In this document: positions 1 through 64,000 of the stretch, in pieces
Position numbering within the stretch: position 1 is the stretch's first letter
Layout of the letters: the number at the start of each line of letters is the position of its first letter
Assembly: GCA_014728035.1 (NCBI GenBank)
Contig: WJMJ01000022.1
Coordinates: 1-64,000 of the forward strand
From: Promethearchaeota archaeon
GTDB taxonomy: Archaea > Asgardarchaeota > Thorarchaeia > Thorarchaeales > Thorarchaeaceae
Reading direction: 5' to 3'
DNA length: 64,000 nt
Notes under the pieces: generated by a model
The model's database searches: none
Seen by the model: only the letters and a program-made list of their open reading frames with translations
Told to the model about the DNA's origin: nothing
Program-made: the position numbers and the translations under genes

Positions 1-406
1 AACTGAATAATATGACTGCTGATATGATCATAATAATGGCAATTGTGCCCCAGACAACTTTTGCGGTTGTACTCATCTCGTCCTGTAGTTCGGGTGGGTA
101 TGACTTCGTTATTGATCTAATCATCTTGGCAGTCATGAACCAAGCAACTAAGAGGCTTACAACAACAAAACCAAGAATTACAAGAATATTCTCTCCAAGA
201 TTATCAACAAAAATCATGAGTGACATGAAAACTAGAGTGATAAATGAAGTTCCTCCACCAATGAGTAGGTAGAGTATTCCTGTCACACGTCTTCCAATCA
301 CTTCAGGATACGTTTCAACTATCTCTGTAAGATGGAGCAACTGTTTGGCCTGCTCCATGAGTTTAGCGTCCTGATTGTTCTTTCTGTCTGAACTCTCGTC
401 ACTCAT
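1..406 (-). CDS. Multi-pass membrane protein, 3' end runs off the window
   Basis: Read manually: ATG at 406 preceded by GGAGG. Frame MSDESSDRKNNQDAKLMEQAKQLLHLTEIVETYPEVIGRRVTGILYLLIGGG... stays open to position 1 with several hydrophobic segments. Confidence 0.75.
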   Translation of the reverse strand, partial: MSDESSDRKNNQDAKLMEQAKQLLHLTEIVETYPEVIGRRVTGILYLLIGGGTSFITLVFMSLMIFVDNLGENILVILGFVVVSLLVAWFMTAKMIRSITKSYPPELQDEMSTTAKVVWGTIAIIMIISAVILFS

Positions 407-464
407 TCTTTATCTTTCCTCCTTTGATTGAATTCATATTCTATTCCTCCATATATAAAATAGT

Positions 465-496
465 GACCGTATGAATAAAGCATGGTTCATACGGTC
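465..496. terminator. 11-bp inverted repeat downstream of ABC permease
   Basis: GACCGTATGAA-N10-TTCATACGGTC, 7 nt past the permease stop on the minus strand. Confidence 0.5.
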
Positions 497-503
497 TTGA
501 TAT

Positions 504-1667
504 CTACTTCCTCCCCCTCTTCTCAAAGAGGAGTATTCCCATTCCAAGTACAACTACTGTGACTACTGCGACCACTAGCAAGTCAATCCAGATTAAAATC
601 GATGTCACAGGTGCCCCTCTCAAGAAGAGAGTCCTCAAAGCATGAGTCACATAGTTACTAGGCATGAATGTTCCCAGTGTTTCTCCAACACCACCAAGAT
701 TCATGAAAGTCCCAAAGAACATCATGGGCATAATGAAGACGAAGGAGAGTCCGGTAGCCACTTCAGCTGACTTCGAGATAACCGCGGTGATGAGTCCAAA
801 TCCTACACACGCCAATGCAAAGATTATGACTATCAGAAATGCGAACAATAACCCATCGATTCCAGTCGCTGGTGAATAACCGATAAGGAATGATACCGCG
901 AAGATTATCGTAACCTGTAAGATTGCTATTATGACATGTGAAAGCGCTTTGCTGACTATGAATTCTGACGAACTGACAGGAGTTGTAGCCATTCTTCGAA
1001 GTAGTCCTTCATCTCTCTCTGTAGTCATAGACTGTGAAACAGTCATTATCATGAATATGGCTGAGAACGCAAATATTCCAGGTGCCATATAGTCCCACAT
1101 AGTCATGTTACTCACTTTCACCATTGAAGGGGAGCTAATCTCTATGGGTAGTTCCAGTGTTGTAGCTGTTTCTCCGTATATGGTTTTCAGAAGGTTCTGC
1201 TGTACCATTGGTGGAATTGCGCTGCTTCCAACCATGGAACTACTGTCAAGATAGAGACCGAGCGTTGTGTTTGCCCATTCGGTACTGTTTAATGGAGAAT
1301 TCCAGTACGAGTCAATACTTGCTCCAAACCCATCAGGAATCACTATGAGAGCATCTAGATGTCCGTTTAAGAGGTCATTCTGACCAGTTTCGTTATCTTG
1401 ATAGTGGAATACAACAGTACCGTTCATTTCTGTTAGGTTGCCAATGAAATAATCTGACCATTCTGTGCTGTCTGTAGAATTGTCCAAGTTGACAACACCA
1501 AACTCAAAATGAGTGTCACCTCCGGAATTGATACCACCAAAAGCGACACCAAAGACAATAGTAATCATCAGTGGGAACAGTAATAACAAAAACAAGAGTG
1601 CAGGCTCTCGAGTAGTCATCTTCATGTCCTTCTTAACTAGGGCTAGAAGTCGTCTTATCTTCATCAT
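504..1667 (-). CDS. ABC-2 type exporter permease
   Basis: N-terminal TM, extracellular domain, five C-terminal TMs, 'ERDEGLLRRMATTPVS' motif; overlaps the ATPase stop. Confidence 0.9.
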   Translation of the reverse strand: MMKIRRLLALVKKDMKMTTREPALLFLLLLFPLMITIVFGVAFGGINSGGDTHFEFGVVNLDNSTDSTEWSDYFIGNLTEMNGTVVFHYQDNETGQNDLLNGHLDALIVIPDGFGASIDSYWNSPLNSTEWANTTLGLYLDSSSMVGSSAIPPMVQQNLLKTIYGETATTLELPIEISSPSMVKVSNMTMWDYMAPGIFAFSAIFMIMTVSQSMTTERDEGLLRRMATTPVSSSEFIVSKALSHVIIAILQVTIIFAVSFLIGYSPATGIDGLLFAFLIVIIFALACVGFGLITAVISKSAEVATGLSFVFIMPMMFFGTFMNLGGVGETLGTFMPSNYVTHALRTLFLRGAPVTSILIWIDLLVVAVVTVVVLGMGILLFEKRGRK

Positions 1668-2413
1668 TACACCTCCCCTCTTAGCTTCTTACCAGTCAGT
1701 TTGATGAAGACCTCCTCTAAGTCTTCGGCATCGTGTTCTTCCATCAATTCTTTAGGAGTACCAAGTGCAATTAGTTTCCCCTCATCAATGATACCCACTC
1801 TGTCACAAAGGATTTCTGCTTCTTCCATGTAGTGTGTAGTAAGGATAATTGCTTTACCGTTATTTTTGAGTTCCCTGATGAAGTCCCAGACAGCACGGCG
1901 TGAGACCGGATCCATTGCCACAGTTGGTTCGTCAAGAAGTGCTACATGTGGGTCATGAATCAACGCCATCACTGTACTTACTCTGCGGATCATCCCTCCA
2001 GAATACTCACCAGCTTTCCTGTCGGCATGTTCTTCCATCCCGATTTTTTTGATAAACTCCTGTGTTCTATCTTGTATGGTCTCTCTTGGTACTGAGTGGA
2101 ACTCTCCATAGAGCTCGATGTTCTCACGTCCTGTCAGGAATGTATAGTACGCTGGTTCCTGCGGACAGAGCCCAATCAATTCCCTTATCTTATCTTTATC
2201 CTCTACCACATCAAATCCATCTACTGCTGCACCACCTTTTGTAGGCTTCAAGAGTGTGCAGAGGACGTTTATTGCAGTAGTCTTGCCTGCCCCGTTGGGG
2301 CCTAGAAGACCGAACAGCTCACCCCATTGTATTTCAAGTGCTAGATCATCAACAGCAATGACGTCGTCGAACTGTACGGTCAAGTTGTCTATCAATATCG
2401 CAGTTTTAGACAT
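1667..2413 (-). CDS. ABC transporter ATP-binding protein (DrrA/CcmA-like)
   Basis: Walker A GPNGAGKT, signature YSGGM, Walker B ALLDEPT, H-loop TTHYMEEA. Confidence 0.95.
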   Translation of the reverse strand: MSKTAILIDNLTVQFDDVIAVDDLALEIQWGELFGLLGPNGAGKTTAINVLCTLLKPTKGGAAVDGFDVVEDKDKIRELIGLCPQEPAYYTFLTGRENIELYGEFHSVPRETIQDRTQEFIKKIGMEEHADRKAGEYSGGMIRRVSTVMALIHDPHVALLDEPTVAMDPVSRRAVWDFIRELKNNGKAIILTTHYMEEAEILCDRVGIIDEGKLIALGTPKELMEEHDAEDLEEVFIKLTGKKLRGEV

Positions 2414-2718
2414 TGTATTTCACATGTATGAGAGGAATAGAATGAATATAATACATGGACAATCTTTGGACTACAGCCTAGTTTGCAGTGCACGGTACCT
2501 TATGATACACGATATGGATTATACTCAAGTCCAGTTAATTATTGAAATTGATATGTGATTGAAATCGCTGAAACATTGAAAAGATTGGTCTCGCCGTGTT
2601 TTACAACTATGGTATGTTGATTCCAGTATAAACGCTATCTGATTCTTAATCTTAAAACTTCTTTCTAAAACACTACAACTAAATGAGTTCTTTCCATCTA
2701 TTGTAGGAGGATTAAAAA

Positions 2719-3141
2719 TTGAACAATGAAGAAATTTTGTTAGCTATGCAATCTGGGAAAGTACCTGCTCCACCTATTGCCAAGCTACTTGGTATGCAAC
2801 TTCGTGATGTTAGTAAAGGATGTGTTGTCATGGAGATGGAAGCGACCAAGAAACATTGGAATCCCATGCACACTTTACACGGTGGTGTAATGTGTGATAT
2901 TGCAGATGCAGCCATGGGAAGTGCATTTTTTACGACACTTGATGATGACGAGAGCTATACTACCGTAGATCTTCATATAAAATTCCTAAAACCTGTAATC
3001 ACTGGTAAAATTACGGCATCCGCAACAGTTGTAAAACGGGGACGAAGATTAGGTTATATTGAATGTGAAATCCGGAATGATGAAGGTGAATTGGTGGCAA
3101 AGGCTGATTCTTCATGTATTGTACTTAGAGAAGAAAACTAA
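2719..3141 (+). CDS. PaaI family hotdog-fold thioesterase
   Basis: NPMHTLHGG...DAAMG motif. Confidence 0.9.
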   Translation: MNNEEILLAMQSGKVPAPPIAKLLGMQLRDVSKGCVVMEMEATKKHWNPMHTLHGGVMCDIADAAMGSAFFTTLDDDESYTTVDLHIKFLKPVITGKITASATVVKRGRRLGYIECEIRNDEGELVAKADSSCIVLREEN

Positions 3142-3737
3142 TTTCCTTCCGATTTTGCAATGAACTCGATTTTGTTTTGGCCCTTGTTATCTTGGAACAG
3201 ACGTATAATTCCATGATTCAAACCATGTTTTATTGTTATTTCAAATTCTCCGTTGTATTTTAGGTATCTTTCCTCCGATCTAACCACTAGTACAAATCCA
3301 ATAGTGTGAATTCCTAGTGATATACTCCCTTGATAGAGTGAAGTTTGTTCTTCTTTTGGTTTCTTTTCAATTTCTTCTATTTTTGTAGGACTCTCATCAA
3401 TGTGGAGATACACTCGCCACAACCAGAAGTCTTGAATCTCGGACAGGAAAACAAGATGAAAAGTTGCTCCTCCAATCGTTCGATGTTTCTTCAAGTATGC
3501 TTTTACTTCTGACTCTACATCTTCTGGCATTTTCTGAATTGGTCCAGCTTCAAAGAATTCATCAAATGTCTGAAATCCCGCAAAATATGCACCACCACTC
3601 TGAATAGTCATATTATTTCCAATATACCGTAGCCCTTCTGATGTCACTCTTAAATCAATCCAGTGACCGTATTCAAAATCCCATTTCCATTCTGCTGGTG
3701 GAATCTGTGAATAATCCCATGGTCTATCAATAGTCAT
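3138..3737 (-). CDS. Hypothetical protein
   Basis: Track ORF 3138..3986; the more likely start is ATG 3737 (MTIDRPWDY), preceded by GAGG. No recognisable motif. Confidence 0.6.
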   Translation of the reverse strand: MTIDRPWDYSQIPPAEWKWDFEYGHWIDLRVTSEGLRYIGNNMTIQSGGAYFAGFQTFDEFFEAGPIQKMPEDVESEVKAYLKKHRTIGGATFHLVFLSEIQDFWLWRVYLHIDESPTKIEEIEKKPKEEQTSLYQGSISLGIHTIGFVLVVRSEERYLKYNGEFEITIKHGLNHGIIRLFQDNKGQNKIEFIAKSEGN

Positions 3738-4057
3738 ATCTGAATAACCTCTAGGTGTAAAGAACGATATCAGTTTCCTTCTAATAGAGTTACTATTTCT
3801 TAAGATAGACAGCTGGAAGTTTGATATCAAAATATACGCTTGATTTTCCCTTTTCTCTAATAATTTTTTAGTATCTGTTCTGAGGATCTCTTCTTTCATT
3901 TTCATGGGCTTGTATCCAGAGAAATTTGCTTTACTATCTAGAAAATTGTTGAAGAATGTGTCCAAATAACTGGTTTTCATAATCATAAGTCATTGAAAAC
4001 TAACAATTACCGTTTTTGTTAAATGAGAGAATTCGTTTACATCTTATGGGATAAATC

Positions 4058-4696
4058 ATGAAATCTTCTTTAGAGGTACGCTTTTTAGGACAATCCGGTT
4101 TTTTGCTGAAGACAAGTTCATCATCGTTGCTAATCGATCCATACAACGACGATTCTGGGAGGTATGATGGAGACATCTTGTACTGTACACATCATCATTT
4201 CGACCATACTGGTGGTGTTGATACCTTTTTGGAACGTAATTCAGATGCTATCTTCTTATGTAACGAACAAGTTGCTGATAAACAGGAGAAATGGAAGGAT
4301 CGTATCACGATTATTGAAGATGGCCAGCAGTTCACCGTTAGTGATTGGCATTTTTCATTTACCAAGCTGAAACATGGTGTATTTGGCGGCACTGAAAATA
4401 TTGCAGTTGAAGCACAGTATGGGGATTTGAAGTTTGCACATATTGGGGATGCAAAAGAATTTGGCACCATGGTATCTAGAGTAATTGATGTACTGGCTGT
4501 TCCGATCAGTGGTGGTCCAACTGCTTCTCCCTCAAAGGTGCTTGACACACTAAAAAACTTCGAATCATTTCCGTCAGTTGTTATTCCAATGCATTGGCTT
4601 ATTCGTCGTCCCGACAGCTTCTGTAAGAATTTCTACAAATTATTCCCGGAAAAACGTTGTATTGTCCCCAAAGACGGAGAGATAGTTACAATCTAG
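4058..4696 (+). CDS. Metallo-beta-lactamase fold hydrolase (UlaG/UPF0173-like)
   Basis: IDPY, THHHFDH, HIGD and IPMHW motifs. Confidence 0.9.
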   Translation: MKSSLEVRFLGQSGFLLKTSSSSLLIDPYNDDSGRYDGDILYCTHHHFDHTGGVDTFLERNSDAIFLCNEQVADKQEKWKDRITIIEDGQQFTVSDWHFSFTKLKHGVFGGTENIAVEAQYGDLKFAHIGDAKEFGTMVSRVIDVLAVPISGGPTASPSKVLDTLKNFESFPSVVIPMHWLIRRPDSFCKNFYKLFPEKRCIVPKDGEIVTI

Positions 4697-4703
4697 CGGT
4701 GTT

Positions 4704-5651
4704 TTATCGTTTTCGAGATGCTTCTAGTTCGATTATTTTATGTCGAAAGTCAGGAAAATACTTGATTTCTCCACCTATGGTTTCACCCAATATGCGTATG
4801 TCTGGCCGGAGGTCTAGTAGTTCTTTTCTAATCTTTTTCACTTCAATAGGGTTGGATGCTTGAAATGCCAGTAGTAACATAGGCCTATCAATCACTTTCC
4901 AGCTCACCCAGAAATTATCTTCCAGACTATCTCTTATTCTATTTTCAAACCTGTGATACTCTTCTGATGTGATACTAGGAAATTGTACTGTTATGATTAC
5001 CATGAATCCTTTTTTGATAGCCCCAGGGTTGAGCAGTATTGTGATATCTATGAGATTATGTTTCCTCAGAAAATTCAATCTCTTCCTAATGGTTGGCACA
5101 GAGCCTACAATCTCAGATGCCAATTCACTTAGTGGTTTTCGCCCATTCTCTTGCAGTCGCTGAATAATCTTCCAATCGATTCTTTTCATATCGCTAATGG
5201 TCTTTGTAGGTATGTGTATTCTTTCTTGCAGCGGTGGAAGGACCTGAAAAATCTCAAAATCACTAATCTCCTTAAGCGAATAGAACAATTCGGTGACCTG
5301 TGCTAATTCTGCATTATTTCTGTATAGGGTAACGACAAAACCTTCTTGATTTAGTCCGAGACCCGCTGCTGAAACAAACTCGTTAGAACCTATCTGTTCT
5401 AATAGACCTATGGAAGTTGAAGACAACTGTAATAATACAATTGCATTACTTGCTCCAAATATTTGCTGATTTGGTTGTACACTAAATCCTTGGATTATTC
5501 TATTTTCAATTAGGGCATTCACACGATTTTTTATTGTTGTAACTGATACATCGTATTTTCTTGCTAACTTTGAGTATGAAGCTCTACAATTTATGCTGAG
5601 TTCCATAAGAATTGCCTTGTCAAGCTGATCCATCAGTTTCTCTCCTTGCAA
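4704..5651 (-). CDS. Tandem (double) Lrp/AsnC family transcriptional regulator
   Basis: Two Lrp-type HTHs: 'DQLDKAILMELSINCRASYSKLARKY' and 'RIDWKIIQRLQENGRKPLSELA'. Confidence 0.85.
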   Translation of the reverse strand: MQGEKLMDQLDKAILMELSINCRASYSKLARKYDVSVTTIKNRVNALIENRIIQGFSVQPNQQIFGASNAIVLLQLSSTSIGLLEQIGSNEFVSAAGLGLNQEGFVVTLYRNNAELAQVTELFYSLKEISDFEIFQVLPPLQERIHIPTKTISDMKRIDWKIIQRLQENGRKPLSELASEIVGSVPTIRKRLNFLRKHNLIDITILLNPGAIKKGFMVIITVQFPSITSEEYHRFENRIRDSLEDNFWVSWKVIDRPMLLLAFQASNPIEVKKIRKELLDLRPDIRILGETIGGEIKYFPDFRHKIIELEASRKR

Positions 5652-5772
5652 CTTACAGAAGTGAAAACCTGTTTATAAACTACCTTTCGAATTTTCAACC
5701 TTGCAATTGCCAATCTTTCTTGTATTTTCTTTTTTCTATTACGTTGTAATTAACCACTTGAGGTAACATAAA

Positions 5773-6195
5773 ATGGTACTTGTCTTCAAAACAAACACAT
5801 TGATTGCTGGTCTCGCATGGGGTCTTGTCATTGCTCTGATATTCTCATTCATGGCTGATGGAATGATAGCTGATATGCGTGCAGACGAACCAGATGATGA
5901 ATTCCTAAACTCGGAAAATGCTAGATTGCTGTTTAAGTTTGGTATCCCTATTTTCATGATTGTTTTTGGACTTTTGTTGATTGGCCCGATTGCAGGATTT
6001 ATCTATCAGACAATGACTGCACAGACAACAATTCTTGGAATAGACTCCAAACTTGCCTATTGGGCTCTAGCTCTGGTAATATCGCTACTCTTGGATATTG
6101 CAGTATTTGTGACTGGAACACCATATCCAGTAGAAAAACTTGTTATGAATACTTGGACATTTTTATCTCTGGGTATACTTCTTTCACTACTCTAG
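5773..6195 (+). CDS. Small 4-TM membrane protein
   Basis: Hydrophobic ORF with GAGGT RBS, divergent from the Lrp regulator. Confidence 0.7.
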   Translation: MVLVFKTNTLIAGLAWGLVIALIFSFMADGMIADMRADEPDDEFLNSENARLLFKFGIPIFMIVFGLLLIGPIAGFIYQTMTAQTTILGIDSKLAYWALALVISLLLDIAVFVTGTPYPVEKLVMNTWTFLSLGILLSLL

Positions 6196-6202
6196 GCATA
6201 TT

Positions 6203-6229
6203 ATGGTAAGGTTTTCAAAACCTTACCAT
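6203..6229. terminator. Perfect 13-bp inverted repeat after membrane protein gene
   Basis: ATGGTAAGGTTTT-C-AAAACCTTACCAT. Confidence 0.5.
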
Positions 6230-6584
6230 CCCATTGGCCGAATTAAAAGATGCGGAATAATCAAATAACATGGAAACAGTATTCTTATGAACTTCAAGAG
6301 TAGATGAATGATGGCAATATGCCACATGCTCTTTTTATCTTTGTAGAGTTTGATATAATCAAATGATACTATGAATTACAAAATAAGAAAGATACCAAGA
6401 AAAATTCCTGTAGTACTAATACAAAGAATTCTCCCATATGAGTGCATGGATAACTGCTCCTGTCAGATTGAGAGAAACGCCACATAGAATTGAAATTCCA
6501 ATTGCTGCGAGTATTGCCAGTATTAAATCAACCTTTTGTTGGTCTAACCTCTATTGTTCATTTCATATTCCATTTTTCCAACAA

Positions 6585-7571
6585 CTAATCTCGTTTAGTC
6601 TGTTCTTTCTTGTATTCACCAAAGTCTGCTAACTCTTCCAACTCTTGCGGATATGGCTCAAAGATGCTTTGCCGACGGATATATTCGTCATCAAAACGTA
6701 ACATCCACAATCTTAGCAACTCTCTAACGAGTGACAATGGCACACGTCCAGTTCTGTACTCCTCAAGTCTATGAAGAAAGTATTTCTTTTCCTCTCTGGT
6801 CAGTGAATCTGAAAAGTAACCAAAAATCTTTGAAAACACATTCGTGGTTGATGAACGTTTACGTCCATCAGCTATAGCAGGTAGCAATGTATCCCAGTAC
6901 TCTAGCATTATTTCTTCTACTTGTTTTCTCTCTGCATTTGAAACAATTCTACCTAATTTATTTACATATTTTTGCCCATAGGTCATAATCAGATACTTGT
7001 TTTCTGAATGAAAGTCTATTAGACTCTTGATGTGTTGTGATCTCATTACATGTCTTAGAGATGACAACAAGAAGATCTGTGTTAAGAATTCCTCTCTGAT
7101 TTTTCTATTTCTCAGACGCCCATCACTCTCTATTGGATAATTATGGTACTCATTGAGGATTGCTTCTGCAAAAAGCCCTGGTCCTGTATCTGCAATTGAA
7201 GAAGCTCGATCTCTACCATGATAATATTTCACTCTTTCAATACTGCATGACGGGGAATTTTCTCTGAGAATGAATCCATCGATAACTCCAAGTGACTCGA
7301 TAGTGGTGGTGATGTATTCCTTCATGATGTCAGTCAGGTCTCTATCGGTAGCTGGTTGAACGAATCTCTTCACTCCGTTTTCCATTACAATGCGAATGAA
7401 TTTGCGAGGAGAACCCAGTCCAATCTCAACCTCCGGGCAATGTGTAACGAATTTTACAAATGGCTTAATCATCTCAATAAAATCTGAGAAAATCGTTGTT
7501 CCATTCCACCAGCATGCACAAAAACCAAGGCACTTACTTGCATACACCTTTGGTTTTAGAAACTCTGTCAT
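6585..7571 (-). CDS. DUF523 (2-thiouracil desulfurase-like) + DUF1722/YbgA fusion protein
   Basis: SKCLG, CPEVEIGLG.PR, SPSC motifs; C-terminal FH..NKY and EPYP. Confidence 0.85.
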   Translation of the reverse strand: MTEFLKPKVYASKCLGFCACWWNGTTIFSDFIEMIKPFVKFVTHCPEVEIGLGSPRKFIRIVMENGVKRFVQPATDRDLTDIMKEYITTTIESLGVIDGFILRENSPSCSIERVKYYHGRDRASSIADTGPGLFAEAILNEYHNYPIESDGRLRNRKIREEFLTQIFLLSSLRHVMRSQHIKSLIDFHSENKYLIMTYGQKYVNKLGRIVSNAERKQVEEIMLEYWDTLLPAIADGRKRSSTTNVFSKIFGYFSDSLTREEKKYFLHRLEEYRTGRVPLSLVRELLRLWMLRFDDEYIRRQSIFEPYPQELEELADFGEYKKEQTKRD

Positions 7572-7609
7572 GCCATAAACTACTATTTACTAGTTAATAG
7601 GTATATTCA

Positions 7610-7951
7610 ATGAATCATATGCTCAAAGAATTCGTAGGTATCTTCAAATTTTTCCATGGTGAAATTATACCAAGATCCCCCCAAGTATCATTTCTGCAGG
7701 GATTATTATCCCAAGTAAAGAAAGCTGGCCGTCCTGTTCAAATTCTTCGTAATGATCCGGTTATTTTTGAAATGAATTAGCTAGCTAAACTTGAAGAATA
7801 CTACGGTCACTTTGTTCTACTTGAGAGTGACCATCGTGCAGCATTCTTTTCTGCTGCTGAAATTCGATCTATTGATACTACTGAATCCATTGTGAAAATT
7901 CAATTGGTGTCCGTGTTAGAAGATATCCGAACAAAAGCGCAGTCATCCTAA
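7610..7951 (+). pseudogene. 113-codon ORF interrupted by one in-frame TAG (pseudogene or read-through)
   Basis: ATG 7610, TAG at 7778-7780 (codon 57), then the same frame stays open for 56 more codons to TAA 7949-7951. Confidence 0.5.
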
Positions 7952-8001
7952 TAATCGATACGCTCATTTTGGTTCCAGTTATATTATTTACTGGGATTAA
8001 A

Positions 8002-9504
8002 TTGACCGCCTCCTCTGCGATTGTAATTGGTGCTGGTATATCTGGATTGTCTGCTGGAATCTATGCCCGGTTGAATGGATACGATGTGACGGTATTTGAA
8101 AGTCATTCTCAACCAGGTGGTGTTGCAGCATGTTGGAAACGTGGTGAATATCTCTTTGATGGAGGAATTCATTTTCTACCTCCTGCAGATCCAAATCTCG
8201 ATATCTATGACCTGTATCTGGAGCTGGGTCTTGAGTATCTTCCAACGGTTCCTATGAACCAATATTGCAGGTTTACTGATATCGAGCATCGAACCTCTGT
8301 TGATATTACTGACAATTTAGATGATCTGCAGATGCGATTGCTCGCAAGATTTCCTGAAGATACTTCAGTAATTTATGAGATTCTCTCTCCAGCACGCTCA
8401 ATGTCGGAGTCTGATACAACCAACTTCGGTTTCGACAAACCGTCTGAACTCATGGGAATTCGTGATAAAGTATCAGAAATTTGGCAGATGAGAGGCTTCA
8501 TGCGGTTTATGTTTGGAAAGTACGCTCTCTCTGCAGAGGATTTTTCTCAAAGAATAAGCAATCCGGTTCTTCGTGATATTGTTAAGATGATGTTCCTTCC
8601 CGAAGTACCAATTTGGTTCATCTCGATGATTCTTGGACAAGTTGCATCTGGTCAGATAGCACTTTTGGAGAACGGTTCAATCAGCTTGGTTAGTCGATTG
8701 GTTGATAGATTGACACAACTAGGCGGCAAAATATCATATCGGTCTGAAGTAAAAGAGATTCTTATTGAATCTGATAGAGCAGTCGGAATACGTTTGGAAG
8801 ACGAGTCCCAGCACCGAGCAGATTATATCATACCTGCAATGGATATGCATTCCATCTTTTTCAGCTTACTAGGAGGTAAATATGTGTCTGATAACTTGGC
8901 ATATCGTTTTGCAAAGTGGGATCTTTGTCGTCCAATACTTATCATCAATTACGGTGTTGCAATGGAATTTTCAGATGAACCTTGGCTTAATATTTGGAAA
9001 CTTGATAGTCCTATCCGGATTGGTACCGAGGATGTATCATATCTCATGACCAGAATCTTCAATTATGGGAACTCCTTTGCGCCCTCTGGTAAGACCGTTA
9101 TTCAAGTTGAACTAGAAACGGATTGGGATTACTGGTATAATCTCCATGAATTTGATATGGATACATACCAGTCTGAAAAGGAACGGATAGCCTCGGAAGT
9201 TGCTGATTTTCACAATCAGTTCTATGAGGGATTTAAAGATGCAATAGAAGTGACCGATGTTTCTACACCATTTACAATGTGGCGATATACAAAGAACTAC
9301 CGTGGCGCTTACATGGGATGGCTACCCGCAAGTGATTTGCTTATGACTAGGTTCAAGAAGAAAATTCCTGGTCTCGCAAATTGTTTCTTAGCTGGACAGT
9401 GGGCCATGGGAATGGGTGGTGTACTACCTGCAATTTATTCCGGGCGACAAGCTATACAGCTTGTTTGCTCTTCAGATGGCCGGCCATTCCAGACTATCCA
9501 ATAA
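8002..9504 (+). CDS. Phytoene desaturase-like FAD-dependent oxidoreductase
   Basis: GAGISG dinucleotide motif, PGG...FDGG, C-terminal AGQW..GGV; probable TTG start at 8002 (track 7969). Confidence 0.85.
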   Translation: MTASSAIVIGAGISGLSAGIYARLNGYDVTVFESHSQPGGVAACWKRGEYLFDGGIHFLPPADPNLDIYDLYLELGLEYLPTVPMNQYCRFTDIEHRTSVDITDNLDDLQMRLLARFPEDTSVIYEILSPARSMSESDTTNFGFDKPSELMGIRDKVSEIWQMRGFMRFMFGKYALSAEDFSQRISNPVLRDIVKMMFLPEVPIWFISMILGQVASGQIALLENGSISLVSRLVDRLTQLGGKISYRSEVKEILIESDRAVGIRLEDESQHRADYIIPAMDMHSIFFSLLGGKYVSDNLAYRFAKWDLCRPILIINYGVAMEFSDEPWLNIWKLDSPIRIGTEDVSYLMTRIFNYGNSFAPSGKTVIQVELETDWDYWYNLHEFDMDTYQSEKERIASEVADFHNQFYEGFKDAIEVTDVSTPFTMWRYTKNYRGAYMGWLPASDLLMTRFKKKIPGLANCFLAGQWAMGMGGVLPAIYSGRQAIQLVCSSDGRPFQTIQ

Positions 9505-9597
9505 TGAGGAATGCAAATAAAGATAACAAGTTTTTGAAGTGACCTTGGTTTTTTATAGGCTAGTGTTATCCTTCTGACTACTATTTGGTGGCATATA

Positions 9598-10929
9598 ATG
9601 ACAGCAGAAGAGCAAGTCACAAAAATCTCCATTTTTTGGGATTTGGAAAATGTACATGATATCTATTCAACCCATGAAGCTATGACGAAAGCAATCCACG
9701 AGTCTGGTAAGGTCGTAAAATCTTATGCGTTTGCTGATTGGGATACTCGACGTCGCATGGCGGAGGAACTGTATGACCTTGGATATGATTTGATTCATGT
9801 TCCAGATTCAAAAGACAATGCAGCAGACTATAAGATGGCGGCATATATCTTAGAACATCTCAGTAGGTTTCCAGAAGTGAATTGTTACGTGATGGTCACA
9901 GGTGATGGTGATTTCAAATTGCTTGCTGGAGCTCTTCGTCAGCAGGGTAATCGTCTTTGGATTATTAGTAATCCGATAATCACCTCTTCAGAAATGTCTG
10001 ATTTAGCAAATCGGTATTCTGACATTCATGCCTTCCGTCCTACTGATCTTGATTGCTCCGACCCCGCCGATTGTGAACGGTTATTCACGAGCTCTGATGA
10101 TTCAAGACGTATCGCAGCAGTTCGTCTCCGAGAAGCAGTACAGGCAATCAAGGATGCAGGGAATAAACCTGGAATCGGCCATGTGAAGCATGTAATGCGA
10201 TCCCTGAATCCTAACTTCAATGAACATCAGCTTGGATTCTCTAACTGGTCCTCCTTTTTGGAATGGGCTGAGTCCAAGGGGTATATCAAACAAGAGGGTG
10301 AGCTTCCTTCAACAATCATTACGGTTCCTGAAGAGGTTCCTGAAGATACTACCAAGTTGTCAGAGGATGTGCGTGATGCATTCTCGCTTCTAGTATCTGT
10401 GGTAGAAGACAAGATTCAACAAAATGAACCAACGACTGTTGCTGTCATTAACAGTGAGCTGAAAGAACAGGGTGTAGATGTAGAAACAATAGGATACCCA
10501 AAAATTGCTGATTTTCTCCTCTCTGCTGATAAAAGAGGTTTCATTCGTGTCATTCCGTCAGAAGAAAATCAATCTCCTACAATTCTCCCCTATTGTAGTT
10601 TAGACAAAGTTCGCGCTTGGTTCAAAGATAATGTCACTGAATTATTTGGATCATCTGTCAAGGTTCCGCGTGATGCTTTTCTCGAGAAGATTATGAATAT
10701 GTTACTTGAAAATAAGACTACGTTGCATCAGATGGAAACTTTCCTCAAAAGTTCAGAAATTAGAAGCACATATAATGAAATACTGAAAGCTAGTAGTGTT
10801 CCGTTTCTTCCTCCTTTTCAGATGTCCCTTGCACATATCCTGCTTGGACAGGGAAAATCCTGTGAAGAAACGGTCGCATTGGTTAACGAAGAACTAAGGC
10901 ATGTTTCAATTACTCTAGAATGCCCATAG
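9598..10929 (+). CDS. NYN-domain RNase with OST-HTH/LOTUS domains (LabA/MARF1-like)
   Basis: NYN motifs FWDLEN, KDNAAD, VTGDGDF; LOTUS-like 'FNEHQLGFSNWSSFLE' and 'VDVETIGYPKIADFL'. Confidence 0.85.
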   Translation: MTAEEQVTKISIFWDLENVHDIYSTHEAMTKAIHESGKVVKSYAFADWDTRRRMAEELYDLGYDLIHVPDSKDNAADYKMAAYILEHLSRFPEVNCYVMVTGDGDFKLLAGALRQQGNRLWIISNPIITSSEMSDLANRYSDIHAFRPTDLDCSDPADCERLFTSSDDSRRIAAVRLREAVQAIKDAGNKPGIGHVKHVMRSLNPNFNEHQLGFSNWSSFLEWAESKGYIKQEGELPSTIITVPEEVPEDTTKLSEDVRDAFSLLVSVVEDKIQQNEPTTVAVINSELKEQGVDVETIGYPKIADFLLSADKRGFIRVIPSEENQSPTILPYCSLDKVRAWFKDNVTELFGSSVKVPRDAFLEKIMNMLLENKTTLHQMETFLKSSEIRSTYNEILKASSVPFLPPFQMSLAHILLGQGKSCEETVALVNEELRHVSITLECP

Positions 10930-10949
10930 AATTAATGATGCTGATAATC

Positions 10950-12026
10950 ATGTCAAACAACTCTTATGAGCGGTTAGCTAAAATCTTGGATACTATCCCG
11001 CAGGGATTCTCTCCGACATCTAGTGGTTCGCATATTCGGTTGCTAAAGCTTATCTTCCGTCCTGAAGAGGCAGAATTAGCTAGTAAGATGAAATTACGTG
11101 GGGAAACCTCAGAAGAGATGGCAACCCGTCTTGGTCTTGAGCCCGAAACCCTGACACCGTTATTGGAAACCATGGCTGCTAAGGGTCAGATTCGTGCATG
11201 GCAATCAAGTTCAGGTCGCCGCTATGCACTACTTCCATTTGTCGTTGGTATCTACGAAGAACAACTTGATGAAATGGATGCTGAACTTGCACAGGCTTTT
11301 GAAGAATACTATCAAGAGAACAAAGGATTTGGGATTTTTACTACAGAGCCTCCTATTTTTAGAGTTATCCCAGTAAACAAAAGCATCTCGACTGATTTGG
11401 AGATATATCCTTATGAAACTGCAGAAGAGATGATTAAGAGTGCTAAATCCTGGGCTGTTCGCGAGTGCATTTGTAAGAAACAACAGAAAGCATTAGGCAA
11501 TGAGTGCAACTATCCTAATACGGTATGCTTAGTTATGTCGCCCCGTTCTGAACATGAATTTGATAACAGTGAATTAGACCGAGTCATCACAAAGAACCAA
11601 GCACTTGATATCCTTCATGATGCAGAAGAAGCAGGACTAGTACATTGTGCAATGAATGTGGTTGAGAAACACTACTACATTTGTAATTGTTGTACCTGTT
11701 GTTGTGGTATTCTACGAGGCATATCTGAATTTAATCAGCCATATGTTCTTGTCAAGTCCGATTATGTTGCCACGGTGGATGAAAGCTCATGTATAGCATG
11801 TGGTATTTGTGTTGACAGATGTCAATTCGAAGCAATTACTATAGGCGATATTGCTGAAATTAATTTAGACCGATGTATTGGTTGTGGTGTGTGTGGAATC
11901 GCCTGCCCCGAAGACGCTCTAAGTCTTGTAGAACGTGGAGAGCGAACTCGCCCTCCTGAAAATATGATTGATTGGATGACGCAAAAAGCACAAGCAAGAG
12001 ATGTCGATCCCTCCGACCTTCTATAG
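10950..12026 (+). CDS. 4Fe-4S dicluster protein with N-terminal winged helix
   Basis: CICK, CNCCTCCC and two CxxCxxCxxxC ferredoxin motifs; probable ATG 10950. Confidence 0.85.
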   Translation: MSNNSYERLAKILDTIPQGFSPTSSGSHIRLLKLIFRPEEAELASKMKLRGETSEEMATRLGLEPETLTPLLETMAAKGQIRAWQSSSGRRYALLPFVVGIYEEQLDEMDAELAQAFEEYYQENKGFGIFTTEPPIFRVIPVNKSISTDLEIYPYETAEEMIKSAKSWAVRECICKKQQKALGNECNYPNTVCLVMSPRSEHEFDNSELDRVITKNQALDILHDAEEAGLVHCAMNVVEKHYYICNCCTCCCGILRGISEFNQPYVLVKSDYVATVDESSCIACGICVDRCQFEAITIGDIAEINLDRCIGCGVCGIACPEDALSLVERGERTRPPENMIDWMTQKAQARDVDPSDLL

Positions 12027-12090
12027 TACACATATTCACCATCCGCAGAGTTTTTTATGGATGGGGGCATAGTATATGTGAGGGAATAAT

Positions 12091-12234
12091 TTGCTGGATG
12101 CTAGTTCAGAAAAACTTCCTGATTGTTTTGGAGCTTTTAGTGAAAAGGACATACAATGTCATAACTGCGTCTTTGTAGAAGGCTGCAAAGAAATTGCAGA
12201 AAACACACTCAAGAAAATAGGAGAGGATTTCTAA
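12091..12234 (+). CDS. 47-aa four-cysteine micro-protein (not in ORF track)
   Basis: TTG start after GTGAGG; MLDASSEKLPDCFGAFSEKDIQCHNCVFVEGCKEIAENTLKKIGEDF. Confidence 0.7.
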   Translation: MLDASSEKLPDCFGAFSEKDIQCHNCVFVEGCKEIAENTLKKIGEDF

Positions 12235-12294
12235 AACCGTTTCGAGTCCATATGGTTTAAGAGCTACCAGTCTATAGTAGTTCAAGAATCAATC

Positions 12295-13281
12295 ATGACG
12301 TCGAGTTCTGAATCTTTAGAGAACGAAGATGAACCAAAAAGAACTCGTAAGTATATTCCTCACTTAGCAGAATTTTATTTCCAGCCCGATGAGGACTGGA
12401 CTGTTGCAGAGGCTCGGAATCTCTTTGATTCTCGAGACCTCTCTTCAGTCGGAATACCTGTAGATACTGTTCATTTTTCTGATTGTATCATGGGAATGAA
12501 GCAATTGAACAAAGAGTCAATTGATTTGGTTATTGCAGATCCTCCATTTGGAATTGATTTTGATGGAAAAAGTGGTATGTATAATCGTGATGAGTCCTTG
12601 GTTGTTGATGGTTATGAAGAGCCTGAAATAACCTATGATGAATTCACAACCTCATGGATTGCAGAACTTCCAAGAGTTCTTTGCGACCATGGTTCCGTCT
12701 TCATCTTTAGTGGGTGGAACAACCTTGAGGCTGTCCTGCGAGGAGCTCGAGAGGCTGGATTGGAAACAATTAATCACATAATCTGGAACTATCCTTTTGG
12801 TGTCTTTACAAAAAGAAAATTTGTCACCAGTCATTATCATCTTCTATTTTTGGTCAAGGATACCAAGGAGTACTATTTTAACAGGATTGAACATTACAAC
12901 GAAGATGTATGGCAGATAAATCGTCGATATCATCCTGGCCGTGCTAAGAATAGCACCAAGCTGCCCCAAGAAGTAGTCATGAAATGCATTGATTTTGCAT
13001 CAAGGCCTGGTTCTATTGTACTCGACCCTTTTATGGGAAATGGAACCACTGCAGTTGTAGCAAAGAAGAGTTTTCGTCACTTTATCGGTTTTGAGAAAAA
13101 CCCCCTTCTTCAACCAATTATTGAACAGGGACTACAATTTGTTGATGTCGGTCAAGATTACATTCCTTATTGTAAAAGAATACCTAGCATTGAGGAATTA
13201 GCGGATTTATATCCTCGTGCGTATAACATATACCTGAAAAGAGAGAAGAAACGTGATGATCGAGTCCGAGGTGGCCAATAA
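12295..13281 (+). CDS. Site-specific DNA amino-methyltransferase (N6-A/N4-C, beta class)
   Basis: Motif IV IADPPF precedes motif I VLDPFMGNGTT; typical 'IIW' and 'TKLP' segments. Confidence 0.9.
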   Translation: MTSSSESLENEDEPKRTRKYIPHLAEFYFQPDEDWTVAEARNLFDSRDLSSVGIPVDTVHFSDCIMGMKQLNKESIDLVIADPPFGIDFDGKSGMYNRDESLVVDGYEEPEITYDEFTTSWIAELPRVLCDHGSVFIFSGWNNLEAVLRGAREAGLETINHIIWNYPFGVFTKRKFVTSHYHLLFLVKDTKEYYFNRIEHYNEDVWQINRRYHPGRAKNSTKLPQEVVMKCIDFASRPGSIVLDPFMGNGTTAVVAKKSFRHFIGFEKNPLLQPIIEQGLQFVDVGQDYIPYCKRIPSIEELADLYPRAYNIYLKREKKRDDRVRGGQ

Positions 13282-13283
13282 TT

Positions 13284-14717
13284 ATGGATGGTATCTATGA
13301 ACGCCATGGTTCATCTCGCGATAGACTTGGTGATGCAGTGGCGTCAAGCGATGTATTTGATCGTCAATTTGGAGCAGAATTAACCGCATGGGAAATGCAA
13401 TTACATAAGGAATTCCAAAAAAGGGTAGGTGGAAGAAAGTTTCAACATCGAGGTTTTGTTCACTATACTCGTGATACTTCTCTTATATTATTAACACCAA
13501 GTCCTTGGATGTTAGAGGGAATCTTCGTCAAATTCAGTGATGATCAAACACTACCTCCAGAAGGGGCATTTATTGAAATCGAAGGACGTAGTATTGCTGT
13601 TCCAAGACTTCGCTCTCGCTCTAAAGAAACAGTCCGTGCTTTTACTGCAGATTCGGTTTCAATTGAGAAGACAACCTTTCTAGACGACGTAAAACCTCCT
13701 TTGTCGCTAAAAGAATTGTCTGATTTACTCTTTGAACATGTAGGTATGGCTGAAGCAAGTAAACGAGTCTTTGCTCAATTGTACGTATCGAGTCCTCCTT
13801 TTCAAGAATCCATTGGGGGTATCACTGCAGGTATTCAAGCTATTGCTAGTAAAAGTCAAGTAAATCGTCTTTTGCGATTTATGAAAAAGGTACTACCTCC
13901 AGCGTTTAGAAGTTCTAGAAGTCGCAATAGAACGGTGAATGGTATCAAGGTGTATGCTCCTCGTTCTTGGCGTCTTGATGTTGGAAAGTTTGGAACGCCA
14001 AAACTTCAAAAATTATGTATTGAACGAGTTGATCCCGCAGGGTTTCGAGAAGTTTCACTGAGTACTTTGACTGGGGCTAAGACCGCTGTTCTTCCTGATA
14101 TCCCAATTGCTCTAGCAACCGAGGACTTCTGGGTTGAAACACATAACCCCTCTTATCTTCAGCTTCCTATCTTGAAGTCAGCTATAACATTTCAGTTACG
14201 GACTCCTGTTATCGACAATCGAAGTGTTGATGCTGCTACAAAACACGTCTTGGGTAAGATTGCATCCTTGAAGGACAGTTTTGGGCTATCTGATAAATCT
14301 CTTGGACGTGGACATGTCCTTGATGCTGATGCTCTTGGGCGCCCTCTGAGTACCATTAAACTTGCTAGGTCTTCTGCGCGGTCTCAATGGAAAGAAAAAG
14401 TCAAGGCTAAAGACATCAAAAAAGCATGGGATAGTGTTCTCGAGCCTGCACTCAAAGAGTTTCTGGAATTAACCGAACTCAAAGCAGAAGTAGAGGATGA
14501 TTGGGGTAAAGAATCGAAATATCACAAATTCAATACTAAAGTACTTCGAGCTTTGAAAAAGTTGGATGATGGAACTACAAGGTCATTAGGCCCAACCTTA
14601 GAAGAAATCGCTCAGGAAGCTGGTGTGCCTCCTCATATCGCTGCTAAATCTCTGGAAGAAATGAAATTATCCAGTGTTGTATATGAACCAAGAACAGGAC
14701 ACTATCGTTTGGTATAA
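13284..14717 (+). CDS. Degenerate MCM-like protein (OB fold + inactive AAA+ + C-terminal wHTH)
   Basis: Segment-by-segment resemblance to archaeal MCM (see findings); no intact Walker A/B. Confidence 0.6.
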   Translation: MDGIYERHGSSRDRLGDAVASSDVFDRQFGAELTAWEMQLHKEFQKRVGGRKFQHRGFVHYTRDTSLILLTPSPWMLEGIFVKFSDDQTLPPEGAFIEIEGRSIAVPRLRSRSKETVRAFTADSVSIEKTTFLDDVKPPLSLKELSDLLFEHVGMAEASKRVFAQLYVSSPPFQESIGGITAGIQAIASKSQVNRLLRFMKKVLPPAFRSSRSRNRTVNGIKVYAPRSWRLDVGKFGTPKLQKLCIERVDPAGFREVSLSTLTGAKTAVLPDIPIALATEDFWVETHNPSYLQLPILKSAITFQLRTPVIDNRSVDAATKHVLGKIASLKDSFGLSDKSLGRGHVLDADALGRPLSTIKLARSSARSQWKEKVKAKDIKKAWDSVLEPALKEFLELTELKAEVEDDWGKESKYHKFNTKVLRALKKLDDGTTRSLGPTLEEIAQEAGVPPHIAAKSLEEMKLSSVVYEPRTGHYRLV

Positions 14718-14736
14718 TGTCCTGTCTTGTCTTTGA

Positions 14737-15339
14737 TTATTCTATTTTGCTAAGGAATTCGTCTGGCTCGTCACCCTCTTCGATTAGGTCAATATCCTGA
14801 GTGCCAACACGTTCTGCATCGTATCTTCGTGCGAGAATAGTGGCATCAAACTTTTCTCTGGCGGTAGCATCTTTACCTCTCCAGACGTAGATATCTTCCC
14901 AAGCGTCCAAGATGAAAACATCATCGCTTTTGAGAGACTCCCGTTTGTATGGAACTTCAGCAAAGAACGTTTCGTCGTTGTCCGCGTCCCGGTGGACTCT
15001 CCACAACTTGTATTCGTGCTGTTCCATTTGCACCTTCTTTAAAATGCCTTCAGTGTCTTCATCTGTAAGCCTAAAGTCATCAAAGAGGGCTTTGAACTCG
15101 TCTGGTTCATCTCCTCCGTCTACATGATCAATATCTGCGTGACCTTTTCTAGCTGTGTCTTTGAAGACCGCCTCTGCAGCTGCAAGAAACTTCTCATCAA
15201 CTGAACTGTCCGGCCCAACCCAGATGTAGATCTTAGGACCTGCATCGACTAGGTAGCAGTCCCCTTTTCCAAATGCACCAGGGTCTGGTACCATAACGAG
15301 ATTACCTTTCTGAATGTGGTATACTGTGATATCGGACAT
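14737..15339 (-). CDS. Two-domain gelsolin (Asgard 2DGel-like actin regulator)
   Basis: Two gelsolin repeats: 'GDCYLVD...IYIWVGPDSSVDEK...GDEPDEF' and 'SDDVFILD...IYVWRGKDATAREK...EGDEPDEF'. Confidence 0.9.
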   Translation of the reverse strand: MSDITVYHIQKGNLVMVPDPGAFGKGDCYLVDAGPKIYIWVGPDSSVDEKFLAAAEAVFKDTARKGHADIDHVDGGDEPDEFKALFDDFRLTDEDTEGILKKVQMEQHEYKLWRVHRDADNDETFFAEVPYKRESLKSDDVFILDAWEDIYVWRGKDATAREKFDATILARRYDAERVGTQDIDLIEEGDEPDEFLSKIE

Positions 15340-15408
15340 GGTTAGAAATTATACTACATTGCGCTTAAGTGATGTGTTGATATATGACCTATTCAACTGT
15401 GATAGCGT

Positions 15409-16215
15409 ATGCCAGAAATTCCAGAACTTGAAGCATTAGTTGTTAAACTCAATGAAGTGCTTTCAGGGAAAAAAATAATATCCGCAAAGGTTCTCAATCA
15501 TATCATTTTACATGGAAACACAGCTTCTGAATTCGAACAAACCGTTGAGGGAACAGTGCTTCAATCATTTCGAGCTGATGGCAAATTTCTTGTCATATCG
15601 TTGGATTTACCTTTTGAGATTGTTTTGCATCCGATGTTAGCAGGAAGATTCCGTTATCTTTTTGAGAAACGAAATGCTGGAAAAACAGACTGTATCGTAT
15701 TTCGTCTTTCTGAGGGCACTTTGTGGTATAACGATAGAAAGCAGATGAGTCGAGTCTATCTTGTGGATAAAGGAGTATATACTGATGTTGCAGGCTTCAT
15801 TGGCAGAGGTGTATCTGCGTTGGATGCATCGCTAACAGCAGAAATTTTCCAGAAACGTATTACGAATTTCCATGGACCGATAAAAAACGTATTGCGGAAC
15901 CAAAGATTTCTCAAAGGTATTGGAAATGCATATGCTGACGAAATTCTACTATTCGCTGGAATTCTCCCTTTTAGAAAACGGTCTTCTCTGAATATAGAAG
16001 AACTTGAAAAACTTCATTCAGCAATAACAAGCGTTCTCACACGTTACAAGGCACTTTTGTTGAAAAGATCACTCAATGAGGTCATTTCAGAACCGCGCGA
16101 CTTTCTTATGATTCACGGCAAATCGGATGGTATTTGCCCATTATGCGGTGGCCGGATTTCTGAGATTACAGCTGACAGGTTTCGAACAAATTACTGTCAA
16201 ACCTGTCAGAAATAG
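15409..16215 (+). CDS. Fpg/Nei family DNA glycosylase/AP lyase
   Basis: N-terminal PEIPE, GK, H2TH motif GIGNAYADE, C-terminal Zn finger CPLC...CQTCQ. Confidence 0.92.
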   Translation: MPEIPELEALVVKLNEVLSGKKIISAKVLNHIILHGNTASEFEQTVEGTVLQSFRADGKFLVISLDLPFEIVLHPMLAGRFRYLFEKRNAGKTDCIVFRLSEGTLWYNDRKQMSRVYLVDKGVYTDVAGFIGRGVSALDASLTAEIFQKRITNFHGPIKNVLRNQRFLKGIGNAYADEILLFAGILPFRKRSSLNIEELEKLHSAITSVLTRYKALLLKRSLNEVISEPRDFLMIHGKSDGICPLCGGRISEITADRFRTNYCQTCQK

Positions 16216-16227
16216 GTATTTTCAACA

Positions 16228-17475
16228 TTGAACACAAGACTAATCTATCGGTTGAAGCATAAAACAGCTTATCTCCTCTGGAGTATGACTACAATGGATA
16301 AATGGGAAGAGTCTTTTCTTCGAGAGATTGTTGAACTTGATACAAATAGTGAAGAAAAGAAAAACTATTCTGAATGTGCTGACGTGATAAAGCGATATTG
16401 TGAGGAAGCAGGTCTCCAAGTAGAGGTTTTTGATTCAAAACATAATGGAATCCCTCAACCAAATATCGTTGCTACACTTGATGTAGGAGCTGAACATACT
16501 GTTCTATTGTGTACTCACTATGATGTTGTACCCGCTGGAGATACTGATGCATGGACCCATCCTCCATTCAAATTGACTATTGAAGGCGACAAAATATACG
16601 GTCGGGGTGTCACCGATAATAAAGGCAATATTGTTGCATCAGTTGCAGCAGCAAAAGACCTAGCAAAATCTGACTCTTCCAAGGTCAATCTAAAGATTCT
16701 CATATCACCTAACGAAGAAGTTGGTGGTGCATATGGTATCGATTATCTAATTAATGGCCCACCAAAGATTCGTGGTGATTTTGGCATTGTTGTTGATTCT
16801 GGTCCTACTTACGTGAGTATTGGTGCCAGTGGGGTGATTGCAGGAACAATCACAGTTCATGGTACTCAGGGCCATGCAGGATATCCATTTGCATTCAACA
16901 ACGCTATTCACCTTTCTATTCCTCTTCTCAATTATATGCTCGGTTTTATTGATTTGCGTGCAAAAATACAGTCGCAATTACCCGCACCTCCAGGAAGTCC
17001 ACATCAAAACCTCTGGGGCCGATTTTCCATGACCGTCTACCAAGCAGGGAGTAAAACGAACGTAATACCTGGCAAAGCAGCTATTTCGTTCGATTGTAGA
17101 GCTATTCCTGAAGAGGACCCTGATGATGTTGTAAAGGCAATAGAAGAATACGTTGAGAAGGCAAAAGAAGAAACATGTGTCAACGCGTCACTGTCATTCA
17201 AACAGGCTGTTAGTGGTTGGGGTTCTGATGCCACCAATAAATTCGTTCTTGCTCTTCATTCAGCGGTAAAGAAAGCAGTAGATCCTGATATTCCTATTGC
17301 TGCTGATTTAGGTGGTAACGATGGACATTACTTCACAGCCGTAGGTATTCCTACTGCATGCTATGGAACAATCGAAGAACACAGTAATTTCCATGGAATA
17401 GATGAATGGTTATCAATCAAGACATATAATAGCGTAAAATCTGCAATCATTCACTTTGCTGAGACGTGCGAATAG
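16228..17475 (+). CDS. M20 family metallopeptidase (DapE/ArgE-like)
   Basis: HYDVVP, GRGVTDNKG, NEEVG, C-terminal H; real start probably ATG 16285 or 16294. Confidence 0.9.
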   Translation: MNTRLIYRLKHKTAYLLWSMTTMDKWEESFLREIVELDTNSEEKKNYSECADVIKRYCEEAGLQVEVFDSKHNGIPQPNIVATLDVGAEHTVLLCTHYDVVPAGDTDAWTHPPFKLTIEGDKIYGRGVTDNKGNIVASVAAAKDLAKSDSSKVNLKILISPNEEVGGAYGIDYLINGPPKIRGDFGIVVDSGPTYVSIGASGVIAGTITVHGTQGHAGYPFAFNNAIHLSIPLLNYMLGFIDLRAKIQSQLPAPPGSPHQNLWGRFSMTVYQAGSKTNVIPGKAAISFDCRAIPEEDPDDVVKAIEEYVEKAKEETCVNASLSFKQAVSGWGSDATNKFVLALHSAVKKAVDPDIPIAADLGGNDGHYFTAVGIPTACYGTIEEHSNFHGIDEWLSIKTYNSVKSAIIHFAETCE

Positions 17476-18600
17476 ATGACCGACATTCATGAGCTGGAGA
17501 TTGGAGCGCCTGGTCCATTCCTTCCACCATGGGAAAATGCAGCAAAGAATGCTAAACTGATTGATTCACTTGGATATGCCAGTATGGCTTTCCCTGACCA
17601 CTTTGCTGGATTTGTTCCCGAGAGCATATGGACTCCTGATATCACTCCTCTTGCATTATTGCAACAGTCACCTCATACATATTTTGAACTCAGTAGTATA
17701 ATGTCTGCTTGTGCTGCTATTACTGAAAACGTCAAATTGATATCTGCAGTAACAGAACCACTTCGAAGACATCCCATTCTTCTCGCTCAGACCTTTCTCA
17801 CACTTGATCATATCAGCCAGGGAAGAACCATTTTGGGAATAGGTGCAGGAGAGATAGAGAATGTTACTCCTTATGGGTTGAATTATTCTGGTCAAGTTGG
17901 AAAGTTACGAGAAGCTCTTGAGATCATCCGATTGGTCTGGAGCACCCATGAACCATTCGATTATGATGGCAAGTTTTGGACCCTCAATAAAGCTGTGATG
18001 TCTTTGCGTCCAGCTATTTTAGACAAACCCCCACCAATCTGGATTGCTGCACACGGCCCGAAAATGCTAAGGATTGCGGCTGAATATGGCGATGGTTGGA
18101 TTCCAACACATCTTCTCCCTAAGGAATATGGAATTCGATTAAGAGTTATTCAGAATCATCGGAAGAAACTGGACAAAACCAATGATTTCACACCTGCATT
18201 ATGGAATTGGTGTATCTTAGATGATGATATGTCTGAGTGTTTGCGAATGGCGAATACTCCTATTGCCAGAGCATTCGCCCTCTTGTATCCGTCATCCGAA
18301 TGGAAGAAAAAAGGATTTGAACATCCATTTGGCGATAATTTCTATTCTCTTCGTGATTATATCCCAATGAATTATGATCGTGAAACCGTACTGAATGCTC
18401 TCGGCCAAGTACCCCGCGAAATACTACAAGAGTTCTATATCATGGGTGACAAAGAGGCCATCATTAAGCGGATGGAAGAATATACTCGTAAAGGCCTTGA
18501 ACACGCCATATTGTGGAACGCTACAGGTATGTTCGACCTCGAAAAAACACGTACATCTTATAGGATAATGAAGGAGGTTCTTCAATATGTCAGAGGATAA
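17476..18600 (+). CDS. LLM-class (probably F420-dependent) oxidoreductase
   Basis: PDH, TLDHISQGRTILGIGAG, IWIAAHGPKML, DGW motifs. Confidence 0.88.
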   Translation: MTDIHELEIGAPGPFLPPWENAAKNAKLIDSLGYASMAFPDHFAGFVPESIWTPDITPLALLQQSPHTYFELSSIMSACAAITENVKLISAVTEPLRRHPILLAQTFLTLDHISQGRTILGIGAGEIENVTPYGLNYSGQVGKLREALEIIRLVWSTHEPFDYDGKFWTLNKAVMSLRPAILDKPPPIWIAAHGPKMLRIAAEYGDGWIPTHLLPKEYGIRLRVIQNHRKKLDKTNDFTPALWNWCILDDDMSECLRMANTPIARAFALLYPSSEWKKKGFEHPFGDNFYSLRDYIPMNYDRETVLNALGQVPREILQEFYIMGDKEAIIKRMEEYTRKGLEHAILWNATGMFDLEKTRTSYRIMKEVLQYVRG

Positions 18601-19153
18601 ACTTGTTTTAGTAACACAGAATAAACACAAGCTCCATGAGCTAACCCCATTATTCCAAAAATTTGATGTGGCTTTTCAGACCTCATCTCTAGAAAAATAT
18701 GAAATCAGGTCTAATGATACAAATGAAGTCGCTTTAGAAGCAGCACTTCGGGCGTTTTCATCTCTAAACTGCCCTGTTGTTGTGGATGATACCGGTCTAT
18801 ATATTGATGCTCTTGGGGGGTTTCCTCAGGCGTATCCCGCATTTATTTTGGACACAATTGGAATAAAAGGAGTTCTGAAATTGATGAGGGATGTTGATTT
18901 ACGTCAGGCGAAATTTGTCTGTGCTGTAGGGTATGCTGACGACTCTGGTGTTCGCACCTTTATTGGTGAGATGCATGGAACTATTGCACATGAACCTCAA
19001 GGAGAAGGCGGATTTGGTTATGACCCGATTTTTATCCCAAGTGGTGATACACGTACATATGCAGAAATGGCATTTGATGAGAAGATAGCACATTCACATC
19101 GAACTGCTGCATTTACAAGATTCCTTGAGTGGTATACCACTGACAAGGCTTAA
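18587..19153 (+). CDS. rdgB: Non-canonical purine NTP pyrophosphatase (RdgB/HAM1)
   Basis: TQNKHK, DDTGL, GFGYDPIF, SHR motifs. Confidence 0.95.
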   Translation: MSEDKLVLVTQNKHKLHELTPLFQKFDVAFQTSSLEKYEIRSNDTNEVALEAALRAFSSLNCPVVVDDTGLYIDALGGFPQAYPAFILDTIGIKGVLKLMRDVDLRQAKFVCAVGYADDSGVRTFIGEMHGTIAHEPQGEGGFGYDPIFIPSGDTRTYAEMAFDEKIAHSHRTAAFTRFLEWYTTDKA

Positions 19154-19161
19154 TTCGATTT

Positions 19162-19941
19162 TTGGGAATGTATCTTCGTGAGTGGTTATCTTTGACAATT
19201 AGTGATGCTACACTGAAAGCCTTGAAAGAAATTGGCCTTACTGAATATGAAACCTCTGCATACCTTGCACTTGTCGATCATGGTCAGATGTCTGCCTCGG
19301 ATACTAGTGCTAAGTCTGATGTACCATACTCACGTATTTATGACGTTCTTGGAAGGCTTGAAGAAAAAGGCTTCATACAGACTCGAAAAGGCCGCCCCAC
19401 ACAGTATCGAGCAAAATCTCCTACGGAGGTCATGCGTCTTGTGCGTCTTGACTGGGAAGCAAGACTAGAAAAGGCAAGTAAGCACGTGGTTGAAGAGCTA
19501 CAGCCTCGATTTGAAAGAGAAACACCTGCAACCACTCGTGATGTCTGGCTTCTTCATGGTCGTCATTCAATCCTCGCAAAAGCAATCGAGATGCTTGAAA
19601 CCGCAAAAGAAGAAGTGTTACTATCGCTCCCTAGTCTAGATATGCCAATGGAGGAAATATCAGAATTGACCGAACATGCATTTGCTGTCAAAGCAACTGT
19701 GTTACTACTTACATCTAATCTACCCCCTTCTATGAAGAGCCTGATTCCATCAAATTTCGAAGTACGCACACGGTCTCGTGTCTTTGGGGCAGGTTTAGTA
19801 ATTGACCGTCGAGAAACTCTGATAATGTTAGCAGGAAGTGAACAGGAAGAATTCTTGGGCATATATTCTTCTGCCCCTGTCTTTGCAGCCATGGCTTCTG
19901 CCTATTTTGATAGTCTTTGGACCGATTCCGAGTCGATTTAA
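19162..19941 (+). CDS. TrmB family transcriptional regulator
   Basis: 'LKEIGLTEYETSAYLAL...VPYSRIYDVLGRLEEKGF'; real start possibly TTG 19192. Confidence 0.9.
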   Translation: MGMYLREWLSLTISDATLKALKEIGLTEYETSAYLALVDHGQMSASDTSAKSDVPYSRIYDVLGRLEEKGFIQTRKGRPTQYRAKSPTEVMRLVRLDWEARLEKASKHVVEELQPRFERETPATTRDVWLLHGRHSILAKAIEMLETAKEEVLLSLPSLDMPMEEISELTEHAFAVKATVLLLTSNLPPSMKSLIPSNFEVRTRSRVFGAGLVIDRRETLIMLAGSEQEEFLGIYSSAPVFAAMASAYFDSLWTDSESI

Positions 19942-20037
19942 CCGTTTTACGCTTGTAACCGCTTGTTACAGCCCGCAACCCAAAAACCGCGTCTGGTATT
20001 TGCACACTAATGAGCTTATATTATGTAATACAAGAGA

Positions 20038-21462
20038 TTGTATGTAGAAGGGTACCTTATGACCACTAATGGAGAAGAAGTTCTGAACATGTCAGAAGAG
20101 CAGGATGAACCAGATATCGAGTCGAAACTAAGTCCTAGTGCTCTTGCTGTTGTACGATCTCTACAATCGATTGAGGAAGGTATAGATTTAGATCTTTTCC
20201 AATCGACTTCTGAGAGCGAACGTCTAATCATGATGGTCAATACATATCGAGGCAGTCTGTATGATGATTTGAAAGAACGATTGGAGATAGTAGTAAAACT
20301 GGGGAATATTCGTTTTATCTCCCAACCGGATATTTTGAGAGAAGTTGAATCGTTGTGGAGTTCGAACGCATCCCGATTATCTAGGACCGAACTTCGAGCA
20401 CTAGAAGCTGTTCTGAACAAACCAGATGCAAATCTTAGCGAACTTGCGGATATAAGCAAGATGACTTACTCTCAATGTCGTAGAGCAATGCAGAGATTGA
20501 AAGACTCTCGAGTGTTCTCCGTTGAAGGCATGATAAATCTCCAGAAATTTGGTTTGGAACGAATTCTGTTAATTTTGGAAAATCCTTCACTTGTACTGAG
20601 TGGGCCCTATATCTACAAGACCTTGATTGTTGATGGTCCGACAACATACGCATTCCTGGTATCAGTTATCCCGAATGATCATGTGGATGATTTTTTAGCA
20701 TTACTCCCATCTTTACGAAATGTAGCCACATCGGTATCTGCATGGCGGTTGTCGGAAGGCCATCCACGTTTTAGTCCCCATCACTTCTCATACTATCGTC
20801 CTGATTGGCGACCCAATCTATTCCATTTTCGACTTCTTCTAAGAAACAGTGATGAACCTTTGATATTGGGAGACTTGCCTTCGAGAATAAAAATCAAGGT
20901 TACATTAACTCCCAGTGATTTGAAAATTGCTGACCACCTACTCTATAATTTTGAGGCTACCACCCATGAAATTATGGAGTCTACTAGTCTTTCGGAATCC
21001 ACTATCTTTCGAAGGAGAATCCAACTGATTGAGAATGAATACGTTATCCCTCGTGCAAGAATCGATATTCCTCTGCTGAATGAACGCGTAGTTGCCATTC
21101 TTGATCCAGAGAGTGCTGGTGAAGTAATCAATGCATGGAATTTCCTTCCACTTACCTATGTATCAAGAATAGATAGAATAACAGATGCACGCAATCTAGA
21201 GTCAAAGGTTCTTCTTCTCACTTCCATTCCAGCTGGATCCGGACGAGAAATTCTTCAAGTTCTAAGTGAAGAGGTTTCGTTTGTGAATGATTGGTCTGCA
21301 TTTGTTGTGTCAACTGGACATGATGAACGCATCCCTATTCTATCGATGTTTGATACCCGCAAGGATAATTGGAAATGGAATCTCGGATTCTTTGATCTCC
21401 GGGCCTTGAGTGTTGTACGCAGCGAATGTACATCTCAAAACACTCCCTTTGACCTTGCATAA
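20038..21462 (+). CDS. Multi-HTH, Lrp-like putative transcriptional regulator
   Basis: HTH-like segments 'LSRTELRALEAVLNKPDANLSELADIS' and 'LTPSDLKIADHL...LSESTIFRRRIQL'. Confidence 0.6.
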   Translation: MYVEGYLMTTNGEEVLNMSEEQDEPDIESKLSPSALAVVRSLQSIEEGIDLDLFQSTSESERLIMMVNTYRGSLYDDLKERLEIVVKLGNIRFISQPDILREVESLWSSNASRLSRTELRALEAVLNKPDANLSELADISKMTYSQCRRAMQRLKDSRVFSVEGMINLQKFGLERILLILENPSLVLSGPYIYKTLIVDGPTTYAFLVSVIPNDHVDDFLALLPSLRNVATSVSAWRLSEGHPRFSPHHFSYYRPDWRPNLFHFRLLLRNSDEPLILGDLPSRIKIKVTLTPSDLKIADHLLYNFEATTHEIMESTSLSESTIFRRRIQLIENEYVIPRARIDIPLLNERVVAILDPESAGEVINAWNFLPLTYVSRIDRITDARNLESKVLLLTSIPAGSGREILQVLSEEVSFVNDWSAFVVSTGHDERIPILSMFDTRKDNWKWNLGFFDLRALSVVRSECTSQNTPFDLA

Positions 21463-21505
21463 GTGATATGAGGACCGGCTTCGAAAAAGGTAATCGTGTT
21501 TCCAA

Positions 21506-22444
21506 ATGTTTGAGATAATCATACTAGGGAGCGGTGGATCAATTCCTGTAGAAGGCAGAAACCATCCTGCAGTACTTGTACGATTTGAGGGATGGAATCT
21601 GTTATTTGATGCAGGAGAAGACGTCCAGCGTCAGTATGAACGTGTGAATGCAGGTCTCAACAAACGAACTGCAATATTCATTAGTCATATGCATGCGGAT
21701 CACGTACTCGGATTGCCTGGATTGCTACTACGGATGTCATTACTTGACCGCTTACGCCCTCTGGATGTTTACGGGCCTCCTGGACTTATTGATTTCGTCA
21801 GAGTAAGTCAAGACACAATCCGGCTTGGTACAACATTCGAGTCTAAAGTATATGGCATCTCTGGTGGGACAAAACTTAGTTTCGGTGAATTGCAGGTAGA
21901 AGCTGTTGAGGTTGACCATCGAGGAATCGCTTTTGGCTACAAGGTAGAATATCAACGTCCGACTGGTACTTTTCTTGTTGAGAAGGCTCAAAAACTAGGA
22001 GTGCCAAAGGGGCCGCTTTGGGGAAAGCTCGCTGAAGGGCATGAGGTGAAATTATCAGATGGTAGGTCGATTCGTCCAGAAGATGTCACGGAACCTAAAC
22101 CCTCTCCCCTTCGAATAGTGTATTCTGGCGACACGCGTCCATGTGATGCAATTAGACATCTAGCAAAAGATGCTAATGTCCTGATACATGAGGCTATGTA
22201 TTCTTCTACTCATTCTGACCTTGCAGAAGAAAGAGGGCATTCAACTGCAAAAGATGTAGCTGAACTTGCCCTAGAAGTCAATGTGGATCTCTTGGTTCTA
22301 ACTCATTATAGTCCACGATATGAAGATGGTTCAGAAATCATCTCTGAGGCAAAACAAATTTTTCCCAACTCGATTCTTGCTAGAGACCTTATGAAAATCG
22401 AATTGAGTTTGGATGGTGAAACCTCAATTAGTCAGATTGAATAG
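21506..22444 (+). CDS. rnz: Ribonuclease Z
   Basis: SHMHADH, exosite GVPKGP, SGDT, HEA, GHST, THYSPRY. Confidence 0.95.
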   Translation: MFEIIILGSGGSIPVEGRNHPAVLVRFEGWNLLFDAGEDVQRQYERVNAGLNKRTAIFISHMHADHVLGLPGLLLRMSLLDRLRPLDVYGPPGLIDFVRVSQDTIRLGTTFESKVYGISGGTKLSFGELQVEAVEVDHRGIAFGYKVEYQRPTGTFLVEKAQKLGVPKGPLWGKLAEGHEVKLSDGRSIRPEDVTEPKPSPLRIVYSGDTRPCDAIRHLAKDANVLIHEAMYSSTHSDLAEERGHSTAKDVAELALEVNVDLLVLTHYSPRYEDGSEIISEAKQIFPNSILARDLMKIELSLDGETSISQIE

Positions 22445-22450
22445 TACTAT

Positions 22451-23656
22451 TCAGGTTAATCCAATACGTATTGCTTTGAGGGGATGATGTCTAAGCATAT
22501 GTTTCATCATTTTTCTTTTCATTTCTGAAGCTGGTTTGAGCCCTGTTACGAAATCTATCATGTAGTTCCTGATGATTGAATCCTTTTCAGCTACTTCCAG
22601 CGCTAAAGATATTGTCTTCTTCGATTTGAATATCATTTTTGCAAGAAACTTTGCTACAGACAACTCCTCGATTATTGTTTTTTCAAGTTGGTCCTGATAC
22701 GTTCTTATTAGCAGTGGGCTCTTTTCTCTTACAGCCTTGGTGGCTATTTTAGCTGCCAAGACTCCTGACTTTAGTGCATAGTATATACCTTCACCCGTAA
22801 CCGGAGAAACCAGCCCTGCAGCATCTCCCACTAGCATACTTCTACGTGTTATGACTCTCCTGTTCTCTCCACCTAATGGTATTCTAAACGCAGACTGATT
22901 CCGGATATCAATATCTATCCCTTTCATTATTTCTAATTGTTTGAGGAATTCACTCCAATGTTTTTTTAGGTCAACGTTCTGGCTCATTCTACATCCTATT
23001 CCAATATTGAGGTGATTTGAATGAGGAAAACACCATCCATAGCCCCATTTGACAAGTCCAAAATAGATTTCCAGGGCTGGATTGCTCATTCCTTTGCTAT
23101 CTGTTATCACTCTGGACATTTCTTCCACACTTAGCTTTGCTTCTCCCCCGATACACAATGCTACTGCGTCTGCTGGCCATTTTTCACGAATGCTGAGTGT
23201 TTTCGCCACAATGCTATTGACCCCATCAGCACCCACCACTAAGTGCCCTTTGAAAGAATCACCTCTTGCTAGAACTCGTAGTCCTCTCCGAGTCTGTTCA
23301 ACTCTGATAACTCTACAATTCTCAATAGTTTCAGCTCCAGAATTCTTAGCATGCTGAAACAAAACTTGGTCGAACTTTTCTCTCTTCACAAGGATGCCTG
23401 TTGTGTCTTCCCTTGTCCAAGTACTTGATTGGTCATATCCAGCGGCTAACTTGATACTACTCACTGTTCTCTCAATTATATGGTCAATATCAAAATCGAG
23501 CAAATCTTCTACTCGTTTACTAAGGGCCCCGCCACAGAGTTTGTATCTTGGATGTTTATCTTTCTCAAGTAGAAGGACATCTAATCCTGCTTGAGCTGCA
23601 GTCCTTGCACAAATTGATCCAGCTGGGCCTCCACCTACAACAATTAGGTCATACAC
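22451..23656 (-). CDS. Geranylgeranyl reductase family flavoprotein
   Basis: GGGPAG, KLCGG, GADG, GYGWCFP, GDAAG.V.P.TGEGI. Confidence 0.9.
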   Translation of the reverse strand: MYDLIVVGGGPAGSICARTAAQAGLDVLLLEKDKHPRYKLCGGALSKRVEDLLDFDIDHIIERTVSSIKLAAGYDQSSTWTREDTTGILVKREKFDQVLFQHAKNSGAETIENCRVIRVEQTRRGLRVLARGDSFKGHLVVGADGVNSIVAKTLSIREKWPADAVALCIGGEAKLSVEEMSRVITDSKGMSNPALEIYFGLVKWGYGWCFPHSNHLNIGIGCRMSQNVDLKKHWSEFLKQLEIMKGIDIDIRNQSAFRIPLGGENRRVITRRSMLVGDAAGLVSPVTGEGIYYALKSGVLAAKIATKAVREKSPLLIRTYQDQLEKTIIEELSVAKFLAKMIFKSKKTISLALEVAEKDSIIRNYMIDFVTGLKPASEMKRKMMKHMLRHHPLKAIRIGLT

Positions 23657-23727
23657 TACATCTCACCTATTTTGCTTTTGAGCAACACCAATATATTATC
23701 TTCTTATCATACAAAAGAGTGGACAGA

Positions 23728-24777
23728 ATGACAACTAGAAAGGATGCTAAGGTGTGTCTTCTTGCAACGGGAGGTACCATTTCAAGTATAACCGATCCCG
23801 TCACAAAAGGACTTAGACCCGGTTTGTCCTTGGATATGCTTCTTGGCACTCTTCCTCATGAGCTTGGAAGAATTGATGTCATTCAACGTGAACTTTTCCA
23901 GATGGACTCTGCAAATGCCCAACCTCATCATTGGCAAGATATTGCTAGCGCTATCAAAAGCATCTATGATGATATACAAGATATTGATGGAATCGTAATT
24001 ACCCACGGTACCGATACCATGGTCTATTCCGCATCAGCTATCTCCTTTATGGTACAGGACTTTGGGAAACCAATTGTCTTTACAGGGTCTCAGATACCAG
24101 CCTCGATGCCTTGGAGTGACGCTCCTAGAAATTTGCTTGATGCCCTTCGGGTTGCAGCGTTTGGTGACATTGGGGAAACCTGTATAGTATTCAACGGAGA
24201 GATTCACCGAGCTACTAGAACACGCAAGCTTCGTGTCAATTCATATGATGCGTTCGATTCTATGGACCCAATTCCCATTGGAATCTTAACACGTGATATT
24301 GTTCTCTATGAAACAAGGCGCCAGCGCCATAATCTCGTTCCCAAATTCGATACTCGTCTTGACTCTCGTGTATTTTTGTTGAAGGTCTTTCCGGGTGTTC
24401 CTCCTGGAATACTCTCTCGCATTGTTGATATGGGATATCATGGAATTGTGATAGAAGGATTTGGTCTTGGAAATATTCCTACCGCTGAAAACGCTCTTAC
24501 TGGTGCTATCCGACAAGCGGTTAATCAAGGATGTTTTATTGTTGTGAGCTCTCAATGTGCCTTCGGACAAGCCGATCTATCACTTTACGAAGTGGGTCGA
24601 GCTGCTCTTGAAGCTGGAGCTATGAGTGCTCACGTTATGACTTCTGAAGCTGCTATGGTCAAGTTAGCTTGGGTACTTGGACACACACGAGATCCAGATA
24701 TTGTGAAAGATATGATGTCCAAAGACTACGTTGGTGAACTTTCCGCTCTTGGCGGTTCTAATGTCTATGAACTATAA
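23728..24777 (+). CDS. L-asparaginase type I (AnsA/GatD-like catalytic domain)
   Basis: ATGGTI, HGTDT, TGSQ motifs; start reassigned to ATG 23728 because the track's 23548 start overlaps the divergent gene. Confidence 0.9.
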   Translation: MTTRKDAKVCLLATGGTISSITDPVTKGLRPGLSLDMLLGTLPHELGRIDVIQRELFQMDSANAQPHHWQDIASAIKSIYDDIQDIDGIVITHGTDTMVYSASAISFMVQDFGKPIVFTGSQIPASMPWSDAPRNLLDALRVAAFGDIGETCIVFNGEIHRATRTRKLRVNSYDAFDSMDPIPIGILTRDIVLYETRRQRHNLVPKFDTRLDSRVFLLKVFPGVPPGILSRIVDMGYHGIVIEGFGLGNIPTAENALTGAIRQAVNQGCFIVVSSQCAFGQADLSLYEVGRAALEAGAMSAHVMTSEAAMVKLAWVLGHTRDPDIVKDMMSKDYVGELSALGGSNVYEL

Positions 24778-24894
24778 TGACCATTTTTCTCTTTCCGTCT
24801 TCCTGAAATGCTATATTTTGGAACACGTGTTCCAATAATTATCGTTGCAACAGCGTCATGCTTAAATCTAAATCCGTACTCATTCTGCTAGAAT

Positions 24895-25038
24895 GCCCGG
24901 GTAGCCAAGCGGTTACGGCGGCAGCCTGGAATCGAATTGCCTAACGGCTTTACTTACAGGCAGCTGCTCTCCATTTGGAGGCAAGAGTTCGAAGACTTCG
25001 ACGCATGTCAGGTCGAACATATCCCTTCCCGGGCGCCA
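24895..25038 (+). tRNA. tRNA-Ser(GGA) with two introns (37/38 and 58/59), encoded CCA
   Basis: Acceptor GCCCGGG/CCCGGGC plus G-CCA; D stem GCC/GGC; anticodon stem GCAGC/GCTGC with GGA at 24928-24930; long variable arm CTCC/GGAG; introns at 24932-24961 and 24993-25020. Confidence 0.9.
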
Positions 25039-25112
25039 TTCTTTTTCAAAGGTATAGAATAAATTTTCACTCGTTTATTGAAAAATCACAAAAAACCCCG
25101 TTCTTTCGTAAG

Positions 25113-25330
25113 CCTTAAATGTGAAGTTCGTCGGGCTTTGAATAGTCACTCTCAAGTGACGACTGTTTCAGAATCAACGGAGCAGTGCAGACAGCTAGTT
25201 CTGCTCGCATGAACCGTCTGCAGACGCGTGCCGGGTCCTGATTCGAAGTGGTTTGTCAGAGGGTGCCATTTGGCTAAGACTTGCTCAAAACATGAGCGTA
25301 CATAAGTCAAGATACCGGAAGTGAGGCACT
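25113..25330 (+). promoter_or_regulatory. TATA-like box and ~185-nt structured 5' leader of the rpl22 operon
   Basis: CCTTAAAT at 25113-25120 followed by a series of hairpins up to the RBS. Confidence 0.55.
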
Positions 25331-25795
25331 ATGCCATCATACAGATATTCAATAATAGGCATTGACCCAGATAGGACCGCTATAGCTAGCGGTAGGAATA
25401 TGCGTTGTTCGCCGAAATTCTCGAGAGAGGTATGTAAAGCTATCAAGGGAATGATGCTGGACAAGGCAATAGACTATCTTGAGGCCGTGATTGAGGAAAA
25501 AGCATGGGTTCCTTACAGGCGCCACAAGAAAAAGAGAGGCCACCATTCAGGAATGAAGAAATGGCCATCAGGTGGACATCCGGTAAAACCCGCTCAGATG
25601 ATCCTCAAAGTCGTTAGAAATGCAGAAGCTAATGCTGATGACAAAGGTCTAGATATTGATCGACTTCGAGTTATGCATGCTGCAGCCCATCGTGGGCGAA
25701 CCTACAAGGCGTTTATCGAACGAGCATTTGGTCGGAGTTCTCCATACTACGAGAATACTACACATGTTGAAATCGTACTAGAAGAGGTGGCATAA
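25331..25795 (+). CDS. rpl22: 50S ribosomal protein L22 (uL22)
   Basis: SPKFSREVC, RAFGRSSP, HVEIVL. Confidence 0.97.
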   Translation: MPSYRYSIIGIDPDRTAIASGRNMRCSPKFSREVCKAIKGMMLDKAIDYLEAVIEEKAWVPYRRHKKKRGHHSGMKKWPSGGHPVKPAQMILKVVRNAEANADDKGLDIDRLRVMHAAAHRGRTYKAFIERAFGRSSPYYENTTHVEIVLEEVA

Positions 25796-26689
25796 ATGTC
25801 GGCAATTAAATACTTCATCGAGCAGAACACTCGAACTCTAAAGATAGATGAATTCCTCACTCGAACACTCAATTCTGCAGGGTACGGTGGCTGCGAGATA
25901 AGAAAAATGCCCATGAGAACGGAGATTGTTATTCATGCTTCTCGTCCAGGAGTTGTTATCGGAAGACGCGGATCAAACATTCGTGAACTAACTTACACTC
26001 TTGAGACGGATTTTGGTATCGAAAATGTCCAAGTCGAAGTTAACGAGATAGACAATCCTTGGCTTAATGCTCAGGTTATGGCATCACGTTTAGCAAGACA
26101 ACTCGAACGCGGAGTTCGATTCAGAAGAATGGCATACTGGGTACTTCGGCGAGTAATGCGTGCTGGTGCTATTGGCTGTGAGATTATTGTTAAAGGAAAA
26201 CTCTCTAGCCGTCGTGCAAGATATCAAAAATTCAAACAAGGCACTATCGCAAAGACTGGTCAACCTGCTACAACTTTTGTTGATGAAGCTGATGATATTG
26301 CTGTACTCAAACCTGGTGTTATTGGAATCAAAGTTAGAATTATGCGTCCGGAGTCTAAATTGCCCGGTGTAATTCACGTTAAGAAACCAAAACCCCGTGA
26401 AGAACCTCAACCAACACTTGTCAAACCTCCTGAAGAACAGGATGAAGAAACTGAAGTTGAAGCTGAGGTAGATGAAGTTGAGGAATCACTTGAAGGGATA
26501 ACCGACATTGATGAACTTCGAGAATTAGAAGAGCTCGACGGTCTTGAACTGTTAGATGAAGACGAAGACGAGGACGAAGATTCTGAAGAAACAGAAGTGA
26601 CCGAAGAAACTGAAGAACCTGCTGGAGAAGTTGATGAAACCGAAGATGCGGAAGAAAAAACAGCAGAATCTGAGGGAGGCGAAGATTAA
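25796..26689 (+). CDS. rps3: 30S ribosomal protein S3 with long acidic C-terminal tail
   Basis: KH domain RPGVVIGRRG, GCEIIVKGK; ~85-aa D/E-rich tail. Confidence 0.97.
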   Translation: MSAIKYFIEQNTRTLKIDEFLTRTLNSAGYGGCEIRKMPMRTEIVIHASRPGVVIGRRGSNIRELTYTLETDFGIENVQVEVNEIDNPWLNAQVMASRLARQLERGVRFRRMAYWVLRRVMRAGAIGCEIIVKGKLSSRRARYQKFKQGTIAKTGQPATTFVDEADDIAVLKPGVIGIKVRIMRPESKLPGVIHVKKPKPREEPQPTLVKPPEEQDEETEVEAEVDEVEESLEGITDIDELRELEELDGLELLDEDEDEDEDSEETEVTEETEEPAGEVDETEDAEEKTAESEGGED

Positions 26690-26901
26690 TGCCACAATTG
26701 ACAGCTCAAGACATTAGAAAACTTACTCCTGCGGAACGTCAGAAGAAGCTTGAGGAATTATACGATGAGCTTGCAAGTGAGCGAATTTCCCTTGCTACTG
26801 GCGGTGGTACGGAGAATCCCTATCGAACTCGAATAATCAAGAAAGCAATCGCAAGAATACTCACCGTTCAGCGGGAAGAAGAGCTGGGGATTGAAAGATG
26901 A
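26689..26901 (+). CDS. rpl29: 50S ribosomal protein L29
   Basis: ENPYRTRIIKKAIARILT; operon position. Confidence 0.95.
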   Translation: MPQLTAQDIRKLTPAERQKKLEELYDELASERISLATGGGTENPYRTRIIKKAIARILTVQREEELGIER

Positions 26902-27182
26902 CAATAACTCCACGAAACCTAGTTCATCATGAGCTTGTTGGACTGCAAGCACATGTAACCGATTCCCATGATCCGACTCTCATCTGTCGATCTGGGACAA
27001 TCATAGGTGAGTCAAAAGAGATGATTATACTAGATACAGGGTCTGGAAACCTTATGATTCCCAAGACCATCTGTGTCTTTGATATTACAATTCCTGATAG
27101 AACCGTTGTACGCATTGATGGCGAGTATCTACAGGGACGCCCTGAGGATAGATTGAAGAAACGCCTCAGTAGGAGATGGTAA
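26898..27182 (+). CDS. rnp1: RNase P protein component 1 (Rpp29/Pop4)
   Basis: ITPRNLVHHELVGL...GRPEDRLK. Confidence 0.95.
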   Translation: MTITPRNLVHHELVGLQAHVTDSHDPTLICRSGTIIGESKEMIILDTGSGNLMIPKTICVFDITIPDRTVVRIDGEYLQGRPEDRLKKRLSRRW

Positions 27183-27547
27183 AGATGGCGAAGGAAAAAC
27201 AAAAAGTACGTAACATCGGTATTGTTGGGGTAGACCCTCCTGAGAAAATTTGTGAGGATCCCAACTGCCCTTTTCATGGGAATCTTCCAGTACGAGGTAG
27301 GCTCATGGAAGGGATTGTTACGAGCACTAAGATGCACAAGGCAATTACATACCAAACTGACTACATAGCGTTGGTTAAGAAATTTATGCGATATGAACGT
27401 CGTAGAACGAAGAAACACGCATATCTTCCATCGTGTATTGATGTCAAAGTTGGGGACTCGGTAAGAGTCGCAGAGTGCAGACCAATCAGCAAGACAGTTT
27501 CCTCAGTTGTAATTAAGGTCACACCTGCACAGGTCAAGGAGGAATAG
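27176..27547 (+). CDS. rps17: 30S ribosomal protein S17
   Basis: CEDPNCPFHG, ECRPISKT; start may be ATG 27185. Confidence 0.97.
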   Translation: MVKMAKEKQKVRNIGIVGVDPPEKICEDPNCPFHGNLPVRGRLMEGIVTSTKMHKAITYQTDYIALVKKFMRYERRRTKKHAYLPSCIDVKVGDSVRVAECRPISKTVSSVVIKVTPAQVKEE

Positions 27548-27551
27548 AGCA

Positions 27552-27974
27552 ATGTCAAGAAAAGTTGGAAGAGGAATCAGAAAATTCGTTCCAAGAATTG
27601 CACGAGGTCTTCCTGTTGGTGCTAAGATTACTTGTGCTGACAATTCCGGTGCAAAAGAACTCCAAATCCTTGGCGTTATGGGATACAAGGGTCGTCTAAG
27701 AAAGCTTGCAAAGGCTGGAATTGGTGATACAATCAGTGTCGCAGTTACAAAAGGAAAACAAGAGCTTCGCAAGCAGGTGTTCATGGCAATTATTGTCAGA
27801 CAACGAAAAATATTCCGTAGGTCTGATGGAACTTGGATGCAATTTGAGGACAATGCTGCTGTGTTAGTCAAACCCGGTGGTGAGCCACAAGGATCTGAAC
27901 TTCGTGGTCCAATGGCTCGTGAGGTCACTCTGAAGTATCCACGTGTTGCTGCTATTGCATCAAAAATTGTATGA
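27552..27974 (+). CDS. rpl14: 50S ribosomal protein L14
   Basis: CADNSGAK, FEDNAAV. Confidence 0.97.
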   Translation: MSRKVGRGIRKFVPRIARGLPVGAKITCADNSGAKELQILGVMGYKGRLRKLAKAGIGDTISVAVTKGKQELRKQVFMAIIVRQRKIFRRSDGTWMQFEDNAAVLVKPGGEPQGSELRGPMAREVTLKYPRVAAIASKIV

Positions 27975-27985
27975 GGTTGATATAG

Positions 27986-28372
27986 ATGACGAAGAAACCA
28001 AGTTCAAAATCCCCACGCAAACAGAGAAGATTCCTTCACAAATCATCCATCCATGAACACAAGAAATTATTGCGATGTAGACTGGATGAATTCCTTCGGG
28101 AAGAATATGGAATGAGATCTCTTACTGTGAAGAAAGGCGACCTTGTACGAGTTATGCGGGGTCAATTCCGAGAAACTGAAGGGAAAATTGTACGAATTGA
28201 CTATTCCAAAGCGTTAGTCTACCTTGATAATGCAACAACAACAAAAGCTGATGGAAAAGAAGTTCAAATTCCTATTCATCCATCCAATTTGATGTTGGTG
28301 AAATTAGAACTGGATGATGATCGCAGGGCGATAATCGAAAAGAAAATGCTTGATATAGCGGAGAGTGAATAA
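27986..28372 (+). CDS. rpl24: 50S ribosomal protein L24
   Basis: SPRKQR, GDLVRVMRG, IHPSN. Confidence 0.97.
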   Translation: MTKKPSSKSPRKQRRFLHKSSIHEHKKLLRCRLDEFLREEYGMRSLTVKKGDLVRVMRGQFRETEGKIVRIDYSKALVYLDNATTTKADGKEVQIPIHPSNLMLVKLELDDDRRAIIEKKMLDIAESE

Positions 28373-28374
28373 GA

Positions 28375-29130
28375 ATGGTACGAAGAGGCCAGAAAAAGCA
28401 TCTAAAGCGCCTACCTGCGCCAAGACATTGGCCAATTAAACGAAAACATGGGAAGTTCACAACCAGACCTATTCCTGGTCCACATCCCAAGGAAAATTGT
28501 CTAACCTTGGCAATCGTCCTCAGGGAGATTCTCGGATATGCAGAGAATATGCGTGAGGTTAAAGCGATACTCTCCAGTGGACAAGTCAAAGTTGATGGGC
28601 GAATTAGAAAAGATGTTCGATATCCAGTTGGTCTAATGGATGTTATAGAAATCGAAGATGCGGGTGAGAAATATCGTTTGCTCCCCAAACTTCGCGGCGG
28701 TTTCAGATTAGTAAAAATCGATGATGCAGAAGCAGGAATTAAACTCTGCAGAATTGAAAAGAAAATGATGGTGTCAGGTGGCAAATTGCAAATGACCCTT
28801 CATGATGGGAGAAATATTATTCTTCCAGAGGGCCACAAAGCATCAGATTATACCACACTTGATACCGTGAAGATTACTATTCCCGACCAAGAAATAGCTG
28901 AAATAATATCTCTTGATACTGGTGTTCACGCATTAGTCACTCAAGGAAGAAACGTTGGTATTGAGGGTCGAATTGTAGAAATTGAGAAACGATATGGGAC
29001 TCATGCAAGTACAGTCACATTGCAAGATGCTGAAGGTAATCGCCTTCAGACTGCACTTGACTATGTCTTTGTTGTTGGCAAGGATGCACCTGTTGTGAGT
29101 CTTGGTTCCGACGGAGGTACACATGAATGA
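28375..29130 (+). CDS. rps4e: 30S ribosomal protein S4e
   Basis: HLKRLPAP, PGPH, YPVGLMDVI. Confidence 0.97.
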   Translation: MVRRGQKKHLKRLPAPRHWPIKRKHGKFTTRPIPGPHPKENCLTLAIVLREILGYAENMREVKAILSSGQVKVDGRIRKDVRYPVGLMDVIEIEDAGEKYRLLPKLRGGFRLVKIDDAEAGIKLCRIEKKMMVSGGKLQMTLHDGRNIILPEGHKASDYTTLDTVKITIPDQEIAEIISLDTGVHALVTQGRNVGIEGRIVEIEKRYGTHASTVTLQDAEGNRLQTALDYVFVVGKDAPVVSLGSDGGTHE

Positions 29131-29711
29131 GTGAAACTCCATTGCCAAATGCAGAATTATACGTCAAAGAATGGGAAGTCACTCCCATGCGCAAACCCAA
29201 AATTGAGAAGGTAGTCGTAGACATGTGTACTGGCGGGGGTGATGTTCTCTCCCGAGCAACAACCATTCTAGAAAATATCACTGGTCAGACTCCAGTGACA
29301 TCCCGTGCAAAACAAACTGTACGTGATTTCGGTATTCGTAGAAGAGAACCCATTGCTGTACGAGTAACCCTTCGTCATGAGTTAGCCAAAGAGTTTCTCA
29401 AAAAAGCCTTGGAAGCAAAGGATAACGTATTATTATTCAAGAATTGGGATGATGATGGTAACTTTGCTTTTGGCATTAGTGAACATATTGACATTCCCGA
29501 TGTAAAGTACGATCCACAGTTAGGAATCCAAGGCATGAATATCACAGTCTGTGTTGAGCGTCCTGGTTATAGAGTTAAGCGGAGACGTCGCAGGAGACAA
29601 AAGGTACCCTGGAGACACAGAATGACACCAGAAGAAAGCATGGTCTTCATCAAGGAAGAATTCAACATTGAAATCCTTGAGAAGGAGCGTGAGAGGACCT
29701 ATCTGTTTTGA
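29127..29711 (+). CDS. rpl5: 50S ribosomal protein L5
   Basis: PMRKPKIEKVVV, FGIRR, GNFAFGISEHID. Confidence 0.97.
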   Translation: MSETPLPNAELYVKEWEVTPMRKPKIEKVVVDMCTGGGDVLSRATTILENITGQTPVTSRAKQTVRDFGIRRREPIAVRVTLRHELAKEFLKKALEAKDNVLLFKNWDDDGNFAFGISEHIDIPDVKYDPQLGIQGMNITVCVERPGYRVKRRRRRRQKVPWRHRMTPEESMVFIKEEFNIEILEKERERTYLF

Positions 29712-29719
29712 GGTGAACG

Positions 29720-29890
29720 ATGATGACTGCAAAGAAAGACAAGAAGAAACGTAAGAAGATGGGAAAGGGCAGCAGATCTTGCATCCGCTGCGGAACACAC
29801 CGAGGCATCATCCGTTCCTATGGTCTGTATATGTGCCGTCGTTGTTTCAGAGAAACAGCGGAGAAGATAGGTTTCAAGAAATATAGCTAG
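29720..29890 (+). CDS. rps14: 30S ribosomal protein S14 (Zn-binding; not in ORF track)
   Basis: Read manually: [56 protein letters not shown], with GAGGTGA RBS. Confidence 0.97.
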
Positions 29891-29905
29891 GGAGGTCTAA
29901 AAAGA

Positions 29906-30298
29906 ATGACATTACTAGACCCATTGGCAGATGCGATGTCTAGCATCTACAACAGTGAATTAGTGGGCAAATCGGAAGTCATTGTATCTCCAGCCTCAAG
30001 CTTGATTGAACGGGTACTGCAGGTTATGCAGTTGAAGGGATATATTGGTGAGTTTGAGCAGATAGATGATGGAAAATCAGGAAGATTTCGAATACAGCTT
30101 ATGGGCCGTACAAATAGGTGCGGTGTTATCAAACCTCGATATCCCGTTAAACGAGATGGGTTCGAGAGATTCGAGAAGCGATACCTGCCTGCCTACAACT
30201 ATGGTATACTGATAGTTACAACCCCTCAGGGTGTTATGACTCATGAGGATGCCAAGAACCGGGGAATCGGAGGCCGATTGCTCGCGTATGTGTATTAG
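29906..30298 (+). CDS. rps8: 30S ribosomal protein S8
   Basis: [23 protein letters not shown]. Confidence 0.97.
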
Positions 30299-30312
30299 AG
30301 GAGAACTGACAA

Positions 30313-30876
30313 ATGTCTGAAGAAGCGATTTACGAAAAACGGATCGAGATTCCAGAGGACTGTAAAGTAGTCTTAGAAGGAAGTACATTGACAGTCAGTG
30401 GACCTCTTGGTACACTGGAACGTTCATTTCCTGAACCTCAGACTCGAATTGCAATCGAGGATAATGAGGTAGTTGCAATGACTAACATCAGTCGCAAGAA
30501 AACTCGTGCTCTTGTTGGAACAATAATCGCACACTTGAGAAATATGTTCATTGGTGTACAACATGGCTATACCTACGAAATGAAGATTGTCTACAGTCAC
30601 TTTCCAATAACTGTAGAACAGCGAGGACAAGAAGTCCTAATCAAGAATTTCATTGGTGAACGTGGTGTTAGAACTGCTCGTTTAATCGGTGATGTGAAGT
30701 TAGAAATCACCGAGGACGATGTCATAATTAGTGGTATTGATATTGAACATGTATCACAGAGTGCTGCAAATATTCAACTCGCCTGCAAGATTCGCGATAA
30801 AGACCGACGTGTCTTCATGGATGGCATCTATGTCATCAAGAAGAGAAAGGGCGAAAGTGTGAAGTCTATAGTATAA
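30313..30876 (+). CDS. rpl6: 50S ribosomal protein L6
   Basis: YSHFP, NFIGE, DRRVFMDGIY. Confidence 0.97.
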   Translation: MSEEAIYEKRIEIPEDCKVVLEGSTLTVSGPLGTLERSFPEPQTRIAIEDNEVVAMTNISRKKTRALVGTIIAHLRNMFIGVQHGYTYEMKIVYSHFPITVEQRGQEVLIKNFIGERGVRTARLIGDVKLEITEDDVIISGIDIEHVSQSAANIQLACKIRDKDRRVFMDGIYVIKKRKGESVKSIV

Positions 30877-30889
30877 GGAGGCGAGATAT

Positions 30890-31942
30890 TTGACGAAGAA
30901 ACCTAAACTTTCAGATATTCCGGGAGTGGGTCCATCCACAGCAGATAGTCTCAAAGAGGCTGGATTCAAAACTGTGCTGAAACTCTCTCAAGCTGATCCA
31001 AAAGAATTAGCAGAGAAGGTATCAGGTGTGGGTCCTGCTACTGCAAAGAAAATGATAGCAGCGGCAAAGAAATTACTTCCTGAAGAATCTAAAGATACAA
31101 AGCCCAAAAAGAAACCTGCCAAGGAGAAGGCGCCTAAGAAGACAACCAAAAAGCCAAAACTTGAGGATATATCTGGTGTTGGACCCTCTACAGTTGAGAG
31201 TCTAAAAGAGGCCGGATATAAGTCTGTAAAGAAATTATCAACAGCTGATCCTAAGGATTTGGCAAAGGCTGTTTCTGGTGTTGGGCCTGCTACTGCTAAG
31301 AAAATGATTGAAGCAGCTAAGAAAATGCTTCCTGCTGAAGCAGAGAAAGTACCAACGGCAGAGAAGAAGCCTAAGAAAACAACCAAGAAAGAGGCGGAAC
31401 CTGAACCGAAAGCGAAACCCAAAAAGAAGAAGAAGAAAAAGAAGCAGCCTGCCAAGAAGAAAGAGGAACCTGAATTTCCCACGAGGGAAACTCTTCATGA
31501 TCCCAGACTTCGACGCATATCCGCTGCAATGAAGAAGCGCAAACCAGCTTTCCGTCATGAGCAAGCTCATCGCTGGAAGCGGGTAAGTGACTCTTGGAGA
31601 AAAGTTCGTGGTATTGATAGTGCCACACGTGAGAAGAAGAAAGGCCGTATTGCAATGGTGTCATCTGGATATCGTACACCAAAAGCAGTACGTGGACTCC
31701 ACCCATCGGGGTATATTGAGGTACGTGTAGAGCGTCCGGAAGACATTGATGAAGAAAAAATCAATCCCGATATTCATGCAATTAGAATTGGTGGAACTGT
31801 TGGCGGTAGAAAACGTCAGGCTATCATCGAAAAAGCTGATGCTTTGCTTATCCGTGTTCTCAATCCAGGTGTATCTGAATTCCTGGATGAAGAGGAAATC
31901 TTCTCAGAACTTGATGGTTTAGATGACTTGGAGGTTGACTGA
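30890..31942 (+). CDS. rpl32e: 50S ribosomal protein L32e with two N-terminal helix-hairpin-helix domains
   Basis: C-terminal L32e core (KPAFRH, WRKVRGIDS, GYRTPKAVRGLHPSG, RVLN); N-terminal duplicated HhH modules and Lys-rich linkers. Confidence 0.93.
   Translation: MTKKPKLSDIPGVGPSTADSLKEAGFKTVLKLSQADPKELAEKVSGVGPATAKKMIAAAKKLLPEESKDTKPKKKPAKEKAPKKTTKKPKLEDISGVGPSTVESLKEAGYKSVKKLSTADPKDLAKAVSGVGPATAKKMIEAAKKMLPAEAEKVPTAEKKPKKTTKKEAEPEPKAKPKKKKKKKKQPAKKKEEPEFPTRETLHDPRLRRISAAMKKRKPAFRHEQAHRWKRVSDSWRKVRGIDSATREKKKGRIAMVSSGYRTPKAVRGLHPSGYIEVRVERPEDIDEEKINPDIHAIRIGGTVGGRKRQAIIEKADALLIRVLNPGVSEFLDEEEIFSELDGLDDLEVD
30893..31333 (+). repeat. Intragenic tandem duplication of a 63-aa HhH module in L32e
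   Basis: Residues 2-64 (30893-31081) and 86-148 (31145-31333); 50/63 identical by hand count. Confidence 0.9.
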
Positions 31943-31943
31943 A

Positions 31944-32393
31944 ATGAAGCTCACCACACAAAAGAGATTAGCTGCACAAGTACTGAAGGTTGGGATTTCA
32001 CGAGTCTGGTGTGACCCAGATTTCATCGATGAGATTTCACTTGCTATTACAAAAGATGACATTCGTCGTCTTATTGATGAAGGTGCAATTCAGGCAAAGC
32101 AAAAGCAAGGGGTAAGCCGTGGACGAGCTCGTCATGTCCTTAAGCAGAAGCGAAAAGGACAGCGAAGTGGTCCTGGTACCAAGAAGGGAAAGGCTACATC
32201 CACCCTTAGCGGCAAAGACCGTTGGATTCGGAAAATACGCCCCATGCGAAAAGAGCTCAAGAAACTCAGAAGTGAAGGAATAATCACTCCTAAAGTCTAC
32301 AGAATGCTCTATTTGAAAGCGAAAGGTAACGCATTCAGAAATACTGCCCACCTCCGAACCTACATCAAGGAACAAAAATTGGAGGCTAAATGA
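31944..32393 (+). CDS. rpl19e: 50S ribosomal protein L19e
   Basis: QKRLAAQVLKVG, YLKAKGNAF; start reassigned to ATG 31944. Confidence 0.97.
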   Translation: MKLTTQKRLAAQVLKVGISRVWCDPDFIDEISLAITKDDIRRLIDEGAIQAKQKQGVSRGRARHVLKQKRKGQRSGPGTKKGKATSTLSGKDRWIRKIRPMRKELKKLRSEGIITPKVYRMLYLKAKGNAFRNTAHLRTYIKEQKLEAK

Positions 32394-32394
32394 T

Positions 32395-33135
32395 ATGGCA
32401 CATGGTCCAACGTATAGAGTTAAGTTCAGAAGACGCCGAGAAGGCAGAACAAATTATTATCGCCGAAGACGATTGCTTGTTTCAAGACGTCCTCGACTGG
32501 TGGTCAGAAAGACCAATCGTCGGGTTATTGTTCAAGTAGTGAATGCTAAAATTGTAGGTGATTTTATTGACAGTTCAGCTAGCTCCTTTGAATTACCAGC
32601 TTATGGCTGGAAAGGAGGAACTTGTAACCTACCAGCTGCCTATCTTACTGGACTACTGGCAGGTTTACGAGCTAAAGCCAATGGAATTGATAATGCTATC
32701 CTTGATATCGGATTACATCCACCAGTTAGGGGTTCCAAAATTTATGCTGCATTGAAAGGTGCAGTTGATGCAGGACTAACTATTCCACACGGTGAGGAAG
32801 TTTTCCCAGATCAAGAACGGCTTACAGGTCAACATATTGTTGAGTCCTTCAAACATCTTTCGGATGAGAAAGACTCTCACATGTTTTCAAAGATTGGCTC
32901 TAAAAAGACGAACATCACAAGCATTCCAAAGCAGTTTGAATCTGTAAAAGCAGAACTTGAAGGTCTGACAAAGACCCAACTCAAGAAGCCTAAGAAAGTC
33001 AAAATAACCGTGCCAAAGAAAACCAAGAAAGAACGCGAAAAACTTGAGGAAAAACCACCTCGGGCAAAACCCCGAAAGCCCAAGCCTAAGAAACTCATTG
33101 CTAAGGGTAGAGGTAAGGGTAAGAAGCGTAAATAG
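32395..33135 (+). CDS. rpl18: 50S ribosomal protein L18 with Lys-rich C-terminal extension
   Basis: RRRREGRTNY, RLVVRKTN, AAYLTG, GAVDAGL. Confidence 0.96.
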   Translation: MAHGPTYRVKFRRRREGRTNYYRRRRLLVSRRPRLVVRKTNRRVIVQVVNAKIVGDFIDSSASSFELPAYGWKGGTCNLPAAYLTGLLAGLRAKANGIDNAILDIGLHPPVRGSKIYAALKGAVDAGLTIPHGEEVFPDQERLTGQHIVESFKHLSDEKDSHMFSKIGSKKTNITSIPKQFESVKAELEGLTKTQLKKPKKVKITVPKKTKKEREKLEEKPPRAKPRKPKPKKLIAKGRGKGKKRK

Positions 33136-33150
33136 GGGATGAATTAGTAA

Positions 33151-33825
33151 ATGAGTAGAAGAAGAAAACGTCGCAGGTCACGACAAGAAAGAAACCCTCT
33201 CGATGATTGGACTCCAAAGACCCATCTTGGAAGGATGGTAAAAGAAGGCCATATCAGTAGCCTTGAAGCCATTGTTGAAGAGAACTATAGTATTCGTGAG
33301 TCTGAGATTGTTGATGTATTGTTTCCAAATCTTCGTCAGGAGATTGTTGATGTATCCCTTGTCCAAAGACAATCCGATAGTGGGCAGCAGAAAAGCTTCC
33401 GTATCACTGTGGTGGTTGGAAATGGAGAGGGTGTTATTGGTATCGGAATTGGAAAAGCACCAGAGTTTGTTCCTGCAATTCGTTCAGCAGAAACTCGGGC
33501 CAAGCTAAATCTAACCATGTTTCGACGTGGATGTGGCTCTTGGGAATGTCGATGTGGCGAGGAACACAGTCTTCCATTTGAGGTAAAAGGTCATGCGGGG
33601 TCAGTCAATGTGACTCTAAAACCCGCTCCAAAGGGTACAGGTCTTGTTACTGCTGATGTTGGAAAGACTGTCCTCCGAATAGCTGGCATCAAAGATGTTT
33701 GGTCGTTCAGGAAAGGACGATCAAGAACTTCATCCAACTTTGGGAAAGCATTTCTAGATGCTCTAATGCAGACATTCAAGATGCTTCCACCACAGGAATG
33801 GACAATGTCAGGAGTTGTTGAATAA
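33151..33825 (+). CDS. rps5: 30S ribosomal protein S5
   Basis: WTPKTHLGRMV, RRGCGSWEC, PAPKGTG. Confidence 0.97.
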   Translation: MSRRRKRRRSRQERNPLDDWTPKTHLGRMVKEGHISSLEAIVEENYSIRESEIVDVLFPNLRQEIVDVSLVQRQSDSGQQKSFRITVVVGNGEGVIGIGIGKAPEFVPAIRSAETRAKLNLTMFRRGCGSWECRCGEEHSLPFEVKGHAGSVNVTLKPAPKGTGLVTADVGKTVLRIAGIKDVWSFRKGRSRTSSNFGKAFLDALMQTFKMLPPQEWTMSGVVE

Positions 33826-34307
33826 TGGCTGATGATGAAAAAACAGTACTTGCAATACGTGTGCGTGGTCAAGTGCGAGTTCGCCCTCAAATTGACACGA
33901 CCCTCGATAATCTGTTGCTAATCAAACTTCACCATGCAAGATTAATCAAACTGACTCCTAGTATGACTGGTATGATTACAAAAGTCAAGGACTACATCAC
34001 TTGGGGTGAACCAACTGCTGAGCTTGTTGAGCAACTACTTACTAAACGTGGTAGACTTCCTGGCAATCGTCGTCTAACTAATGACTATGTCAAGAAGAAT
34101 TCAGAGTTCAAATCAATCAAGGCTTTTGCAAAAGCTCTTGTTTCAGGTGAAGCGATGATGTCCGATGTCACGGACTTGAAGCCAATATTCAGGTTAACTC
34201 CTCCGAGTAAGGGCTACCGTGGTAAGACAAAACTGTCCATTGGAATGGGTGGTGAAACAGGATACAGAGGCGAGGGTATAAACGACCTCGCGATAAGAAT
34301 GATTTGA
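33825..34307 (+). CDS. rpl30: 50S ribosomal protein L30 (uL30)
   Basis: IRVRG, KVKDYITWGE, FRLTPP, GYRG. Confidence 0.96.
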   Translation: MADDEKTVLAIRVRGQVRVRPQIDTTLDNLLLIKLHHARLIKLTPSMTGMITKVKDYITWGEPTAELVEQLLTKRGRLPGNRRLTNDYVKKNSEFKSIKAFAKALVSGEAMMSDVTDLKPIFRLTPPSKGYRGKTKLSIGMGGETGYRGEGINDLAIRMI

Positions 34308-34316
34308 GGTATTTTC

Positions 34317-34853
34317 ATGTCTTGGGACGATAGTGCTGACGAACGTAGGGAAAAAATCCGCCGCTGGTTCGGCGATTTTCTACCTGAAGAAATGCTGAGA
34401 AATATAGAGGCAATGTTAGACCAGATGCTTGCTGGTATTGGTGATGGAACCATGTTCGATCCATCAATGATGGAAGACTTGATGAGAAATCCATCCTCAA
34501 CAAATCCTTTTGTTTTCGGTGTGAAGATGCAGATGGGTCCCGACGGAAAACCAATCATTCAGCGTTTCGGGAATGTACCTGGAGATGAAGAAGAGATTCC
34601 TGCAGGTCCCGCTCTTGAACCACTTGTGGACGTTATAGAGGAATCAGACGAGATTGTTGTTGTTGCTGAGCTTCCCGGTGTCGAACGTGACGAAATTAAA
34701 GTTCGAATAAAGGGACAAAAGCTCACAATACATGTAGACAATCCAACTAGACCATACCATAAGGAAATCAAATTGCCGTCACAAGTCCAGAAGAATGCGG
34801 CTCGGTCGGCAATACGAAATGGAATACTTGAAGTCCGACTCAAAAAGGCATAG
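34317..34853 (+). CDS. hsp20: Small heat shock protein Hsp20 (archaeal type)
   Basis: PFVFG...GPDGKP..QRFGN, EPLVDV, AELPGV, NGILEV alpha-crystallin motifs. Confidence 0.93.
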   Translation: MSWDDSADERREKIRRWFGDFLPEEMLRNIEAMLDQMLAGIGDGTMFDPSMMEDLMRNPSSTNPFVFGVKMQMGPDGKPIIQRFGNVPGDEEEIPAGPALEPLVDVIEESDEIVVVAELPGVERDEIKVRIKGQKLTIHVDNPTRPYHKEIKLPSQVQKNAARSAIRNGILEVRLKKA

Positions 34854-34867
34854 AGAAGGAGAGATAT

Positions 34868-35320
34868 TTGATGAGAAAAAGAAAATCGAAGAAGATTAAC
34901 AAAATGCGAGGCAGACGTGCCGCTGGATATGGCTTCAGTGCTGGCCACAGAGCCTCTGGACAGAGGGGTGGAAAAGGTATGGCCGGATCCAAAAAGCATC
35001 ACTACATCAAAGTTATGCAAGAGAATCCTCGATACTTTGGAAAACACGGATTCAAACGACCCCAGCAATTGGTTGAAGAGACACAAATCATAAACGTTAG
35101 TGACCTCGATGAGACCGTTGACCAGCTTGTTGAGAAAGGTCTTGCAGAAAAGAAGGGTAAGACCTATACAATTGACATGACCCGTCTTGATGTTGACAAA
35201 GTGTTAGGTAGTGGCCAAATATCAAAGAAGATCAAACTAGTTGGCGTTAAAGCAATCAGCAGTGGTGCTGAGAAGAAAATCGCCGCAGCTGGCGGATCTG
35301 TCGAAATGTTAGAAGCATAG
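34868..35320 (+). CDS. rpl15: 50S ribosomal protein L15
   Basis: GQRGGKGMAG, YFGKHGF, KVLGSG, KIAAAGG. Confidence 0.96.
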   Translation: MMRKRKSKKINKMRGRRAAGYGFSAGHRASGQRGGKGMAGSKKHHYIKVMQENPRYFGKHGFKRPQQLVEETQIINVSDLDETVDQLVEKGLAEKKGKTYTIDMTRLDVDKVLGSGQISKKIKLVGVKAISSGAEKKIAAAGGSVEMLEA

Positions 35321-35336
35321 AATTAATTTTGAATGA

Positions 35337-35371
35337 ACTGGGTGCATCTCCGCACTCGGTCTTTTCCTTTT
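35337..35371 (+). terminator. Hairpin plus T-rich tract after rpl15
   Basis: ACTGGGTGC-N6-GCACTCGGT followed by CTTTTCCTTTT. Confidence 0.55.
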
Positions 35372-35514
35372 GTTTGACACTAGTATTGTTTTGGCTCACG
35401 CCAATTTGCAAATGTTTTCTAGTGAATTTCTGGCTAGATGAATCTTAGTAAAACCACTATCTTTAAAGGTACAGCTTAACTCGTCGCCAAAAATACCTGC
35501 AGGAGACATATGAG

Positions 35515-37020
35515 ATGACTTCAACATTCTTGAGAGCACTCTCACCAATGGTCCGTATTATGCCGGAAGTAAAAACCCCTGATAGAGAGGTTTCATTCCG
35601 TGAAAAAGCTATATGGACTCTAATTGTGTTAATTCTATTCTTGCTTATGTCGCATATCCCCCTCTACGGTGTTGATCGACAGGCAGGAACTGACTATCTT
35701 TGGGCTATGCGAGTTATTCTTGCTAGTACCCGTGGTACATTGATGGAGCTAGGAATTGGACCTATAGTCACTGCAGGACTTGTAATGCAGCTCCTCCAAG
35801 GTTCCAAAATAATTGATGTTGACTTTGGTAATCCTGAAGACAGAGCACTATTCACTGGTGGTCAAAAAGTTTTAGCAATGATTATGACTGCACTTCAGGC
35901 TATTGCTTATATTGTTGGTAATGCATACGGTGTATTATCGATTGAGAATCAAGTTCTAGTGTTTGTGCAATTATTCATCTCTGGTATCATTGTTATTCTG
36001 ATGGATGAGCTTATCCAAAAAGGCTGGGGATTGGGATCTGGTGTTTCATTGTTTATTATGACAAATGTAGCAGGCCAGGTCGTATACAACTCGCTCAACA
36101 TTATCGAACTTGAATCTGCAGCACCTGCTGGATATCCAGGTTCCGGTGGTACAAATCTTCCAAAAGGTATCATTGCTGCTATGGTGTCCAATCTTCTAAG
36201 AGTATTTGGTATTGGAACTGATGCTGGACCGGTAGTAGATTGGAGCTGGTTCCTGATTCGGGATAGCTTCAATCCAAGTATCCTCTCCCTAATAATCACT
36301 CTTGGAATATTCTTTGGTGTACTCTATATGGAAGGAGTTAGAGTCGAGATACCTCTTCAATATGCCAAATATCGTGGTATGAAAGCTCGATACCCAATCA
36401 AGCTTCTTTATACTTCAAATATCCCCGTTATTTTAGCTCAGGCACTCTTTGCTAATATTCTGTTCTTTGGACAGATTGTGTTCACCTCGTGGAATTCCGG
36501 TGCAGATAATCCTTTTCTGAACTGGATTGGAATATTCGAACAAGACGAAAACTCGAGTCGTATGATTGCGACATCGGGTCTGGCACGGTATGTGACGCCG
36601 CCTCAGGGGATATTCAATGTGTTATCTCAGCCTGATGGTCTATTGCATATTGCAATATACGCATCTCTGATGATTTTGCTATGTTGGGGATTCAGTAAGA
36701 TTTGGGTCGACATTTCTGGTATTGCTCCTAGAGATGTTTCTCGTCAGCTCCTGAGTTCAGGATACATTGTTCCTGGTTTCAGAAGAAGTGAGAAGGTTCT
36801 TGAGCGATTGCTTGAACGATATATCCCCATCGTTGCAGGCCTTGGTGGATTCCTAGTCGGTGTATTAGCAGCTGTGGCCGATGTCATGGGTGCTCTAGCA
36901 AGCGGCACTGGAATTCTGCTGATGGTGTCGATCATCAAACAGTACTATGAACAACTTGCCAAGGAGCAGTTAGCCGGAATGGGTGGCGAAGGCGTTTCGG
37001 GACTACTTGGAATACTCTAG
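35515..37020 (+). CDS. secY: Preprotein translocase SecY/Sec61-alpha
   Basis: GTLMELGIGPIVTA, GWGLGSGVSLFI, YPIKLLYTSNIP, GFR, GTGILL. Confidence 0.98.
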   Translation: MTSTFLRALSPMVRIMPEVKTPDREVSFREKAIWTLIVLILFLLMSHIPLYGVDRQAGTDYLWAMRVILASTRGTLMELGIGPIVTAGLVMQLLQGSKIIDVDFGNPEDRALFTGGQKVLAMIMTALQAIAYIVGNAYGVLSIENQVLVFVQLFISGIIVILMDELIQKGWGLGSGVSLFIMTNVAGQVVYNSLNIIELESAAPAGYPGSGGTNLPKGIIAAMVSNLLRVFGIGTDAGPVVDWSWFLIRDSFNPSILSLIITLGIFFGVLYMEGVRVEIPLQYAKYRGMKARYPIKLLYTSNIPVILAQALFANILFFGQIVFTSWNSGADNPFLNWIGIFEQDENSSRMIATSGLARYVTPPQGIFNVLSQPDGLLHIAIYASLMILLCWGFSKIWVDISGIAPRDVSRQLLSSGYIVPGFRRSEKVLERLLERYIPIVAGLGGFLVGVLAAVADVMGALASGTGILLMVSIIKQYYEQLAKEQLAGMGGEGVSGLLGIL

Positions 37021-37029
37021 TGTGTTAAA

Positions 37030-37050
37030 GAGTGGGATTAGATCCCACTC
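37030..37050 (+). terminator. 9-bp hairpin plus T-tract after secY
   Basis: GAGTGGGAT-TAG-ATCCCACTC, followed shortly by TTCTTTTTT. Confidence 0.55.
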
Positions 37051-37131
37051 ATTCACTTCTTTTTTGTAAATCTCCCCTTACAGAAGGAATTATAAAATGG
37101 CTAGTTAGTGTCGCATTAGTATAGATAAAAG

Positions 37132-37734
37132 GTGACACCTTCCATGAAAGAACCAAGGGACATTGTGATAGTTACAGGTATTCCTGGCGTTGGCAAAACC
37201 ACCGTGATTAATACGGCTGTTGAGCTTGTGAAAAAAGAACATGACAAGGACGTACTTGTTTTGAATTTCGGCACAGCTATGTTTGAGACCGCATCAAAGA
37301 AAGGATATGTGAAAGACAGAGACGAGATGCGAAAGATGCAAATTTCAAAGCAGCGCGAAGTTCAACAAGCAGCCGGTGAAGATATTGCTGAAAAAGCAAA
37401 GACCGCCAAAGTAATTGTTGACACTCACGCACTTATTCAGACCGGTACTGGATTTCTCATTGGTCTACCTGAGTGGGTAGCTCGAGCAATTAATCCCAAG
37501 ACCGTCGTATTGGTTGAAGCCGACCCCGAAAAAATTGCTGGAAGGCGAAGTTCTGATGAATCCCGAACTCGCGATGTTCAGTTAACAGAGGAGATTGACA
37601 CACATCAGAAGATGTGCCGTTCTGCTGCTGTTTCAGTGGGTACACTCACTGGAGCTACCGTTAGAATAATCAAGAACCGTGAGGGTAAGGTAGAAGAGGC
37701 AGCTAAGCAACTTGCCGAATCCTTGATGGAGTAG
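37132..37734 (+). CDS. adkA: Archaeal adenylate kinase
   Basis: GIPGVGKTT, NFG, DRDEMRK, DTH, GLP. Confidence 0.95.
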   Translation: MTPSMKEPRDIVIVTGIPGVGKTTVINTAVELVKKEHDKDVLVLNFGTAMFETASKKGYVKDRDEMRKMQISKQREVQQAAGEDIAEKAKTAKVIVDTHALIQTGTGFLIGLPEWVARAINPKTVVLVEADPEKIAGRRSSDESRTRDVQLTEEIDTHQKMCRSAAVSVGTLTGATVRIIKNREGKVEEAAKQLAESLME

Positions 37735-37740
37735 AAAATA

Positions 37741-38292
37741 ATGCAGGACATTCTGGCCGATCTTGCCATCATGTTTGAAATATTTCGAACACCTCCTTGG
37801 TCTGGAGTATTCATATTAGTAGTTTCTGTGACCGTTACTTCAATTAGTAACCTAGCTATGCGTCGTTTTGCTGATATGCGTCGTCTCAAACGTTATCAAG
37901 CTGAGATTAAGCAACATCAAGAGATGCAGAAGAAAGCTGAAAAGACCCAGAATGAGAAACTGCTTAGGAAGGTTCGACGTAGAAAGGCGTACATTGATAG
38001 GATACAGCGGGAAATGATGACTGAAAGATGCAAACCCTCCCTCTTATTCTTCATCCCGTTTGTTTTGATATTCTCTCTAATCCGAGGCTGGTATACTGCT
38101 TCTGATGGTATAACTCAGTTGATTGTTGCAGTTATTCCATTTAATGTCACAAAAGCACTTCCTTTCCTGGAAGGTTTCATTGGTACTAGCACTGCAGCGG
38201 GATTTGGATTATTCTTTTGGTCTTTCTATTTCTTAGTTGGACTCGGACTCGGTCAAATACTTCAACGTGTTATGGGTACACAACTAACATAG
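37741..38292 (+). CDS. DUF106 / EMC3-TMCO1-Get1 (Oxa1 superfamily) membrane insertase
   Basis: TM1, cytosolic coiled coil, 'KP' before TM2, W..YF near the C-terminus; conserved position after adk. Confidence 0.88.
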   Translation: MQDILADLAIMFEIFRTPPWSGVFILVVSVTVTSISNLAMRRFADMRRLKRYQAEIKQHQEMQKKAEKTQNEKLLRKVRRRKAYIDRIQREMMTERCKPSLLFFIPFVLIFSLIRGWYTASDGITQLIVAVIPFNVTKALPFLEGFIGTSTAAGFGLFFWSFYFLVGLGLGQILQRVMGTQLT

Positions 38293-38366
38293 ACCTAATC
38301 TTAGAGTGTTGCTAATCAACACTCTACTCTCTTTCTTTTCTAATCATTAAAGTCATCCAAACTTCT

Positions 38367-39254
38367 TCAATATAAGGTTCTAAGTTTTCGTTCAATTTGG
38401 TACCGTGAAATTAGACTACCTGCACCAAAAGATTCCATACTCGCAGAGCCGCAGACTGCTCCAAAATGACCTGCTGCTGATATATTTCCGCCAGTCCTTA
38501 GAAACTCAAGAAGAAAGCCTATCATGTACATGTGAATATACCCACGATCGTCACGAAACCGTGATGGTATGATATATGGAATGTCCTCTTTTCCGTGATG
38601 TGTATATATCGATGACCCCAACTCATCCTTCATTAATATCACAATAAATGGTCCTTTTCTAAGAACATCATCAATGGCTTCCTGTTCTGTTACTCTCTCA
38701 GTTATTAGAGAGAGTTCAAGCTGATCTAAGACGAGTACATTAATGTAGCCAAGGTAAAAATCAAGGTCTGGACATGATACAATCTGTATCTCATTGTCTT
38801 CCTCTTGATACAGAATTCCCTTGAGGTCCAGAGCTAGAATTGCTTCTGTTGCGGCAGCTTTGGTAAAGCAGGATTTTGAAATTTCACGATAGATTGGGGA
38901 GAAGTAGATAATTGTAGAATCAAGATGATGTGGAAGCAAGAACTCCTTGGTTATCTTTGGCGCCAGACTCTGTAACGATCTGATTTTCTTTCCTTCTTCA
39001 CCCATAGTAGTAACAATAGTTGTGGTTTTGGGGCCCATTTGATACAGTCCAGAAGTATCAACACCGGATTGAGTAAGTCTCCTATAGGCCGGTTCGGGAA
39101 AATCCGATCCAATGCAAGATACTATTGAAGTGCCATTTGCCTCAAGTGTTGGTCCAGATAGTGCATAAATAGGGGCGCCTCCCAAAGTTTCTTTTATCCC
39201 CTGTTTTGTAACGCGAATATCTCTGAAGAGATGACCGACTACCGTTAATTCCAT
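38367..39254 (-). CDS. PfkB/ribokinase-fold protein with degenerate catalytic motif
   Basis: VVGH..RD, LGGAP, IG.DFP; start reassigned to ATG 39254; DxxGAGD position reads DDRGYIH. Confidence 0.75.
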   Translation of the reverse strand: MELTVVGHLFRDIRVTKQGIKETLGGAPIYALSGPTLEANGTSIVSCIGSDFPEPAYRRLTQSGVDTSGLYQMGPKTTTIVTTMGEEGKKIRSLQSLAPKITKEFLLPHHLDSTIIYFSPIYREISKSCFTKAAATEAILALDLKGILYQEEDNEIQIVSCPDLDFYLGYINVLVLDQLELSLITERVTEQEAIDDVLRKGPFIVILMKDELGSSIYTHHGKEDIPYIIPSRFRDDRGYIHMYMIGFLLEFLRTGGNISAAGHFGAVCGSASMESFGAGSLISRYQIERKLRTLY

Positions 39255-39397
39255 TGATTCAAACCTCCCTCTTTTGGTATCTGTAACGTAGAAACTAAAA
39301 TGTGATTGTGATGTATTATTCAGGCACACCGCTTTGCTTTTAAGGACAGAATTTTGTTGCCACAAAGAGTCGATTATTGATAATAAGGTGAATACTA

Positions 39398-39667
39398 ATG
39401 CCACGACCCAGCGAGCTGACAAAATCACGAGCGAAACGCACAATACTAACTCCTGGTGGTAGACATAAGGTTCGCAGGACAAAATTCTATGCTCCAAAAG
39501 GAACTTGTCCTTTGACCGGAAGAAAATTACAGCTCCCACGAGAGGCAAAACACAATTTACGGAAGAAGGCAAGTCTCTCATCCAAGCGTCCCAATAGACC
39601 CTATGGTGGCAAGCTATCTGCTGAGGCTGTCAGAAGGGGAATATTGCGAGCTGCTCGAGAGTTGTAG
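39398..39667 (+). CDS. rpl34e: 50S ribosomal protein L34e
   Basis: MPRP, TPGG, KRPNRPYGG. Confidence 0.95.
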   Translation: MPRPSELTKSRAKRTILTPGGRHKVRRTKFYAPKGTCPLTGRKLQLPREAKHNLRKKASLSSKRPNRPYGGKLSAEAVRRGILRAAREL

Positions 39668-39668
39668 A

Positions 39669-40211
39669 ATGAAAAGGGTCATCACCCTTGGAGGTCTACA
39701 CGGAACTGGTAAAAGTTCCGTAGCTGATGGTGTTGCAGAGCTACTTGGACTTCGAAGAGTTTCTGCTGGACAAATTTTCCGTCAACTAGCTGAAGAGCGA
39801 AATATGAGTCTAGAAGAATTCAGTGAATTTGCTGAGGGAAATGAAGAAATCGATAATCTTCTCGATAACACGTTGCGATTTGAATCTAAAAAGGGTAATG
39901 TAATACTAGATGGTCAACTTGCTGCTTGGATGGCCGGTGAAAATGCGGATCTGCACATCTTTTTAACCGCTCCACTTGAAGTTAGAGTTCGCCGTATTGC
40001 TAAACGTGATGGTACGAATTTTAATTATGCACTTGAAGAAACTATAACCCGCGAGAAAAGTGAACAGTTTCGCTATCGGTCATACTATGATATTGATGTG
40101 ACTGATCTCAGTATATATGATCTGATTATTAACACGGAACATTATTCCCTTGATGAGGTAATTTCTATAGTTAAGCTTGCAGTAGAAATTCTATTTGAAA
40201 CGGAAGAATAG
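39669..40211 (+). CDS. cmk: Cytidylate kinase
   Basis: GLHGTGKS, SAGQIFRQLA, YDLIINT; start ATG 39669. Confidence 0.93.
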   Translation: MKRVITLGGLHGTGKSSVADGVAELLGLRRVSAGQIFRQLAEERNMSLEEFSEFAEGNEEIDNLLDNTLRFESKKGNVILDGQLAAWMAGENADLHIFLTAPLEVRVRRIAKRDGTNFNYALEETITREKSEQFRYRSYYDIDVTDLSIYDLIINTEHYSLDEVISIVKLAVEILFETEE

Positions 40212-40325
40212 GCAAAACACAAACCTGATATGGTATCTTCTCACACTTCGATTTATCTCACATCTAAGGGATGATGCTATCGAGGTGACTCGGGAGTGGA
40301 CCAATGAAACGTTGAGGTGTATATT

Positions 40326-40613
40326 ATGAATTTATACGATATTGGAAGAGTCTGTGTAAAGACTATGGGTCGTGAAGCCGGTAGCTATTGTGTGATAGTA
40401 GACCTAGTAGAAGATGATGGTGGTTTTGTCATGGTCACAGGTCCAAAACATATCACTAGTGTTCGGCGACGTAAGTGTAACATTCGGCATCTCGAACCAT
40501 TAAAGAAAACAATTGAAATTGGAAAGGATGCCAGCGATGAAGAAGTTCAGAAAGCGTTAGAAGATGCTGATCTTCTTGAACAGTTTAGAACTAAAATTCG
40601 CTTGCCTGAATAA
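40326..40613 (+). CDS. rpl14e: 50S ribosomal protein L14e
   Basis: IGRVCVKTMGREAG, VRRRKCNIRHLEP. Confidence 0.95.
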   Translation: MNLYDIGRVCVKTMGREAGSYCVIVDLVEDDGGFVMVTGPKHITSVRRRKCNIRHLEPLKKTIEIGKDASDEEVQKALEDADLLEQFRTKIRLPE

Positions 40614-40635
40614 AATCTAAGATTTTGGGGGTTGT

Positions 40636-41643
40636 ATGATGTCAAATTCTCTACCAGCTGACCAACCCCGTGAAACCATAACCAGGGCTGTAGATACAAC
40701 AAATCCTGATTATGGTTTCTCATCTTTTGATGATTTACCTATAGAATTCTTGCTAGAAAACTCTGTAATCGCATTGGATAAACCTGCAGGTCCGACAAGT
40801 CACGAGGTAGCTACTTGGGTCAGACGAATCTTTGACTCTGAGCGGGTTGGACACGGAGGTACACTTGATCCAGGAGTTACTGGAATTTTACCCCTTGGCA
40901 TGAATAATGCAACAAAGGCAATGCAGGCATTACTTCCAGCTGGAAAAGAATACGTATGTATAATGGAGCTTCATCGTAAAGCATTAGAAGAGGATATCCG
41001 TGAAATCGTTAAGGAATTTACTGGAAAGTTATACCAGAAACCTCCCTTACGATCTGCGGTTCGTAGAATCTTACGAGTACGTGAAGTCTATTATAACGAC
41101 ATAGTCGAAATCAAAGGGCGTTTGGTTCTTTTCAGAGTTGGCTGTCAGGCAGGAACCTATATTCGAAAGTTGTGTTTTGATATTGGCGAAGCTTTGGGAG
41201 TTGGAGCTCATATGCGTGAGCTCAGACGAACCCGTGTTGGAAATTTCAGAGAAGACGAGCATATGTGTTCTCTTTACGATTTGAAGGATGCTTATCATTT
41301 CTGGCTTGAAGACGAAGATGATCAAGAGCTGAGAAAATATTTGATGCCTATGGAGTTTGCAATTGGACACCTTCCAGAAATTGTGGTTCGTGATACGGCT
41401 GTTGCAGCTATCTGTCATGGTGCACCTCTTGCTGCAAATGGAGTGCTGCATCTGAGTTCTGGTATCAAGAAAGATGATCTAGTAGCATTAAAAACACTCA
41501 AAGGTGAAGCGATAGCTATTGGTATCAGTAAAAACATATCCGACAGAATAGCAAAAGCCAACTCTGGGATTGTTGCCGATATACAGAGGGTTCTGATGGA
41601 ACGAGACCGTTATCCTCAGCTTTGGAAATCACGTTCGGATTAG
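40636..41643 (+). CDS. cbf5: H/ACA pseudouridine synthase Cbf5 (TruB + PUA)
   Basis: LDKPAGPTSHEV, GHGGTLDP, GTYIRKLC, ELRRT, PUA domain. Confidence 0.97.
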   Translation: MMSNSLPADQPRETITRAVDTTNPDYGFSSFDDLPIEFLLENSVIALDKPAGPTSHEVATWVRRIFDSERVGHGGTLDPGVTGILPLGMNNATKAMQALLPAGKEYVCIMELHRKALEEDIREIVKEFTGKLYQKPPLRSAVRRILRVREVYYNDIVEIKGRLVLFRVGCQAGTYIRKLCFDIGEALGVGAHMRELRRTRVGNFREDEHMCSLYDLKDAYHFWLEDEDDQELRKYLMPMEFAIGHLPEIVVRDTAVAAICHGAPLAANGVLHLSSGIKKDDLVALKTLKGEAIAIGISKNISDRIAKANSGIVADIQRVLMERDRYPQLWKSRSD

Positions 41644-41686
41644 ATTGTCTTTGCAGAAATTCTTTATGTGTTTGATTCAAAAATAC

Positions 41687-42036
41687 AATGGCTCTGGAGC
41701 GAAAGCGCAACTGACGGTATCTACAGAATGTAGAAGCTGAGGAAGATCCCGACTATGTGTCGACGCTAGTCCAGCGAGAGCTGGATGGTGAGAACCATGC
41801 TCTGGAAACAGAAACGACACGCCCAGATAGAATATGACAATGATACAGGTCTACCTGTTGAGGATTTATCTGGATACGATGAAACGGTCCATCACTACAT
41901 AGCAATTCCAAGAATAGGTTGATGATTTGTCGACATGAAACCTAGGGTAGGAAGCTTAGTTAGATGTTGCAAGGAATTCAATGGGTAACCTTGAATTCGG
42001 AACAAAATCGGGGCTACTCTTCGGACCAGAGCCATT
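41687..42036 (+). ncRNA. rnpB: RNase P RNA (archaeal)
   Basis: P1 AATGGCTCTGG/CCAGAGCCATT closes the ends; CR-I GAGGAAGATCCC; ACAGAAACG and GATGAAACGG internal conserved regions; CR-V AACAAAATCGGGGCTA. Confidence 0.92.
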
Positions 42037-42055
42037 TTATAAAAAGAGCGTGTGC

Positions 42056-42160
42056 TCAGGTTGCTTCCAACGCGAGCACTTCGCTTGTAGTTAGGTCACC
42101 GCTCTTGCTAGAGTCTTGGTGAGTGGGAGTTGATAGAATATCTTCAACGCTAGGCTTCAT
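42056..42160 (-). CDS. Micro-ORF C, 34 aa (MKPSVEDILSTPTHQDSSKSGDLTTSEVLALEAT)
   Basis: ATG preceded by AGGAGG that overlaps the end of micro-ORF B. Confidence 0.5.
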   Translation of the reverse strand: MKPSVEDILSTPTHQDSSKSGDLTTSEVLALEAT

Positions 42161-42165
42161 CGATA

Positions 42166-42249
42166 TTACCTCCTGAAGTAGGCATCAGTGATAGCCTTGG
42201 TTGAGGGGGTCTTGGTTGCCTTGATGATCTTGGTCTTGGATACCGCCAT
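42166..42249 (-). CDS. Micro-ORF B, 27 aa (MAVSKTKIIKATKTPSTKAITDAYFRR)
   Basis: ATG preceded by GGAGG overlapping the end of micro-ORF A; similar to A; strong codon bias. Confidence 0.65.
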   Translation of the reverse strand: MAVSKTKIIKATKTPSTKAITDAYFRR

Positions 42250-42255
42250 TGTGTT

Positions 42256-42360
42256 CTACCTCCGGTAGGTGTAAGCAAAGGTCAGAGCCTTGGTGGTCTG
42301 CTTCTTACGGGTGATGTTCTTTGTCTCTGAGTTGGGTCGGGAGTTAATCGCTAACGCCAT
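42256..42360 (-). CDS. Micro-ORF A, 34 aa (MALAINSRPNSETKNITRKKQTTKALTFAYTYRR)
   Basis: ATG 42360 with GTGA upstream and TTATATA box at 42398-42392. Confidence 0.65.
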   Translation of the reverse strand: MALAINSRPNSETKNITRKKQTTKALTFAYTYRR

Positions 42361-42428
42361 GATTGTTCACAAGATTACTACTCAGAATCAGTATATAATG
42401 GAAAGCCACGATTATAGGACACTGGAAG

Positions 42429-42447
42429 TAGTCACAATTTGTGACTA
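42429..42447. promoter_or_regulatory. Perfect palindrome, putative operator between divergent micro-ORF and DsrE promoters
   Basis: TAGTCACAA-T-TTGTGACTA. Confidence 0.5.
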
Positions 42448-42511
42448 TGTCATCAGTTCTAAATAGCTTAAATTTGGTGAAGCATTACATACTTAGAAAC
42501 GGTGATACACT

Positions 42512-42859
42512 TTGACAAAAATTGCAGTTGTAATCAAATCCGAGCCATATTCTGATGAAAGCGTTTATACTGGATTGAAATTCGTCAAGAGCGCTTTGTC
42601 AGAAGGGCATAATGTTGAAGTCTTCTTAGTCCAAGGTGGAGTATTTTGTGCGTTAAGCAAACAAAATCCTAAAGATATGCCAAATCTCTATTCTCTCTTG
42701 GAACAGTTAATATCCGATGGTGCCCGTATTGTTTGTTGTGGTACTTGCGTGTCTTCACGCGGTATTGATACAACAATGATTCATCCGAATGTTGAGATTG
42801 GTTCTATGCAAATCTTTGTTGAAATGATTGCTTCATCTAATTCATCTATAACATTCTAA
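42512..42859 (+). CDS. DsrE/DsrF/TusD-like sulfur relay protein
   Basis: PY..E...TGL, VFL..GV, CGTCVSSRG. Confidence 0.88.
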   Translation: MTKIAVVIKSEPYSDESVYTGLKFVKSALSEGHNVEVFLVQGGVFCALSKQNPKDMPNLYSLLEQLISDGARIVCCGTCVSSRGIDTTMIHPNVEIGSMQIFVEMIASSNSSITF

Positions 42860-42882
42860 ACTCATTTTTCAGTCATGTGAAT

Positions 42883-43419
42883 TCATTCGCGTGACTGACT
42901 TTCCATTATTTCTGATTGAACTTGTACAACTTCTGTACTATTCTTACAGGATGCATAGGCATCCAATAATTCTCTGTTGAGCGTTATGAATGCTGAACCC
43001 CATTTGAATATCGACATAATCGTTTCTGCATCCTTCTGAAATCCTGCAATCCATAAAGCAGCAGCAATTGCTTCAGCTGTCGATAGTTTGATAGGTTTGT
43101 ACGTATTGATTGGATTTGCCGCTAATAGATAAGGTAAAGCACGCTGGGTACCATGTTTTGATGCTCGAAATACATCTTCTGCTTGTTTCCATGAACAATC
43201 CAGTGCGACTAGACCATGCTTTTCGACTTTTTCTCTGTCTTCATTGGAGAAAGCAGTTCTTGATACCGGATTAAGAACTACAGAAGCTCTAGGTACTCTA
43301 CGAAGATCTTTGATTATTTTTGCAAGATGCCATCTTCCAAGTCGTATTCCTGTACATTTTTTTGGATCACATTGTGATGCGTGATATACAAATATCTTCG
43401 ATTCGACCTGTTTTCTCAT
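42883..43419 (-). CDS. tsr3: 16S rRNA aminocarboxypropyltransferase Tsr3
   Basis: CDPKKCTG, LDCSW, RALPYLLAANP, LSTAEAIAAAL, FKWG. Confidence 0.95.
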   Translation of the reverse strand: MRKQVESKIFVYHASQCDPKKCTGIRLGRWHLAKIIKDLRRVPRASVVLNPVSRTAFSNEDREKVEKHGLVALDCSWKQAEDVFRASKHGTQRALPYLLAANPINTYKPIKLSTAEAIAAALWIAGFQKDAETIMSIFKWGSAFITLNRELLDAYASCKNSTEVVQVQSEIMESQSRE

Positions 43420-43482
43420 TCTATTTCACTAATAGTCAATTCGTAACAGATTTCAGGCTTCCCCTCCAGCATTTTACAAGAC

Positions 43483-43755
43483 ATGACAACTAATTCCATT
43501 TCTGGTATTGATTGCGAGATTTGCACATCATCTAGTGCAAACCAGAGATGTAGATTATGTGGAGCTTTTGTATGTACCTCTTGTTTTTCAAAAGGCAATC
43601 TCTGCATCAGCTGTTATGAAACACAATGTGCAGTTTGTCATGAATATCTGTCATCTCGGGCTTGTAATTTGTGTGGGCAACTTGTCTGTGAAGACCACGG
43701 CAAGAAAATCAACGAACGCACAATCTGTAAAAATTGTCTGGGGGCTTCTTCATGA
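43483..43755 (+). CDS. Cys-rich tandem zinc-finger protein
   Basis: Repeated CxxC/CxxH pairs in two similar halves; stop overlaps the tiaS start (ATGA). Confidence 0.75.
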   Translation: MTTNSISGIDCEICTSSSANQRCRLCGAFVCTSCFSKGNLCISCYETQCAVCHEYLSSRACNLCGQLVCEDHGKKINERTICKNCLGASS

Positions 43756-45101
43756 AGACCCAGGTACTACATATTGGTTTTGATGATATTGACAATCCAG
43801 AAGGGGGATGCACCACTCATTTTGCAAGTATTATGATTGATAAAATGAATGAACTGGGTGTGGAGTGGATGGATTTTCCTAATCTCATTCGTCTTAATCC
43901 TAATATCCCCTTTAGAACAAGAGGAAATGGTGCTATAGCTTTCAGAATAATGACTGATTCGGAACCGAAAGAACTACTGAAGATGTTTATGAAAGAAGCT
44001 CTTTCCTATGCTAGAACTGATTATCAAAATACTAATCCTGGTATTGCTATTGTACCAGACCCAATTCCCGGATTGCTGCATCAAATAGCTCGGGATGCTC
44101 TTTGGCGTTTTGTTCCTACTACTTACATAAATCGTATTCTACATGGTTATGATTGGCAAATTATGAAAGTAGGATCTGGAAGGGGTTTAATTGGGGCACT
44201 AGCAGCAATTGGTAATACTTTGCTTGGAGACCACACATACGAACTTGTTACTTACCGATCATTGGATGATGCCAAGGAATCGCGAGATGTAAATACAGAA
44301 TCCGTTATTGCGATGGATGAAAAATTTTCGAAACTCACCTTCGCAAATATTGATTATGATACTGGTCAGATACTTATTGAACCCCACGGACCTGATCCCG
44401 TTCTTTTTGGTTTAAGAGGTGAAAATCCAGATGTCCTAAAGGAGGCATCTAACTATATTGTTGCAAAACAATCTGTTCGAAGGTGGACAATATTCCGAAC
44501 AAATCAGGGTACTGGAGTTCATCTTCAGAATCAATTGTTGATTAAAGATCTACGTCCCTATCAAGCTGCTACTGTAAAATGTACGGTTCGTGAAAGCCCA
44601 AAGATTATTGAAGGTGGACATCTCATCTTTTCGGTATTTGATGATACTGGATCTATTGAATGTGCTGTATATGAGCCAACTGGTGGATTCAGAGATATAA
44701 TTAAGAAATTAATTCCCAATGATATCGTTCTGTTACACGCCGGAGTAAGGCCAGCTTCAAGAACACATGATAGAACCCTGAATATCGAAGGAATTGAGAT
44801 TGTAAAGTTGGCTACTAAACGTTCGTATTCAAACCCATTATGTCCAAAGTGTGGTAAACGTTTGAAAAGTGCAGGTAGAAACAAGGGATACAAATGTACA
44901 AAATGTGGTTTCAAAAGTTCAGAATTGGAGAAAATTCAAACCCTTGAAGAGAGAACACTCGCTCCTAAATTATACCTTCCGCCCCCTCGTGCTCAACGCC
45001 ATCTAACACGTCCATACTCCAGAATTAACCATGATAATAGTGATAGAGAGATACCGTTGGCTTCAGAATGGCACTCTAATCAATTAAAAGAAGAAAAGTG
45101 A
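43752..45101 (+). CDS. tiaS: tRNA(Ile2) agmatinylcytidine synthase
   Basis: GFDDID...GGCTT, LIRLNPNIPFRTRGNGA, TNQGT, YEPTG, CPKC...CTKC, RHLTRP. Confidence 0.96.
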   Translation: MKTQVLHIGFDDIDNPEGGCTTHFASIMIDKMNELGVEWMDFPNLIRLNPNIPFRTRGNGAIAFRIMTDSEPKELLKMFMKEALSYARTDYQNTNPGIAIVPDPIPGLLHQIARDALWRFVPTTYINRILHGYDWQIMKVGSGRGLIGALAAIGNTLLGDHTYELVTYRSLDDAKESRDVNTESVIAMDEKFSKLTFANIDYDTGQILIEPHGPDPVLFGLRGENPDVLKEASNYIVAKQSVRRWTIFRTNQGTGVHLQNQLLIKDLRPYQAATVKCTVRESPKIIEGGHLIFSVFDDTGSIECAVYEPTGGFRDIIKKLIPNDIVLLHAGVRPASRTHDRTLNIEGIEIVKLATKRSYSNPLCPKCGKRLKSAGRNKGYKCTKCGFKSSELEKIQTLEERTLAPKLYLPPPRAQRHLTRPYSRINHDNSDREIPLASEWHSNQLKEEK

Positions 45102-45118
45102 GTAGATTCGATTTCGAA

Positions 45119-45520
45119 TCATACTCTTCTGCCACGGCGACCGCCTGGCTTTCTTGTACCATCATGTGGGATTGGAGTTACTTCGTCTATGATTCCAATT
45201 CTCAGCCCAGCTCTACTCAATGCTCGGATTGCTGCTTGAGCTCCGGGACCTGGTGTTTTGGGGCCATGTCCTCCTGGGGCTCGGACTCTGATGTGTATGC
45301 CGTAAATTCCTTTATCCTTCGCTTCACGGGCTGCTTGAAAAGCTGCCTGCATTGCAGCATGTGGTGATGATTCATTTCGGTCGGCTTTGACCATCATACC
45401 ACCACTGTATCGTGCTATTGTTTCCGCTCCAGTGATGTCTGTTATGTGAATGATACTATCATTATATGATGCATAAATATGAGCAATTGCCCACTTATCA
45501 CGTTCAGTCTTTTTACTCAT
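45119..45520 (-). CDS. rps11: 30S ribosomal protein S11
   Basis: [28 protein letters not shown]. Confidence 0.98.
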
Positions 45521-45526
45521 CTACAA

Positions 45527-46096
45527 TCAATCCTCTTCATCATCTATTTCTTCGCTATCTCCAGCCATTTGTGCTGCACTGGATGCTGCTATACGTGCTG
45601 GATGGGTGTCATCATTGAGCGGTGAACTAGCAGAATATGTGAGTCTTTCTTCTTCTGAAATGGTTATAATTCTGCTTGGCGTAGTTATTCTGGCACCATC
45701 AATTGCAACATGTCCATGAGTAACAAGCTGTCTTGCATGATGTGGGGAACATGCAAGGCCTTTTCTTAGAACAAGAGTCTGTAAGCGTCTCTCTAATACA
45801 TCTTCTAATGTGAGATCGAGCACACTGTCCAAAGTTGGTTCTCCAGTTAGGATTCCTTCTCGAGTGAGTTTAGTTATGAGTTCTCGTTCAAGTTGAGCTC
45901 TTTCCGATGAAGGTAGTGCAAGTAGGTTTCTTGCTTGTCTTCTAACACGAGAGAGTTCAGTTTTATGTCTCCATAACTCTCGTTTATTTCTCATACCGTA
46001 GCCACCTACTAGCTCAAGCTCCTGTTCGAATCGCTCGCTGTCAAAGGGCTTCTTTGGAGCAACATATCGTTTTTTCTGTCGGCGTGGATCTCCCAT
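45527..46096 (-). CDS. rps4: 30S ribosomal protein S4
   Basis: MGDPRR, YGMRNKRELW, LERRLQT, ARQLVTHGH. Confidence 0.98.
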   Translation of the reverse strand: MGDPRRQKKRYVAPKKPFDSERFEQELELVGGYGMRNKRELWRHKTELSRVRRQARNLLALPSSERAQLERELITKLTREGILTGEPTLDSVLDLTLEDVLERRLQTLVLRKGLACSPHHARQLVTHGHVAIDGARITTPSRIITISEEERLTYSASSPLNDDTHPARIAASSAAQMAGDSEEIDDEED

Positions 46097-46575
46097 TAGT
46101 CAGTCCCCTTATCAGCTTGTTTTGCAAGTTTCTTTCTTGATACTCCGACAGCAACGCCGCCACGTCCAGTAGTTCTAGTGTGTTGACCACGGACTTTGAG
46201 ACCGAGTGAGTGTCTAACTCCTCGCCAAGAGCGTATTCTTTTGAGTCGGTCGATATCCGAGCGGTGTACAAATTCAAGATCCGCACCGATTAAATGGATC
46301 ATTTTGCCAGTCCGTCTATCTCGCGGGCGATTGACATACCATTCAGGCATTCCTGCTTCAACAGGATTTTTGAGAATTGTTTCAATCTCTGAGATATTCT
46401 CTTCACTAAGGAATCCCAATCTCATTTTTGGGTCTAAATTCAATTTTCTAACTAGTGCTTTTGACAATCGAAGGCCTACTCCTCGAACACTTGTAAGCCC
46501 TTGGAGTAAGTTGATTTGGCCATCAATGTCATGACCTGCTAACCGTACAATGTGTTTGTATTCTTGCTCGGACAT
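46096..46575 (-). CDS. rps13: 30S ribosomal protein S13
   Basis: VRGVG, PEWYVNR, RH..GLKVRGQHTRTTGR. Confidence 0.98.
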   Translation of the reverse strand: MSEQEYKHIVRLAGHDIDGQINLLQGLTSVRGVGLRLSKALVRKLNLDPKMRLGFLSEENISEIETILKNPVEAGMPEWYVNRPRDRRTGKMIHLIGADLEFVHRSDIDRLKRIRSWRGVRHSLGLKVRGQHTRTTGRGGVAVGVSRKKLAKQADKGTD

Positions 46576-46680
46576 GGTTGATTACCTCATTTTGACTGGC
46601 TTGAGGCTAGTTCGCTTCTTTTTGGTAGACTTATAACACTTACCATCAGACAATGAACTTTTCTAGGTGCCTTTAAGGAA

Positions 46681-47121
46681 TTGTCAATACTTATTCATAG
46701 GTCTATCGAAATGCCACGCCATAAAAACCACAATCAGAGAGAGTGTATTATATTTGAGGGGCCACTACTCAAGAGTATCCAAAATTACCTTCTTAATAAG
46801 CTAAGGTTAGTAGTGCAAAAGTCCTCTGAGATATATCCCTCTGCGATTATTGCAAGCAATAACCTTGCAGATCAGTTCATATTGGAAAACTGGGGGATTA
46901 GAAAATCTCAACGTCAGAACTATCGAAATCTCTTTACCCGCGTGAGAACAGAATGTCGATCTATCTTTGCAAGATATTTGAATGATGGACGTATTGACAT
47001 TAACGTTTCATCTCACAAGTACTCATTTAGAGTGTACAAGTTTAGTGAAAATCGGGGGAATCTGATCCTTAACTTTGTCCGTTTTAGGAGAAACTCAGAA
47101 TGGGCACCATCTGCGTCCTAA
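46681..47121 (+). CDS. Hypothetical basic protein
   Basis: Open frame filling an intergenic gap; start may be ATG 46711; no motif recognised. Confidence 0.55.
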   Translation: MSILIHRSIEMPRHKNHNQRECIIFEGPLLKSIQNYLLNKLRLVVQKSSEIYPSAIIASNNLADQFILENWGIRKSQRQNYRNLFTRVRTECRSIFARYLNDGRIDINVSSHKYSFRVYKFSENRGNLILNFVRFRRNSEWAPSAS

Positions 47122-47142
47122 CTATACAGATTCTATTCTGTA

Positions 47143-47553
47143 CTAGGGGTTGTCCCCAAACTCTGAAGTCAGCCTTCTAAGTAAGGGAGAAGGAACGTAT
47201 TTCATCACCAGCTTGGTTCCTTTCTTAGTTAGACTTCCTTCTACATATGTGTCATCTGATGAAATTACATGTACTAGGTCTCGTTTCTTCAGCTCTTTCA
47301 AGCTTTTGAGAACTAGTTGTGTTAATTCATCATCAGTTAGACGTATTTCCCCCATTGGGTTTTGAATCGTCTTAGATCTGCGAAGTATGTATTTCAGGGA
47401 ATTGAGCTGACGTCTATTGTTATCATATGGACTTGAGAACATCCAAAGTAGAATAATCAGGTCTTGTATCTCCAGTCCTATCTTTGGGTATCTCAAAAGA
47501 GTCCTTTTCGCAACAAGTTCAACCATTGGCATTTTGATACAATTCCTTTTCAT
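47143..47553 (-). CDS. Hypothetical protein with probable winged-helix C-terminus
   Basis: 'LKELKKRDLV...LTKKG' resembles a MarR/PadR-type wing. Confidence 0.6.
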   Translation of the reverse strand: MKRNCIKMPMVELVAKRTLLRYPKIGLEIQDLIILLWMFSSPYDNNRRQLNSLKYILRRSKTIQNPMGEIRLTDDELTQLVLKSLKELKKRDLVHVISSDDTYVEGSLTKKGTKLVMKYVPSPLLRRLTSEFGDNP

Positions 47554-47580
47554 ATTTTGATTATTATCCTACATTTGTGC

Positions 47581-48288
47581 CTATATTAGTTGGACAATTC
47601 CAGGCTTTGGTTCAAATATCTCACCTGTCCGCATCAGCTTATCAAGAGACTCTTCCACGGAACTTTCCGAAATTTTTGCTTGTTGAAAATGATAAATCAA
47701 CTCAACAACTTCGAGAGGTCCTCCTTTCTGATGAAGTAATTCGATAATGTCCTTTGAAACATCTGTTTTACGACTTTCGTCTCTATCCTCTTCATTTTCT
47801 ACTTTTACTAATTTTATCTTCCACGGTCTTGGGAATATTAGAACTCCTGCATTTGCTAACTTGTTTAGTTGACTCTCAACCCATTTCCAATCTAGTTGAT
47901 ATTCCGGACAGACTTCTTCAATATGATCTAATGAGCATCCTTCTTTTCCCGCTTCATTTTCTAACAATGTCATTAATCGTGCATTTTTTCCAGTAGGTAG
48001 ACTCTGCTCTTCATCAGCGATGTCAGACACTTCGATTCTTTCTTCAGGAACTAACTTCAAAACTTTCTTTCTTGACCTCTCTACTGCTTTATGAAATTCT
48101 TCGTCACCTTGTGCGTTATATTCTCTTACCGCTGCTGATGCTTGTTGATGTGTGTCGTACAAAGCCTTTCTGGCTTTTTTAATGGATATGAAATGGCCAC
48201 AATAAGAACATCTTCTTCGCTTCTGGCCAACAGGTGCTAGAGTGAACCGATGGCATTTGGAACACATGAATACATAGAATCGTTTCAA
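47581..48288 (-). CDS. Zn-ribbon (DUF1922-like) plus two winged-helix domains
   Basis: CSKC...CSYCG; 'LNKLANAGVLIFPRP' and 'LDKLMRTGEIFEPKPG' wHTH ends. Confidence 0.7.
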   Translation of the reverse strand: MKRFYVFMCSKCHRFTLAPVGQKRRRCSYCGHFISIKKARKALYDTHQQASAAVREYNAQGDEEFHKAVERSRKKVLKLVPEERIEVSDIADEEQSLPTGKNARLMTLLENEAGKEGCSLDHIEEVCPEYQLDWKWVESQLNKLANAGVLIFPRPWKIKLVKVENEEDRDESRKTDVSKDIIELLHQKGGPLEVVELIYHFQQAKISESSVEESLDKLMRTGEIFEPKPGIVQLI

Positions 48289-48408
48289 GATGATTTACTC
48301 CGGTTTTAATTCTCTATCTTTCTGTACGTATATAATGCTCACTCTCGAAATCCATATGTTAACAGTTATATCTCTACTACTGATTCGCAATTCTTGGAGA
48401 AGTAAACC

Positions 48409-48630
48409 ATGGCAAAAAAAGCTAAAGCTATTCTGATTGATGATAAGCTCTGTAAGGGCTGTCATATCTGTATTGCTGTTTGTCCTCATGGTGTTCTTGA
48501 GAAATCTAAAGAAGTGGATAACCGTGGGTTTTTTCTTCCTGATGTGGTAGATCTCGAAACCTGTAAAGTCTGCAAATTATGTGAGATGGAATGTCCTGAC
48601 TTTGCAATTACTGTTGTTGTAGATGAATAA
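48409..48630 (+). CDS. 2x[4Fe-4S] ferredoxin (KorD/delta-subunit-like)
   Basis: CKGCHICIAVCP and CKVCKLCEMECP. Confidence 0.92.
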   Translation: MAKKAKAILIDDKLCKGCHICIAVCPHGVLEKSKEVDNRGFFLPDVVDLETCKVCKLCEMECPDFAITVVVDE

Positions 48631-48719
48631 ATAGACCAAAATCGTATTTTACATAGTATAATTCATAATACATACTGTAATTAATTGGAAGTGAGTACTA
48701 TTTATGACTCGAAAGTGGA

Positions 48720-49289
48720 GTGTCTACATTGGAGAATCCCAATATCAAAATCCTTTTAGAACTGAGAAGCGACTTGGAAGAACAGATAGAGAAACATCGT
48801 AAGGAGATTGAAACCCTACAGTCGTACATACGAGCTTTAGACTCGATGATAGACGTAGGTAGTTTCTCTACTGCTGATGCGGTCATGGCCGAAGCTCAGG
48901 ATACAATCGAGGATGAAACACCTGATGAAGAACCTGAACTGAAGACTATTGTTGTTATGAATAAGGCTCGCGATTTAGAACTAGCAACAATTGAAATCCT
49001 TGATCAAGAGCTAAGGATTATTCCTTCAGAAACTGCACTATATGATATCAAGTTAGGTGCTTTTGCAAAATTTTTCTTGGATAAGATTCTTGGGCAATTT
49101 CAAAGAGAGGACCGACAAAGAGTTGAACAAGATGAACTTGATTGGGAGGATGCTTTCGAATTCAATGTTATTGCGGAAGATGGCATTTTAGATGAAATTC
49201 TCATTCACAATTATGGTTCTGAAGCTCGATTAAATGAGATTGAACGTACATTGAGATGGTCTTTGGAAAAAATCTATCGTGAACGATAA
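48720..49289 (+). CDS. Hypothetical protein, N-terminal coiled coil
   Basis: Acidic ORF with GGAG RBS; no assignable function. Confidence 0.7.
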   Translation: MSTLENPNIKILLELRSDLEEQIEKHRKEIETLQSYIRALDSMIDVGSFSTADAVMAEAQDTIEDETPDEEPELKTIVVMNKARDLELATIEILDQELRIIPSETALYDIKLGAFAKFFLDKILGQFQREDRQRVEQDELDWEDAFEFNVIAEDGILDEILIHNYGSEARLNEIERTLRWSLEKIYRER

Positions 49290-49370
49290 GATTAGAAAAG
49301 GGCGCGCAATGGAAATAGAGGCAAGTTATTTATATCCTGAAAAAAATGTGCTTATATATACGCTGAAGTC

Positions 49371-50006
49371 TTGAGGCAGAGGAGCGTAGCAGAAGTGGCT
49401 CATATAGAAAAAGTAAGTATGGTTGTCAGTCCACATGTAGTGGTTAACACTGTACGTGATGCGCATGAATACTACCAAGGTCACAGAATAGATGAACGGT
49501 ACGAGGCTATGGCTTTAGACCTGATTCGTCGATACGTTTCTCAAGAGGGACTTCCTCGTGACGAAGAACCATTCTTTGGCGCAACTTTGTATATGGTCAC
49601 ACGACATCCCTGGAGCCATCCAAACCCTCTTACCAAGACTGAATTTGCAGCAAAATTGAGAATGAAAGAATCCAGTCTTGATTGGTACACTGCTAGTATT
49701 GTAGAAAAACTAGGGTTCGTTGTAATGCATGATAAGAGCCATTTACCCTTCTTTCTAGATCCTGATGGCACAATTATGAGTGTTGTCAACTCAGTTGTCA
49801 AATCAAGTGTTGGAGAGGAGGTCGTTCACAGTATCGTGCGTGGAAGCGTTGTTGCTCCAAATGCGCTTGCTGATAGAATAGTCGATAGATTATGCAGCGT
49901 AGTAAAAATAATTCCTCCTGCTTTTCAGCAAGAGCTTTATTCTGTAGTAGAAAGAAAAATTGAGGAAGTTAGTAGTCAGCTTCTAAATGAGTTGAATCGT
50001 GAATAA
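49371..50006 (+). CDS. Hypothetical protein with a single TFB/cyclin-fold-like repeat
   Basis: 'GATLYMVTRH...PLTKTEFAAKLRMKESSL' resembles TFB repeat 'AATLYAACRI...PRPLDEVADASRIDRKKL'. Confidence 0.6.
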   Translation: MRQRSVAEVAHIEKVSMVVSPHVVVNTVRDAHEYYQGHRIDERYEAMALDLIRRYVSQEGLPRDEEPFFGATLYMVTRHPWSHPNPLTKTEFAAKLRMKESSLDWYTASIVEKLGFVVMHDKSHLPFFLDPDGTIMSVVNSVVKSSVGEEVVHSIVRGSVVAPNALADRIVDRLCSVVKIIPPAFQQELYSVVERKIEEVSSQLLNELNRE

Positions 50007-50011
50007 TTCAG

Positions 50012-50308
50012 CTAACTATTCTCTGGTTGCAGAGCAACTTCCTCTACAAATCTCTTTCCAGCAACAACTTGGTCGATTGAATGAATCACAGCTCCAGCTT
50101 CCTCAAGAATCTCTTTTATTGATTCGTACTGAAGATCATCACCTTCTAATGTTATGGCAATGCTTTCTGTGTTCTGGTCTACTTCTTTGAGGGATATATT
50201 GAGACCATTCACTCTATCATCTCTAGCAAGCATCAACGCAAGGTCAGTCAACCTTGGTGTGTGCGGTTTCAAAACATCTAAGACTATTCTTCTGATGCCA
50301 TGGGGCAA
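50012..50308 (-). CDS. DUF211 family protein
   Basis: IRRIVLDVLKPH...GAVIHSIDQV. Confidence 0.9.
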   Translation of the reverse strand: MPHGIRRIVLDVLKPHTPRLTDLALMLARDDRVNGLNISLKEVDQNTESIAITLEGDDLQYESIKEILEEAGAVIHSIDQVVAGKRFVEEVALQPENS

Positions 50309-50523
50309 TATAATCGCTTACTCCACAAATAACCTCAAGGGTCATTTTTGTCTTTGAATTCAATTAACAATATCTTGTTAAAGCTTACGTAGGTGGTAAT
50401 TTTTCACTCCAGATTAGGTTGTATTGACAATGATTTGTTAAAACTGGTGCAATTGTTTTCCTCAATGCTTATAATCGATTTCAGCTTCCAAAAGCTGTAG
50501 CTCTGTCTAAGAGCAACGCCGGG

Positions 50524-50856
50524 ATGCAAAGGACTGATTTGACCTTGAAACAGGATCGTCTTACAGATTATTCAGCTGAGAAAATACAAGAAATGACAAC
50601 CGCAGAATACACTCCTATTTCTGTTCCATCTTCTCGTTTTCTTGATATTGATAAAGATTACAAATCACATCCATTATGGCCCATTTTAGTGGAGAGTGTA
50701 AGAAGAAGCCCATTATATGCAGGCCTTGTGGGATATTTCCGGTCTAAGATTAAACCTTCTTCTCCCGATATTAATCCTCGAGAATTGGCCAGCATGCTTT
50801 CCATAACTATTGGTGAAGCTCTTGTAATTCTCCATGAGTGTAATGGTCAGGAATAG
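50524..50856 (+). CDS. Hypothetical protein, possible C-terminal HTH
   Basis: 'INPRELASMLSITIGEALVIL'. Confidence 0.55.
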   Translation: MQRTDLTLKQDRLTDYSAEKIQEMTTAEYTPISVPSSRFLDIDKDYKSHPLWPILVESVRRSPLYAGLVGYFRSKIKPSSPDINPRELASMLSITIGEALVILHECNGQE

Positions 50857-50915
50857 AAAGCCACTTCCATTAGCTTTAATGGAATTGAGATACTTTACCT
50901 TCTTAGGTCTGCAGA

Positions 50916-51995
50916 ATGTTTAGTGAAGAGTTCAGAAGTGGAAAATATGCTGATGCAGTTGTGAAAAAGATTACTCAACTCAGTAATGGTGAAGAGATTC
51001 GGATAGTACATGTCTGCGGTACTCACGAACACACGATCAGTCATCATGGTATTCGATCAATCCTACCTTCTGAAATAGAGCTGATTGCAGGCCCTGGATG
51101 TCCAGTTTGTGTTTGTGCAGCGAGCGATATTGATATGGCCATTGAGCTAGCAAAACAAGGTCATATAATCACTACATTTGGTGATATGATTCGAGTTCCA
51201 TCCACGGAGTCTTCTCTTGCTAAAGAGCGAACTAAAGGCGCAGATGTACGTGTTGTATATGGGCCTAATGATGCTGTAGAGATTGCAAAAAAGAATCCCG
51301 ATAAAGAAGTAGTTTTTATTGGGGTTGGATTCGAAACTACTGCTCCTACTATGGCAATTGAGATTGCTAACAACCCTCCTGACAACTTTTCCATACTGAC
51401 ATCTTTGAAGATTATTCCTCCTGCTATGGAGATTCTTGTAGAAATTGATGACCTTGATGTAGATGGATTCCTGACGCCAGGCCATGTTTCTGCTATCATT
51501 GGAACTGAAGCTTATACTCCTTTGGCTAAGAAGTATAAGATCCCGTGTGTTGCTGCTGGGTTTGAACCATTGGACGTTCTAGAGGGAATTCGTATGCTAT
51601 TAGTTCAGATGCGGGAAGGAAGAGCTGATTCAGAGAATGAGTACACTCGTGTAGTACGTCCCAATGGTAATCCTGTTGCGAAAAAAATTCTTTCAGATGT
51701 ATTCAAAATTGCAGATGCTCCTTGGCGTGGACTCGGAATACTCCCTGACTCTGGACTGTTTCTACGCGAAGAATATGCAAACTATGATGCCAGACTGCGA
51801 TTTGATTTTCCCGAATTCGAGTCCATTGATATCCTTCCAGGCTGTAGATGCCACGAGGTGATTCTTGGGATGACAAACCCATCTGAGTGTGACCTGTATG
51901 GAAAAAGATGTGTGCCTGAGAATCCATATGGTCCGTGTATGGTAGGACATGAAGGTACATGTCGAATAAGATATGAGAGCCAAGGTCTCGAATAA
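50916..51995 (+). CDS. hypD: [NiFe]-hydrogenase maturation protein HypD
   Basis: VCGTH, GPGCPVC, GFETT, PGHV, GPCMVGHEGTC. Confidence 0.97.
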   Translation: MFSEEFRSGKYADAVVKKITQLSNGEEIRIVHVCGTHEHTISHHGIRSILPSEIELIAGPGCPVCVCAASDIDMAIELAKQGHIITTFGDMIRVPSTESSLAKERTKGADVRVVYGPNDAVEIAKKNPDKEVVFIGVGFETTAPTMAIEIANNPPDNFSILTSLKIIPPAMEILVEIDDLDVDGFLTPGHVSAIIGTEAYTPLAKKYKIPCVAAGFEPLDVLEGIRMLLVQMREGRADSENEYTRVVRPNGNPVAKKILSDVFKIADAPWRGLGILPDSGLFLREEYANYDARLRFDFPEFESIDILPGCRCHEVILGMTNPSECDLYGKRCVPENPYGPCMVGHEGTCRIRYESQGLE

Positions 51996-52010
51996 GAAAG
52001 GTTTTACAGA

Positions 52011-52637
52011 CTACTTCCTCTGTTGCATCTTTTTTTCGATTTTCTTGAGGTCTCTTTCAGTGTTAATGTTAACAAAACTATCTAGATTCGGGTCGAATTG
52101 CTTCAGCACCTCTGTAGAAATATAAATCACATTACGAATTCTATCAAGAAGATCGCTCATCTTCAGTTTGCCTTGCTCTTCAAGCTCTAGACCAATACTA
52201 TAGGCATGTTCAGCTTGATATACTGCATGTAGGGGTTCAATGTGTCCTGAAGGCCAAGATGGCACGATTGCACCATGATTTCCAATCATTTCGTAGAGTA
52301 CCTTCAGCATGCTTGGAACTACTAGTGGAGTATCAACTGGAAGTAGCATGACATATCTGGTTTCTGCATATTCGAAAGCAGTAATCGCGCCTGATAATGC
52401 ACTTTTTTCCTTACCTTCTGGATCCATGATTATTCGTACTGATTTGGTCAATTCAGCAATAGCATTTTGCTGCGATTCCTCAGACACGATAATTATGATA
52501 TTGTCACAAACCATTCTTGCAATTTCTAGCATGTGTAGAATCAATGGTTTACCCTGTAGATGGGCCAGTGCCTTTTCAGTTCTAAATCTTGAAGAGTTTC
52601 CTCCAGCTAAAATTGCAACTGTTAGATCTTCATTCAT
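52011..52637 (-). CDS. mobA: Molybdenum cofactor guanylyltransferase
   Basis: ILAGG.SSRF..EKAL, EPLHAVY, NINT..DL. Confidence 0.9.
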   Translation of the reverse strand: MNEDLTVAILAGGNSSRFRTEKALAHLQGKPLILHMLEIARMVCDNIIIIVSEESQQNAIAELTKSVRIIMDPEGKEKSALSGAITAFEYAETRYVMLLPVDTPLVVPSMLKVLYEMIGNHGAIVPSWPSGHIEPLHAVYQAEHAYSIGLELEEQGKLKMSDLLDRIRNVIYISTEVLKQFDPNLDSFVNINTERDLKKIEKKMQQRK

Positions 52638-52691
52638 GAGTCATCACATACTTTACGCTTTGGCTGAAGTGACTGGGAAAAATGTATTGAA

Positions 52692-52713
52692 TAGACCAGG
52701 CAAATCTGGTCTA
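52692..52713. terminator. 8-bp hairpin just downstream of hdrA
   Basis: TAGACCAG-N6-CTGGTCTA. Confidence 0.45.
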
Positions 52714-52719
52714 CTCGAA

Positions 52720-54693
52720 TCACTGTTCTTGTGCTGACAGGTATTCAGTTATCATTGCAGCAATCTGCCCATCTGTATAGTGTTGTGAACGAATTGCACC
52801 ACTGGCACAGGTGGATGTACAAGTTCCGCAACCCTTGCATTGTGCTGGATTTACTTGTGCTTTTCCTCGTTCATTTATTGTGACTGCATTGTATGGGCAT
52901 ACCGATACACAGACCTGACACCCTGCGCATTTTTCTTCATCAACGACCGAATAGTAGGGTTCTACAGTAATTTTACCCTTACCCATGAGCGCCATTGCTC
53001 CTGCAGCGGCTGCCTTAGCCTGTGCTACTGTGTCAGGGATATCTTTGGGCCCTTGTGCCATTCCTGCGACAAAAACCCCATCATTAAAGCTATCCACAGG
53101 TCGTAGTTTTGGATGAGCTTCCATGAGGAATCCATCTGGTGAAATGCTGAGATTGAGGATTTTTCCAATCTTTTTGGCGTTGACCGAGGGGACAACTCCG
53201 GTTGACAGAACCACAAGGTCCACTTTTTCTAGTTCAATTGGCTTTGATAGTAGTGTGTCTTCTCCTCGAACAATTAGTTTCTTGGTCTTTTCATCTTCCA
53301 ATATTTGACCAACACGGCCTCGGATGAAAGTAACCCCCGCAGCTGCTGTTGACTCGTAGAACTCTTCGTATCCCTTTCCAAAAGTTCGAAGGTCGATATA
53401 GAATAACCAAATCTCCGCACCGGTCTTATCTCGAATCATCCTTGCTTGTTTTATTGCGGTCATACAACAAACACGAGAACAATATCTGTTGGTTCGTTCG
53501 TCTCTACTACCAACACATTGGATATATACGATCTTCTTTGGTTCTTGTAGGTCGGAAGGTCTGACTACATGCCCCTGTGTTGGTCCTGCAGCATTGAGCA
53601 TTCGTTCAATCTCACCGATATTGACAACATTGAGGAACTCTCCATAGCCATATTCTTCTTTAAGACAGGCATCAAAGAGGTCAAATCCAGTAGCTACGAT
53701 AATTGTTCCGACTTCAAGCTCAATAGTTTTCTCTCTATCATCATAATTGATTGCTTGGGCCTCACACGCATCCTTGCATTTACCACAACGTACAGCATCA
53801 ACACCAAGACAGTTATCCATATCTAGTAAATATGCTGAAGGTACTGCTTGTGCAAATGGAATATATATCGCTTTTCTATAGCCTAGATTCGCATCAAATT
53901 CTGCTGGAATATCGACCGGGCATATATCTGAACAATCTCCACAAGAAGTACATGTTTCAACATCTACATACCTTGGTTTTTGTTTTAAAGTAACTGTGAA
54001 ATTCCCCACATATCCATCTACATTCTCAACTTCCGCCATAGTTAGCAGCTCGATGTTAGGATGACTTCCAACTTCAGCCATCCTTGGTGTTAGAATACAA
54101 CTAGAACAGTCCAGTGTTGGAAATGTCTTGTCCCACTGGCTCATTTTTCCGCCAATGCTTGGTTCTTTTTCCACCATGTAAACTTTGAATCCTGCATTTG
54201 CAAGGTCTAAAGCTGCTGAAATACCCGCAATTCCTGCACCAACGATAAGAGTGCTTTTCTTTATGTCAACAACTGGTTCGTCAAGAGCCTCTAGAAGCCG
54301 AGCTCGTGCGATAGCCATCTTAACTAGATCGATTGCTTTCTCTGTGGCAGCTTCAGGCTCATTAGAATGAATCCATGAATCATGCTCACGAAGGTTGGCT
54401 ATTTCGAGTAGGAATGGATTGAGTCCTGCTTCGCGCATAGTTTGCCGGAATGTTATTTCGTGCATTCGGGGAGAACATGCTCCAATCACAATTCTATCAA
54501 GTCTGTGTTCGTTAATACGGTCTTTGACGATTTGTTGACCAGGTTTCGAACAGACATATTTGTAATCTTCAACATGAGCTACGCCAGGTATATCCTTGAT
54601 CGCATCGATAACGGTTTCAATATCGACTACACCAGCTATGTTACTTCCGCAATGGCAGAGGAATACTCCAATCCGTTTTTCTACAACAGACAT
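52720..54693 (-). CDS. hdrA: Heterodisulfide reductase subunit A (cysteine form)
   Basis: RIGVFLCHCG.NI, ACSP..HE..F, KTFPTLDCSSCI, QCVGSR, CSRVCC, EAHPKLRP, ferredoxin domains. Confidence 0.97.
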   Translation of the reverse strand: MSVVEKRIGVFLCHCGSNIAGVVDIETVIDAIKDIPGVAHVEDYKYVCSKPGQQIVKDRINEHRLDRIVIGACSPRMHEITFRQTMREAGLNPFLLEIANLREHDSWIHSNEPEAATEKAIDLVKMAIARARLLEALDEPVVDIKKSTLIVGAGIAGISAALDLANAGFKVYMVEKEPSIGGKMSQWDKTFPTLDCSSCILTPRMAEVGSHPNIELLTMAEVENVDGYVGNFTVTLKQKPRYVDVETCTSCGDCSDICPVDIPAEFDANLGYRKAIYIPFAQAVPSAYLLDMDNCLGVDAVRCGKCKDACEAQAINYDDREKTIELEVGTIIVATGFDLFDACLKEEYGYGEFLNVVNIGEIERMLNAAGPTQGHVVRPSDLQEPKKIVYIQCVGSRDERTNRYCSRVCCMTAIKQARMIRDKTGAEIWLFYIDLRTFGKGYEEFYESTAAAGVTFIRGRVGQILEDEKTKKLIVRGEDTLLSKPIELEKVDLVVLSTGVVPSVNAKKIGKILNLSISPDGFLMEAHPKLRPVDSFNDGVFVAGMAQGPKDIPDTVAQAKAAAAGAMALMGKGKITVEPYYSVVDEEKCAGCQVCVSVCPYNAVTINERGKAQVNPAQCKGCGTCTSTCASGAIRSQHYTDGQIAAMITEYLSAQEQ

Positions 54694-54886
54694 TTTTTTC
54701 ACTCCAGTCTATGAACATCGTGGGGAGACGTTCAATGTGGATTGCCTTGACATTTTTGTCTAAGACACTCGTGCCTCGATTGGATTAGGGTAATAAAGCA
54801 TTGTGCTTTGTGGTAAAGAATTGTTTAACAAATGTGAATTTAGCCTAGTTCAGAAGCTTTAGTTGTGTGTGAAATAATGCACATTT

Positions 54887-55504
54887 ATGTTCGAAATACA
54901 AGTTGTAGGCCCTACAATTACTATTCTTGCTTTGGTCAACGTATTTGTTCATCTCTATGAAGACCTCAAGATGCTTCGGCATAAAGATGCTGCAGTCTTT
55001 ACTGAACCTTCAGCTAGAGTTCCATCTGGTCCAATGGCTGCGACGATTATTTCGACTTTACTCGCCTTTGGCATCATTTTAGTTATTATGCTCGAGTATC
55101 TGCTAAACCTGAATAGCACACTTTTTGCACTGTTCATTCTCCTTGGAGACTCTCCGGTTTTTATCTGGCCTGTTGGATTTGGGTTGGTGATTCTTGGTAT
55201 CATACTTCATGTATGGTCTCGCTATGTTCGACAAGATATGGCTGCATCCTGGGCGATGAGCAGAAAACATATTCTAGTCACACGTGGTCCCTATTCTCGA
55301 ATTCGCCATCCATCCTATTCTGCGTATATGATGTGTTTTATTGGACTGTTTCTCCTAATCCCATCAGTACTTACTCTAATCTTGTTACTTGGACTGTATG
55401 GTTATCGGGAGATAGCAATAATCGAGGAATCTATGCTTCTTGACCACTTTGGAGAGCAATATGGCTATTATATGACTCGAACTGGTCGTTTTCTTCCATT
55501 CTGA
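54887..55504 (+). CDS. Isoprenylcysteine carboxyl methyltransferase (ICMT/PEMT) family membrane protein
   Basis: LVTRGPYSRIRHPSY, EE..L...FGEQY..Y...TGRFLP. Confidence 0.88.
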   Translation: MFEIQVVGPTITILALVNVFVHLYEDLKMLRHKDAAVFTEPSARVPSGPMAATIISTLLAFGIILVIMLEYLLNLNSTLFALFILLGDSPVFIWPVGFGLVILGIILHVWSRYVRQDMAASWAMSRKHILVTRGPYSRIRHPSYSAYMMCFIGLFLLIPSVLTLILLLGLYGYREIAIIEESMLLDHFGEQYGYYMTRTGRFLPF

Positions 55505-55598
55505 TTGGATAAACTTACAGATTCCGATGATTAACAGTAACACCAAAACCGTAAAAAGCAGTGCATAATCTTCGACCATTACTCTTGGAGGCAAACTT

Positions 55599-56372
55599 AT
55601 GCCCGGAAAGGTCTGGACCTATATCAAAGAGAAGCTTGAGAGAGAAGGTGCTTTGCACTTTTCACTGTTGGATCCTGATCCACTCAAGATAACCAAGGAT
55701 GACATTGTTGAATTGGCTCAACTTGCTGAAAAGGCTGGTACTGATGCAATCATGATTGGTGGAAGTACGGTCTTGGGCTATATCGATGAATATGTTCAGG
55801 CGATAACAGAAGCGGTTGATATTCCGACTATTCTATTTCCTGGAAATGTAAGTGGTGTTTCCGAATATGCTGATGCTATGTTCTTCATGAGCCTTTTGAA
55901 CAGCACCAATCCCTATTGGATTATTGGGGCACAAGCTTTGGGTGCTGCAAAGGTTAAACTAACTGGGATTGAAACCATTGCAATGGCCTACCTTCTTGTT
56001 GAACCCGGAAAAACAGCAGCATGGGTTGGCGATGCAAAGGTATTCCCCCGTGAAAAACCAAAGATTCCTGTTATGTATGCGCTTGCTGCAGAGTTCTTGG
56101 GATTCCGCCTAGTTTACTTAGAGGCAGGTAGCGGTGCCGAAGGTGGGGGTGTTCCCTCTGAGATGATATCTCTGGTTTCTCAGTTTTGTGACATTCCTGT
56201 CATTACTGGTGGTGGATTTAACTCCGCAGAAGACGTTGTAAGAGGTGTTGAAGCTGGAGCCTCTATTGTTGTTCAAGGAACATATATTGAAGAACAAGTG
56301 AAAGCTGATGAAGGTGCAGAATTGAAGAAAATCATCGATGCACTTAAGGAAGCTGGCGCCAAGAGAGTTTAA
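55599..56372 (+). CDS. Geranylgeranylglyceryl phosphate synthase (GGGPS)
   Basis: LLDPD, TDAIMIGGS, LFPG, MSLLNS, YLEAGSG. Confidence 0.95.
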   Translation: MPGKVWTYIKEKLEREGALHFSLLDPDPLKITKDDIVELAQLAEKAGTDAIMIGGSTVLGYIDEYVQAITEAVDIPTILFPGNVSGVSEYADAMFFMSLLNSTNPYWIIGAQALGAAKVKLTGIETIAMAYLLVEPGKTAAWVGDAKVFPREKPKIPVMYALAAEFLGFRLVYLEAGSGAEGGGVPSEMISLVSQFCDIPVITGGGFNSAEDVVRGVEAGASIVVQGTYIEEQVKADEGAELKKIIDALKEAGAKRV

Positions 56373-56421
56373 ATAGATGGATGAGTCTTTCTCCAGATGA
56401 GTTAAGGGAGGACAAGATGTT

Positions 56422-56811
56422 TTGTCAAGTAAGACCGAATTGCTGAATGAGCTCCTTGAGGACCTTAGTAAAGCCTCCCAAGGCAATGTACAAGCTAGCC
56501 TAATTATATCGAGGTCTCAAGGGCTTACGATATGTGCCCACTTCCCAGGGAATGGTGATGGTGAGCTACCTGGAGAAGATGTCATTGCTGGAAGATCTAC
56601 CCAAATTCATATGGCTACGAACAAGGTATTCAACCAATTAAAGCGGGGTAATTTATTCAGAATTCTTGTAGAAGGTGATTCTGGATATGTTATCATATGT
56701 GATGCGGGTGATGAAGCTTTGCTTGCCGTTTTGACCAATAAAAAAGTTAACCTTGGTTATTTGTTCTTCATGATGAGCCGTGTATCCCGGAGAATCGAGA
56801 ATATCGTGTGA
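56422..56811 (+). CDS. Roadblock/LC7 domain protein
   Basis: N-terminal helix, 'IISRSQGLTI', 'LKRGNL..ILVEGDSGYVII..AG..ALLAVL....NLG.L' roadblock pattern. Confidence 0.88.
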   Translation: MSSKTELLNELLEDLSKASQGNVQASLIISRSQGLTICAHFPGNGDGELPGEDVIAGRSTQIHMATNKVFNQLKRGNLFRILVEGDSGYVIICDAGDEALLAVLTNKKVNLGYLFFMMSRVSRRIENIV

Positions 56812-56871
56812 ACAAATACACTCCGTCACTCTTTTATTCGAACGTTTCAGTTCAAGTACTGTTAGTATCTG

Positions 56872-57819
56872 GTGAGTATAATGTCCGATGAGAAACCATC
56901 TGAAACAGTTGATTCGGAAGAACCTGAAACAGAGGATATTTGGGATAAATGGCGTCGTGCTGGTGTGGTAGCTCGTGAAGCACTAAAGATTGCAAAACCA
57001 ATGGTTAAACCAGGTACAAAGGTGCTTGATATTGTCGAAGCAGTTGAGTCATATATCATAGAGAACTCGTCTGGTTGTTCATTTCCTTGTAATGTTGCGT
57101 TAAATAATATTGCAGCCCATTACACCTCCCCACTTAATGATGAGACTATTATTGCTGAGGGTGATTTGGTCACAATTGATTGCGGAGCACATATCGATGG
57201 GTGCATATCCGATAGCGCAATCACAATAGCTTTGAATCCTGACCATGAGGCTTTAGTCAAGGCATCTCGCGATGCAACAAATGTTGCTATTCGTATGCTC
57301 AGACCCGGTGCCAAACTCAATACTATTGGTGCATTAATAGAGGACACCATTAAGAGTGCAGGATTTGAACCTGTGAAACAACTTACTGGTCACCAGTTAC
57401 AAGAATACGAACTTCATAGTGACAAACAAATTCCCTGTGTGGCTGGAAAGTCCGAAGTCCTTGTTGAGGAAGGCGAGGTATATGCAGTTGAAACTTTTGC
57501 AAGTACTGGGTCTGGTAATGTATCGGATCTTCCCAATCCGGTAATTTATCAACTTCTTCCAATTCGCGTGCCAGTTCGATTCAGAGGAAGTAGGCAGTTT
57601 CTCTCGATTGCTAGAAAGAATTATGGTGAATTTCCATTTGCAGAACGTTGGCTTGCAAAAGAGATGAAGCATGCTACTCTCAAGATGGCAGAACGCGAAT
57701 TGAAAAAGAATGGCGCACTCATCGCACATCACATTCTGGCTGAGGAAAAAGAAGAATTTGTTTCACAGAGTGAACATACGGTTATCATCACTGAAGACGG
57801 TCATGAAAAGACTACTTAG
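56872..57819 (+). CDS. map: Methionine aminopeptidase type II
   Basis: FPCN, AAHY, IDCGAHIDG.I.D, LTGH, AVETF, SQSEHT. Confidence 0.96.
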   Translation: MSIMSDEKPSETVDSEEPETEDIWDKWRRAGVVAREALKIAKPMVKPGTKVLDIVEAVESYIIENSSGCSFPCNVALNNIAAHYTSPLNDETIIAEGDLVTIDCGAHIDGCISDSAITIALNPDHEALVKASRDATNVAIRMLRPGAKLNTIGALIEDTIKSAGFEPVKQLTGHQLQEYELHSDKQIPCVAGKSEVLVEEGEVYAVETFASTGSGNVSDLPNPVIYQLLPIRVPVRFRGSRQFLSIARKNYGEFPFAERWLAKEMKHATLKMAERELKKNGALIAHHILAEEKEEFVSQSEHTVIITEDGHEKTT

Positions 57820-58004
57820 GGGAAATAACTCTCCACAACAGCTTTCCAACCGTCATATCAGTTCCATATTGAGATATTCGGCATCCCAGAAGTATTAAAT
57901 GCGTTTTTTCCCTAAAATAGGGTGTGTGGTTCCGGAGAGAAACCTCGAAACTGATTGTGTGCCATAATCATTGACTGCATTGTACACCGGTACCTGCTTG
58001 TGGA

Positions 58005-58991
58005 GTGGAGAAATTGGATCAGATGAAAGGCGCAGTTAATTCAACAGGCGCTCCAGAAAGTGAAAGTGCCGAGACCCTAACATGTCCAGAGTGTGGATCA
58101 ACAGCTGTTGTAGAAGATACTACTCGAGGAGAGCGAGCATGTGAGAATTGTGGACTAGTTCTGTCAGACCATAGGATTGATACTGGTGCTGAATGGCGCG
58201 CATTCAGTGCTGAAGAGTCCGAGTCACGTAGTCGGGTGGGAGCCCCCATGCGGTATACAGTACATGATAAAGGACTTTCTACCGTTATTGATTGGAGAGA
58301 TAGAGACACCTCTGGAAAGAAACTTAGTCCAACACGAAGATCACAGATCTATCGTCTCAGAAAATGGCAGATTAGATCTCGAGTACATAGTTCTATTGAT
58401 CGTAATCTGGCTCAGGCTATGTCTGAGCTTGAACGTTTGGCATCTCAACTTGGCATCCCAAAACCAATTCGTGAACAATCTGCTTTATTGTATAGAAAAG
58501 CAGTTCAGAAGAATCTTGTCCGAGGACGCTCTATCGAGGCGATGGTTGCTGCAACACTATATGCTGCATGTCGAATCAGACAGAAACCACGTCCCCTTGA
58601 TGAAGTAGCTGACGCATCCAGAATTGATAGGAAGAAATTAGGACAGTGTTATCGTCTTCTTCTTCGAAGTCTTAAAGTCAAAATCCCTCTCTCGAATCCT
58701 GTAGATTATATTTCTCGATTTACTTCCCAGTTGGAACTATCTAGTTCCGTACAATTACGAACAATTGAAATCCTACAACGGAGTCGGGACATTGGTCTGA
58801 CAATCGGCCGGGACCCATTAGGTCTCGCAGCTGCAGCTATCTATGTTGCTTCTATTATGCTCGATGAACGGAGAACTCAACGTGAGATTGCAGAAGTCGC
58901 TAGAGTTACTGAAGTCACTGTAAGGAATCGCTACAAAGAAATTGTTAAGCGCCTCGACATTAATAGTATGGGACTTCCTAGTTCACACTAA
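58005..58991 (+). CDS. tfb: Transcription initiation factor IIB (TFB)
   Basis: Zn ribbon CPEC...CENCG, B-reader EWRAF, two cyclin repeats, TEVTVRNRYKE; start may be 58014 or 58023. Confidence 0.98.
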   Translation: MEKLDQMKGAVNSTGAPESESAETLTCPECGSTAVVEDTTRGERACENCGLVLSDHRIDTGAEWRAFSAEESESRSRVGAPMRYTVHDKGLSTVIDWRDRDTSGKKLSPTRRSQIYRLRKWQIRSRVHSSIDRNLAQAMSELERLASQLGIPKPIREQSALLYRKAVQKNLVRGRSIEAMVAATLYAACRIRQKPRPLDEVADASRIDRKKLGQCYRLLLRSLKVKIPLSNPVDYISRFTSQLELSSSVQLRTIEILQRSRDIGLTIGRDPLGLAAAAIYVASIMLDERRTQREIAEVARVTEVTVRNRYKEIVKRLDINSMGLPSSH

Positions 58992-59051
58992 TAGGATGTC
59001 AAATATAGTAAGATGTACCTAGATTAGACTGGTATGATAGTCTGGTTCAGG

Positions 59052-59390
59052 TCATCTTCTGCCACCTTTGAATCCCCAGTCAATTGCAATTTGCTCTTCA
59101 GGGAATCCCAGTTTGCCAAGTACTTTGCCAATTGTACCTCGATGATCACCTTGAAGTTCAATATGGCCATGTTTGGCTGCTCCGCCACATGCAAGTTTGG
59201 ACTTGAGCTTAGAAGCGAGGTCGCTAAGGTCTATATTCTTATCAAAACCTTCAACGACTGTATACATTCTGCCCCATTTTCGGCGTTCGACAGTTACCGT
59301 AATTCGGGCCTCTTCTTGTGCGATTGTTTCGCAGACACAAAGGTCTACTGGCAATCCGCAATTTGGACATATTCCGCCTTCGTCTGACAG
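59052..59390 (-). CDS. sui1: Translation initiation factor aIF1/SUI1, probable CTG start
   Basis: CPNCGLP.DLCVCE, LKSKLACGG, IELQGDHR; in-frame TGA at 59394-59396 limits the start to CTG 59390 (or ATA 59372). Confidence 0.9.
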   Translation of the reverse strand: MSDEGGICPNCGLPVDLCVCETIAQEEARITVTVERRKWGRMYTVVEGFDKNIDLSDLASKLKSKLACGGAAKHGHIELQGDHRGTIGKVLGKLGFPEEQIAIDWGFKGGRR

Positions 59391-59526
59391 ATTTCACTTA
59401 CTCCTGATATTTTCTATTAGCTAAAGCTGTAATCTGTATTGTAATTATATCTTTAATAAGTTCCGTCTTGGTATATCCGTTCCATTTGAAAAGAGTAAAG
59501 AATGACTATGCAAGGAAGCACTTTCC

Positions 59527-61110
59527 ATGACAGATTCAGTTCTGATTATTGATGCATTGAGTGCTGGTACCGGACATCGCACTAGTTCTCGGGATTCTAT
59601 TGGGTGTGGACCTAGAACAATTGCAGGTGTATTTGAACTGCATAACTTCTCATGTAATATTAGTCGTATAGAAGAAGTACTCACTAAGAAAGGAGCTGCA
59701 CGAGGATTTGAACATCTTGCAATCAGTGCTATGTCTATGGACCTCCCGGTCGTAAAGCAAGCGACTAAGATGTGGCGACGTACCCGCCCCAAGGGAAAGG
59801 TTCTCTTAGGTGGCCCGATTGCAGCTGCACCACGAACTATTCTTTCTGAGATTCGTCCTGATGTGCTTATACTTGGTGAGGGGGAGGCCACACTGGAACA
59901 CCTAATCAAGTCCGATTTCTTTGAAACTTCTATAGATCTTTCTGAGATTCCTGGTATAGCGTTTACTCATCACTCGGATGTTATAATTACTCCCAAAAGA
60001 CCTACAATTTCAGAAGAACACTTATCCGATTATTTTCAACCTTCTACTATCCGTATTATGGACTATCCCGGATATCAAGCAAGCCGAGTGTATGTTGAGG
60101 TTCTTAGAGGATGTTCCAACTTTCAACGAACAAAAATCAGACTGCCTGATGGTCGGTCATGTACTGATTGTGGTTCTTGTGATTCTATCGACCCCTCTAC
60201 TCGTTTGGACTGTCCTGAAGATATCCCTCCTGGCTGTGGTTTTTGTAGTGTTCCAACGACCTGGGGGGCTCCTCGGAGCAGAAGCGAGGCTGCCATCGTT
60301 CGTGAAATTCAGAGTTTGTTGGACCTAGAAGTTCACCGAATCGTGTTAGAAGCTCCTGGTTTCTTAGATTATCAAAGAGGCCCCTATCCCTTAACTACCC
60401 CCTGTTCACCTTCTGCTAATATTGAAGCCGTTTCATCACTTCTATCCAAGATCAAATCGCTACCACAAATGCAAGATGGAACCGCTCATCTATCAATAGA
60501 GAATATCAAGGCTTGTTTATTCACCGAATCAGTTGCTGAGACGTTCTCTAGATTTTTACCCGGAAACACTCCTAATATTGGAATGGAATCGGGGTCAGAA
60601 AGTCATGCTCGTGCTATTGGCAAATGCAGTTCTCCTCAAGATGTTCTGAAAGCTGTGAGGATAGCTAAGAAGCACAATCTTGATCCTTTTGTATACTTGA
60701 TCTACGGATTACCTGGTGAGGACTTTCTAACAATAAAGAAGAGCATTGAGATGGTTGAAGAGTTGACCGATATCGGTGTGGAACGTATAATTCTCTATGG
60801 ATTCAGACCTCTTCCTGGATCCGCTTTTGCAGATTTTGAACCTCCATTACATGATAGTCCTATGATTACAAAACTGAAAAAAGCGGTACGTACGGCTAAC
60901 AGAGACCGTAAGTTCACATATCTGGGCCGTGTAATCAAATCTATTGCAGCTGAACCCTCAAAGACTCATTCTGGGTATACCATGTTTTATCCTCTCCAAG
61001 AAGGACCACTAATTACTGCGCAAGGTGGATATTCTGCGGGGACTCTTGTCAACATTGAGATAACCGAAGTACTCAGTGATGGTCTGGTTCGGGGCGAGGT
61101 TGTGAAATAG
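59527..61110 (+). CDS. B12-binding-like domain + radical SAM + TRAM-like protein
   Basis: GGP, D.LI.GEGE, EVLRGC...GCGFC, G.ESGS, YGLPGE, C-terminal beta-rich domain. Confidence 0.85.
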   Translation: MTDSVLIIDALSAGTGHRTSSRDSIGCGPRTIAGVFELHNFSCNISRIEEVLTKKGAARGFEHLAISAMSMDLPVVKQATKMWRRTRPKGKVLLGGPIAAAPRTILSEIRPDVLILGEGEATLEHLIKSDFFETSIDLSEIPGIAFTHHSDVIITPKRPTISEEHLSDYFQPSTIRIMDYPGYQASRVYVEVLRGCSNFQRTKIRLPDGRSCTDCGSCDSIDPSTRLDCPEDIPPGCGFCSVPTTWGAPRSRSEAAIVREIQSLLDLEVHRIVLEAPGFLDYQRGPYPLTTPCSPSANIEAVSSLLSKIKSLPQMQDGTAHLSIENIKACLFTESVAETFSRFLPGNTPNIGMESGSESHARAIGKCSSPQDVLKAVRIAKKHNLDPFVYLIYGLPGEDFLTIKKSIEMVEELTDIGVERIILYGFRPLPGSAFADFEPPLHDSPMITKLKKAVRTANRDRKFTYLGRVIKSIAAEPSKTHSGYTMFYPLQEGPLITAQGGYSAGTLVNIEITEVLSDGLVRGEVVK

Positions 61111-61175
61111 GTCTACAATGGCCTGAAGAAAAGCTTCATATGCACTCCAGACAGACTTTGAGCTGGTGCTTAGAA

Positions 61176-61319
61176 ATGGTCTATGTATGTCACAACTGTA
61201 GAAAAGAAGTGACACCGGAGGGACTCAAAACACTACCAGGTGTGAAATGTCCATATTGCGGTGGCAGAATTCTATACAAAATACGCCCTCCTGTTGTTAA
61301 GCGAGTCAAAGGTGTATAA
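61176..61319 (+). CDS. rpo12: RNA polymerase subunit Rpo12 (P) (not in ORF track)
   Basis: Read manually: MVYVCHNCRKEVTPEGLKTLPGVKCPYCGGRILYKIRPPVVKRVKGV. Confidence 0.93.
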   Translation: MVYVCHNCRKEVTPEGLKTLPGVKCPYCGGRILYKIRPPVVKRVKGV

Positions 61320-61332
61320 ATATAGCCTGTTA

Positions 61333-61356
61333 TTCAAGCCCATTTCAGGGCTTGAA
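61333..61356. terminator. 9-bp hairpin between convergent rpo12 and micro-ORF
   Basis: TTCAAGCCC-N6-GGGCTTGAA. Confidence 0.5.
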
Positions 61357-61443
61357 GATTAGAGCTGCTGCAGCTAACATAGACACTAGAAACAGCATAA
61401 GAAAACAGACTCCAATAAGTTTCTTCTTCAATGCATATCTCAT
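61345..61443 (-). CDS. 32-aa single-TM micro-protein (not in ORF track)
   Basis: MRYALKKKLIGVCFLMLFLVSMLAAAALIFKP; ATG lies 1 nt after the ATPase stop. Confidence 0.6.
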   Translation of the reverse strand: MRYALKKKLIGVCFLMLFLVSMLAAAALIFKP

Positions 61444-61444
61444 T

Positions 61445-62404
61445 TTATTCATCATTCCCTATTAGAATATCTCCAAGTCTTCTAAGGCCTTCTACTCCTC
61501 TTATCTCTTGGTTAAATAAAGGCACCTCGGTTAATTCCATGTCTTGGTACAACTCTCTGATATCTTCCATATTAGATTGCTGCATTTGTCGTCTTTTATT
61601 GCAAAATTGACATGATGGACTTTCTGGTACTAACTGATTAATAACGATGTTATTTGCTGGAATATTCCAAGCATGAAGGCTTGCCAAGAGACGTTGAGTT
61701 TCAAATACAGCCATTGCTTCTGGTATCATGACCACTACAAATTGAGTCACTTCTTCATCAGCTAGCTCGATTCGGGCAGCTCTGATTTTTTCCTTTGTCT
61801 GTTGAAGCATTTCCCATGAGCGATCTTCCTCTCCGCCTCCTCCAAACATCGACTTGAGACCTGACATCATTGAACTGAGTCGTTGTCTTAGAGTTAGCAT
61901 TTTACCAAGCCAGCTATCAAGAAGTTCTGGTAGCTCTAAGAGTTTGAGAGTGTGGCCTGTGGGCGCAGTATCAAAAATAACTCTGTCATAGGATGAATCT
62001 TCAATAAATTCTAATATCTTTCCAAAGGCCATTGCTTCATCAGAACCTGGAGGCGCCATACCGCCAACATCGCCCATGAATTGGGATGCCATCTCCATCT
62101 CAGGCCCACCTGCTCCAGAACCCATTGCGGTCTGGAATTCTTCCATTCCTTTCTCCGTATTGATCTCCATTCCCCAGAGATTGTCAACTCCCTCGATTGG
62201 AATGACTTCTCCACCAGCAAGGTTTTGATCAAAACTATCTGAGAGGCTATGAGCTGGGTCTGTGGATAAGACAAGTGTTCGATATCCGTGCTGTGCTGAC
62301 AAAACTGCCATTGCACCAGCACAACTGGTCTTTCCAACACCGCCTTTGCCGCCAGAAAGAATGAATTTGATTGTATCCTTGTATATTATCTCTCTAAGAG
62401 TCAT
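61445..62404 (-). CDS. Get3/TRC40-like (single-domain ArsA family) ATPase
   Basis: GKGGVGKT, STDPAHSLSD, DTAPTGHT, Met-rich insert, CQFC motif. Confidence 0.88.
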   Translation of the reverse strand: MTLREIIYKDTIKFILSGGKGGVGKTSCAGAMAVLSAQHGYRTLVLSTDPAHSLSDSFDQNLAGGEVIPIEGVDNLWGMEINTEKGMEEFQTAMGSGAGGPEMEMASQFMGDVGGMAPPGSDEAMAFGKILEFIEDSSYDRVIFDTAPTGHTLKLLELPELLDSWLGKMLTLRQRLSSMMSGLKSMFGGGGEEDRSWEMLQQTKEKIRAARIELADEEVTQFVVVMIPEAMAVFETQRLLASLHAWNIPANNIVINQLVPESPSCQFCNKRRQMQQSNMEDIRELYQDMELTEVPLFNQEIRGVEGLRRLGDILIGNDE

Positions 62405-62485
62405 TATCGTCCACTAAACTCTTCATTTTCTGTATGACTATTAATCCTTCTATCTGCTGTTTTTAGACTCATCACGAATAGACTT

Positions 62486-63271
62486 ATGGCATTTCAAACT
62501 TCATCCATACTTGGTTCAATCTGTTTCCGTGCAATCCAGGAGGTTGCTTTCGTGTCATTTCCTCAAGTACGCACATCTGTCGATGAATTCCCCTCAACAA
62601 TTCTGAAGTTATTAGATATTTCAGTACCAGCTAATTTTCCTCCTCCAAACGAGGAGATTGTATCTAAATTCAATCCTAAAGCTATGGTTATGATTATGAT
62701 TGATAATTTTGGTCTTTTTGAAGCGGTTGTGTACAAACCTGAGGCTCTGATTAGAAATATGGAAGCACTTGCACTTCTCGAAACCGATGACCCGTATGCC
62801 GAACCATTAATCAAACGGATCTTACAGGGCTCGAATAGTGGTTTTCATCTTGTTCAGCACGTTCGCCAGTTTGGCAAATTTGTCAAGGTTGTATGCAGAG
62901 ATGATGAAACTGACCTGTTTGGTTTTGACAAAGGTTATACTGTAGGTGTGCGGGATGACATGTCTACATATGTAGAATCTACAAAACATGTCTTTCGCAG
63001 CGAGCTCTTATACCTCCATTTTCTAGATTTTGAATCACTCTATGCACAATATGGTCATCGCACACCTCCAACCAAGCTTCTTGAAAAAATAGTGAAACGT
63101 ACTGATAATTGGGTTAAGGTGTTATTACGACAAGCCAGAGTCGGAACGCTCTTTGTCATTGTGGGAAACCATGGCCGTCACACTATTCCTCTTGATTATG
63201 ATGGGAAGCTCGCAGAATGGAGAAAAGCTAATGCTCCGGTTGCTATCATGTTTCAGAAAAGATCCGAATAG
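62486..63271 (+). CDS. Divergent alkaline-phosphatase-superfamily protein
   Basis: MIDNFG, YLHFLD, VIVGNHG resemble the D-G / D / SDHG core; start may be GTG 62552. Confidence 0.55.
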   Translation: MAFQTSSILGSICFRAIQEVAFVSFPQVRTSVDEFPSTILKLLDISVPANFPPPNEEIVSKFNPKAMVMIMIDNFGLFEAVVYKPEALIRNMEALALLETDDPYAEPLIKRILQGSNSGFHLVQHVRQFGKFVKVVCRDDETDLFGFDKGYTVGVRDDMSTYVESTKHVFRSELLYLHFLDFESLYAQYGHRTPPTKLLEKIVKRTDNWVKVLLRQARVGTLFVIVGNHGRHTIPLDYDGKLAEWRKANAPVAIMFQKRSE

Positions 63272-63272
63272 A

Positions 63273-64000
63273 TTATATCAAAGCAGGAAGTCCGAATAGG
63301 ATTGCAATAGCTCCTAAGAGAATGCAAAGCTTCCAGAAACTTACTTTCTTGGCAATTCGAAGCAAAAATTCCATTGACGCAAGACCTACAATAAATACTA
63401 CTATTTCAATCAGGACCAAATCTATTGGTGCTACGGGAAGGGGAGCATTTCCAATCACCACATCCAAAACGAATATTCCCAGTACAGCTGGGACACTCAT
63501 TAGAAAACTGAATGCCATTGCTTTTTCTTTCTCAATCTTTTGCATTAGCAGAGCAGATATTGTTATCCCTGAACGACTGAGACCGGGTAACACAGCAAAC
63601 CCTTGAGCTAATCCCGCGAATAAGGCTTGTTTCGATTCAGGTTCCTCAACCTGTTCAATCTCTGCATTTTCAGCATTACGTGTTGGTAGATACAAGAAGA
63701 CTGCAGTTACGAACAGTAGTCCACCTACTAGCACATTCACAATTTCTCCATGGAATGTTGTAAGCGTTTCTTTAAGCACAAGATAAAGTGGTATTGCCGT
63801 AATTGCTGTTCCAATGGTTGCGATAAGTAGCGTTCGAAACAATTTTTGATCCTTGAAGCTAATAATCTCTAGTATGGTTCTAGGATATCTGACTATCACT
63901 GCCAATGCGGTTCCAAGATGAAGCCACACTACTAAGGTCAGCATCTGACTCATGGGAATTGTTGCAAAATTGTATATGTATAGAACAGCTTGCCCCTCAC
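63273..64000 (-). CDS. uppP: Undecaprenyl-diphosphate phosphatase (UppP/BacA family), 5' end beyond the window
   Basis: LHLGT.LA, AQGFAVLPGLSRSGITI, FSFLMSVP; the frame stays open past the track start to the window edge. Confidence 0.9.
   Translation of the reverse strand, partial: EGQAVLYIYNFATIPMSQMLTLVVWLHLGTALAVIVRYPRTILEIISFKDQKLFRTLLIATIGTAITAIPLYLVLKETLTTFHGEIVNVLVGGLLFVTAVFLYLPTRNAENAEIEQVEEPESKQALFAGLAQGFAVLPGLSRSGITISALLMQKIEKEKAMAFSFLMSVPAVLGIFVLDVVIGNAPLPVAPIDLVLIEIVVFIVGLASMEFLLRIAKKVSFWKLCILLGAIAILFGLPALI

Follow-up and report, generated by a model that had tools for sequence, protein, structure and literature searches.

What lies in the apparently empty gap beside the RNase P RNA gene (rnpB) of this Promethearchaeota archaeon, and are its short open reading frames translated? 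The window analysed here is the whole stretch of 64,000 nucleotides at positions 1 to 64,000 of contig WJMJ01000022.1. A first-pass annotation of this DNA had placed in the gap a stand-alone operon of three translationally coupled micro-peptides converging on rnpB. In Asgard genomes, which are intensively studied for clues to eukaryote origins, ORFs of this size fall below annotation thresholds and mostly go unseen. Comparison of the segment with its relatives argues that window 42449-42039, read on the minus strand, is very probably a real operon that is complete in itself and encodes three microproteins.

Organization of the unit

The putative transcription unit is ~410 bp long with sharp boundaries (window 42449-42039, minus strand), and begins with a palindromic operator and a TATA box, after which come the chained ORFs A, B and C, a 3' hairpin and a T-run. 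Its upstream end is formed by a perfect 19 bp palindrome, TAGTCACAAATTGTGACTA (42429-42447), presumed to be the operator of a repressor. Three GTG(A/T/G)C boxes are set on the minus strand in a fixed 13-bp phase (GTGAC at 42435-42431, GTGTC at 42422-42418 and GTGGC at 42409-42405), and the TATA box TTATATA is at 42392-42398 (minus strand). Transcription is predicted to start at a conserved TTGTGAA (42372-42366, minus strand), ~8-12 nt ahead of the ATG of A, a placement that follows from the usual distance between TATA box and start in archaeal promoters.

ORF A (42256-42360, minus strand) encodes 34 aa with the family motif MALAxNxR...KKN...QSTxALxYAYxxxxR; the GGAGG Shine-Dalgarno (SD) sequence for B is located within its last two Arg codons (42259-42263), and it ends in TAG (42258-42256). 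ORF B (42166-42249, minus strand) encodes 27 aa with the motif MALAK...STKAIxxAYFRR, carries the GGAGG for C within its own last two Arg codons (42169-42173), and ends in TAA (42168-42166). ORF C (42056-42160, minus strand) encodes 34 aa, of which the N-terminal part is variable and rich in Ser, Asp and Glu, and the C-terminus, (L)(T/S)xxEVLALEAT, is nearly invariant. The last eight codons of C and its stop codon are covered by the 3' stem-loop GUGCUC-GC-GUUG-GAAG-CAAC-CU-GAGCAC (42052-42079, minus strand), and a T5 run at 42041-42045 (minus strand) is the probable end of transcription and the downstream boundary of the repeated unit, where homology between copies ends. The first-pass annotation had given the coordinates and translations of the three ORFs exactly, and the TATA box, stem-loop and T-run that it described are all present in the sequence.

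Coding, coupling and repetition

Two congeners provide the closest comparison. Between them pN/pS is 0.48 for A, 0.16 for B and 0.35 for C, the variable sites are in excess at third codon positions, and all indels within the ORFs are multiples of three; the spacer between A and B has a 1-nt indel. Across ~13 genera of the family nucleotide identity falls to 65-78% and the peptide motifs of A, B and C are retained. Matches to the A profile in the family never contain internal stops. The frame of C is open in 18 of 18 distinct versions, whereas the other two frames are open in 2/18 and 0/18, and the stretch of C that is kept open in all versions comprises 25-32 unconserved codons. A noncoding RNA was expected by the first-pass annotation to conserve nucleotide motifs despite frameshifts and stops, and the opposite is found, with frames kept and substitutions that are frame-aware. 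As a whole the unit folds no better than shuffled sequences (z = -1.2), and an Rfam covariance-model search of the window matches RNase P RNA as its sole hit, with none in the cassette. The noncoding reading is rejected because the substitutions are frame-aware, the C frame is open, the motifs are kept and the fold is no better than that of the shuffles. The earlier proposal of a dedicated peptide cassette, equipped with a promoter and a terminator of its own, is thus supported by purifying selection, frame-preserving indels, family-wide coupling and codon bias.

The coupling itself resides in the ends of A and B, where the Arg-Arg-stop sequences (CGG AGG TAG and AGG AGG TAA, respectively) double as the SD sequence of the next ORF, as had been claimed; the overlap is seen family-wide. 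The terminal Arg of both A and B is invariant and, in the copies read, is written beside the stop as AGG, which accounts for just 10% of Arg codons genome-wide. The SD sequences at the ends of A and B in these copies are GGAGG or GAGGTGA, 5-9 nt ahead of the next start. We conclude from these alignments that the predicted SD-in-stop coupling is conserved throughout the family. The small hairpins said to enclose both SD sequences are not a general feature; they are absent in other genera and, with no counterparts outside the genus, were rejected as conserved elements. In the window copy A and B share a reading frame across the TAG, as the first-pass annotation had noted, but this relationship is lost through the 1-nt spacer indel in three congener copies (L016, L018 and L019). 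The stop after A also varies among copies, being TAG, TAA or TGA, and together with the loss of frame this counts strongly against an A-B fusion made by stop read-through or with pyrrolysine.

The 3' stem-loop is paired in 95.7% of cells across 23 sequences, compared with 21-48% in slid controls, and two of its pairs covary by compensatory substitution, as in L030 and L045, where G-C is replaced by A-U. By this covariation the predicted stem-loop is genuine, and is the only structured part of the unit. EVLALEAT is near-invariant even at synonymous sites because the hairpin overlaps it. The conservation of EVLALEAT (in part) and of the terminal Arg of A and B may therefore reflect RNA-level constraint, imposed by the hairpin and the SD sequence, and not peptide function.

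Codon use in A and B is as extreme as was first described: Lys is AAG in 9 of 9 cases and Thr is ACC in 9 of 11, against genome values of 37% and 18%. The hexamer ACCAAG does occur five times in the region (0.2 expected); four are in-frame Thr-Lys in preferred codons, and the fifth, within C, is out of frame. For Lys, Thr, Asn, Tyr and Ile taken together, 28 of the 31 codons in A and B are the preferred ones that end in C or G. Among 4256 ORFs of at least 90 aa elsewhere in the genome this index has a median of 0.27 and a maximum of 0.74, with the thermosome gene at 0.51, such that A and B are more biased than every long ORF of the genome. The preference for AAG and AAC is retained in other genera, and C is far less biased. 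Indirectly, the bias points toward highly expressed genes and surpasses them, and it supports the earlier prediction that the cassette is probably highly expressed.

The genome holds four cassette copies that are 89-98% identical, located on C151 (the window copy), C25 (twice) and C9, and a congener has five, each 83-84% identical to the window unit. The repeated unit is 408 bases, with homology running from the 19-bp palindrome to the T-run. Cassettes are 88-98% identical within a genome and 81-85% identical between the two species, although flank comparison identifies at least three loci, including the one beside rnpB, as positional orthologs in both species. Because the copies are closer within than between genomes despite their orthologous flanks, concerted evolution by gene conversion is indicated, and this is a clear case of the process in an archaeal protein-coding micro-operon. 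We note that the repetition, four times in one genome and kept across the family, far exceeds what chance would produce. A mobile element was considered and rejected, there being no terminal repeats or target duplications at the ends of the unit and three of the sites being orthologous between the species.

The A profile is found in 22 of 26 genomes of the host family, and has no match in the 124 genomes searched outside it, which belong to 26 other families of the phylum. A search of 1.84 billion representative proteins returned only 32 clusters, all of 29-103 aa; none of the 32 is a fused form, and the match is always at the C-terminal end. Public homologues of C, searched for with a 40-aa homologue as the first sequence, are unnamed or are designated 'hypothetical protein, Candidatus Thorarchaeota'. 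As far as these sequence searches extend, the cassette is restricted to one Asgard archaeal family, and its named database relatives are all 'Candidatus Thorarchaeota'. The peptides have no match above noise in Pfam, NCBIfam, PHROGs or PADLOC, profile searches of the PDB give best E-values of 0.78, none and 0.37 for the three peptides, and a DNA pattern for the conserved end of C has no match in viral contigs. The statement of the first-pass annotation that no equivalent has been described holds for the family and structure libraries and the published literature searched.

The regulon and the possible role of the peptides

All four cassettes carry the operator pattern, which occurs elsewhere in the genome at only three promoters. 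These precede an MFS transporter gene with a diverged A/B-like upstream ORF ahead of it (C8), a gene for a 290-aa membrane protein without a family match (C10), and a gene whose 411-aa product has a bactofilin domain (C16). Under relaxed criteria the scan gains a single promoter, that of a second MFS paralog. In the family the operator is present in 49 of 61 genomes, and a reversed control pattern has one match. The 31 units compared, from ~13 genera, all have GTG at offsets 0, +13 and +26, and the promoter sequence ATTATATACT is almost invariant across the family. The non-cassette operator sites sampled across the family stand ahead of bactofilin genes (8 genera), MFS genes and the membrane protein gene; no modifying-enzyme gene is present among these sampled targets. 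The operator-headed MFS genes are of two unrelated types, one of which is DHA3 (Mef/EntS-like). Several genera have A/B-like ORFs directly upstream of an MFS gene, and at two loci (L043 and L006) an A-B pair is coupled to a DHA3-type MFS gene that stands where C would be. It is only in such MFS-linked variants of other genera that a further gene lies downstream on the same transcript. One genus without cassettes has kept the operator on its bactofilin gene, and has kept the MFS gene without an operator. Judged by the common operator, the cassette is part of a predicted regulon with efflux-type MFS pumps, bactofilin and a membrane protein, and a complete compact regulon is thereby defined in its operator, targets and products.

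The three products are all hydrophilic (GRAVY -0.4 to -1.0) and differ in charge. A (pI 11.1, net charge +6.5, GRAVY -0.96) and B (pI 10.7, +5.5, GRAVY -0.39) are basic, and family alignments agree with the earlier view that they are paralogous; C is acidic (pI 4.3, net charge -4.4). AlphaFold2 models built from the family alignments have a single C-terminal helix at residues 24-32 of A and a C-terminal helix at residues 25-32 of C, the remainder of each being of low confidence. A and B are strongly basic and rich in Lys and Thr, and are predicted to be disordered over most of their length up to a short helix at the C-terminus that is rich in Tyr and Arg (STKAL/IxxAY...RR); C is predicted to be a variable, disordered acidic body with a nearly invariant helical C-terminus, EVLALEAT. 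Conservation in all three is densest over the last 12-15 residues ahead of each stop, and the N-terminal MALAxN of A is kept as protein while its codons vary synonymously. Neither GRAVY nor AlphaFold2 indicates a hydrophobic or long amphipathic segment in A or B, the helix being only ~9 residues, and none of the peptides has a signal, a double-glycine leader or a Cys. A structure prediction for A, B and C as three chains scores 0.08, below the mark for a complex; chains of <30 aa are outside the calibration of the method, and the score counts neither for nor against a complex.

We propose that a repressor keeps the whole set off, and that induction would yield an mRNA with a short leader that is very heavily translated. 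A ribosome ending A, and then B, would sit on the GGAGG within the Arg-Arg-stop and re-initiate 5-6 nt downstream. Because termination-reinitiation would couple the ORFs in this way, A, B and C would be made in about equal amounts, and the hairpin and T-run would terminate and stabilise the transcript. As to function, we tentatively favour A and B as abundant, inducible basic microproteins that act in bulk on a polyanionic target, either nucleic acid or a membrane surface, with C as their charge-balancing partner, in an envelope or efflux stress response or a differentiation programme. A more elaborate version is distinctly speculative and, on balance, unlikely: A, B and C, at a fixed 1:1:1 ratio and a very high level, would assemble through their charges into a coat or condensate, with nucleic acid or the membrane as its site, within an inducible programme specific to this Asgard lineage and controlled by one repressor together with bactofilin and efflux pumps. 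Were that so, archaea would have a new class of microproteins that act in bulk. Should the peptides turn out to serve as bulk chromatin-, RNA- or membrane-binding agents, or as exported signals, either outcome would be a first for Asgard archaea. Signs that the cassette matters to its host include the gene-converted copies, the codon bias beyond that of any long ORF, the strict coupling, and the operator common to bactofilin and the pumps. Co-regulation with MFS genes, and in some genera co-transcription, fits export or regulation no less well than bulk action inside the cell.

Two known systems resemble parts of the favoured bulk-acting arrangement. Alpha/beta-type SASPs are a small, abundant, condition-specific multigene family with dispersed copies that coats DNA in bulk. 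The cassette peptides are likewise a dispersed family of small proteins, in which abundance and condition-specificity are predicted; however, SASPs are proteins of 60-75 aa, monocistronic, dependent on sigma-G and with a defined DNA-binding fold, whereas the cassette is tricistronic with peptides of 27-34 aa that have no similarity to them in the libraries searched. MntS, of the MntR regulon of Escherichia coli, is a small hydrophilic protein under a repressor common to transporter genes, and the operator predicts a similar co-regulation of small hydrophilic peptides with transporter genes here. MntS is single-copy and does not need bulk expression, in contrast to a multicopy cassette with extreme codon bias.

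Four other interpretations of the peptides, and one that sets the peptides aside, can be weighed against these data. Export is unlikely, though the leading alternative: A and B, whole or as their C-terminal segments, would leave the cell through the co-regulated MFS pumps as bacteriocin-like or signalling peptides, with C neutralising them until then. The operator and promoter architecture common to cassettes and MFS genes is in keeping with this, as is the A-B pair joined to a DHA3-type MFS gene in place of C, and leaderless, cationic, tandem, multicopy peptides recall two kinds of bacterial operon. The psm-alpha operon of Staphylococcus aureus encodes tandem leaderless peptides of 20-45 residues on a short, very highly expressed transcript, with the Pmt transporter and the PmtR repressor in one regulatory circuit; the PSMs are amphipathic membrane-active helices and are exported by an ABC transporter. 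The cassette has the same tandem leaderless small peptides on one putative short transcript with a transporter in its regulatory circuit, but it is archaeal and has an acidic third peptide, the pumps linked to it are MFS, A and B are basic, hydrophilic and for the most part disordered, and the cassette peptides have no sequence similarity to PSMs. The leaderless bacteriocins of Bacillota (aureocin A70, enterocin L50 and garvicin KS) are two to four paralogous cationic peptides encoded back to back, much as A and B are; they are built around hydrophobic cores, are encoded next to ABC transporter and immunity genes, and diverge fast, whereas A and B lack such a core and their motifs are nearly invariant across genera. 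No transporter or immunity genes lie beside the four stand-alone copies, although MFS genes stand under the same operator and, in some genera, within the operon. Weighing further against export are the lack of a signal or double-glycine leader and of a hydrophobic or long amphipathic segment, C-terminal motifs that are almost invariant where bacteriocins and pheromones diverge fast, and the genus that has the MFS gene without cassettes; MFS pumps are not known to carry peptides of 3-4 kDa.

A translated regulatory module is rather improbable. Here A and B would serve as leader-type ORFs, and an MFS gene or C downstream would be controlled through their nascent C-terminal residues and through termination-reinitiation; the stand-alone copies would be trans-acting spin-offs or lack a peptide function. 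Leader-peptide control operates on bacterial Mef/Erm/Cat resistance genes and Mef/Tap-type drug-efflux genes, and there are similarities in the short ORFs with conserved C-terminal residues directly upstream of Mef-like MFS genes in some genera, in the concentration of conservation in the last 12-15 residues, in the SD beneath the terminating ribosome, and in the A/B-like ORFs that stand ahead of MFS genes from two unrelated families, of which one is of the Mef/Tap drug-efflux type. Yet most cassette copies, the one in the window included, end in a hairpin and T-run and have no downstream gene; a ribosome paused at the stop would cover the SD and not free it; MALAxN is conserved as protein; and the multicopy state, gene conversion and codon optimisation argue for demand for the product. 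Amino-acid-sensing leader peptides were rejected as a special case, since other genera do not keep the Thr/Lys richness and no gene follows downstream. A toxin-antitoxin-like pairing, in which an acidic and possibly labile C neutralises toxic A and B, is highly improbable: the opposite charges (+6.5 and +5.5 versus -4.4), the proposed 1:1:1 coupled production, and the multicopy, lineage-restricted, tightly operator-controlled state are compatible with it, but there is no match in PADLOC or Pfam, no toxin or antitoxin fold can be recognised, such loci are not usually codon-optimised or homogenised, C is missing from the A-B-MFS operons, and a regulon with a bactofilin gene and transporters is ill-suited to a selfish module. 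Still less probable are RiPP precursors modified in trans, one of the roles first suggested. The peptides are small and rich in Ser, Thr and Lys with conserved ends and a variable middle, but no modifying enzyme adjoins the four copies or is found under the common operator, Cys is absent, and the conserved parts are presumed functional ends and not a leader and core pair. We consider least probable of all an RNA that acts as a protein sponge through ACCAAG/GGA repeats, as also suggested at first, or a single A-TAG-B read-through protein. The excess of ACCAAG, the in-frame TAG of the window copy and the genuine 3' hairpin are what such readings could draw on; they are largely refuted by the comparative data, namely in-frame Thr-Lys codons at four of the five ACCAAG sites, the unexceptional fold, frame-aware substitutions, and the broken A-B frames and variable stops.

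Genomic context of the copies

Read by eye, the genes around the four copies are unrelated and partly housekeeping. Those near the window copy appear to include Cbf5, rnpB, a DsrE-like protein and Tsr3, and those near the other copies a ribosomal-protein/EF-1alpha region, a PolX-like gene and membrane proteins. Neither a DNA-binding gene nor a modifying enzyme (radical SAM, YcaO, ATP-grasp or LanM-like) is next to any of the four.

RNase P RNA is encoded at 41695-42028 on the plus strand, and 12 nt separate rnpB from the T-run of the cassette. The first-pass annotation had regarded the cassette as stand-alone and converging on rnpB; it is instead one of four gene-converted copies within a regulon, and the adjacency is found solely in the host genus (g1). 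A functional link to rnpB is rejected on this ground, and the convergence of the two is incidental, since the adjacency is restricted in this way. The cassette and rnpB share an AT-rich stretch that supplies oligo-T on both strands.

Boundary between the cassette and RNase P RNA

Just 12 nt separate the end of the cassette from the 3' terminus of the RNase P RNA, and between them lies an AT-rich stretch at window positions 42037-42050 (CTCTTTTTATAAAA in the minus-strand reading) that carries oligo-T on both strands. The congener (G001:C12) has the same arrangement of cassette end, AT-rich stretch and RNase P RNA. This stretch is probably a bidirectional termination zone common to the cassette and the RNase P RNA.

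Two further genera have the cassette convergent with a tRNA-like sequence on the opposite strand, recognised by eye from a GGTTCGAATCC-type arm (at about 2010-2090 in L004 and about 640-720 in L028). Together with rnpB here, these tRNA-like sequences make stable-RNA genes seem frequent neighbours of the cassette.

Bactofilin and membrane-protein genes of the regulon

The cassette operator also precedes a bactofilin-domain gene (G000:C16:15748-17075, in L037), whose product of about 410-435 aa has a long, beta-solenoid-like N-terminal region; its orthologs are in L041, L044, L048, L050, L053, L054, L056 and L060. The cassette-type operator is found on this gene in eight genera, and because these include one genus that lacks any micropeptide cassette, the bactofilin gene may be the most ancient of the regulon's members. 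A membrane protein of 290-369 aa is likewise encoded under the operator (G000:C10:33648-34608, in L036, and G004:C29, in L057). Its acidic N-terminus is followed by an Arg/Lys patch; neither Pfam nor NCBIfam has a family that matches it, and the 290-aa form is also without a match in PHROGs and PADLOC.

Leaders of MFS transporter genes

The leader of the MFS gene in L012 contains a diverged basic A/B-like uORF (G000:C8:60590-60700) encoding MKMKSPSQ...LYYEYYRRLN, with GGAGG within its final codons. This uORF is a link between the stand-alone cassettes and the transporter operons.

Leaders of 'FFGL'-type MFS genes contain two to three direct repeats of TGGTCAC, as at G000:C8:60600-60830 (L012 about 1600-1830) and in L052, L049, L006, L005 and L061 (1410-1480). 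An inverted GTGACCA follows the repeats by 30-40 nt, immediately ahead of the MFS start codon, and the element is kept even in a genus without the palindromic operator. As their half-site is identical to that of the operator, these motifs could be additional binding sites for its regulator; alternatively, they could form an RNA hairpin with a choice of 5' arms.

Codon-bias outliers

The genome-wide bias ranking for G000 is headed by several long ORFs on contigs C131, C95 and C153 with unusual use of C/G-ending codons. The assembly is rated 8.5% contaminated, and these ORFs may be contaminating or foreign DNA.
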